From Orbicella franksi (lineage: Eukaryota), in NCBI GenBank assembly GCA_964199315.1, contig OZ116701.1:24242001-24306000 (forward strand): a stretch of DNA of 64,000 nucleotides, given 5' to 3'. Shown here in pieces: positions 1 through 64,000 of the stretch. Positions within the stretch are counted from its first letter, which is position 1. The number at the start of each line of letters is the position of its first letter. The notes beneath the pieces are model-generated. The model ran no database searches. It was not told where the DNA came from and saw only the letters and a program-made list of their open reading frames with translations. The position numbers and the translations under genes were made by a program.

Positions 1-1509
1 TGACTAATAATGTAGGTTCATCTTCAGGTGACACAGATTATGAGATGCAGAAGAGAGATTCAGAAGAAAACCCTGAGCAAAAATTCCTTGTTTTCGAGTC
101 CTGCCTAAAGTTACTTGTGAAATTTTGCTCAAAATGTGGTGGAACCATTTTTGAATCTGTTGAAAGAACTAGTGGCAGTATGTTTTCAGTGAAAATGCTG
201 TGTATCTATAATCTTCTGACTTGCTGGGATTCACAGCCACTGTCAAAAATATTGCAGCAGGTAATTTACTCTCCTCAGCTGCCATTCTGTTCAGTGGCAA
301 TACATTTTCTTATATTGCCCAGTTTGCATCCTTTCCGAATTTGAAGTTCCTCAGCCATACCACATATTACACTATACAAAACAAGTATCTGTTTCCTGTG
401 GTAGACAAAGCCTGGAAAGAGGAAAGAAGTTCAGTATTAGATGCAGTTAAAAGCAATGGGTCAGTCAATTTGATTGGGGATGGAAGCTGTGACAGTCCAG
501 GTCAGAATGCCAAATATTGCACATACACTATGATGACAGATGAAGGAAAGGTGGCAGCATTCAATGTCGTACGGGTAACAGAGGTAACTTGGTCTAATTT
601 GATGGAAAAGGAACGGCTCGAGAGGTGCATTCAAGACCTTGCCAGAGAAGAAGTCACCATCAAGAGAATTGCCACCGACCACCATACTTCCATCTCAAGT
701 TCAATGAAAAAGGACCATGGTGGAATCGACCGCCAGTATGATGTTTGGCATTTGTCAAAGTGGGTGATGAAAAAACTTTCCAAGAAGGCTAAAGTGAAAG
801 GCTGTGAAGATCTTCCATGGATCTGTTCAGTCTCAAACCAGATGTGGTGGTGTTCCGCAACATGTGATGGCAATGCTGAAGTGCTGAAAGAAAAGTGGAC
901 GTCAGTCCTGTTTCACGTGACAAACAAACACAAGTGGAATGGCTACACCCACTTTCATGAGTGTTGCCATCCAAGACTGACCAGTGCTCAGATCAGGAAA
1001 AAGAAGTTGCTGAAGCCTAATACCCCTGCCTATATTGCCCTTGAGGAGGTGGTGCTCAACAAGAAGATCTTGAAAGACATTGAAAAGCTGACTAAATTTT
1101 GCCATACTGGAGAGCTTGAGGTGTATAACTCTGAATATTTGAAGTACTGCCCAAAGCGTGAGCATTTTTCACACAAAGGCATGGTGGCACACCCACAACT
1201 CACAGCACTTGAGCACAATGCAAACTGGGGAAGAAAGCAGGCAGTCATACAATCTGGGCCATGTGCTGGTGAAGCCAGGTACAAGGTCAGCTTCCCAAAG
1301 GCACAGAAACAGTGGGTGGCTAAGCCAGTAAAAGAAGAAAATCCTATGCACATGTTATGGTCTTGATGGACACTGTTGCCAATGCCTGTGAAACCGGTGA
1401 AGTTAAAATTGAACCTGAAGCATGCCATCTCCCCAAAGACATCTTGGGGACTGTACCTCCAAGCAAACAAGAACTTGTCCATAAACACCAGTCCAGGTTT
1501 AACCGATAA
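1..1509 (+). pseudogene. Kolobok-type DDE transposase (frameshifted; Mutator-like fold)
   Basis: ORFs 45-344 (CxxC) and 221-1366 carry GDGSCDSPGQNAKYCTY, IATD, DVWH and TGELEVYNS. A shifted frame continues to HQSRFNR* at 1509. Confidence 0.75.
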
Positions 1510-1774
1510 AAACTCTACAATTTGGCTGCACGAATGTGGAGTAATTTGCATGCAAATGTGATTCAGTACAACTCAAATGAGTGAGAGTCAATAATTACGG
1601 CTATAATGTTTCCCTGGGGAATCAGTGATCTCAGTGCGTTGAAGGGATTTGGATTGTTTTGACATGACATTTTATCATCCATTATAATATAGGTAGGACC
1701 CTGTGCACATTCTGATTGGTCAAAAACCCTTGTTTTATCAGACTATAAAACATAGAAAAAGTAGGTTAGCTTAA

Positions 1775-2219
1775 GGTCATTCCCCGGTATTGCATTGTGC
1801 ATCCCTACTACACATAATTTCATGCGTGATTAGCGCGCGCATTAAAAAATGGCGGCTTTTTCTTTGCAGCTGGACCTCGCCATAGAGGTAAATCGTCATT
1901 TTCTCAAAAACGAGCACGGTGACCTATCATTTTTTTCTGTTGTGTTGAATTGAGTCAAATTTCTCCATGTAAAATAAATATGGGTTAATTCTCAGTGTTG
2001 AGCAAGAAACAATCGTCGGAAACGTGAATTTAGCAAGCAATCATGACTATAATCATTGTGCTATTGTAAGGTTTGTATGGCATAAACAAGGTGCTGTTGC
2101 TCCTAAATGAACATGGGGACCCCTCATTTTTATTTCCAAATTTAAGTTCCTACAATATAAACAGTCAATAGGCAAAGTTTGACAAAAATCTCTACAGGTT
2201 CTATTTCAGTGGAATGACC
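1775..2219. mobile_element. 445-bp non-autonomous Kolobok-type element
   Basis: TTAA (1771-1774), GGTCATTCC ... GGAATGACC, TTAA (2220-2223). Confidence 0.85.
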
Positions 2220-2626
2220 TTAAAAATTATGTTTCATAATCTTGTTGCTGTTCTACAAAAAATGGAGTATATTGTGTTGTTTATAGGAACAGGGATTCAA
2301 TATTACTGAGTCTTGGTATGATCGACTTTACTCCAGGAGGGTGATTTTAAACTGATTTAGTAAGGTCTAAAATATAGCATAGCAGTGCATATTGCCTCTC
2401 TAAATGCTTGTGAGATCACAATAGCTATGAATAAAATGAACAAAAGCATGCAAGAGCGATTTTATTTTTATTCTTTGTTTATTGTGTTTGTTTACAATTC
2501 TTGAGCACGTGAGCGTTTGATCTTGACAGCATCTCCAAAACATCAAACACCGTTTGATTCATGGTGCCTCGACACATCGGTTAAATTGCATTGTTTATGT
2601 TAGAAAGTATATCTAGAAACTCTTAC

Positions 2627-2823
2627 CAGTCTAGATTTCTGGACCAAGAATTTTTGTCATTGTGTTGATGTTCCTCTAATTCTCCTTCTTCTTCCATGCC
2701 TTCTTTGCTGGAAGAAAACTCTGGTTCAAACTGGTATGGCCAAATCACATTTTCAGGCATATTTTCATCGTCAATAGAAAGACTTGATTGAGATGAATGC
2801 AAAGAGGTTTTGTCATCAGACAT
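2627..2823 (-). pseudogene. First exon of Kolobok accessory (KolX / P2X7-ballast-like) gene
   Basis: Acidic N-terminus with PYQFEPE and NLDW, ending at a GTAAG donor. Convergent with the transposase. Downstream exons not found. Confidence 0.5.
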
Positions 2824-3106
2824 TTCAAAGTGTCTGAAACTAAACTAGCTCAATATACTCACTTTGGCTCCTCAAGCAAAACAAAAGCAAAGCAATGCGG
2901 CATCATGATCTGATGTCATGTTTTAATCCGCTGATCCTTTAAGCTCCCGCGATCAAAAGGGAACATGGCAGGTGCAATCCAAAGCTTAGGATCGATTTTT
3001 CATAAAATCATTCATCATCAATATAAATTATTGCTGTAAAATTGATCCATCCTATGTTAACATCAATACAAAACATAGTTAAAATTGGCCTTAAGTTCCC
3101 CTTCAA

Positions 3107-3472
3107 CGGCCACCAGGTACTTATCTTTGTCAAGGGCTTTGCTTTTGTTGCGGGTAGTACTTTGGATTTGAAACCACCATAGCAGCAGCAAACTTCTCGA
3201 GAGCCTTCTCACTGTCTTGTCTTATCTGTTTGAAAGCTTCTAACTCTGCGAGACGCAGTGTGAGAGCTCTACATTTCCCACCATACTTCCGTTCTAGTTG
3301 AGACTTGGCAGCTTCATATGCTGCCTCAGAAAGACCAAGCTTCTCAATAACCTTAAGGTCTTGACCTTGGAGGCATTCACACAGTCTTAACAGCTTGTAT
3401 TTAGGTGTAGCTCTGGCTCAGTCAACACACAAGTGAAAGGCTGCCTTTCCAGCAAATTTGGGAATGTTTACT
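3107..3472 (-). pseudogene. BEL/Pao gag, DUF1759-like segment
   Basis: Manual translation: VNIPKFAGKAAFHLCVD*ARATPKYKLLRLCECLQGQDLKVIEKLGLSEAAYEAAKSQLERKYGG. Confidence 0.8.
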
Positions 3473-3949
3473 GTCTCAGTAATTGCAGTTCGGCCGATTT
3501 TGCTTGAGACACAGATTTAGCTCATTTTCTGTGCATTGTAAGACATTCAAGTACCTATACTAAAACCACAATCCGTTTGATCGTATCTCTTTATTTTTCA
3601 GAGTTTTATGGAAATTAAATTTCACTCGAGCCAAGGCCTGTCGTGACACTTTTCAAGACTTAAATTTGAGACAACTTTGGAGGACAATTTATGAAAAACT
3701 ATGAGATTCAGCAAAAAACAAATACCACAGCCATGTATATTAACTCTATCTTATCCATCAAGGCGACTTTCATGAACATTGCGTTTCAATCAAGCAAACA
3801 GGAAGACTTGAGTGACACCTTATTGGTTCGCTTAAGTCACACATGCGAAAACCGATGAAATTCAATTCATAGCTAGGAAGTAGGTACCATAGAAAAGGTA
3901 ACTACAGAAAAAAACTTTGCAGCCCGACCTTTACTAAAACTTTATAACT

Positions 3950-4303
3950 TTATAATTCTGAACGTTGTCGCTCATTGTGTTCAATAGACTGCTTTCATAT
4001 TTTAGATCACGCCACTACCAGCTTTCAACTCAAGATAAAGGAGGCTATTCATATTCAAAAAGAACTACCTTCCCTCAATCAGCAATTACACCATGTAAAT
4101 CTAAAATTATCCTTTTAACTTACACCTTTTCACGTTCTGTTGTTACTATTTGTCTTAATTAGCATTTTTGCCTACTTATTATTCAACTTGCTTTGTAATC
4201 ATTCATTCAACTGAAGATGACAGAAGCTCTGTCGAAACATGTCTTGCAAACTTAAAAAATTGGTCGTTTTCCTTAAAATATTTACATGTCTGCTGCTATC
4301 TAG
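3950..4303 (+). mobile_element. Penelope-like element 3' fragment
   Basis: GIY-YIG-type C-terminus (ILDHATTSFQLKIKEAIHIQKELPSLNQQLHHVNLKLSF*) plus a hammerhead motif, flanked by direct repeat AACTTTATAACT (3938-3949, 4304-4315). Confidence 0.8.
4206..4248 (+). ncRNA. Minimal type I hammerhead ribozyme (Penelope-type)
   Basis: CAA-CTGAAGA-T-GACAGA(AGC)TCTGTC-GAAAC-AT-GTC-TTG: intact core, 6-bp stem II, palindromic stem III, short stem I. Confidence 0.75.
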
Positions 4304-5501
4304 AACTTTATAACTCCGTGAACTTAGCTAATTTTCGGCAATCTCCAAGTTTGGCTGCCATCATGAGGGACTTGTCAACATGAGTCGTAGCAGATATAAA
4401 TCAAGCAGGTAGGTCTAAAACTGTTAGAAATACATATGAAAGCAATTCAAATGAACTTTACTTTCAATTCAAGCGGCAAAATTTGAAATTGTTAAACTTA
4501 CCATTCCTACACCCCCATGTGACCATTTCTTCCAGCAACAATTCAAACACTACAACTAGTGTTCGAATTCCCCTCGTCGATTGCACCATAAAAAATAACC
4601 TGTGCCACCCAAGCTTCGATTCGAATGTGAAGTACAAATAACATAACTGCTTCATCTTAGAGGCAATATCACCTGGTATTTTGATTTTCTGATCGACGAG
4701 AACAGTGATCAGGAAGCGATGTTTACCTCATAAACGTGACCACTGACCAGCCGGTGAGTGAAAACAGCACAGCTCAGTGGCGAGGGGAGGGGTGTGGGTT
4801 GGGTGCGGGCAGATTATCAGAAGATTTTTGGGAACATTCGAACATATGCATTAAAGTATCATAATAAGCATAAGGACTCTCAGTCTTAATGCAAAGGCAT
4901 GCATGCTTTGTCTTGCAGACAACTTTTGTTATGCTTAGTATTCTTTTTTCCTTTCAAATACATTTTGTTCCACAAAGGACTGGCATCAATCCATAGATTT
5001 ATAACCAGATCTTACCATGTAAACAAATGTGTTTAGATAATCGAGATAACCATTAAACCTCTTGTATCGCATCGGTAGTAACATGTCTTGTCTTTGCCCA
5101 ACCGTGAGAGCGTGTAGCAGCAAAGATGCGAGACATGAGTCTCGTGTCTCGCAGCTTCTCTATGCTCACAGGATACGTGTGAACTCACTATCTTTAAGAA
5201 AAATAAGAGACTGCTCACAGTCTATATTCCGTTCAACCATTTCATAAGAGTGAAAAAGTAAATTGAGTGAAAAAGTCACAAACCCATTCTTTACCTCGCG
5301 AGTGTGATCACTGACCACTCACAAAGTACAGTAGGCTTCTCTGGGGCATGGAAATTGAAATCGTATCAAGTATACAAAGTTATAGTGAGTTCCTTTAGAT
5401 CTCCTAAACTTGTATCATGTTGGAAACAGTTATAGTTACAGGAAGAAGCTGTTTGTTAGTGAGATGTTTATTGTCTTAGGACTGCTTTTTGAATAGCAAA
5501 G

Positions 5502-5920
5502 ATGGAAAAAAACTATGGTTCATTGCGTGGCTTAAGTGGTTTGGTACGGCTTTCTGAATGTAATGATGAAGTAAAACATCATCTGATAAGCTGCCACCTG
5601 TTTAAAGAGGTCCTGAGTGAAAATGAGCTAATCTTGGCAAGGACTCGCCTATTTCAACTCACTCAGGAGGATAAAAAAAAATGTGGATTTGATATAGGCA
5701 TCATACATTGGGGAAGTTTTGGAGAAGTGCAAAAGATAACATGTCATTATCCTGGTCATGCTGGTGTCAGGGAGCGTATCCAAGGCTGTTTCCATACTTA
5801 AGGAAATCTGTACTTTCTTCAAACTCCCATTTAAATCTAGGGATTCCAAAGCTGTCCTAATGTCAAAAATAAAGGAAATGACTCATGAATGCCAGTGCTC
5901 TGTAGAAGGATAATTACAAC
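5502..5920 (+). pseudogene. Internally deleted transposase-like remnant of the long-TIR element
   Basis: ORF 5502-5801 ([10 protein letters not shown]...CHYPGH) abuts a shifted frame [35 protein letters not shown]. These resemble the N- and C-termini of cnidarian transposon proteins; recognised from memory only. Confidence 0.35.
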
Positions 5921-6690
5921 ATCAAGCAGCGATGCAATGGCCCCTGTTGCTGTCAATAATGGAGAGATTGTAAGTTGGTTATGAAAATTACACTTTTTTC
6001 TTTTTTTGCTTTGACTTTTTGATGTGGTTTTGTCACAATTTGAACAAACACCTGTCATTCTTACGTAATGTTTTAACAGGAAACCAAACAGCATCATTTT
6101 ATTTCCAAGTAGGTATATATTCAGTTGTTCTTAGCCACCATTTTGCCAGAACAAAGTATATGTATATATAGGTATTTAGTTTGGTACACAAAAAAACAGT
6201 TTACTTGTAAAAACCTTTGTGTTTTTTATATCTTTACATACTTATAAAAAATTGCAGAGGGTAACTGACAAGGAAAAAACTTTCCTTTTAGCCAACAGGG
6301 AGTCGTGCAGAGGCATGGGGTGAAAGCAACCAAAAAATTAGGAGTAGGAGGAGGAGCTTATTCAGCCAGCCTTTTGCATGTATTTGTATATTCAATGTAA
6401 TAAACGCGGTACACCAAAAAATCAGTTTACTTATAAAACTCTTTGTCGTTTCGTATGAAAAAAATGTACAGGAAAATTGCAAATGAAAAGAATAGGGTTT
6501 AGTGATAAAAGGCCAGATCGAATCAAGGAATGAGCCGAAACTATGGAGGGGGAATTGTGACAAAAATGCCATTGAATCACATTTCATGCCATTGGATCAT
6601 CAATGCTATGTCATTGAATCAAACATCGTTCTATCCGACAATATTTTTCATGTCATTGGATCGTATGTCATTCTATCGGACCATATTTTT

Positions 6691-7170
6691 CATGTCACTG
6701 GATCGAACTTCATGCCATTGGATCGGACTTCATGCCATTGGATCGGACTTCATGTCATTGGATCAAACTTCATGTCATTGGATCGAACTTCATGCCATTG
6801 GATCAAACTTCATGTCATTGGATCAAACTTCATGTCATTGGATCAAACTTCATGTCAATGGGTCCAACTTCATGTCATTGGATCAAACTTCATGTCATTG
6901 GATCAAACTTCATGTCATTGGATCAGACTTCATGCCATTGGATCGGACTTCATGTTATTGGATTGAACTTCATGTCATTGGATCCAACTTCATGTCATTG
7001 GATCAAACTTCATGTCATTGGATCAAACTCCATGTCATTGGATCAAACTTCATGTCATTGGATCGGACTTCATGCCATTGGATCGAACTTCATGTCATTG
7101 GATCGAACTTCATGCCATTGGATCGGACTTCATGCCATTGGATCGGACTTTATGTTATTGGATCATGCAT
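6691..7170 (+). repeat. 20-bp tandem array (~24 units) in left TIR of IS3EU
   Basis: Unit CATG(T/C)CATTGGATC(A/G)(A/G)ACTT, head to tail, no spacers. Confidence 0.95.
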
Positions 7171-7445
7171 CATTCTAATGGACACTGTGGGTGCTGTCCT
7201 TTACGTCACTTAATCGGAATTTATGTAATTGGATTGGAATTCGTGTCATTGGATCATACATCATTCTATCAGACCATAATACCTCGTGTGCCACAATATC
7301 TTTGTTTCATTTGATCTTACATTATTTAAGCGCCCAAATCCTCATGTCGGCAAGTGCATTATAATACGGTACATTATAAATATCATACAAGAAGTACCTA
7401 CCTAAAAATTGTCTCCAGGGTGCTTTTCAGGCATAATTTTTAAAA

Positions 7446-10400
7446 ATGGCGGTCACTGAAGAGGGTCAGCATCAAACGGTACAAGAACTGATAGTAAACA
7501 ACGTAAAAACCGTTCTTGTTGATGTTATAAATCGGCTCAATTCGAATACAGGTCTTGATTATAGCTTATATAAGGTTGAATGGCTATGTTCACTGATTTT
7601 GAGACTGGGTGGAATGTTTGAAGAAGAATTGTTCCCAAACTTGCTTCAAGCTCGCCACCTAATATTACAGATGGTGAATGAGGATTCCTTCGACGACTAC
7701 AGTACCATGAGAGCAGTGATAGCAACTGGAAGTAAAGGAAGGCCGAAACTCGACATCAGCTGAAACCAGCTAGAGTATTATCTTGAGAAAGGTTTTAAGG
7801 GCATTGACATAGCCAAGATGCTTAGAGTCAGTGATAAAACAGTGAACAGAAGACTCCATGAATTTGGAATCTCGGTTCGTGCAAGTTATTCAAGTATGAG
7901 TGAAGCAGAATTAGATGCTGTCATCCAGGATATACTTCATAGTTTCCCAAATTGTGGGTACAAGTCCATGCGTGGCCATCTCCTGTCCAAGGGCCACAAA
8001 ATTCAAGAAGAAAGAATCAGAGAAGCAATGAGAAGAGTTGACCCTGAAGGTAATATATCAATGTCAAGACAGTAAGAGAAGACGTGGGAGGTGGGTCATT
8101 AATACAGAAGAACCCCAATTAAGCAGCCACCCTCCAGGAAAGGACAAGTGGCTTTAAAATGTTGCATGTATTTTCAATCAAGTTGTTAACAATTAGAAGG
8201 TTTCACACCTTTTCCTTTGGGTTGCTTGTCATCATGTTGTAGGCACTGCTGTCAGAGGTCTCCAGATTTGTGTGACACAGAAGATCTTACAATGTAAGGG
8301 CCCCTTTAGCCCTTTGGCACATGGATAGTCACCATAAACTGGTGAGGTATGTGTATTTGCCATGAAAACAGCTCATGTTTCTTTCAAGGGTGAATTAATG
8401 AATTAATGAATTCGTTTCCAGAAATTTGACTATATTCATTGCTTTAATATTCCATTCTTGAAGTGAATATTTCAACATTGAATGGCGACTTGATTGTTGA
8501 TTGGATTGTTGTCTGGCTTCACGCAATAAGCATGTAGGAATTTGGCCAAAATTTGCATAATTTTGACTGCAACTGGTAAACTGTCATATGTCACACTGTT
8601 TTCTCATCATTTTGTTTGTCACTTGCTTTTCTTAACCCTCTCATGATAGAAAAAGAGAGAGGTAGAGATTTTAGTGGACTCAAAAGGCTCAAAATGCTGC
8701 TGGCAGAAGAGAAAGTGGGAAAAATGTTGTTACCCAGTTGTTGTTTTTATGGAAATTAGGGATATTTTGTTGCACTAAGTCAGGCATCATGAAATCAACA
8801 TTTTTGTTTTGAATCAAGTTGCCATTTCAACATTGAAATATTCCTTTCAAAAATAGAATATTGAAGCAAAGAATGAAGTCAAATTTCTGTAAATGAATTC
8901 ATTAATTCACCATTGATAGGAACACTTGAGGTGTTTTGTTTATTTGCTATTTTCTCCTTTTGTACATCATGTCCATGTTGCTTTTTAGGTGGAAATTTGT
9001 CATACATGGGCATATTGATGGATTTTCTAGAAAGATCATGTTTCTTCGATGCAATGGAAACAATCAGGCTGACACTGTCCTTGACTTGTTCTTGGAAGCA
9101 GTCAATGTCCATGGTCTGCCATCACGAGTAAGATCAGATCACGGAGTGGAAAATGTGAATGTTGCTTGGTACATGCTTACTCATCCAGCAAGAGGACCAG
9201 GAAGGGGCAGTATAATCGCTGGGCCAAGTGTACACAATCAACGGATAGAACGATTGTGGAGAGACTTGTTTGCAAGCTGTATCTACATTTATTATTCAGT
9301 ATTCTAGTTTCTTGAGGAATCCGGGCATTTAGAGTTGTCCAACAACATCCACATGTTCTGTTTGCATTACACATTTCTACCAAGAATAAAGCAGCACCTC
9401 CATGATTTTGCGAGTTCCTGGAATGATCACCCAATCAGAACTGCAAGAAACAAAACACCAAACCAGCTTTGGATAATTGGTTTAATTGACAATGCAAGAA
9501 TCATGGAAGTTTCTATGGAGCAACAGGTGGGAGAGCTTTCTTATCTTATTTCCCTCAACATTTGTAGGCCAATGACAATCTCTTTGAAATGGCTTAAGGA
9601 TGTTCAGCGTTAAAATATTATATACCTCCCCGTCTTCGGAATTCTATACAGGAATTCTAGTACACAGCTTCGTTGATGAATAACTTTTGTAGGTATAAAT
9701 TTACTAGCATTCTTCGTGAATGCTGTTCACTGATTGGCTTTGCTACTATCTATTGTTCTTGATTGTAAGTAGCAGTTATTGAGAAAATGGCACCTGCTTC
9801 TTCCCGTTTGCAAAATGTTTTTAGTGACTGTAAAGATTTGGATAGTCTTGTTGTTAGTTTTGAGCATCTAGTTGCTTTATACCAAAACAATAAGATTATT
9901 CACTTGATTATTAGATCCTTTTATAGTTGACTTGGGCTTTGCCCTCATCAGCTATCACACAATAGAAATCTCATGCTCATAATCTAATTGTTAAGTAGAA
10001 TTTATAAAGATTATCAAAGAAAACAAATTGAGATTGCTTTACAAGTCTCTTAAAAATTCAGTGCCATCAAAGTGAAAGCTACCCAATTTCTAATCCATTG
10101 TGGCCAACAATAATTACTTTAATATTATTTAGTGGAAGATTTTCTCTTTGGGATGTTTTTGTGTATCTAGACAACAGACAGGTTTATTATAATAATTTCA
10201 TCGGTTATTGTGGCATATTTTTGTGCTAATGGAGAATTCAGCAGGCTAAAATATATTTTATCTCACTGCCGTGGACCAATCAGAAACAAGAAAGTAACAA
10301 GCTAGCCAATCAGAGCTGCAAATGAGGGCAATCTATGAAGACTGTCACCCATCTGTAATTTCCTGTTCTTTTCATTCATTTTGTATAAATCTTGCCTTAG

Positions 10401-10623
10401 CAGAATTGGGATGACTATGGCATAGACTGTGATGGGCCCCTCCCAGAGAGTTGTCAAGATGAGGAGGCTGTGATCATCCCGAATATTCCGAACCCACTAA
10501 CAGACAGTGATTATCATGACCTAATCCATGCCATAAATCCAATAACAGCATGACAATAGTTATGGGATTGATGTGTACTTGAGTGCTTGCAACTTTGTTG
10601 CGGAGAGACTCTCATTGCAGTGA
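7446..10623 (+). pseudogene. IS3EU transposase (integrase-like DDE core), 4 exons
   Basis: Exons 7446-8049, 8243-8346, 8989-9526, 10401-10623 with GT-AG introns. GRPK + [38 protein letters not shown]. Stops at 7761 and 9305; frameshifts in exons 2 and 4. Confidence 0.88.
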
Positions 10624-12089
10624 ACAGTCAATCTCTGGCGATGACTGGCAGGAGGTGTTAGGAGTCTAAATTTGTGATTCAGAAGTTTAGTCAGAGAACA
10701 AATTCGAGAGAAAATAACCCTCTAAAACCAAATCCTGGGAATATTGTGTTCTGGCATGCTAGTTCCAGCACTAAATCAGAGCAATGATAACTGTGTTTAC
10801 TGTTATCTCAGAGCTAATCAAGATACAGTTTAGCAAATACTTGTTTCTCTTTTATTGATGACAAATCAACTCATTATCAACTCATTGCACTAGGCACCTA
10901 CTGGTATCTGTGTGTTTCTAACAAAGAAGTAATGTTGTGTTAATCCTATGTTATCTGGTATAAATGACCTACTGGGTACTTCCCACTAATGTAACTACAT
11001 GTATGTATCCCATGTCATTTTAATCACATGATTCATATTTGAATGCCAATGTGGCTTTTTACATAAAAAAAGCTCTAATAAAACTGGAACCTAAAAATTT
11101 ATAACTTGAAAATCTCTGAACAACAAGAAAACAACTAAAATTTACCATTTCAACTGAAATGCAATAACACAGGCCTTTTACATGCAATTAAAATCATCAT
11201 ATGATATTCTTATATTTCTGAATTTCAACATTGCAAAAACAAACACAACAGTGAAAATTGTACACCTGTATGATAAAGACACGTTCATGCAAATGAAAAT
11301 CCTTTTGACCCATATCGGATTGCAGTGTCCATGCAGTTCATGAACTCCTGATATGTATTATGGCCAATGGGAAGCAATAAAGACATGAAACAACACTCTG
11401 ATGTTGGTAACTTGCTGCTCTCATTTGTATTAAACTTAACCACCAAGATCTCTTTTCGTGGAGGTAGGAAATCCCATCCAGTCCAGAAGCAGCACAAGTC
11501 ATTCAGCCGCGTCTCACCTGCAAGTTTAAGGGAAACATTCATGACCAAATTATTTTTTAGTGTAATGATTATTGTTAGTGGGCACTGGTTGTGTTCTATT
11601 GCAGTTTTATGAATGTGTTTGGTTCCCTCATAATTGACATTGAAGTCTATTATTGTTAAATTTTACAGTTATGTTGCAGACCATTAATGGACACAGACCT
11701 TGATGAACAACACTTCCCTTAACCCTGCACCAGAATGTCTAAGACCAACATGTTATTGCCGTCATCACTTTAACACCTATTATCTTTTTTGAAGAAGGTG
11801 AAACCAAATGAAAAAAAAAAACTTCCAATGTGAAGTTATTTTTTTAATGTACTCACTTTGATATCAGATAAATACCTTCCTTTCTTTGGGCAATTTCCTG
11901 CACATATTGCTCAAACATAATTCTTGCCTGGACTTCTTTCTCTCCACTTTCATTGTCATAGGTAACTTTAGCCAGGAATTCTGTAGCACAGATGTGCTTT
12001 GCAGCATGAGGCAGAAAAACAATCTCTACCAGTGATGGCTGCTGGGTTAGGAAGCTTTGCAATGTCACCTCATTCATTCCTGTTACAAT

Positions 12090-12180
12090 TTGAATAATAA
12101 TAATAATGATAATAATGATGATAATAATAATAATTAATAATATTACTAAATAATAATAATTTTAATTTTAATAATAATAA
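12090..12180. repeat. (AAT)n microsatellite in HECT gene intron
   Basis: Imperfect AAT run. Confidence 0.85.
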
Positions 12181-15100
12181 AAGAGTTAAATGTAGGAATC
12201 ATTACATTTAAACACATGCAGACTGCTACTACTGGTATTCCACTTTCCAGGATTGAAAAACCTTCAAAAACCAGCACATCAAAGGTGTACTATACATGTA
12301 ATCTTTCAACAAATTTTAGCCCTGTTTCTTGGCATCTTCAGGACAATGTTCATTCAATCACAAGCTACAAAAGCATGACAACTCAGTGTCTTATCTGGGC
12401 CACATTCTGAAAGTACATGTGTAAAACATTCAATATGCTAATAAATACACCGCAGATAAAATAATCTTGTCATTACCGGTATTACCTTTAGACATGTCAT
12501 CCAACTCACGTTTTCTCTTATCAATTACAAAGTACCAAAGCAGTCCTTGAATTAGGACATCTCTACCACTGCAGAGAAGTTCAGGTTCCAAACCAGCCTC
12601 CATCATGTAGGTAGCTAGGTTTGCTCTTAGTTCATCTGAAATCTTTTCATCAGCATTCCACTGTTGTAACTGTTGTATCCAAACAAAGATCTGTTACATC
12701 CAAGCTTTAATTTAAAGTCAAAATATGTGTTTAAAATAAATTTGTCTTTTTGCATGCACTTAAAAAACTTGACCATCCCAACTGTGCTTTGAAGTGTAAA
12801 ATCTGTCATTACTTAATTCCTCATTGACATAATCCTCTAGCAATGTGTTAAAAAAATAAAGGGAACAAAACCTCAATATTATTTCTCAGTCCTTATACAT
12901 GTACTCTGATATGGTGGCATGTCATATCATCCTCTTGGATACCCCAGATTATGGTCCCAAAGACTTGGGTTCTTGTATGCTGTCTTCAGCAAGATGTCCA
13001 TGATCATATTCAGAGCAAGAAAACATGGAAATTGAGGTGTTATCCATTGATGAATAGGGAAGAAAACTATATGGGTAGCTTAAAAGATAGATGACTTTAG
13101 TGTACACGTAACCTGCACTAGCTTTCACTGTATTAAGCTTTAGAAAAAATAATTAGCAACTATTCCATGAGTACAAATGCTTGTTTTATTAAAAACACCC
13201 AAGGAATTGCGATATTTGAGCTCCCTGCCTGTTCTTCGCTGACACTTATACCTAAGGTACCATATTTGTGTTTCATGGTATATTAGCCCATTTCTCACAA
13301 TGGCTAAGCCAATTAAAACTCTGGAATTGCATTAACCAATAATCCAGTTTTAAATATAATTATTATAAAAGAAAATTATTTCAAACCCTAACAAACCTCT
13401 TGTATGGTCTCCCGCAGGATAAGATCAGGAAGATCCTCCAGTACTATTGGGGGAGGATTCTTTGCTAGGTCATCATGAGACCAGTAGTGCTTTGCCACGG
13501 GAGAGAGTCCATAAACACCAGGCCCTCCATGTAATATGGAGTGACCAATCATCTTGCCAATGGCGGTATATGCTCCCATCTGCTGCCCAATCTGGTTGTG
13601 TATGGAAAGTAAATGGTCAAGCTCTCCTTCAAAGAACAAAATGGGTCTCCCTTCACCATGAATTCCTTCTTGTAGAATCTTCATGGCACAGACAAAAAAC
13701 TCCCTAACTGGCCCCGCACGAACTCCTTCTTCACCTTCAAACCGCACCCTGGGTGGTACTCTCAAGTTCTTTCGGGGGTCTTTATACAAACCCAAAATAT
13801 CGTTTTTGAGCTCTTCATGTCCTTCCATTCTGCTGACAAAGAAACGCTCTCTTGGTTTATCCCTTTGCTTGTTGCTTCTCTGAAAATCTTCTAAGGCATC
13901 CATGGGACTTAAAGTCTGGGTATAAGTTCTCATCTTTTCTGGTGTTGTTTTTGACGTGAATGCTGGAGTCAAAAGATCAACGTCGCTGTCGTGGTCCTCA
14001 TAACCTAAAAAATTGTAATACAGCAAGAGAGGTAAAAATTACTATAATGAAAACAGTCATCACAACAATGAGTAATCATGTCTAAGCTGGCTGCCTACTG
14101 TAAATTTTGACTTCAAAAAATTAGGTATTTTGGTCCAAATGGCCCTTTATAGAAGGGGTTGCTAACCAAATTTGCTTGCTCAGGTGGGTTCAGCCGTATG
14201 TAAATAAGTTTTCCTGTAGCTGGATAAATCTCAATACTCACTATTAGGGATTATTTTTTGTTCCTTTTTTCTTAATTTTCTTAAAGAAATTTTGTAAAGA
14301 CCGAGCCGGAAGTTATGTTACACATAAGAGTGAACCGGAAGTTATGTTACACGTGTGGGGCGATTGACAGTTCAAAAATAAAAGTCCCTGGATTTTGGGG
14401 AGAAGCGCTTATGCCATCAGAAAAAAAAATTGTGTGGATGTTTTGCACTTTTACGGGAATTTCAATGGGAAATCTTGACTTTGTTGGAATTAATTTGGAG
14501 TGGAAAATTTATGAACCTAAGGAGAAACACTCACCATTTACCATGTCTGGTATTTCAAGAAATAATCCTAACAACTCCTGTGCAGCAAGGTTGACATCTC
14601 CATTGTTATTGAACAATGATTGAGAGATCTGCTGCAAAGCTGCATCTGGACATAACTCCCTACATCGCCAGTTGATAATGCAGAAATGGTGGATGGACAC
14701 TGAGTCAGACCATATTTACAATCTCTTGTCATTCTAATGATTGGCACAGGAAGAAATTAAGTCAACATTAATAAATATTGTCTATAATAGCTGCAAGATA
14801 CTTTCCCATCATTTTCCAGCCCTTTATACCTAGATGGGTCAGTACTACCACTCTTTATTGGTTGCTGATACAATAATAGTATGAAACAAATACCCAATCA
14901 AGGATAACCAACTTGTGATCATTTTCAGATAAGAGGTCACCACAACAACAGCTGAGTTATGATAGGTTATTGAGTTATTATCAGCATGCCATGTTACAAC
15001 TTTTTAGCAAGGTATCAAAAATTCTTTCAGATTGAGGACATTCCCAGAGCTTTCAATAATTTCATTTACTTTTCAGCCACAGACCTTTTTACCTTTTTTT

Positions 15101-17332
15101 ACATAATAAAAATTATATGGCAGCTTTTGATAAATGGTTCATGAGCCCATGTTAACTGTAATAATAATTTCTTTCAATCACACCTTTCCTCCTCAGATTG
15201 TTCTCTGCATCTATCTACTGCTGGACCTTCAGATACTACTGGTGCCTAATAAAATAATGCAAATAATAACAATGACAAAAACCATAACAATTATGACAAT
15301 AAGTAAACTGATTTAAACAGTTGATTAATAACTATAGTATCAGTACTGAAACAAATACACCAACCAAAATAAATAAAAAAAATAACAATTTTTTTATACA
15401 CTGAAACCTGTGATCAGTGATTGAGTCATTGCTTAAGTAAATCCCTGAGTGTATTTAGAATCACCTTTCTCAAAACAGGGAGTGCTGATGTTCCATCTCT
15501 GGAAGAAAAGTATATGTCATGAATGTTACACTTTGAAATCTAGCATACACTGCAGGTGCTATGTAACTATGCTGTAAGACGCAAGTACAGCTGGCTACTT
15601 TTTGACTATTTGAGGATAATCACTTAAGCTGGAATAATTAACTTTCTGCATCAGAGCATCAACATAGTTTGGAGAATTCAGTTCTCAAATAATGAATTAA
15701 TTATCAACTAATGCTCCAGTTAAGTTAATGTTTTGTGCCAAATTCAGTTTACCAAATCAGCCATAAAAAAAAAAGTACTGAAATAATATATGTTGCAAAA
15801 ATAAAGAAGTATATTAAATATTGTTCTAATATTGGGATTGAAGCTGAAGATTAATACATAATTTATATCAAGTCAAAAGGATGCACATTGACTTTTTCTC
15901 TGTACTTTACCTTGATAAAGCCAGTGGGGTCATTTTGGATTCACATACATCAACCTAAAATGTACAAGTGAAGTCATTAAAAAGTACCTCATTTAGCACA
16001 CAAACTCTGATGTGTGATCAAGTTCCATTGTCAATGGCACTTACTACAGTATTCACATTGTAATACTCAAAATCAACACTAACATTTAGTTCATCAACAA
16101 TCTATGTAAGGTGTACATGACTAATTCGACTGTTTTTAATTGTCATTGATACAATGGGATCATACCTTTTCATCAATCACATCTCTGAAAAACAAAACAG
16201 AACAAAAAATACTGAGAACCCAGTCCCATGTTTGTTTTTTAAGTTAATGTATTTTACATAGGTGTCCCCCTTTACAGACATTCTGATCACTGAAGCTGAA
16301 AAAATGTCACATTTTTTGAATACTGAATGATTAATATCATCAGGCAACCTTTTGGCTTCACATAATTTATTGTGTGATCCAAAAGTTTCTTTATACTCTT
16401 TAACCACCAAATGACTTCCATTCTAACCCCTATGGATAGATTCATTTACCTTGAGGATCTGCCTCCTCAGACCTGTTGGTGTTCTCTCACCTGGGCCATA
16501 GCAATCATCAAAGTACAGTTCAAACACTTAACCTTTGGAGAAAGCGCAGCCTAAAAAAAGATATATACTACTGATAATTTAACACCACGTAACACTTAAA
16601 ATATTTTCCCCATCATTCATAAATGTTACCTCAGGCACATCTGGCTCCTCATCTAGGTCAGCTTGGAGAGGACGAATGTAGGCAACAGCCTGCCCTAACC
16701 TGTCCTTAAGATGTGGGGCTGTGTAGCCAAAGGCCCCTGGATATACCAAACGTAGCTGCCTCTGACCACCACCTCCTCCTTCTGCACGGAGGACTTCAAA
16801 CCCACCTCCACTTTTCAGTTTTGGAAAGCGTTCCTCTAATGCCCAGGCCAACTCCTCATGACTTGCATTTTTCTTAATCGACAAGTGGGCTTTGCCCAAA
16901 CCCACATCTAACAGCTTACTTAGCCTCTCCCTTGATAGAGTGATATTTTCTTCTTGCAGGCCAAGCAAACAGAAATCATGTGTCCAAGTCTCCTTGGACA
17001 CAAACATTTTCTTGGCTGGGATATACCCAGCCATCTTTTGTTTTTTAGGGAGTGGCTGACCTCTGCTTGTACGGGATGAACACAATCCTGGAAATCTTCT
17101 CCTGAAAATCAATAAAACTTTTGGTTTCCAAAGCAGAGTATGATGCTTGTTAGTATGTACCACACAAGTGAATAGTGCTTTCCGCACAGGCTGATTGGTT
17201 AACTCGGAGTGATTAGCAAAGCACTATCTGAGCAGCCCAAGAGAAACAAAATGGCTTTGCCCGTCACTTTGTGTACCGAAAGTAATGTTTTGGTTCACTA
17301 GTTATTCAACTTGTGTGGTATATACTAAAACA

Positions 17333-17435
17333 ATTAGTCACCTCAGTGTCAGTGAAAGTGGTGAATATTTACCGAGCCGCAAAGTGGAGAGGTAAATATC
17401 CACCACTATTCACCTCCACTTCGGTGAATACTTGT
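17333..17435. repeat. Short palindromic interspersed element (MITE-like) in intron 1 of the HECT gene
   Basis: Arms GTGGTGAATATTTACC (17358-17373) and GGTAAATATCCACCAC (17391-17406). Confidence 0.55.
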
Positions 17436-18370
17436 TTATTATAATACAATAAACAGGATATTTCTTTCAACCATGCTGAAGAAAATAACAGATAATGCAA
17501 ATTTAAAAATTGCTCCTTCTTATTGGCACCCCTCGAGAATTTCAATGCTAGAAAGGACTGGGTTAGGATATAAATATAAGGGGTATAGAAACAAATATAA
17601 GCTTGTGGTACAAAAAGTGTAAATTCCAAAAGTACTTTTTACACCAGTTAATTTTGAGCTTTTGATCACTTAAAACTGCTTAAAATACTGATGCTCAAAA
17701 CGTCGCTAGCGTACAACGCTTGTATCGCTATAATCTGACAACGATAAGGGAAACAGCTGCATACAGACGCTCAGTGATACTTGGGCATTTTTATAAGCTT
17801 AACTGTTTCTATCAAAAATACAAACAGGAGAAAAATTATGTTCCATACATGACCGAACTTGAAGCTAGCACCTCTAGCTCAGATTTAGAAATTATCTGCA
17901 ATAAAAACACAGCGCCAAAAGCAGCAACTCTTTACTCGGGTAGTTTCTAGGGGCGCTTTACGATTACCTGAATTCCATAGGGGCTGACATCTTTGGAGCT
18001 TCCACATGCGATGGCGGCAGCTGTCGGTCTAGCGCGTCGCTTTCGCAAGGCTCCGTGCCTTGGGGACTGCTTTCCGTTTTCTCCAGGTGACTTACAACTT
18101 CTCTCAGGAGGGACTGTGTCTTGAACATCAAGTTTTCTTCTTCTGCCATGTTTTTTTTGCTTCTGCTATAAATTATATGTAAATATATGCCAGCACTACC
18201 CAACTTTCCGGCTCTTGTGTGAATCATGGAATGAGTTGAAACCACTTCAAACCGGTTGCACCCTGGGAACTTTGTGCCTGAATGCATTCTGGGAAATATT
18301 ATTTTTTATGATGAACCGCTGACCCGATAAAAGTGCTCCAATGAAATGAAATCAATCCAAAAGAATGATA

Positions 18371-18450
18371 GGATCCAATAACGTAAAGTCCGATCCAATA
18401 ACATGAAGTCCGATCCAATGGCATGAAGTCCGATCCAATGACATGGAAAA
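18371..18450 (-). repeat. 20-bp tandem array (4 units) in right TIR of IS3EU
   Basis: Reverse complement of the left-TIR unit. Confidence 0.9.
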
Positions 18451-21400
18451 TATGGTCCAATAGAATGACATACGATCCAATGACATAAAAAATATTGTCG
18501 GATAGAACAATGTTTGATCCAATGACATAGCATCGATGATCCAATGGCATGAAGTGTGATTCAATGGCATTTTTGTCCCAATTCCCCCTCCATACGAAAC
18601 TAACATAGTTTACTTGACAATTGTATGTCGGGCTTATAAGTGGAAAACGCTAAAAATTGTACACTATACGTAAATGACACTGGTTACTGTTATGGAAAAT
18701 CATATTTTAGAGTCAGCTTTGTATAAAGCAATGATTTTGCCTGATACCCTCTTGGGAACAGCAAAAAATTATTTAGAACAAACATGCTAAGTATAGTCTT
18801 CATTCCGTGCAATGGGGCATAGATAGAAGGTTCTGGAAGGAAAGACACCTTATTTTATACCACTGATGACAAGCAAAAAAGTCATGGATGCCCCGGTTAA
18901 AAATATTTAAATAACTCTATTAATTAATACCAGTTCTAATTTAAAGGAAAACGTTATGAGAATAAAATAAAAGTTGTCTGTACGACGAAGCATGCCTTCA
19001 CTGTCTAGACTGAGTCCTAAAGCTTTTTTAGCATGTATTCGAATATCTTATGACGATAAGCCTGCCAGCCACCCCACCCTGCGCCGTACTGTTTCCACTC
19101 AGCGGCTGGTCAGCGGTCACGTTTATGAGGTAAACATGGAGATCACTTCCTGATTACCGTCCTTGTCAATCAGAAAATCAAAATACCAGCATCATATTGC
19201 CTCAAAGATGAAGCAGTTATGTTGTTCGTACTTCTCATTCGAGTCGAAGCTTGGGTGGCACAGGTTATTTCTCATGGTGCAATCGACGAGGGGAATTCGA
19301 ACACCAGTTGTAGTGTTTGAATTGTTGCCGGAAGAAATGGTCGTATGGGGATGTAGGAATAGTAAGTTTAAAGAACAATTTCAAATTTTGCCGCTTGAAT
19401 TGAAAGTAAAGTGCATTTGAATTGCTTTCATATGTATTTCTCACGGTTTTAGATCTACCTGCTCGATTTATATCAAAATCGGCCAGACCGCTCTTACAGA
19501 GACACTCTCTTAAATGCTGCTGAGGATTCAATACTGAGCTGGTCATTGGCAGAGTTTAATGACTGGCCAGTGCCAGGGGTTGACTGAAATGGTTACGACT
19601 TGACAAAGGTTGTACTTCAGTGTGGGTTCCAGCTGCTGTTTCATACATATGATGTGAAGATACAATGATTGGAAATACAGCAGATAAATGTACTGGCATG
19701 GTCTGAATAGAATTCACGCATGTGTTTAAGGGCTGCTCTGGTAGGGCAGTTGACCACCTATTGTGGTCATTTGAGATACTGAGGCCTGAGGAACAATTGG
19801 AGTTGAAGAATATAGAATTCCACTCGATGGAGAAAGTGAAGCTGCCACGCTGTTAACAGGAGGCGTTAACCTGGATAAATCCGTGGATAAAGTACAGGGG
19901 TCATTTGTGGCTACTTTTACTGTGGTCATCTGAACCCTTGGAATATTTTGATCCGTTAATGGTTGCTTTGGAACTGTCATATCTTCAACTTTCTCTCTTT
20001 GTTTCAACAGCTCTCTCACTTGCTCATAGGGCCTGTCCACAACAACTTTCTTACCTCCTAGGTCTTGTTCCTTGGCTAGTTGACTTTTTGAGTCTCTCCA
20101 CCTTTTTGTGACACTCTTTGTACATTTTCTCCAGGATATCTACAACTTGCTTCAGTTCCTGTTCTCGCCTACTGATTTTCTCCTTGAGTTGTTCTGACTG
20201 ATCCTCAATCACAGATTCTCCAGGTGTTGTTCTGGAACCATTTAAGCTACTGTTGTGACTTGGACTGCCATTTAGGTATCCCCTGACCACTCTTCTGATG
20301 TCACTGAAGTCCTCTTCCAAACCTTCTAACTCACTCACTGCGGCGCTAAGTTTTGCTGAGTCGCCACCATCCTTGTAATACGCTTCTAAATTTTTGACTG
20401 CATGAACTACATCCTCAAAGACAGCAGAGAGAAGATTCAAACTTTCCATCACCTGCATTTTCAAAGCCATTCCTCCCTCCAAGGTCATCAACAATTTCGT
20501 GTTTGTTCTTGTATAAGCACATTTGAAGAAGCTAGTCATAAAAGGGGATAAGTGACGATTTTTGGTTGCTTTTCTTTTTTTGCTCCAAATTAGCTGAATT
20601 TTTGCATGTGGTCTTCAATGTAATAGAAAAACGTGGTTCTGTATTTTTGTCGCTGGTTTTTGCTTTGTTCTCAAGTTAAAACATATGCAAAAAACTTGGC
20701 TTTTCCTGGCCATGTCTTTAGGAGTCTATTTGTTGAACAGCAAACAGGCAGACTGTTTATAGTGTATGAAGTCAAAATCAAATCCCACAGCATATAGAGT
20801 GGAAATCTGGGAACAGATTGTTTACAGCGGTTGTGACGTGAAGACAACACATGAATTGATCGAGCGTCAAACAAAATACCATCAAACAAAAAAGAGATGT
20901 GCCGCATTAGAGCTCTGTCAACTAATATCTTAAGCATTGTTTTAAAGTACCTTGTATGCCTGCCTGGTGGTTGAGAGGCATCATAAAGCCTCAATAAACC
21001 TGTAAGTCATCAGCACGTTTTAAAGAATCAAAATGTGTTCTGAAACTTCGAAGGCAGCTGATATACTGTAATCGTGTTATTGGCATTCAAAGTCAGATCG
21101 AGCCAGGTAGCAAAGTCCAAGAGCAGTTCTTGCCCAAGAAAAATACCCTCTGGTGAGTTGTGGCCCATTTGCCAAGCGTTGCCAGTGTCAAAGTTTGGAA
21201 AGCGAGAACTGGTTTTAGACTTATAAAATTTGTCTTGTATTGACCGCCATGTTTTCCCACGCAACAGGTGTAAAGACCCTTCCCGGCATGCATTTCAATT
21301 ACGTTCTGCGGACGTTTCTCAAACTGGTAACTAGATTTAAACATAATAATGGCCATCAAGTAACGATTGAGTGTAACAGATCTGTGATCCAGTTTGTGTT

Positions 21401-21790
21401 GATTTTAGTTCAAATCGGCATGATTTGTAGTGTTTTGAGCTTCTGGGATCAGTGGACATGCAGATGTATGGAGACCCGTATGTTGCGCAGAAGGGTTAAT
21501 CTGTTAATCTGTCAGCCCTATTTATAGAGCGTTTTCACGTGGAGTCATCAAATTCGTAAATCCAAAACTAAACAGCCACCAAAGTTGTTATCCTCACCAG
21601 GCATAAGAAGTACCAGCGCATTTTGAACTTCAAAGTTATGGCGGTGTGTGACATAAAGCTACGATCGTGTTTGTCAAAAACTATGTATTTATCTCATGAT
21701 TTTTAGCCATTTGAGACGTTGCCCTATTTGGAAAAGTGCTTATTGAAATGTTTTTATTTGTTTTATTTTATCTTTATTTACACCTTTTTG

Positions 21791-22020
21791 GACCTAAAAT
21801 CAACATCATTGAGCTTATGCACTGCTTGAAATTGACATTTTGCTGGTTTCTAAGTGAAATCAATATCCTTGCCGTCATGCATTAACGTCAAATCAACATT
21901 TTAACCTATTTAGACCTGAAATCAACATCATTGAGCTTATGCACTGCGTGAAATTGACATTTTGCTGGCTTCTAAGTGAAATCAACATCCTTGCCGTCAC
22001 GCGTTAAAGTCAAATCAACC
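21791..22020. repeat. 122-bp tandem duplication
   Basis: GACCT(A/G)AAATCAACATCATTGAGCTTATGC... starts at 21791 and 21913. Confidence 0.9.
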
Positions 22021-22624
22021 TTTTTATTTTTTTTGAGCTGAAATTAATATTTTTTTAAGGTAACTATGGGCGCCAGAATTTGTGACATTTGTTCGTGCTT
22101 CTTGCTTCGCGTTTGGTGTTAAGTTTTGCGTAGTTTCTTTTGTTTTGTGCGCTTTTGTATATGTTATGTTCATTTGCATACTCTATAAGTTCAGTTCACG
22201 TGTAATTTATTTCAGTTAGTAGCGTCATTGGGTTCTGTGAGCGTCTCTGGTTTTCAGTTTGTCTTTGGTTCATCACATTCGTCTTGTAGGTTTCTTCGTT
22301 TATTTCGCTTTGCTGCTTTTCTGCATTCTTCATGTTCGGTCGTTGTTAGTTATTTTATGTTCATTCCCGTGTTTGTAATTTTGTTATTTTCAGTTACCGT
22401 GTTTCGATCATTGGGTGGAATAAATTTCTATGTTAACGGAAGATCCGAAACCAGTTAAAAGCGTGGGCGACTTTAGTAACACATTACGAGAAAAATCAAC
22501 ATTTTGCTGTATTTTTAGTGAAATGAACATCTTTGCGGTCGCACACTGACGTGACAACAAATATAAGTTTTTTGTATACATAATGTCTCAGAAACAATGC
22601 AAACCTCAGCAAAAACACATACAA

Positions 22625-23011
22625 AACATTGTTTAACACACCTAAAAAATAACGCATGCGAAATTTGATGCTTTTTTGACAAAGTTCACTTTTGAGCAAA
22701 CTACCTAATGCCCATTTCCACTGAGCCCTTCCCATAAATGAGACTGGGCTTTGTTATAATAAACCAAGCTGATCCTTTGTTATGAATCCTTTGTTATAAT
22801 AAACTGAGGTGAGACTTTGACTAATAACAAAGGCTCGCTTTGGTTTAATATAACAAAGGATTGGCTAGGTTTATCATAACAAAGGCCTTGGCTTCGTTTA
22901 TCTGAAGGGCTCAGCTGAAAAAGGGCGTTAGGTATTTTTCTCAAAAGTGAACTTTGTCAAAAACGCTCAAAATTTCGCATACAGTTTTGTTTAGGTATGT
23001 TTAGCAATGTC
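22625..23011. repeat. ~390-bp foldback palindrome
   Basis: GACAAAGTTCACTTTTGAG...GAGCCCTTC versus GAAGGGCTC...CTCAAAAGTGAACTTTGTC, with inward TTTGTTAT/ATAACAAAG repeats. Confidence 0.75.
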
Positions 23012-23417
23012 CCATAGTTTTTCCGCTAAACTTTGCTTCGTTTTTGGGATATTGCGTATGCATAAAACCACTCGGTTTTCCTAGCAGCGTCTTTATAAAG
23101 CGAAGCAAAAACCAGCTGCAAAACTACAGGAACATGTTTTTCTATTACATTGAAGACCACATGCAAAAATTCAGCTAATTTGGAGCAAAAAAAAGAAAAA
23201 CAACCAAAATCGTCACTCACCCCCTTTTACGACTAACTTCTTCATTTGTACTTTCCCTTGTCTCTCTTTAGTCGTTCGGCCATTTCAGTTTTCATTCCAA
23301 AATTCGTAGCAAAATCCAGGTAAAACAGGTCAACTCTTCTTGAAAGAACCTTGCTCTGCTACCAGATGTTCACCTGGATTGCTACTCGAAGCATTTGGTC
23401 CTTTAATTCAAAACAGT

Positions 23418-23681
23418 TGTTCAAGCCATGGCAAAAGGTCTAAACAAACACGGCAGATCAAGACAAGAAAAACCTTGTGATCACTACAATGAACTGCGCA
23501 TGTGCACACTGCAATTACATCATAATACTTCAGAAAAGCAATTACATAATAAAATCTCCGGAACATGTACACTGGATTTGTACCATCATACCTATTACCA
23601 GATTCTTGACCTGTTAGCCTGGATTCTTTTCTTGAGCCACTTGTAAGAGACTTTGAAGATGGATTCATTGAAGGTTCTACA
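23418..23681 (-). repeat. Possible 5' LTR of the BEL element
   Basis: TGTAGAAC...TTGAACA on -, just upstream of the gag ATG. No clear PBS and no second LTR in the window. Confidence 0.3.
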
Positions 23682-24399
23682 TATTTATATTTACCATTGT
23701 TTTAGTAGGATGATAAGTAGCAGGATTTGGCTCTGTACAGTTTGTACATTTTTATTAATAAAAATTGGGGTTTGTGGCTAGGTCAAGATAAGTTACATCA
23801 TTGATCTGAAAGATCTTCAGTGAAATTTACCGATAGTCAATGTTGTTCTTTAGTCAATATTATTCTCAATTAAATTGATATGATAACTTGTGTCAATTTG
23901 ACTTCTTATTTTATTATGCTTAGAGGATATTAAAATGTTAACTTTTCAAACTAGATGCCTTGCTGCAGTCGTTTATATACTGGGAAGTACTAGCTATATT
24001 GTAACTCAGCTAAATGTTCTGCATTTGAAGTCGGACAAAATTCAATCGAATTGATGTGCTCGAGCTATTCTGCCTTTGATTGCATTTCTTGGAATCGATT
24101 CAGTCAATTAATAGCTTATTACTTGTTTGCAGGCCTTCAGGACGTGAAATGAGTCAAGGTCTTTATATCAGCCTATAAACGTTTCAGTCTATTTTCCTTT
24201 GCCTTTGTCATTGTTGTTTTTTTGCATTTCTCAAGCAAGCAAGACATATTGTGTTTCAGAGTTATGGCAGTACGTGACATAGAGCTATGAATGCGTTTTT
24301 CAAAAAACATATACTTATCTCGTGATTTTTAGCCCATTCAGGAGTTCAAGCATTAGGGAAAGCACTTATGTAAATGTTTGTTTCTTCACTACAGATAAT

Positions 24400-24670
24400 C
24401 AATCGCCTTAAGTTCAGCGAGTACCTCAGCATAGATATGTCCATTTTCTGAGTTTTAACATTAGTGAATATGTTTTTTCTTGTAATAACCACTGCTTATT
24501 ATGATATCTATAGTATCATCTAACAGGGACTGAGACCATTTCGCTTTTCTTCCAGCTTTCTTTGCCTTTTTGTCAGCTTTCTCAGAAACAGAGTCCTCCC
24601 CATCTCAATCCTCATCCCCATTTTCATCTTCACCATCACTCTCATAGGACATCTCTTCTGGCTCCTGATG
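24400..24670 (-). pseudogene. Myb/SANT-like (trihelix) DNA-binding domain fragment
   Basis: Manual translation: acidic stretch, then KKAGRKAKWSQSLLDDTIDIIISSGYYKK...KNGHIYAEVLAELK, with stop and frameshift. Confidence 0.5.
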
Positions 24671-39199: not shown

Positions 39200-41343
39200 A
39201 AGCCTAATATTTTGACCAATATATTTGCCTTTCACAAAACCTGTTTGATCCGGGTGAATCAATGATGGTAATATCAGTTCAGTCCATTTAGCTATTGCTT
39301 TGGACGCAATTTTATAGTCAACATTTAAGAGAGTTATTGGTCTCCAATTCTTCAGTTTTAATAGCAATGATTCTTCTTTCGGTATTAGGGTTATTATACC
39401 CCTATGCTGTGAGATTGATAACTGTCCATTTTCATACGCAGCACTGAGACTCTACTAAGTCATTTCCAATTAGGTCAAAAACTTTGAGTAAAACTCAACA
39501 GTAAAACCATCTTCCCCTGGGGATTTCCCACTGATGAAAGAGTCCAAGCTTTCCTTACATTCTGCATATGTTACAAGACCGTCTGCTTTCTCACCGACCT
39601 CCTGTAAGAGACAAGGGATTTCTAAATGCTCTATATAATGAGTGAATTGCTCCTTGGTGACATCTATTTTAGAAGTGTAAAGATCTCTGTGATAATTTTC
39701 TATTTTTAACAAAATCTGTTCTACCTCCTTTGTTATCTCCCCCTTGTCCTCTTCTAACTCTGAAATTACTCTCCTACTGTAATTTCTTTTTTTGAGATTC
39801 ACCTTTTTCAGCCCACATGCATTTGGATCGAAACTTTCCAGCTTCACCTTTGCTCTCATATATTTGTTGAAGTTCCTTTTTATGATTGTCATACTGCTTC
39901 AACTCTTCGTCTAGAGACGTAACATCAGAATTGCTACAAATAATTTGGCAAGTCTATCCATTTTGTCCTTATTTATGAGTTCACATTTTTTGGTTTCCTT
40001 TGCTTTTCCTTTGGCGAACGAGATAGTAAAGCACCTAATTTCCATTTTAAGCAGTTCCCAGTACATTCTTTCATCTTGAATATATTTATACTTTTCCGGA
40101 AATCCAGAATACCTTTGATGCATTTGTTCTACATAATTATTATCCTCCAGGAAAGCATTTTTAAACTTCCAAAAGCTAGGTCCCCTAGGGACTTCCTTTG
40201 TCCAGTGCAAAGATAGAAAAACTGTCTGATGGCCGGGTGCTATTAAAGATTGAATATCAACTTTTTGGACATATTTGGTTACATTTTTTGCTACAAGAAA
40301 AAAGTCTATTCTGGATCTCATTTTTAGGGCTTTGGATAGGTACGGATATTAATTATTTTGTTTATGTTTGGATGTTTAACTGTTTGTATATCTGCAAGAT
40401 CAAAGATATCCATCGTTATTAAGATCAAATTCCAGAAGCCAGTTGGTCTCCAAGGTAAACCACCCTTCTTGTCTTTCTTTGTTAGAGTACAATTCCAGTC
40501 ACCTCCTATAATCAGTGTCGTTAATTCAGATTGGTCTATCTAATAGTTGTTAAGCTCTTCTATGAATCACAACTGCTCGGCTTGATCATTAGGCACGTAT
40601 ATATTACAAAGTGACAATTCCATACCATTGAGAATTAAGTTGATTAGAACTATTCTTCCCAAGTTGTTGCTTAGGGAATTTTTAATTTTGCTGTCTTTAA
40701 TAGCAGGATTTAATAATATGCAAGTTCCTTTACTGTGACAAGTGCCATGGGAAAAAAAATTCACCTCTCCATTCAGTTTTCTGGAATGACTCATCACTCG
40801 GTTCTGAATATGTTTCCTGTAGAAAATAGATGGTAGCATTTTGATCTTTAAGAATTGTAAACATGCTGCTCCTCTTGATCAAATTTCTATGACCTCTAAC
40901 ATTTAGAGAGATGATTTTACAGACTTGTTTGTTAGACATCACTTTTCAAAACAAGACAAAGATATTACAATACAAAATAGGCTTTCTAGATAAGAATACA
41001 AAGACAAAAAATACGCACAGAAATGTGAAACGCTCAACACAAAACAATTAAGTCCGAATTGGGTACTGACCTTTTTAAGTTTTCCCACCCTTTCCCTCCT
41101 CTCAAAATTGATCAAGAAAAAAGAAAACTGAGACAATATAGAGGATTACAGAGTAAAGCTTAATTATTTATGGCTAGTTCAAATGCATTGCCTTATCGAA
41201 CAAAATAGATAAATTGTTTACAATTCATCTAAATCAGAGTTGCTGAAAATTAGAACAGGATCTCTGCTCGGTGATGTTTTTACAAAGAGTTTCCTGTCGA
41301 TTGTCTAGAAACTTGTCAAGAGTTCATCTCTTTTCATTTCACT

Positions 41344-42005
41344 TAATAATAATAATAAATATTTATATAGCACCTATCCATGCCTGCTCTAGGTGCTGTA
41401 CAATTCGCCAAAATGAGCTGTACCAATCTTAATAATTAAAAATGTGCATTTAAGAAAGTAATGGAAAGTAAAAATCACTAAGAATAATAAGTTTTCTTAA
41501 AAAGATGAGTTTTGAGTTTAGATTTAAAAGAACTTAGATTGTCACATGAGCGGATAGGAACAGGTAGTCTGTTCCAGAGTTCAGGAGCGGAAACAGCAAA
41601 AGCTCGAGAACCATACGTCTTCGGGTGAAAATTCATGGGGTTAAGAAGTAATAAGTGTGATGATCGGAGGATTCTGGAAGGTTGGTAGTACGCTACTAGA
41701 TCTTGAATGTAGACAGGAGATTGTTGATGAAGAGCCTTAAAGGTAAGTAACATAATCTTGAATTTAATGTGTTCAGAAACAGGAAGCCAGTGTAATTCTT
41801 TCAGTATTGGAGTGATGTGCTTGTACTTTCGGGAACAGGTGATAAGTTGGGCAGCGGCGTTCTGAACAGACTGGAGCTTTTTTAAAGCACACTTTGGTAC
41901 ATTGTACAAAAGAGAGTTGCAGTGGTCGAGTTTGGAAGACACAAAAGCATGGACCTGGATCTCAGTGGTTTTCGTAGATAAGAATTCCCCTTCCCCTCCA
42001 TATGA
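41344..42005 (-). mobile_element. L2/CR1-clade LINE 3' fragment inserted in ORF1
   Basis: SKLDHCNSLL, LQSVQNAAA, HITPILKELHWLPV, FKSKLKTHLF; (TTA)n tail. Confidence 0.9.
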
Positions 42006-42554
42006 GTTTGCATCTATAAACTGTCAGATTTTCATTGAAAAATATGCGAGGTCCATTGGAGCTTACTGCATTGGAATAGCCAGGAAATAAATCGGTCACT
42101 TTAACATTTCTTAATTCCACTCTTTCCTTTTATAAGCTCGTTTTCACTTTGTGACTCAGAAATCTCACAATAATCGGGCTAGGATTATTGCCACGGCATT
42201 TGAGTTTCTGTGGTATCTCAATGTCGTTAGGATTAACATTAAGATTTAACATGCTCACCAATTTTAATACTACCTCTTCAGTTGTAGAATACCACTGATC
42301 CGGTATACCTTGAATTTTTAGGCTGTTTTTCCTGGTGTACTGCTCTAGGTCACCTAGCGCTGTGTACAGATTTTCGGTTTCATCTTCTTGCTTCCGTAGT
42401 TTTAGTGTTGTTTTTTCCAGGTCAGTCTTCAATAACTCATTAGCTTTCGTCACATTCCCAAACACTGTTTTCAGGGCACCTACTTCTCTCTCTTTAGATT
42501 AAAGAGACGACTTTAGTTGTGTCAAGTCCTCTCTGAGAATGGCGTTTTCCTTAA

Positions 42555-43132
42555 AGTGCCCATAATGTCAAAAAAATATTTTTGCTCATCTAATTCTACA
42601 GTGCACCTAATGAACTTCTGAGAAAAAAATTTTCGATTTGGATAAAATGTAATTTTTTTACGAATTTTTACAAAGTTAAAAAATTCTATTTTCTTGCGGC
42701 TGACCCCTGCTGCTGATCACAAGAATAACGTGCTCAAAATGGCCACATGACTGATGCCTGTGACATAGGTTCAGGAACCTCAGTTGACCTTTAGTGCATA
42801 TAAATACATATGTCGTGTGTTACAAAGAGCAGCAACGTACCTTTCCGGCATTTTCAACTAAATGTAGACAACTCTGAAGCAAAATTTTCTCTTGTTTTCA
42901 AGTCAGATAAGTCATGACCCAAATCACGTGTTCCTGAACCTACATCACGACTCACTTCAAACCGAGGAAGACTGGTGCGAATGGTGGACCAAAATGGTGG
43001 CAAATTTCAACGTCTTTAAAAAATTATAAAAACATTGTGTTTTAAGCAAATCGAAAATTTTTTTTTGAGAAAGTTAATTGGGTGTTATGGAGAATCAGAT
43101 GAGAAAGCAAAAAATTTGACGTCATGGGCACT
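42555..43132. mobile_element. 578-bp non-autonomous Kolobok-type element
   Basis: TTAA|AGTGCCCATAATGTCAAA ... TTTGACGTCATGGGCACT|TTAA; internal inverted pair TAGGTTCAGGAAC / GTTCCTGAACCTA. Confidence 0.85.
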
Positions 43133-44558
43133 TTAAAAACGCTTGAGACAGACTTTTGAGGGTCCTCCAGCATGTTTCGTGTAGCGTGGGTTCAGCATCA
43201 TACGCTTCGTCATTGCCTGCCATATTGCCGATTACTTCTTCCTGACCATTAAGTTCTTTGTTGGGCCTTTGCTGCATTTGTCTCCTCTTCAGTAGAGCCA
43301 CAGTCTCCCTGTTTGTTTTTCTTTATTGACTGTGGCAAGTTTGACAATGATTTCACACACGGGAGAAGAGCGAATTTACTGTTGCTAAAAATTCACGTCC
43401 GCACTTATGGACTACACGCATGCTCTCCAGTCTTTTTGACTTATAACTTTAATCTTTCTTTCGCAGTGTTGTAATATTTCATCGCACAGCAAAGAAATTA
43501 TTTGATTTCTTGATTTGTTACTGGTTTTTACATGTGCCTTTCGCGTTTATTTTCCATTGTTTTCTCAAATGCTAGCCATTATAGTACAAGAATGGAAATT
43601 CTGTTGTATTTGGTTTCAATTTGTCCTCCAAAGTTAATAATAACTCATTTTTGCATATTCAATTTTCTCGGCTTCTGTTGGGCATTTTGTTGTGCGGCAA
43701 AGAAATAATACAATTTCTTGTTTTCTCATCCGTTTTAAACATCAAGTTGAGTTCTTTTTGTTGATATTTTTTAATATTTTGGCCCTTCATTTATTCAACT
43801 TAAAATAAACGATGTCTTGAAGCATAATCTTGTGTGTGTGGTTACTGCACATATGGTTTATTTTTAGCACTCGTGCTTGTTCTGATATGTTAAAAAATAG
43901 GCAGTCGGAGACTGCATGTGGCTCTGCTACTGGTATTTGTTATTGAACTTTAGTCGGTAATCGAACTCAATCGAACCATTTGCTGTGGCGACGGATAAGT
44001 TAATTTGTAAATAAAAAATAATATCAACAACGTAACTACAATATGTAAGAGAAAAGTGATTGTATAATTTCAACGATTTTTCTGTTTTATTTTTGTTTTA
44101 TTTTTACATTGGAGGTAACCTCTGTGGTAACAGATAGCGTGTTTGTACTAGTGACTGACCATTATGTGATGTAACTCTCATGATTATCAGAATGTGAATG
44201 ATCTCATGAAAAAGTTCAAAAATAGAATAATTTTTTCTATCGTCATAGTGCTATAATGCATTAGAGTGAGAATAGAGGTTTGGCTTAACCATGGAACATA
44301 ATGGTCAGCACCCTCAAACTCACATTTACAATTGTCAAAAACATAAACCAACATGTAACAACTAATTGTAACAGATGAAGCTAGTCTTTATGAGCTGATG
44401 CGTATCTGAATATTTGGTGGGCTGTGCTTTGTAAAAAATCACTGAGTATTCAATATCAAAACAGTAACAACAAAATTAACGAGGGATACAAATGTTTGAA
44501 AAGTGACCTCATTTTCACCGTTCAAACATATGGTCTGCCCGTACAACTTCCATAAGAA

Positions 44559-46354
44559 TAGCTTGCGTAGCATGTGCAAAAAGAATGAGACGGAACACGA
44601 GAGGCCACGCGCGGTCAATTCGCCTCTTCCGCATCTACTCTCGTAGATTTTAGGGGGGAGGGATTGGGAGGCTCTATTTCCGAAAAAAACCTGACAAAGA
44701 AAATGCATGTTTGTTCGAGTTTCGATCAAGTTAATTCCTTAAGGTGGCTCAATAGTCAAGGAAATATATAAGAATCTGAAGATTTTGTTTAACATTTGAG
44801 AGGGGGGATTTTAAACACTCCTTTCTGAGCAAAAGTCATGATGAGGGACTCGGTACAACATGTATATATTTTGTCACATGGCAGCTGCTCACGTGACTGC
44901 AGTCAGTTCATTTGCATTCTTTTTGTGATCGGAAGAATCGTTTGCCACATTACCTCAAAGATGGGCAAAACTATAGCTAAATTGCTGTGTTTTGGTTCAT
45001 TTGCTGGTGCCTGAGCTCATCATGAAGGGCTGAGAAGGCTTAAACCTTGCCAATTCCAAGGAACTGTTTATTGGCACTGTGAATGTGACAAACTTCAACC
45101 AGATGCTAGATTCCAGCTACTGGTAGTTTGTAGTTCGTGGACAAGGGGCCATAGAGCAAATGAGCCTTGTCTCAGCAGGCTTCAACTTTCAAATATAAAA
45201 GTTTCAATCAACGATGGAAGTGACTGGAAAACTTTTAGTGTATTATTGAAGCCTGGTCAGAGACTTATAAAAAAACATGAAATTGGTTGGAGGTAGGTCT
45301 TTCCCGCTCAAAGAAAACTCATATTTCCTAGGATGCAATGGGGTCAGATTCCTGTTCGTTGACTTTTTGGTTGAGGCTGCTGACAAAAAAGAGCTACTTT
45401 GGCTCTTGTTTGACTTTTTTGGCCGAACTTTGCATGCGAGTTGGAAGCAGAAGAGTTGTTTTGTAATTTTTTCCGCATGATTAAGCGACTGAGTTAATGA
45501 AAGACGTGTTCAGACTGTTTGCTTGTGAGGTAAGATTTGCATGAAATTCTTGCATTGTTTTGGAGCTGGTATGTTGTTTATCTGCAACCTCCATTCTCTA
45601 ACTTTTCTGAGAAAAAGCACAGTGCTGCCATCTATTTTCCTCCAGTGCGCCAATGCAAAACAAATACTTCTGCACTAGAAATTCTTACAGAAATGATAAG
45701 ACCTAGCCCTAGGAATTTTTTTCTCTACCCTATGCAGTTTTCAATGTTCACACTTGCATGGAAAAGGTAAATGGGGACATTTCTATTTTTCCATGCTTTT
45801 AACTTTTCCAGCTTTCTGAGGCTCAGGCTGAAGGTTGACAGACATTCTATGCAATGAACCAAAATAATGCTGATCTGTTGAATTCTTTTACTACAGCAGG
45901 CAAAACACTGCTGCTGGGTATATTTTTTTCTCTGCAAATAATCAATGCCAGCCAATCATTTTAGTTCATTGCGTAGACCATTTTTTACCATAATTTGTCA
46001 AAAATAGTTTCTTACCTGAGTGACTTGGTGTTTTTTCTCAGTTATTGTTATAAGAAAAGCACCCTGTGAGACACCATACCAAGGCTTGTGCTGTTACCAT
46101 GGAAACAAGAGACCCAAACATCATTGTGTTTGTCATCATTCATGGCAACTAGTGTGATGATGTTGATATTGTGTAATTAAGTTTGATTTTCAAGTAAAAG
46201 GTCTTCTTGACTATCGAGCCACCTTAAACAAGCCCATAAAAAGGTTTTTCTCGTTCAATTTCCCATGAAATCTATGGGAGCGATGCATTGTGGGACAATG
46301 CGGAAGTAGTGAAAGGGGCATCCCATTTCCCTTTTGTGCTTGCTACGCAGGCTA
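44559..46354. mobile_element. TAG...CTA MITE (Academ-type ends), host of the 44743-46223 insertion
   Basis: TAGCTTGCGTAGCA ... TGCTACGCAGGCTA; flanks GAA/GCA (imperfect 3-bp TSD). Confidence 0.5.
44743..46223. mobile_element. 1,481-bp non-autonomous Kolobok-type element
   Basis: TTAA|GGTGGCTCAATAGTCAAG ... CTTGACTATCGAGCCACC|TTAA. Confidence 0.85.
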
Positions 46355-47699
46355 GCATTAGAATGGTATACATGGTAACGTAATAACAGTTATTACTTAT
46401 CACTGCATTGATGTGTTTACAGTTATGCTGCTTACAAGTTTTTCTTTCTCACTGACTGTAAATTTGAAAGTTTTGTAGGCAAAAATTTCCAAAAGCTGTT
46501 CATCACAGTCAGTAACAGATTTGTTAGCCACTTTATGTAGAAACGTGTCCATGGTAGTATTCAATGCAGTGTAAGTGTGCATCTGACTTGAGTTATCTTT
46601 GATAATTAACTTTGTCACGGACGAGGCGAGTAATGCATTGGCAAAGACGGTGAGTTTGCATTTATTGCACTTCACTGTAGTAGTATTATCAGCGACCTGT
46701 ATTTTTGTGTTACAAAGACAAATTTTGTAATGGGAAACACTGACTCCTAGAACTGAGCCAATGACGACATTACCATAGTCACACTGAGCATCATTTACAG
46801 CAACAAGCTCTCCTATTGGATGGATTGACGTGTATTTTGTGGTAGTCAGATATTTCTCATCATTAAAACTACACACACTTATTCCTTTGATATGATAGGA
46901 TTTGTCTGCCTCAAGAACAACTTTATTTTCCCAAGCTAGGAGCTTGATAGATTTAGTGCTGTTGGCGATAATGTAATCTACCTTAGTCAAAGGTTTGCCC
47001 CTAACATTTACAACTTCGGATTCTCCAATAAGCATTACTTTTGCTTTTACTGATATTGATTGAAAGTCTGAAATATCATCAATTTCACTCGTGCTAAAAT
47101 GCATTTGCGAAAATGCGGGGTCGTATTCATAGTCTACTATGTGGGGCGTTACTCTGGATTTCTTCCTGATGGTATACTCTTCTTCTAAAGCTCAACGTCT
47201 GCCTACAGTTTGCTGTACATTGTCAAAACTCACAGGTTGCTTTTTGTCTTGCATTTCCTTTATTTTAGGCCGCTTTTCGGGAGAGTAGCAGAGAGCTCTT
47301 ACAGATTTTGTGGGCGACATTTGAAGCTGAAAATCAAAGTAAGAAGCAGCTCCTACTGTTGATGTTCGTATGTCACTGAGCTTGTGAATAAACCCTTGAA
47401 TCTGGTTTTCCTCAAGTGGCTGGTTAAATGAAGACATCCTAATGAAATAAATTGATTAAAATAAAATGTAGGGGATATATGTCATGTTTCTATGAAGATT
47501 CATGTTGTGTTTTTTTTTTCTGAAGGATTTCAAATAAAACAGTGTAAATATAACTTACTTGATGAAGTTGCTTGTCTTTACAGAGGGTCCTGAAAATGTA
47601 TGCATATTTGATGTTCACTATTTAATGATCAAAATAATATACATTTTAGGAAGGTATAGGTAAAGGATTGGACTGCTTCCCAATTTATAATAATACAGC

Positions 47700-47780
47700 T
47701 GAATGAAAAAAAGAAAGAAAGAACGAAAGAAAGAGAGAAAGGAAGAAAGAGAGAAAGAAAGAAAGAAAGAATGAATGAAT
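47700..47780. repeat. (GAAA)n purine microsatellite
   Basis: GAAA/GAAG run in an intron. Confidence 0.8.
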
Positions 47781-48487
47781 TGTTAATTTTGTAATTGTTT
47801 ATTTGGAATAAACTCGCAGCTTTGTATAGACTGAATTTTTTATTAATGATAAGCTCTAGTAGTTTTGAACATACTAAAGATTGGTCATAAGTGTACAATT
47901 GAAGACGCTGTATTTACCTTCGCCTTTTCCTTCCACGTTTATAGTAGGCTTGTCATTATTGCCTAAAAGAAATGTTGAAAAACTATTTTGTAACTTGAAG
48001 CGCCTGTTGAATAACTTTACTGACTGAAAACTTCCCTCCGTGAAAAGTTGTACATTTCAGCAATTATTGGACTTACCTTTGTCTACCAACATTTCAGTTG
48101 GCAAGTGGTGAGTGCCTAAAAAATAATAAAATAATGGTAAGATATTTATCAACTTAGGCAAAAATAATAAAGTATGATTAGTTTTGTCATACTAAAGTAT
48201 TGCTGAGTGAGTTGTAGAAAGAAATGGGGTGACAGCCTTCAAACAATGGTGGTTGAATTTACCTTTGTCTTCCCAACTTTCAGTCAGTGAGTCATTTGTG
48301 CCTGTAAAATAGTTTGTACATTTTTTTCTTAATTTTCGAGATAGCTGTTTTCGAGAAAACTGTTAGTAATGAAGTGTTGTTCTTATACTTTCTAATTAGT
48401 CAGAAAAATTGACATTTTCATTCAATGGTGCAATAGCTTTAAGAATCTAAGAAAGATTTTTGTCATTTTTCTTCATGCAACATTATT

Positions 48488-49085
48488 TTTGTTATTTGGA
48501 GTTCCAATACATACCAGTGGAACTAGTAGAATCTTTTGAAGGTACATGTTCTTTGCTGGTAGTTGACAAATGATCACCTAATGAAAGCAATAACAATTGA
48601 TATGAAATAGGATAATGATAACAATCATGATGCATCAAATTTGTTATTTGGAGTTCCAATACTTACCAGTCGAACTAGTAGAATCTTTTGAAGGTAAATG
48701 TTCTTTGCTGGTAGGTGACAAATGATCACCTAGTGAAAGCAATAACAATTGATATCAAATAGGATAATGATAACAATCATGAGGCATCAAATTTGTTATT
48801 TGGAGTTCCAATACTTACCAGTCGAACTCCTAGAATCTTTTGAAGGAACATGTACTTTGCTGGTAGATGACAAATGATCACCTAATGAAAGCAATAACAA
48901 TTGATATCAAATAGGATAATGATAACAATCATGATGCATCAAATTTGTTATTTGGAGTTCCAATACTTACCAGTCGAACTAGTAGAATCTTTTGAAGGAA
49001 CATGTAATTTGCTGGTAGATGACAAATGATCACCTAATGAAAGAAATAACAATTGATATCAAAGAGGATAATAATGACAATCATC
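48488..49085. repeat. 152-bp tandem repeat x4 (exon + intron unit)
   Basis: TTTGTTATTTGGAGTTCCAATAC starts at 48488, 48640, 48792, 48944. Confidence 0.95.
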
Positions 49086-49808
49086 CATTATAAATTGTCA
49101 GTGATATATTTTGTATATCAACTGTTGTATTTTCTGTAAAAGTGTGAGGCTAGAAAACCTTACTGTTGTATGAAAATACCTTTACCCATATTTTTTCTTT
49201 GATTAGTTTTCTTTGACTGTCCTTTTGTAGACATCTGGATGGAAATTAAAACAAAGTACAATAAATGAGATGATCTCAACTCTCGTTGGCCTTAGGAAAC
49301 ATCTACTCTAGAAAGCAAGTATAGTAGAACTTATCGGTACATTATCCATCATTTATAACATTATTGTTAGCTACAGTGGCAGTGTGGCTAGCTATAATGA
49401 AAGAGTTGACATAAGACGAGTCTGAAATTGTTATGCATGAGTAAAAAGATAAATAAAGGATAATATTTACATACAGTTCTTCAATTACTTGTTGACTGGC
49501 ACAGACCTGCAAGAAGAGCAAAATGGTTAATACAGAGAAATATGAAAGATTTGAATGGGACGAAGAAGCATTCAATATCATAACCTTGCAGTAGGATGGA
49601 ACATAGACACGAATATAGATTTGCTTAAAGTCTTATTTTAATCGCCATGTGCTTGGCCCAACAAGAGATTACATGATGCATGGGGTGCACATGCCCGTAT
49701 ATGATGTGTCACGCTGGACGTACCGTGACATCCCCCTCTTTTTGAAAAAGAGGTCCTAGTTACATGCAGATAAATCGATAAAAGGGGACATGATAATCAA
49801 TGCTAATC

Positions 49809-50062
49809 AAATTAATCAAACGTCTATCAAACGACAACAGGAACTAAGAACAGTTTCATGGGTGTAAATAGGAACCCAACGTCAATAAAAGAGTCTTTTG
49901 TTTGTCCCTATTTAATCTTTCAACTTGGTTGGGACAAATTAATCAAACGTCTATCAAACGACAACAGGAACTAAAAACAGTTTCATGGGTATAAATAGGA
50001 ACCCAATGTCAATAAAAGAGTTTTTTGTTTGTCCCTATTTAATCTTTGAACTTGGTTGGGAC
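49809..50062. repeat. 127-bp tandem duplication at end of integrase
   Basis: AAATTAATCAAACGTCTATC starts at 49809 and 49936. Confidence 0.9.
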
Positions 50063-53000
50063 GCGGGTGATGCGTCCAGTCCTTGTAACTTGGCTCTTTG
50101 GGTGATAACAGGTTCCTTCACTGGTTACAACAGCACCTGCTGGCTTGAGATCAATTTGCCTCTTGCTGCACGGTAGTTGGAGAGACAGTGACTGATCTGG
50201 TGTCGGTGTACTGTCTTGAGGACTGGCTTCTGACAACGGAGGTGGTCTGGTCGCCTTGTCATTGGGTATGTGTGCATCTTTGGAGTCGTCTACTGGAGTC
50301 ACTGTACCGATAGGCAGAGTGTTACTGCCAGCTGAGGGGGGTATTTCACTCTGGCTCCTTGGTCTCAGGTGCTCTCTTGTTCTCTGGTAGATCTTCCCTT
50401 GAATGTCCACTGTGTAGGTTCGGGGGTGCTCCATTGGCTGTGGCCTACTTAGCACAGTTCCTGGCTGCCAGGTATTCTTCAAGGTGTTCCAGATGAACAG
50501 TGGTTCTCGGTTGTTAAGGGCCTTCTTGTCGCTACCAGCCTTCCTGTCATAGAATACTGCTTGCCTCTCTTGGCATTTCTGGTTAGCTTCATGGTGGAGG
50601 TCATCATTCGGGTGTTTGGACTTCAGTGTGCTTCTGCTGCTTGGGAGTGTCGTTTGGGGTTTACGTCCAAACAGCAACTCGTGAGGTGATGGCATCTGGT
50701 CACTAAGGGGAGTCGTGCGATACATCCATAAGGCTGTGTAAGGGCATTCCTTCTCCTCTAGTGCTTTTCTTAACAGTGACTTGCAGGTTCCAATTGCCCT
50801 CTCTGCAAGGCTGTTGGCTTGGTGGTGGTATGGGGAACTACAGTGTAGTGTGATGCCACTTTGTTTGCATTTGGTTTTGAATCTTTCGCTGATGAACTGA
50901 GATCCGAAGTCGGCAATGATAGTGGCTGGTAGGCCATATTCTGCAAGGATGCTTGTGAAGTGGTTGCACACGGTGTGGCTGGTCTTGTCGTTGAGGAGTC
51001 TTATCACAGGGAATCTTGAGTAATAATCAACGACCATAAGGTACTTCTCCTTGTTAAATTCAAAGATGTCCGTTCCAAGCTTCTCCCATGGTCGGGTTGG
51101 AAGGTCTGGCTGCAAAATGGGTAGTCTGGGCTGAGCTGGCTTGTGTTTGTTACACAGGTCACAGTCCTTTACCATCTGCCTGATGTCAGTGGAGATACTG
51201 GGCCAGAACACTGATTCTCTAGCTCGGAGGATGCATTTGTTCTCTCCTTGATGTCCCAGGTGGATCGCTTGGAGAACTTGGTTTCTCATGAAGGCTGGTA
51301 TGACGATCCTGCTACCTTTTAGTACTAGGCCGTCCTCTAAAGTGAGGTCGCATCAGACGTTCCAAAACTCCCATAGTTCTTGCGGGCATTGTTTTCTGTA
51401 GGGAGGCCAGCCATTATAGATGGTATTCTTCAGTAGATTCATGGTAGGATCTTGTACTGTAGAGGACTTTACTGCTGTTAGGTCAATGGGGGTGGATATG
51501 AAGTGGATGTTACGCTGTGATACGGTGTCCTTAGTCGTAGTCTCAGTGCCATGTGTTGCTCTCGTGTGACACACTCATGACAGGGCGTCGGCAACTGGGA
51601 TGGATCTCCCTGGCTTGTACTGGACATTGATATCAAATCGCAGGCATCTAAGAAGTAGCCTCTGCAGCCGGCCTGGAGCCTCATTGATGTTTTTCTTGAG
51701 AATTTGTTCCAAGGGGGAGTGATTGGTTTCAACTGTCACGTTTCGACTGAGCAGGTAGTACTTGAACTTCTCCAGGCCATATGTGACTGCCAGTCACTCG
51801 CGCTCAATATTAGAATATCTGGACTCTGCGTCGGTGAGTGACCGGGATGCCATGGCAACAATTGTGTTCATTTCCTTGAGAGTCTGACTGTCTTAGCCAG
51901 GCCCCAATGCCTGTTTTGCTTGCGTCACACTGAAGGATTGTGGGTGTACTCGGATCTGGGTCGTAATAGGAAATGAGTTTGGACGTGCAGAGTTCTTGCT
52001 TAATCCTGTCGAGTGCCTTCTGGTGGTGGGGCTCCCAGCTAAAATGGATGTTCTTCTTGGTTAGCTCTCTTAGTGGCGATGTTAGGTCCGCTAGCTTTGT
52101 CAAGAAGCGGTTCAGGTAAGTTACCATGCCCAGGATAGTCTGAAGCTCCCCCATGTTTGATGGGCTCTTCGTGTTGTGAATTGCTTCAAGTTTCTCCTTC
52201 GCTGGTTGGATTCCATTCTCTGTCAGAACGTGCCCGTAGAAGTCGACTTGTGCCTGCTTGAACTGCAGCTTTTCGGCGTTTAGGCTGACATTGTGCTTGC
52301 GAGTGGCCTTGAGCATTTCACAGAAGGCTTGGTCGTGGTCTGATTGGGTTGCGCCACATACCACGATGTCATCAGCAATCCCCATTACATTGGGGATGCC
52401 CCTGTAAACCTCATCGAGTTTGCGTTGAAAGATGTCTTGGGAGAGTTTGACCCCGAAGGGTAATCGTTTAGAACGGTACCGTCCGAAGGGAGTATTAAAG
52501 GTGCACAGCAGGCTTGACTCGTGGTCCAAGGCTACGTGCCAATAACCTTTCTTAGTGTCAACAACAGAGAAGAATTTCTTTCCATGCAGCTGCGGTAGGA
52601 GCTCATTGATGGTACAGGTGTAATAGTGCTCTCGACGTATGCTCTTGTTGAGGTCCTTAGGATCAAGGCAGAGTCTGATCTTCTTTTTGCCTTCAGGAGT
52701 TTCTCTGATGTTACATACGATTGAGTTTACCCAGTCGGTTGGCTCGGTCACGGCTGTGATGACATCGTCCACGATCATTTTATCAAGTTCCTCCTTGTAT
52801 AAGGGAAGTATGTGTACTGGAACGGTGCGTGGCGGGTGGATGACTGGGACAGGGTGGTCAATTAGCCGAATGTGATACTTCTCTCCCGGAAAACAGCCTA
52901 GCTTGTCAAAGCAATCTTGGTATTCTTCCATAACAGTGGGCTCAGATAGCTGACCACGTTGTGCCTCAGCTTCTGTCTTGGTTGGGGGAATGGTGTTAAC

Positions 53001-54370
53001 TTCATCTAAATTTGTTGATATTATTCCCAGATCCTGGCATTGTCGGCACCCCAGCATAGATGGGCTTCCTGTGGCTTCCACGATGTTGAATTTGATATTG
53101 GCTGACTTGTCCTTAAAGGAGACCTTTAAGGTGGCAACACCAAGGTTTTCTATTTCAGAGCCTCCATATCCTCTAAGGACATTGCTGCATGGAAGGATAG
53201 TAATCGGGAATGGGAAGTGCTGTAGGTCTGCGGAGGTGATGACGCAGGCATCTGCTCCCGTATCTACTTTCAGGCTCATGTCATGGACTTCATTAATCTT
53301 GACCTTGGCAAAGATTTTGTCTGGGTGGCTGTCGAGGGCGTTTAGTGAAATCTCTTGGGTTTGCTGGTGCTTTGTTGAAGTAAGAGTTCCAAGAAATACA
53401 GTAGTGGGTTCTGTGTTGCTTGTTTCTTCTTCTGATTCTTCTTCGAGAGTGTACTCATAATCATCCTCAAAGGGGTACTCATCCTCTAGGTGGATGTCCT
53501 GGCCCTGGTACTCTGGGCTACTCACGATCTGGTGAACCTTTTGAAGGCGTTTTTGCATGCACACTCTCGCGTAATGGACAGTCTTGCCACAGTGCTTGCA
53601 TTTTGCATTCTTGGCGGGGCAATTCGCTGATTTATCATGGGTGTTTCCACATCTGAAGCAGCCTTTCGACTTGAATTGAAGTCGGCAAGGTTTTCTTCCG
53701 GTATGATCTCTTTGGTTTTGGTCGCCGTAGGAAGTTTGGTGTGTGAAGCTTTGTCCCGGTGGGTGTTTTTTAGTCGAATATGCAGATTCTCTTTGAACTG
53801 TGTGAAGATCAGATTTCTCGTCACCTTTGGAAATTATCTTCATTTGTGCTTTAGTGCTTTCCTCGACTTTCGCCAGGTCGTAGACTTGCTTGAAGGTTAG
53901 CCCGTTACCAAGTGCTATCGCGTCTTTGCGTACTTTATCGGACGCCATGCCAAATACCAACTTATCTCTGAGGGTATTTTCTTTAGTGGCGGGATCGTAT
54001 CCACCATCTTCTATTAATAGTTGCGCTTCGGTTACGAATTCCTCAAGTGGTCTATCTCCCTGCTTTAGGCATCGAAGTTGGTATCTAGCGAGGATTTCAT
54101 TACTTTGGGGCTTTGTATGAGCCTCTAGTGCCGCCATAACTGGACTGATCTTGAGGTCATCGCCTTCGCTGGCCCATGTGGTCGTGTTGTAGATTTCGAG
54201 GCCTTTGTCGCCAATCCATAAAAGCAGCAGTTTCACCTTTTTTGCCTCTTCGACTTTATCGAGTGGCCCCGCGAAGATAAGTTCGCACTTCTGTTGGAAG
54301 AGTTTGAAACGCTTGTGAATGTCTCCTGGAGTGGTTCAGTCCATAGCTGGTGGTTTGAATCGATCGGCCA
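50039..54370 (-). pseudogene. Gypsy gag-pol (gag, 2x CCHC, PR, RT, RNase H, INT)
   Basis: CFRCGNTH...C, CKHCGKTVHYARVC, VDTGAD, GIADDIVV, CDASKTGIG, HLGHQG...CDLC, VVDYYSRF, DFGSQF, NSLAERAI. Several stops and frameshifts. Confidence 0.93.
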
Positions 54371-57300
54371 TGTTGTTTTGAATGCTCAAAGTAATTGATG
54401 TGCTCTACAACTTGCACTTGAATGAATTTGTGTTCGAATGCTTGAAATACTTCACCTGGAGGATCCAGTATCTTCTCAGGATCCCACTTCTGACACCATG
54501 CAGTAGAATGGAACATAGACACGAATATAGATTTGCTTAAAGTCTTATTTTAATCGCCATGTGCTTGGCCCGACAAGAGATTACATGATGCATGGGGCGC
54601 GCATGCCTGTATATGATGTGTCATGCTGGACGTACTGTGACAAACCTTACCTATTGCCTGCATTGGGCTAGGACTATGGAATGTTTATGATAAATTTGGT
54701 ACATTCTGAGAGGTGCAGATTTTGCCAAAACCCAAATACTGGACTCACTTAAATGCTGTGTCTTGCACTAAAATGCCTATCCTCATGGCTGTATATTAAA
54801 AATGTTTTCATGTAACCGACAAAATTTTAATAATAGCGTAGACGGTTGCTCACAGTTCTGACTGTCAATCCTTATAAACAGGAATTTTATCACATTTATT
54901 TCACAACACTTAATTTTCATGATTTTCTTCAATTTGCAACATTAAAGTGTCATGAAAATTCCATGTAATATGGTAATAAGTTCCATTTATGAGACCATTA
55001 AACAAGTTTTTGTTAGTACAATATTGATCATGTAAATGTTATTAGCTATTTTTATCAGAGTTTTTCCTTAATTTTCTTAAGACAAAGGGTCATTATATTG
55101 CCCAATGTAGGAAAAATGTTAGGAAAAATTGTCAAGCAATGCATAGATTGCTCTATGGTCTGTAAAATGTTTCTAAAATACAAACTCTAACTTGTGTTTC
55201 TGGCAAGTTGGTATATATGTGATCTATGCAAGTCTTATTGTCTGTTGTATACGATGACATTAGTTGTTTATACTGATGTTCCCTGATGAAAAAATTGTAC
55301 AAGGGTTCTCTTTCTGAGTGGTTAAACCAGTTGACATTGAAATCACCCATAAATATTTTAAAATTGGTTAAATGCATTGCTAGAACTTCTGATAAAGCTG
55401 TCAATAGTTGCCTGATTGAAACTTGAGGAGACCGATAAATGGCTATATAGGTAACATGGGGAACAACTATTAATCATATTACTGTTATTTCTACTCCATT
55501 CGTATTGCAGCAATATGGATACCCTGGATAATATTCAATCCAACTATAAACTGCTGTACCACCAAATGGTGTCACATTTCCAACTGAAGGAGCATCATTT
55601 CTAAATAAACTATACTGACCAATGTCATATATGCTGTTACTATCACTCACAGAAAACTGAGCTTCTGAAAACAAGGTCACATCTGTACTTGAGTAGTTAA
55701 GGTCTACTCGTATATCTCCAATGTGTTTTTGTAAGGAACGTGCATTGAGATAACATAACTTAATGCAAGAATCAGGTGAATTATAGATAGGTGAAATGCA
55801 GATATCTAATTTACCTTCTGTTCTCAGACACTCCATTTCCTTCTCTACATCTTGACTAACTTTTATCTCGCCTTCACATAAATCAGTGATATGCAAGCCC
55901 TCTAAAGTTGTTACTCGGCTTAGACCAACAATGTATGTGTGGGATAGCTCTTCGAGTTTCAAAATTCACAACAATTCTAGCTTCAGTATCACCTTGAGCT
56001 CTATGAATTGTCCTTGCCACAGCTGGTCTAAGTGGAAATTGCTTTCTTACAACTTGGACACTTCTGGTTCTACTAACTTTAAATTCAGCAGTTACTGGTG
56101 TTATTGGAGTCCATGTAGGTTCAATGCCAGTGACATACAGTTGCCTGTTTTTATGTCTAGTTTTTTCACCAACATCAGTATGGTCAAACTTTACCCATAT
56201 TATACCAGATGGCTTGCCTGTTTGGTATAACTGTGTACATTTAATCGCATTGCTAGCACCATTTGTTATGCCATCATCAGTCTGTGTGTTTAGACATATT
56301 TCTGTTCGCTCTCCTATTGCTAAATTTAATACACCATGTAACTGTTTCATTTTCCTTGGACCACTGGGTATTTGGCTTAATATCTTATCTCTAAGCTCAT
56401 GTGAATTTGCTCCTACAACACTATCATAAGCCTTTATTGTGTATTTCATGCCTTGGATAGCATTGTGTGCTCTATTATTGAAATTGTTTACTTTCTCATT
56501 CTGTATAAACAAGTGTGGAGCTTTCATTGGATAACTGCCATTGTTAGGTTGTAGAACCCTTTGTTTCAGCATTGCTATGTCTTCTTGAGTATGCTTCCCT
56601 TCTCTTAATCTGTTAAGCATTTCTGCAAACTGTTTACTCTCTCTTTGTCTCATAATTTCATGGAGCTCAAACATTTTGACAAGTTCCTGCCATAGATTTG
56701 GAGCAAGAATTCCATATTCTGTGCTCAAATCTTTGAATATGTAATCATCCATGACTGGTTGCAGTTGGAATAAATCCCCTATAGCCACAATACTAACACC
56801 TCCAAAAGGTAGTGGGCTTTCTTTGATATCTTTAAGTCTGTTATCTATTTGCACATTAAACATTGTGTTTCCAACCATTGATATTTCATCTATGAAAATA
56901 AGTTTGACACTTCCAATGCGACATCTTAGAGAATTGAGTCTACTAGAGTCAAGATGCCTATAGGTTTTCAATGATTGACAAGCTGGTATTGCTAGTGCAC
57001 TGTGAATGGTATTTCCCTTAATGTTATATGCAGCCTTACCAGTTGGTGCTAACATTAGGACATGGATTTCAGCAAAACTTTCTCCAGCTCTAGAGTTATA
57101 ATACTTCAAAGCTGCTTGATACAAAGCTTTAGTGACATGTGATTTTCCTACACCAGCTCCTCCGGAGAGAAAGCAGTAAAATGGATCTTGTGATATTTTG
57201 ATCATATGTAAAACGTGATAAACAAATTCCGTCTGTTGTTTGTTCAATGTTTGAACCATGAGGCAGTATTCATCATCTGGTCCTTCATTTAATATTAAAG

Positions 57301-60299
57301 GCTCAGTATTATCAGCTGATGGTATTCCTATGTCATCAGAAAGATTGTAATTCTCATTAAAGTCAGCATGTAAGTCCTGGCTGCCTTCACCTAAGTCTTG
57401 TTGCTCAATATCTTGATTACAAGGTGCTATGGAGTCATACGATTCTTCCAGTACACTCATATCTAGTTGTATTTGATTAAAGTCTTCATTGCACACAGCA
57501 TATTGTTTCATTTGTTCATCAATAGATTTAGACATTGCTCTATACCGCTCTTGGAAAGTAGAATAAGCGCCAATAAGGTCTGTTTCCTCATTCCTCCATG
57601 ATGTAAATAGCATCAAAATCTCACGGTAGTGCTTTTCGGGTTCAGCTTCCTTGTTAAACCACACACTTCTAATAATTCTAGCTTTGTTTCTTTTTTTAGC
57701 TTTGCTAAATTCCTTTTCATCACCTTCATTATCATCGTTATGAAAATGGTCAACAAAACGTTCTGATGGAAAACCATCAGTATCCATTTCATAAGACAAC
57801 TTTACATATGGCTTCACTGTTCTATCATACCAGGCAGCCCAGTCTGCAAGGGTAACATTTTCCAGTTTGGCTGGCCGTTTACAGTATTGCTTAAGCAATC
57901 CACTGGTGTAAATTTCCTCGCAATCATCATCCATTTCCTTTATATCATTCAGGGGCTTAAGAAGTTCAACTCTCTCTTTGGGAGGTGAAGTGTTTATAAA
58001 TATAATCTGCCTAGATGACCTTCTCATAGGTAATTGCAGTGTAATATATACAGCTTCTTGGGCACTGATTTCAACATTATTTACAAATCTACTGCCAATA
58101 TCCCTTACTTGTTGTTTAATAGAAGTATTCCCTTTTCTGGCCTCAGTACATGCTTCACGTAACAAATCACTCATCCCCTTCTGGGCCTTTGAAATGTAAT
58201 TTACTATATAAACAGCCCATGCATACACATCAAGCACATACTGAATCTCCATGTTAGCTCTCCATGCTCTAAGACAGGCAGGATTATAGTTATTAATTCT
58301 CAGCTCATTAGGATTTCTCTTTAAGAAAATTGTGGCAGTGTTAAGTGATGAACTTACTGCAAGTAGATAATTCTCTTCTGTAACATTGAGATTCAAAAGT
58401 AGTTGATCAAATGAAATGTCTTCGCCTTCCTTCATATCATCAAGATGATTTTTTATTGATTTCCACATATCTTTGTACACTTTTATTTCATTTTGGGGCA
58501 TGTCAGCATCCAGAGGATAAAGAATCTTTGTTTGCCTCATAGGAGGCTGTGGAAAGTTAAACCTACACTCACTTTTAGTATTCTTACGACAAGTGTGAGA
58601 ATGGCGGTGCACTTGTCTGTTGACCAGATTAAGCAATTTAGGATTGTCTGTGGGTTTTTCACAAGTTATTATCTCATCAATAAACGCAATCACCTCTGAG
58701 TCATTCTGCACTTTGAATTCTGGTGCATTTTCAATCCATATCAACATGTGGATGTGAGGTGAGCCACGCTGTTGGTACTCAACTCTACACAACCAATCTG
58801 ATATTTTGTGTAATGGCTCCACAGAACTTAAAAGGAAGTTGTTCAAAAACTGATTAACTTGATAATCAAAATGTCTTGCACATGTGACAAGATCACTCTG
58901 AATAAGCCTACATCTGTCCTCCCAGTTTAGGTTTTCAAGTTCACTGTCACTATATATCTTGTGGTCTACAAGTTGACCAAGAATTCTGAGAAGATGATAC
59001 CATTGGATTTCAGCAGATGAAAACTACAAAATAATGTAGCTGGTCCTAATTGCCTTATCATTGCAAACAGATCTTTCTTGGCTTTCTCAAAATACGGAGG
59101 AGATCCTTGTAGTGCACTTAGGAATTTAAACCCTTCATCATAACACATTAACCTCTCTATTGCCCCTTCTTGCTTTAAATGATGTGCAGTCAGGTTTCTG
59201 TTATTTGCCTTACACTTTTGTAGAGCAATATTCGATTTACCTAGAAGAATTTTCATTAGTAACTTTTTTGTTTTATAAAATATATTTTCAACACACATGG
59301 CAGCTCTTCTACCTGACCTACAAAGTTCTGATTTGCAGACATCACTGTAGTGCACAAATTTACTCTGCTGTCGTGGCTGACCAAGAAATATGCCTGGGTA
59401 TGCTAATTCCTCTGAATGCTTATCCTTAAATATACTTAAAGGTATGTTTCCTTCAGCAGGTGCAACATTGAAGATACGTGATCGCTCATTATCTTGTAGG
59501 AAGTCAGTTGCTGTTAGCATGGTATCAGTAACACCTGCTGGGGATTCTGTTTCATCTTCACTCCAATTGTCTTCGTCATCATCACTTAATATGCAATCAT
59601 TAGTCATGCTACTACTAGTAGCTCCATTGCTACATTCAGGTCTTAAGGGTAGTGGTTGTTCACAAGAATCTTTATCTTGTGCAAGTTCTGTATCATATTC
59701 GCTAGCCCAGGCTGGATTTAATACTATACCTTCATCTTTATAAAGATTACTATTCAAAATCAGCCAATTAATAGCTTCAAGAACCTTATGTGGTCTTACA
59801 TTTAAAGACAACGCTGAGCTCTTGTACTGTAATTTTCTTTTCAAATTTACTTTTATTGTCCCAGTATTGCTTGGTAACTGTGGTAGCTGACACACTGTGC
59901 TACATACATTAGCAGGTACATTGACAACATTTCCATGAATTTTAAGCGGTTTTCCTCTGGGAGCTTGCATAAGTTTTTGAAAAGCACTCCTAGGGGCAAG
60001 TAATCTGCACTCTAGTTCATTAAGATCAAAGAAGGTTGGTTTCTCAGGAAATACCATCCCATTTATGATTGCACATGGTGGAATTTTATTTTTAATCAAA
60101 TAGCTATGGCATGTCTTGCATATCCATTCTACATTATTGACACTGGTTTTATTACATAAACATTTGATGCTTTCAAGATTAGATTCTCTAAATTTTTTAT
60201 AAGAAAGCACACTATGTCTATACCATAGCTGATCACAACATTAGCAAACATACAATGGACCTTTGGCAACAGTCTCATGAAACTTGGAAATAGCTGAGT

Positions 60300-60720
60300 C
60301 AATATTAGTTATGTTTTTCAGCCTGCAAGCTTTTTGCTTTTTGTCCAGGAGATGCTACCTTTGCTCTGTAAGTATTTTGCTGTTTGTTCTTTTTCGCTTT
60401 TTGCTCAGGCAATGCCATTTTTGCTCTATAAACCTCTTTTCATTTGTATGCCTTCTGCTGTGCATTATGTTTTGCTCTTTGCTCTGGAGATGCAATTTTT
60501 TCTCTGTAAGCCTTTTGCTGTGCATTTCGTTTTGCTCTTTGCTGAGAGGATGCAATTTTTTCTCTATAAGCCTTTTGCTGTGCATTCCGTTTTGCTCTTT
60601 GCTCGGGAGATGCAATTTTATGTCTATAAACCTTTTGTTGTGCATTCTGTTTTGCTTTTTGCTCAGGAGATGACATTTTTGCTCTACAAGCCCTTTGGTA
60701 TTGAGCACAATTTAATTCAC
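60300..60720 (-). repeat. 60-bp coding tandem repeat (~7 units, EQRAKRNAQQKAYREKIASP)
   Basis: In frame with the polyprotein between OTU and the Cys cluster. Confidence 0.9.
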
Positions 60721-61378
60721 TGACTGACTGGAAACTTGCAACACATGTTTTTGAACTTGAGTTATAAGCTGTTTGTTTGTTTGCACTCAATGCAGATAAA
60801 ATGCATTGGTTTTGAGCTGTGTCAATTGATTTCCGTTTGCGGTTGTTAATTGGAAAATCATCAGAGTCAAGGGACGTTCTTTGGCTGAGTGATTGAGATG
60901 TAGTTCCATGAGTTATGGGTATAGTGGAGACATAATGCATTTCCCCTATGTGCCCGATATATACAGACCTCGAATAAAGTGACACATTCACAGGTTCTAC
61001 TAAAGTTACTTCAGCAAAATTCTCACTGGATTCAACTACATTAATCCTTAAATTAAAAGCATCTGCTATAGCTTGCATAATGATGTGATCACCCCAAGTC
61101 CCCTCTCTGGACATATTACTAATGTATTGAAACCATGACATATTGTTTAAAACTGCACTTTCAATAAAGCATTCAGGGTTATTTTGTAAATATTGAACAC
61201 CAGCAGCCCTAATTTCAAAATAAAGATTTGAGTTGTTGTATAACTGGTGTGCTATCACTCTGAAGAGGCAATTGCCACCTCCGCCAACCTCCAAAGGTCT
61301 TAACCCATATCTCTGCAATCTGATTTGAAAGACAGAAGCATGATTTATGTTACACATTTTATAAGACAAGTTATTATC

Positions 61379-61414
61379 GGGACCAGGATTACTCTCAATA
61401 TCACCTGACAGGAT
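61379..61414 (-). other. 2A-like (StopGo) motif ILSGDIESNPGP
   Basis: Exact D(V/I)ExNPGP consensus in ORF 60440-61897, upstream of OTU. Confidence 0.75.
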
Positions 61415-61919
61415 ATTTTTCCGTTCAGCTAAATCATATCTGGTGAAAACGGTTTGTTTTGGATAATATTTGCTATAATAACTGTCTTGCCTCCTAGTAT
61501 GTTCAAGCTTCCATTTTTTGTAGCTAGTAGCAATATCATTCAAAGCAGATGACAAAGGAATTGATTTTTTGATCCAAACTTTGCACTTTTTTCTAAGCTT
61601 TTTGTGCTTCGTTCCATTCAAAACTTTTTTCAGAGATACTCTAGATGGTTCTCTATCTCTAAGATGTACTATCTTAGTAAACGTTGAATTATGCGAACGG
61701 GAAATTCTAATGCAATGTGACCGATAAGGGCTTTTGATAGCTACTGTAACGTTAGTTACACTAGAATGCAGCACTGCAGTCAAGCACGTGTCACTGTGTT
61801 CACTGTTAGTTTCATTCACTTTGGCTTGTGCATGATGGCAACCGAGCAACGTGGTTTCACCAATAGGCATTTGTATTTCATTCTGAATCATCGACATCTC
61901 ATTCGTGTCTTCGGAAACA

Positions 61920-62210
61920 ATATTTGTTCCTCGAAAGGAATGTTTTGCTTCCAGAATAGACTCATTTGTGTCTCGAAAGCCAAGTTTTGTTCCTCGAAAG
62001 GAATGTTTTGCTCCCAGAAGGGATTCACTGTTGTCTCGAAAGACAAGTTTTGTTCCTCGAAAGGAAAGTTTTGCTCCCAGAAGGGATTCATTGTTGTCTC
62101 GAAAGACAAGTTTTGTTCCTCGAAAGGAATGTTTTGCTCCCAGAAGGGATTCATTGTTGTCTCGAAAGACAAGTTTTGTACCTCAAAAGGAATATTTCGT
62201 TCCCAATAGG
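61920..62210. repeat. 60-bp tandem repeat (~5 units) upstream of the polyprotein ORF
   Basis: GTCTCGAAAGACAAGTTTTGTTCCTCGAAAGG...CCCAGAAGGGATTCA units. Confidence 0.92.
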
Positions 62211-62799
62211 GAATAGTGTGATCCCAAGAAGGGCTCATTTGCACCACTCGCTCGCCAGCCATCATGGATTTCCCACGTACGAGTCAGAAGTTCAGGCAAG
62301 ATTTCTCTATACAAAAACTGCTTTGAATCTGAAAGATACCTTAAAGATACATGGCGAGAAAACACAGGACACAGTGCTTGAATGCTGAGACTGAATATTG
62401 GAGAGAAAAAACTTGTAATTTTGGAAAACATACCTGCACTATTCAGCAATAAACCTTCCAGCTCGAAAGCCAAATGCGACGTCGGGCAACGTTTTCCACG
62501 CTGAACTTGGTACAGATAAGTCGATAATTCGACGGTTTGTTTTCGCCCGTACGAGTTGTTCGAAAGGATTCCCGGAATAGAAAGCCTTTTGTTCTGATAA
62601 TTTCCGGAAAAGAGGTTCAGCGGCCGTTCAGTTCATCACTCACTCATACACCTCACTCAGTCAGTATAACATAGTGGCTCTCTTGGCAGAGCCACAAAAA
62701 TTGCTGGGAATTTAGGGGTGGGTTGTGTGCAATTTCATTCGGGCGTGAATGGGTTAAAGAGCATCTTGTTGAGTCACCTGACGTTTCTGTTTCGCTTGA

Positions 62800-63720
62800 A
62801 GGTCAGAACATAACATTTCCATCTGAGCTTTAAATAAATCAGGCTCCCTTTCAACTTCATTTACAGAGCAAACCTTCAGAGAACTTCCTCACCAATCCCC
62901 ATCCAAGGGACAAAATGCTTCAAGTTCACAAGCCAACGACAGGGCTTCATCCATGGTGCCTGGTTTATCTCTGCATAATTGGAGCCTGTCATTATTATTT
63001 TTGATGGCATCCATTAAATGGTGTACGGCAAATCTTTCCTGAGTGTCAGGAGACAAATCCTGTTAAGCTAGACTAAACATAGACCGGATATCTGCAGCAA
63101 GAACTTGAACACTTTCATTTTCCTGTTGGCAACAGCTATGCAGACAGGCCTTGTGCAACTCGCATTGTTTTTCAACACCAAAGCGAAGCTCCAGTCTCCA
63201 GTAAACAATCTTCTTGAAATTTTGACAGTCGGTATCAGACAGGCCATTTAGCACCTTTTGAGCTTTCCCACAAAGGCTTGCGGCCAGGAATACAGCAGCT
63301 TCTTCATTGCTCCAACCATTAACAACAGAGCAATGCTCAAAGTGTTTCAAATAATCTTGCAGGATGTTAACAGGTTTCATAAACTTCTAGTGGTGTGCAA
63401 ACAAATCAGCCGAATAATTATCCGATTCGTTGTCTGGCACAAATAGGTTTGCAAAGTGAGATTGACAACTTGAACTTTTGAAATAATTTTCTGATGGATC
63501 CAGAGATGAATCAGACTCTGGGGTAAACGGATTCCCCAGCTTAAAAGGAATAACTGCCGTCAAGCAACTCGTCCCTTTGGATTCCAAATCCATGAATGAG
63601 TTTTTCACCATTGCGAACCGATGAAACCACGCAAGCAAACACAAAATTTCCATGCAGAACCATACAAAACAATGATATTTGGCCACAAAAACCACCAAAA
63701 TATCTCCACTGACCACAGGT
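62800..63720 (-). pseudogene. Gypsy gag fragment
   Basis: YLKHFEHCSVVNGWSNEEAAVFLAASLCGKAQKVL...LELRFG...ESVQVLAADIR. Confidence 0.75.
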
Positions 63721-64000
63721 AGATGTAAAGTTCGTTTTGTTCACCACTGCCACCAATGTAATGCCACAATCCCTCTATAAAACACAGTGTTCAAACATTT
63801 TGATTTGGAACTACAAGATATACAATTCCACAACACAACTGAGCACATGGTTATTGCACCATATGTCATGTGATGTACAATAGCTACTAAGGGGGGTACC
63901 CATGGGCAATCGCTTAACTCTACAATACTTATTGTATAACAGGAGTTAAAATTTATTTCCGAGTTAATATTTCAGGTGCGTGTTGATTTTAATGTTGATG

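Follow-up and report, generated by a model that had tools for sequence, protein, structure and literature searches.

HECT-domain genes recur with rva_4 transposase genes inside the inverted ends of IS3EU-type transposons in corals and fish

The 12,053 bp segment at positions 6542-18594 of the 64,000-nucleotide stretch of Orbicella franksi DNA analysed here (the window) most probably represents an autonomous two-gene transposon of the IS3EU/GingerRoot kind, in a copy that is old and no longer active, with a ubiquitin ligase gene as selected cargo. Two convergent, intron-containing genes are enclosed by the element, one for a transposase and one for a putative HECT ligase. The ligase gene is a conserved, selected part of the transposon lineage and not a one-off capture; corals, another NCBI assembly and a clingfish all carry it between the same inverted ends, a pipefish has it in the convergent layout next to an rva_4 gene, and its pairing with the transposase is old.

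Termini and classification of the element

An initial annotation of this DNA had placed the two convergent genes between terminal inverted repeats (TIRs) and a perfect 6 bp target-site duplication (TSD). This structure was confirmed, as the arms are 93% complementary over 223 nt and CGAAAC can be read directly outside both of them (Table 1). The arms differ by 15 mismatches, 14 of which are transitions, giving a K2P distance of 0.072, and the terminal 40 nt sequence occurred at two sites in the window, both of them the element ends, against a chance expectation of 0. The 20 nt unit of the left subterminal array is present in just 3.7 copies at the right end (18372-18445), and these subterminal repeats may be transposase-binding sites. 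Three sibling copies, L002, L009 and L010, with 94-97% nucleotide identity, were available for comparison. The alignment between the window and L010 is unbroken across the inverted-repeat block at 8399-8909, and as this block is also found in L010, it is a feature of the family and not a lesion of the window copy. Elsewhere in the window, a piggyBac-like ORF (29450-29875) and a Harbinger-like ORF (31777-32436) were observed.

IS3EU elements are characterized by TAYGG..CCRTA (TA..TA) termini, a 6 bp TSD and the lack of an HHCC finger, and elements of this type are already known from corals, sea anemones and fish (PMC10045372, PMC12730594). An rve-type DDE core, TATGG..CCATA ends, a 6 bp TSD and a helix-turn-helix (HTH) without HHCC, as expected of IS3EU/GingerRoot elements, were all found here. 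By inspection, the HHCC zinc-binding pattern was absent from the T1 translation, which has an HTH-type N-terminus instead. The earlier assignment to IS3EU was thus upheld by the element ends, the 6 bp TSD and the rve-type core, in agreement with the published descriptions (PMC10045372, PMC12730594). Published IS3EU-type elements share with the present one an rve-type DDE transposase without HHCC finger, an N-terminal HTH, TAYGG..CCRTA ends, a 6 bp TSD and long TIRs, but no ubiquitin ligase is mentioned for them in the descriptions consulted, whereas here a multi-exon HECT gene is the constant second gene.

The two genes and their lesions

The transposase of about 489 aa comprises an HTH region and an rve-type DDE core (rva_4). 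Two pieces from the window matched Pfam rva_4 with E-values of 1.2e-43 (8936-9307) and 4.3e-17, sibling L010 matched it with 1.2e-72, and the catalytic residues were found as the D in ALWHMD (WHMD), the D in RSDHG and the E in NQRIE, in accordance with the integrase-like DDE transposase proposed initially. The T2 exon as read in L010 agrees with the sequence RRxYxVxxPLALWHIDGNHKLIR of L005 and L007. Among close siblings, dN/dS of the transposase is about 1 (20 nonsynonymous versus 5 synonymous differences), and purifying selection was not detected in this comparison.

The ligase gene encodes a product of about 741 aa with a predicted disordered N-terminus, followed by a domain predicted to have a ubiquitin-like (UBL) fold, a UBZ-like finger, a CUE-like module and a HECT domain. 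The peptide at the E1/E2 junction, PMEF|RRRFPGL, corresponds to EMQRSFPAIF of the fish proteins. In the AlphaFold model of the E2 domain the core reached a pLDDT > 90, and Foldseek matched this model to SAP18, the UBL domains of USP7, the RAWUL domain of RING1B and UBX domains, so that a ubiquitin-like beta-grasp fold is predicted for this part of the ligase. The UBZ and CUE domains of the initial annotation fared less well. The C-x2-C-x11-H-x3-C pattern of E3 is present in L002, L003, L004, L005 and L009, and the CUE-like module of L009 has the ELL motif with LCP in place of MFP, but even in intact siblings both modules stayed below the Pfam thresholds (zf_UBZ: E 0.04-0.07, 13-14 bits, cut-off 25.6; CUE on L009 exon E4: E 0.025, 14.7 bits, cut-off 21.1).

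The HECT domain proposed in the same annotation was substantiated by its C-lobe, which scored 33.7 bits with Pfam HECT, exceeding the curated cut-off of 23.9. The LPTSECCF motif lines up with LPTSHTCF in E6AP and with LPTAHTCF in AREL1, so its second Cys is the catalytic one. This residue is the 35th from the C-terminus, with a Phe at position -4 of a protein ending in ...KGFSFA; fish relatives end in ...GFGLV or GFGLI, and both the catalytic Cys and the -4 Phe were retained in all full C-termini compared, from corals and fish. The N-lobe exon E5 has 428 relatives, 141 of them at E <= 1e-10. By itself this exon gave no Pfam match; its AlphaFold model had a pLDDT of 88.9, and the best 50 PDB matches of the model were all HECT domains (TMq 0.42-0.55). 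A full-length fish HECT protein scored 18 bits, below the Pfam cut-off, and sequence matches to solved HECT structures were weak. As judged from its sequence, the gene encodes a complete HECT domain with catalytic Cys and -4 Phe and is a putative E3.

All 10 modelled introns (10/10) begin with GT and end with AG, and the reading frame is kept. RNA-seq, suggested in the initial annotation as a check on splicing, gave no support, since three poly-A runs contained almost no exon reads and zero splice joints. The 'RNA' contigs over the element span introns as evenly as exons and hence represent DNA. Comparison with sibling copies revealed six lesions specific to the window copy; the transposase has four of them and the ligase gene the other two (Table 1). 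The intact HECT gene which had been implied for the window is therefore not there, E3 being stopped at its fourth zinc ligand and E4 frameshifted by a 22 nt deletion that is flanked by AGGGAG direct repeats. The window copy is dead, and as both of its genes are pseudogenes, it could be moved at most in trans.

Table 1. Features of the element, in window coordinates
Feature	Position	Strand	Basis or comparison
Left TSD, CGAAAC	6536-6541		Identical to 18595-18600
Left TIR, starts TATGG	6542-6764	+	223 nt arm, 93% complementary to 18372-18594
Subterminal tandem array, 23.8 copies of 20 nt unit (TTCATGTCATTGGATCGAAC)	6689-7164	+	Tandem Repeats Finder; inverted matches to right end
Transposase exon T1, N-terminal region with HTH	7446-8049	+	Pfam HTH matches
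T1 lesion, TGA	7761-7763	+	CGA (Arg) in L010; homologues have ISREQL / ISEEQL
Transposase exon T2, first catalytic Asp (ALWHMD)	8243-8346	+	Comparison with L010
T2 lesion, 2 nt (AC) missing, frameshift	~8275	+	Versus L010
Inverted-repeat block, 84 nt arms, 86% complementary	8399-8909		Inside transposase intron 2
Transposase exon T3, rva_4 integrase core (RSDHG second Asp, NQRIE Glu)	8989-9526	+	Pfam rva_4
T3 lesion, TAG	9305-9307	+	TAC (Tyr) in L002, L009, L010
Transposase exon T4, C-terminal region DYGIDxDGP...NSYGIDVY	10401-10623	+	Conserved in L005 (E 6.6e-6) and siblings
T4 lesion, 1 nt extra, frameshift	~10543	+	Versus L010
Ligase exon E8, HECT C-lobe, catalytic Cys (LPTSECCF), stop TGA 11285-11287	11285-11517	-	Pfam HECT
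Ligase exon E7, HECT, between lobes	11876-12079	-	Splice sites; conserved in L001, L002, L003, L004, L006
Ligase exon E6, HECT N-lobe continued	12486-12690	-	Splice sites; conserved in L001-L007
Ligase exon E5, HECT N-lobe (ORF)	13397-14004	-	Relatives and AlphaFold model
Ligase exon E4, CUE-like module	14535-14733	-	Frameshifted in window
E4 lesion, 22 nt missing, frameshift	Behind 14658	-	Present in L009 and contig of run X2
Ligase exon E3, UBZ-like C2HC zinc finger	16450-16550	-	C-x2-C-x11-H-x3-C in siblings
E3 lesion, TGA at fourth zinc ligand	16467-16469	-	TGC in L009, TGT in L002
Ligase exon E2, conserved N-terminal domain, predicted ubiquitin-like (beta-grasp) fold	16630-17101	-	Coral-to-fish alignment
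Ligase exon E1, ATG at 18149, predicted disordered N-terminus	17968-18149	-	GT donor
Right TIR, ends CCATA	18372-18594	-	223 nt arm, pairs with 6542-6764
Right TSD, CGAAAC	18595-18600		Identical to 6536-6541

Recurrence and conservation of the gene pair

The convergent arrangement of HECT and rva_4 genes was found in eight other places (L002, L003, L005, L006, L007, L009/L010, L012 and L014). In L003, L005, L006 and L007 the HECT gene is followed by the convergent rva_4 gene, and L009 shares the end and the genes of the window element but lies in other flanking DNA, for which reason it is a separate insertion. Limits formed by TIRs and TSD enclose the HECT gene in the window, L005, L007 and L012, and enclose it alone in L004, in line with the initial idea of a recurrent transposon cargo. 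The paired copies L005, L007 and L012 are bounded by TAYG..CRTA ends and a 6 bp TSD. TIRs of 435 nt (99.3% alike, TATGG..CCATA, TSD TAAAAT) delimit L005 and TIRs of 473 nt (98.9% alike, start TATGACG, TSD CAAATG) delimit L007, while L004, with the start TATGACG and the TSD GTTTTT, contains the ligase without a transposase inside its TIRs. In the clingfish Gouania willdenowi, the 20.5 kb element L012 has TIRs of 705 nt that are 99.86% alike (TATGG..CCATA, TSD AATAAC) and encloses a 724 aa HECT gene and a 469 aa HTH and rva_4 gene; the two-gene package is also present, then, within young elements of at least one bony fish. The same convergent HECT/rva_4 pair was found in the pipefish Corythoichthys intestinalis (L014).

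Fish genes inside or beside such elements carry the NCBI label 'uncharacterized protein LOC...'. The suggestion that 'G2E3-like' genes are transposon cargo was borne out in part, by these fish genes, but not by L013, a hemichordate fn3-HECT tandem pair and the only homologue annotated as 'G2E3-like', as no transposase was found within 10 kb of it. Likewise, neither transposase nor TIR was found within 10 kb of L001, a close homologue with 69% identity, and some HECT copies may thus be host-kept or decayed. G2E3 and 'G2E3-like' proteins are the nearest named HECT-domain relatives (Atlas clusters), the hemichordate protein matching in the N-lobe at 36% identity. Unlike G2E3, the ligase described here has UBL-fold, UBZ-like and CUE-like modules in place of PHD/RING-type fingers, and its gene is located in a transposon; neither the exons nor the full-length fish relatives gave a PHD or RING match, and the relation to G2E3 concerns the HECT part only.

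Between the window and L009, the HECT gene showed a dN/dS of 0.24 over 704 codons, with 29 of the 61 differences being nonsynonymous where 78.5% would be expected (binomial p = 1e-7), which shows purifying selection on the ligase gene between sibling copies. Between families, exon amino-acid identity was 43-69%, and in the sole comparison made at the nucleotide level, that with L001, similarity was confined to exon stretches. The HECT and transposase trees, each of six taxa, agreed on one clade only.

Possible roles of the ligase

A transposase of this class cuts at the TATGG..CCATA ends of the element, which it would insert with a 6 bp duplication. If the ligase is made alongside, its putative ubiquitin-binding modules could bring it to ubiquitin-marked chromatin or DNA-break sites, where it might ubiquitinate a host repair or silencing factor, or the transposase, and so increase transmission of the element. 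It is conceivable, and we propose this tentatively, that an ancient animal IS3EU lineage common to cnidarians and teleosts encodes a HECT ligase with ubiquitin-like and putative ubiquitin-binding modules, which rewrites host ubiquitin signalling either on silencing factors or where the element is excised or inserted.

A rather less probable role is that of a self-limiting regulator, by which the ligase would ubiquitinate its own transposase or mark it for degradation, keeping transposition low and sparing the host. The two genes are always linked and convergent, L004 keeps the ligase alone inside its TIRs, and the transposase had also been listed among the possible targets in the initial annotation. 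However, a trans-acting brake would be hard to maintain by selection at the single-copy level, and the presence of UBZ-like and CUE-like modules suggests that the partners carry ubiquitin, unlike a naked transposase. It is unlikely that the protein is a pseudo-enzyme that no longer transfers ubiquitin and serves as a ubiquitin-binding scaffold. The divergence of the HECT domain, seen in the N-lobe exon without Pfam match, the fish protein below the cut-off and the weak matches to solved structures, would fit such a loss, but the distance of the catalytic Cys from the C-terminus is canonical, coral and fish sequences both retain the -4 Phe, and the N-lobe as modelled has an entirely HECT-like fold.

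In fungi, IS3EU elements contain TET/JBP dioxygenase and alpha-kinase genes, which pass from one transposon family to another, and an anti-silencing role has been proposed for this cargo (PMC12730594). These elements resemble the present elements in having extra genes, with the alpha-kinase opposite to the transposase as HECT is here, but involve another enzyme class and fungi instead of animals (PMC12730594). Furthermore, the fungal TET/JBP genes jump from one transposon superfamily to another, whereas IS3EU-type transposases were the only ones with which the HECT gene was observed. Since DNA transposons do capture host genes, as these fungal cases illustrate (PMC12730594), and some HECT relatives have no transposase nearby (L001, L013), a captured host G2E3-like HECT gene might simply hitch-hike without benefit to the element. 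We consider this very unlikely, as architecture and orientation are constant from coral to teleost and the low HECT dN/dS is accompanied by an invariant catalytic Cys and -4 Phe, while an unselected gene would have decayed over the coral-teleost span. Finally, that an ordinary coral HECT gene in a transposon-rich region (piggyBac-like and Harbinger-like ORFs) was flanked by chance by inverted repeats from unrelated insertions is extremely improbable in view of the matching 223 nt arms with a perfect duplication exactly outside them, the same end and genes between different flanks in L009, and four further elements with TIRs and TSD around the ligase gene (L004, L005, L007 and L012).

The preferred reading thus remains that of a two-gene transposon with a selected ligase. 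No description of the IS3EU-HECT pairing was found in the literature searched, Repbase lying outside this search, nor was any found of a eukaryotic-type HECT ligase as a standing transposon gene. Ubiquitin-system enzymes do occur in other mobile elements and viruses, with ULP1/OTU-type proteases in some DNA transposons, RING-type E3s in herpes- and poxviruses and HECT-like effectors in bacteria. In all these cases a selfish element supplies its own enzyme of the host ubiquitin or SUMO system, but those of transposons act as proteases (erasers) and those of viruses belong to the RING type, whereas the HECT protein described here would be a writer.

Eukaryotic DNA transposons are usually regarded as one-gene elements, and accessory transposon genes that persist over hundreds of millions of years are, to our knowledge, rare. 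Such long-kept genes point to host pathways which the element must handle, and a transposon-borne HECT ligase would offer a handle on how cut-and-paste elements face host repair or silencing. The ligase and transposase pair is experimentally tractable, as young copies exist in the clingfish. For annotators, the finding is a warning that some multi-copy 'uncharacterized' HECT genes of fish and corals are transposon genes. If the ligase does rewrite host ubiquitin signalling, it would be the transposon counterpart of viral E3 ligases, and a considerable number of the HECT genes listed as 'uncharacterized' in annotations of fish and invertebrates would be transposon genes.

Boundaries and gene content of the element

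Direct reading of the sequence placed the motif TATGGAGGGGGAATTG... at 6542, with the reverse complement of this motif ending at 18594, delimiting an element of 12,053 bp with CGAAAC directly outside both ends. These results bore out the initial annotation, which had proposed inverted ends and a perfect 6-bp target-site duplication (TSD) around two convergent genes. The two arms of the terminal inverted repeat (TIR), as delimited by a repeat finder, differ at 15 positions, 14 of which are transitions (K2P distance 0.072), and their 40-nt terminal sequence occurs at only two places in the 64-kb window, both element ends, with 0 expected in shuffles. Just within the left end (6689-7164) lies an array of 23.8 copies of a 20-nt unit, of which the right end has 3.7 copies. 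The neighbourhood is otherwise transposon-rich, with an ORF at 29450-29875 (-) matching Pfam DDE_Tnp_1_7 (piggyBac-type, E 3.9e-12) and another at 31777-32436 (+) matching DDE_Tnp_4 (Harbinger/PIF-type, E 5.8e-20); a 381-aa ORF at 221-1366 had no Pfam match.

On the plus strand, pieces of the transposase ORF matched the Pfam integrase-core profile rva_4 (E 1.2e-43 and 4.3e-17), with weak Pfam HTH matches upstream of them. Splice sites and homologues yielded a four-exon model (T1-T4) whose introns are GT..AG throughout and whose product, when read in the siblings' frame, is ~489 aa, close to the 469-aa gene annotated beside a fish homologue. The ligase model on the minus strand comprises eight exons (E1-E8); its seven introns all have GT..AG boundaries and preserve the frame, and the product would be 741 aa, counting 22 nt absent from the window copy. 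The model is supported across a junction, as the E1/E2 peptide PMEF|RRRFPGL corresponds to EMQRSFPAIF in the full-length fish proteins.

The C-lobe, encoded by E8, scored 33.7 bits with Pfam HECT (cut-off 23.9), and its LPTSECCF motif aligned with LPTSHTCF of E6AP and LPTAHTCF of AREL1. The aligned cysteine is the 35th residue from the C-terminal end and a phenylalanine occupies position -4, in agreement with the initial annotation, which had noted both residues. As sequence searches against PDB chains were empty for the N-lobe exon E5, which alone had no Pfam match either, and likewise gave no match for the fish protein, a fold search was needed. E5 has 428 relatives, and a structure predicted with 48 of them was confident (pLDDT 88.9); its best 50 PDB matches were all HECT domains (NEDD4, WWP1/2, Smurf, ITCH, HUWE1, E6AP and HACE1). 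The N-terminal domain encoded by E2 is conserved from coral to fish and had no Pfam match. It is predicted to adopt a beta-grasp fold (core pLDDT > 90) with SAP18, the UBL domains of USP7, the RAWUL domain of RING1B and UBX domains as best structural matches, and a search with a protein language model pointed the same way. The UBZ and CUE-like modules originally assigned to the protein stand less firmly. E3 does form a C-x2-C-x11-H-x3-C finger in sibling and related copies, but reached only E 0.04-0.07 with Pfam zf_UBZ; E4, which reads ...LRELCPDATLQQISQSLLNNNGDVNLAAQELL... in the intact sibling, gave E 0.025 with Pfam CUE (14.7 bits, cut-off 21.1). Fish relatives have two UBZ-like fingers and no CUE-like stretch. 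'UBZ' and 'CUE-like' are thus reasonable, not established, labels for E3 and E4.

Features of the element in the window and of related elements (positions without prefix refer to the window)
Feature	Position	Strand	Details
TIR arms	6542-6764 and 18372-18594		223 nt, 93% complementary
TSD	6536-6541 and 18595-18600		CGAAAC
Transposase exon T1	7446-8049	+	
Transposase exon T2	8243-8346	+	
Transposase exon T3	8989-9526	+	
Transposase exon T4	10401-10623	+	
Ligase exon E1	18149-17968	-	
Ligase exon E2	17101-16630	-	
Ligase exon E3	16550-16450	-	
Ligase exon E4	14733-14535	-	
Ligase exon E5	14004-13397	-	
Ligase exon E6	12690-12486	-	
Ligase exon E7	12079-11876	-	
Ligase exon E8	11517-11285	-	
Transposase lesion	7761-7763		TGA; CGA in L010
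Transposase lesion	~8275		2-nt loss
Transposase lesion	9305-9307		TAG; TAC in three siblings
Transposase lesion	~10543		1-nt gain
Ligase lesion	16467-16469		TGA; TGC or TGT in siblings; fourth zinc ligand
Ligase lesion	behind 14658		22-nt loss between AGGGAG direct repeats
Element in L005			TIRs 435 nt, 99.3% alike; TATGG..CCATA; TSD TAAAAT
Element in L007			TIRs 473 nt, 98.9% alike; TSD CAAATG
Element in L012			TIRs 705 nt, 99.86% alike; TATGG..CCATA; TSD AATAAC; 20.5 kb
Element in L004	L004:5601-13240		7.6 kb; TATGACG.. ends, 75% alike; TSD GTTTTT

Decay of the window copy and transcription data

Comparison with three siblings from the family (L002, L009 and L010; 94-97% nucleotide identity), of which L009 lies in different flanking DNA, revealed six copy-specific lesions in the window copy, four in the transposase and two in the ligase. 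The 22 nt missing from E4 are present in L009 and in one contig of sequencing run X2. Judged from these lesions, the window copy is dead, a relic. The inverted-repeat block at 8399-8909, considered as a nested MITE damaging the transposase, was rejected as a lesion, being common to L010. The siblings are themselves damaged or incomplete: in L009, E1 contains a stop and the beginning of E2 is missing, L002 is both truncated and frameshifted, and L010 has all four transposase exons and ligase E5-E8 open, its contig stopping before the earlier ligase exons. A CGA to TGA change accounts for one of the three nonsense lesions, and this, together with the excess of transitions between the TIR arms, fits decay via deamination of methylated CpG.

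RNA-seq, to which the initial annotation had looked for proof of splicing, did not provide it. Three poly-A runs bearing the species label (X22-X24) held almost no reads from the element and no splice joints, the few reads falling on high-copy sequence taken to be nested repeats (13150-13349 and 17150-17549). Run X2, labelled metatranscriptomic, covered introns and exons at the same depth and therefore holds DNA. Hence, the gene models and their splicing rest on splice sites and homology. Of the words sampled from a stretch of which about half is intron, 57-69% were present in runs X1-X14, libraries labelled metatranscriptomic RNA-Seq; these 'RNA' runs contain much host DNA. Run labels ('coral metagenome') indicate that the host is a coral. 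Within ligase intron 1, 17150-17549 is a short, very high-copy repeat (X2 word depth 15,000-26,000 versus ~130 elsewhere in the element) with numerous loose read ends at 17150, 17181, 17391 and 17441; window 17039-17637, a span including the first 63 nt of E2, is absent from L009. Two other stretches in ligase introns, 13150-13349 and 14350-14549, had X2 depths of 2,371 and 535 versus ~130 and are probably nested repeats.

Recurrence of the gene pair and selection on the ligase

Contigs encoding relatives of the N-lobe exon were surveyed by mapping both genes and searching for ends. A HECT gene followed by a convergent rva_4 gene was found in L002, L003, L005, L006, L007, L009/L010, L012 and L014, the last from the pipefish Corythoichthys intestinalis. 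Co-occurrence of the two genes inside TIRs, which had been put forward as a check, was seen in L005, L007 and L012, where both are enclosed by ends with TSDs. In L005 the transposase motif NQRIERLW has an in-frame stop (NQRIE*LW, L005:13672-13676), even though the ends are 99.3% alike. With a ligase gene and no transposase, the L004 element is a non-autonomous derivative in which the cargo was retained. L012 is chromosome LR131986.1 of the clingfish Gouania willdenowi, in which the ligase is annotated as 'uncharacterized protein LOC114478851'; an identical protein is encoded at a second locus, LOC114476475, and a third close paralogue is LOC114464317, which fits recent transposition in that fish.

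The broader proposal that many 'G2E3-like' genes could be transposon cargo was not supported by the tandem hemichordate 'G2E3-like' genes of L013 (fn3 plus HECT), for which no transposase or ends were found within 10 kb. Likewise, no transposase or inverted ends were found within 10 kb of the ligase of L001 (L001:2109-11888), the closest cross-family homologue (N-lobe 69% identical), which has long introns and may be either a decayed copy or a host-retained gene. Exons of the two genes share 40-69% amino-acid identity between families, and nucleotide similarity, compared with L001 only, is limited to exon stretches. Gene trees of six elements had L006 plus L007 as the sole clade common to both genes, the remainder being weakly supported.

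Over 704 codons, the ligases of the window copy and L009 gave a dN/dS of 0.24, with 29 nonsynonymous and 32 synonymous differences (78.5% nonsynonymous expected; binomial p = 1e-7); as both copies have decayed since, the ligase was in fact more strongly constrained than this value indicates. In these copies the transposase appears to have evolved neutrally (20 nonsynonymous versus 5 synonymous). Synonymous divergence of the window copy from L009/L010 is about four times lower in the transposase (7446-10623, ~0.018) than in the ligase (11285-18149, 0.073), suggesting different histories for its two halves, as in a mosaic formed via recombination or gene conversion between copies. Nucleotide identity between the window copy and L002 drops along the element from 97% through 95.5% to 93.6%.

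Relation to known IS3EU elements and possible role of the ligase

IS3EU elements are defined by an rve-type transposase without the HHCC finger, TA..TA ends and 6-bp duplications, and GingerRoot, known from coral, sea anemone and fish, belongs to the same lineage (PMC10045372, PMC6839031). Fungal IS3EU elements have TAYGG..CCRTA ends and carry TET/JBP and alpha-kinase genes as cargo, the alpha-kinase gene being oriented opposite to the transposase (PMC12730594). No paper joining 'IS3EU' and 'HECT' was found in the literature searched; an unpublished or database-only note, for instance in Repbase, may exist. Nothing relevant was retrieved for G2E3 with transposon or for HECT with transposase and Repbase, and papers on GingerRoot, IS481EU and Hydractinia likewise yielded nothing of relevance. 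The novelty lies in the class of the accessory gene, which the literature found here does not report for IS3EU.

We regard it as highly likely that the element has the anatomy described, that the HECT gene is its cargo, that the pair recurs within transposon boundaries from coral to teleost, and that the ligase evolved under purifying selection. The ligase may act for the element: its ubiquitin-like and putative ubiquitin-binding modules may target it to chromatin marked with ubiquitin or to break sites, where it could modify a host factor or the transposase, although any one specific mechanism is doubtful. The young element of Gouania willdenowi is better experimental material than the window relic.
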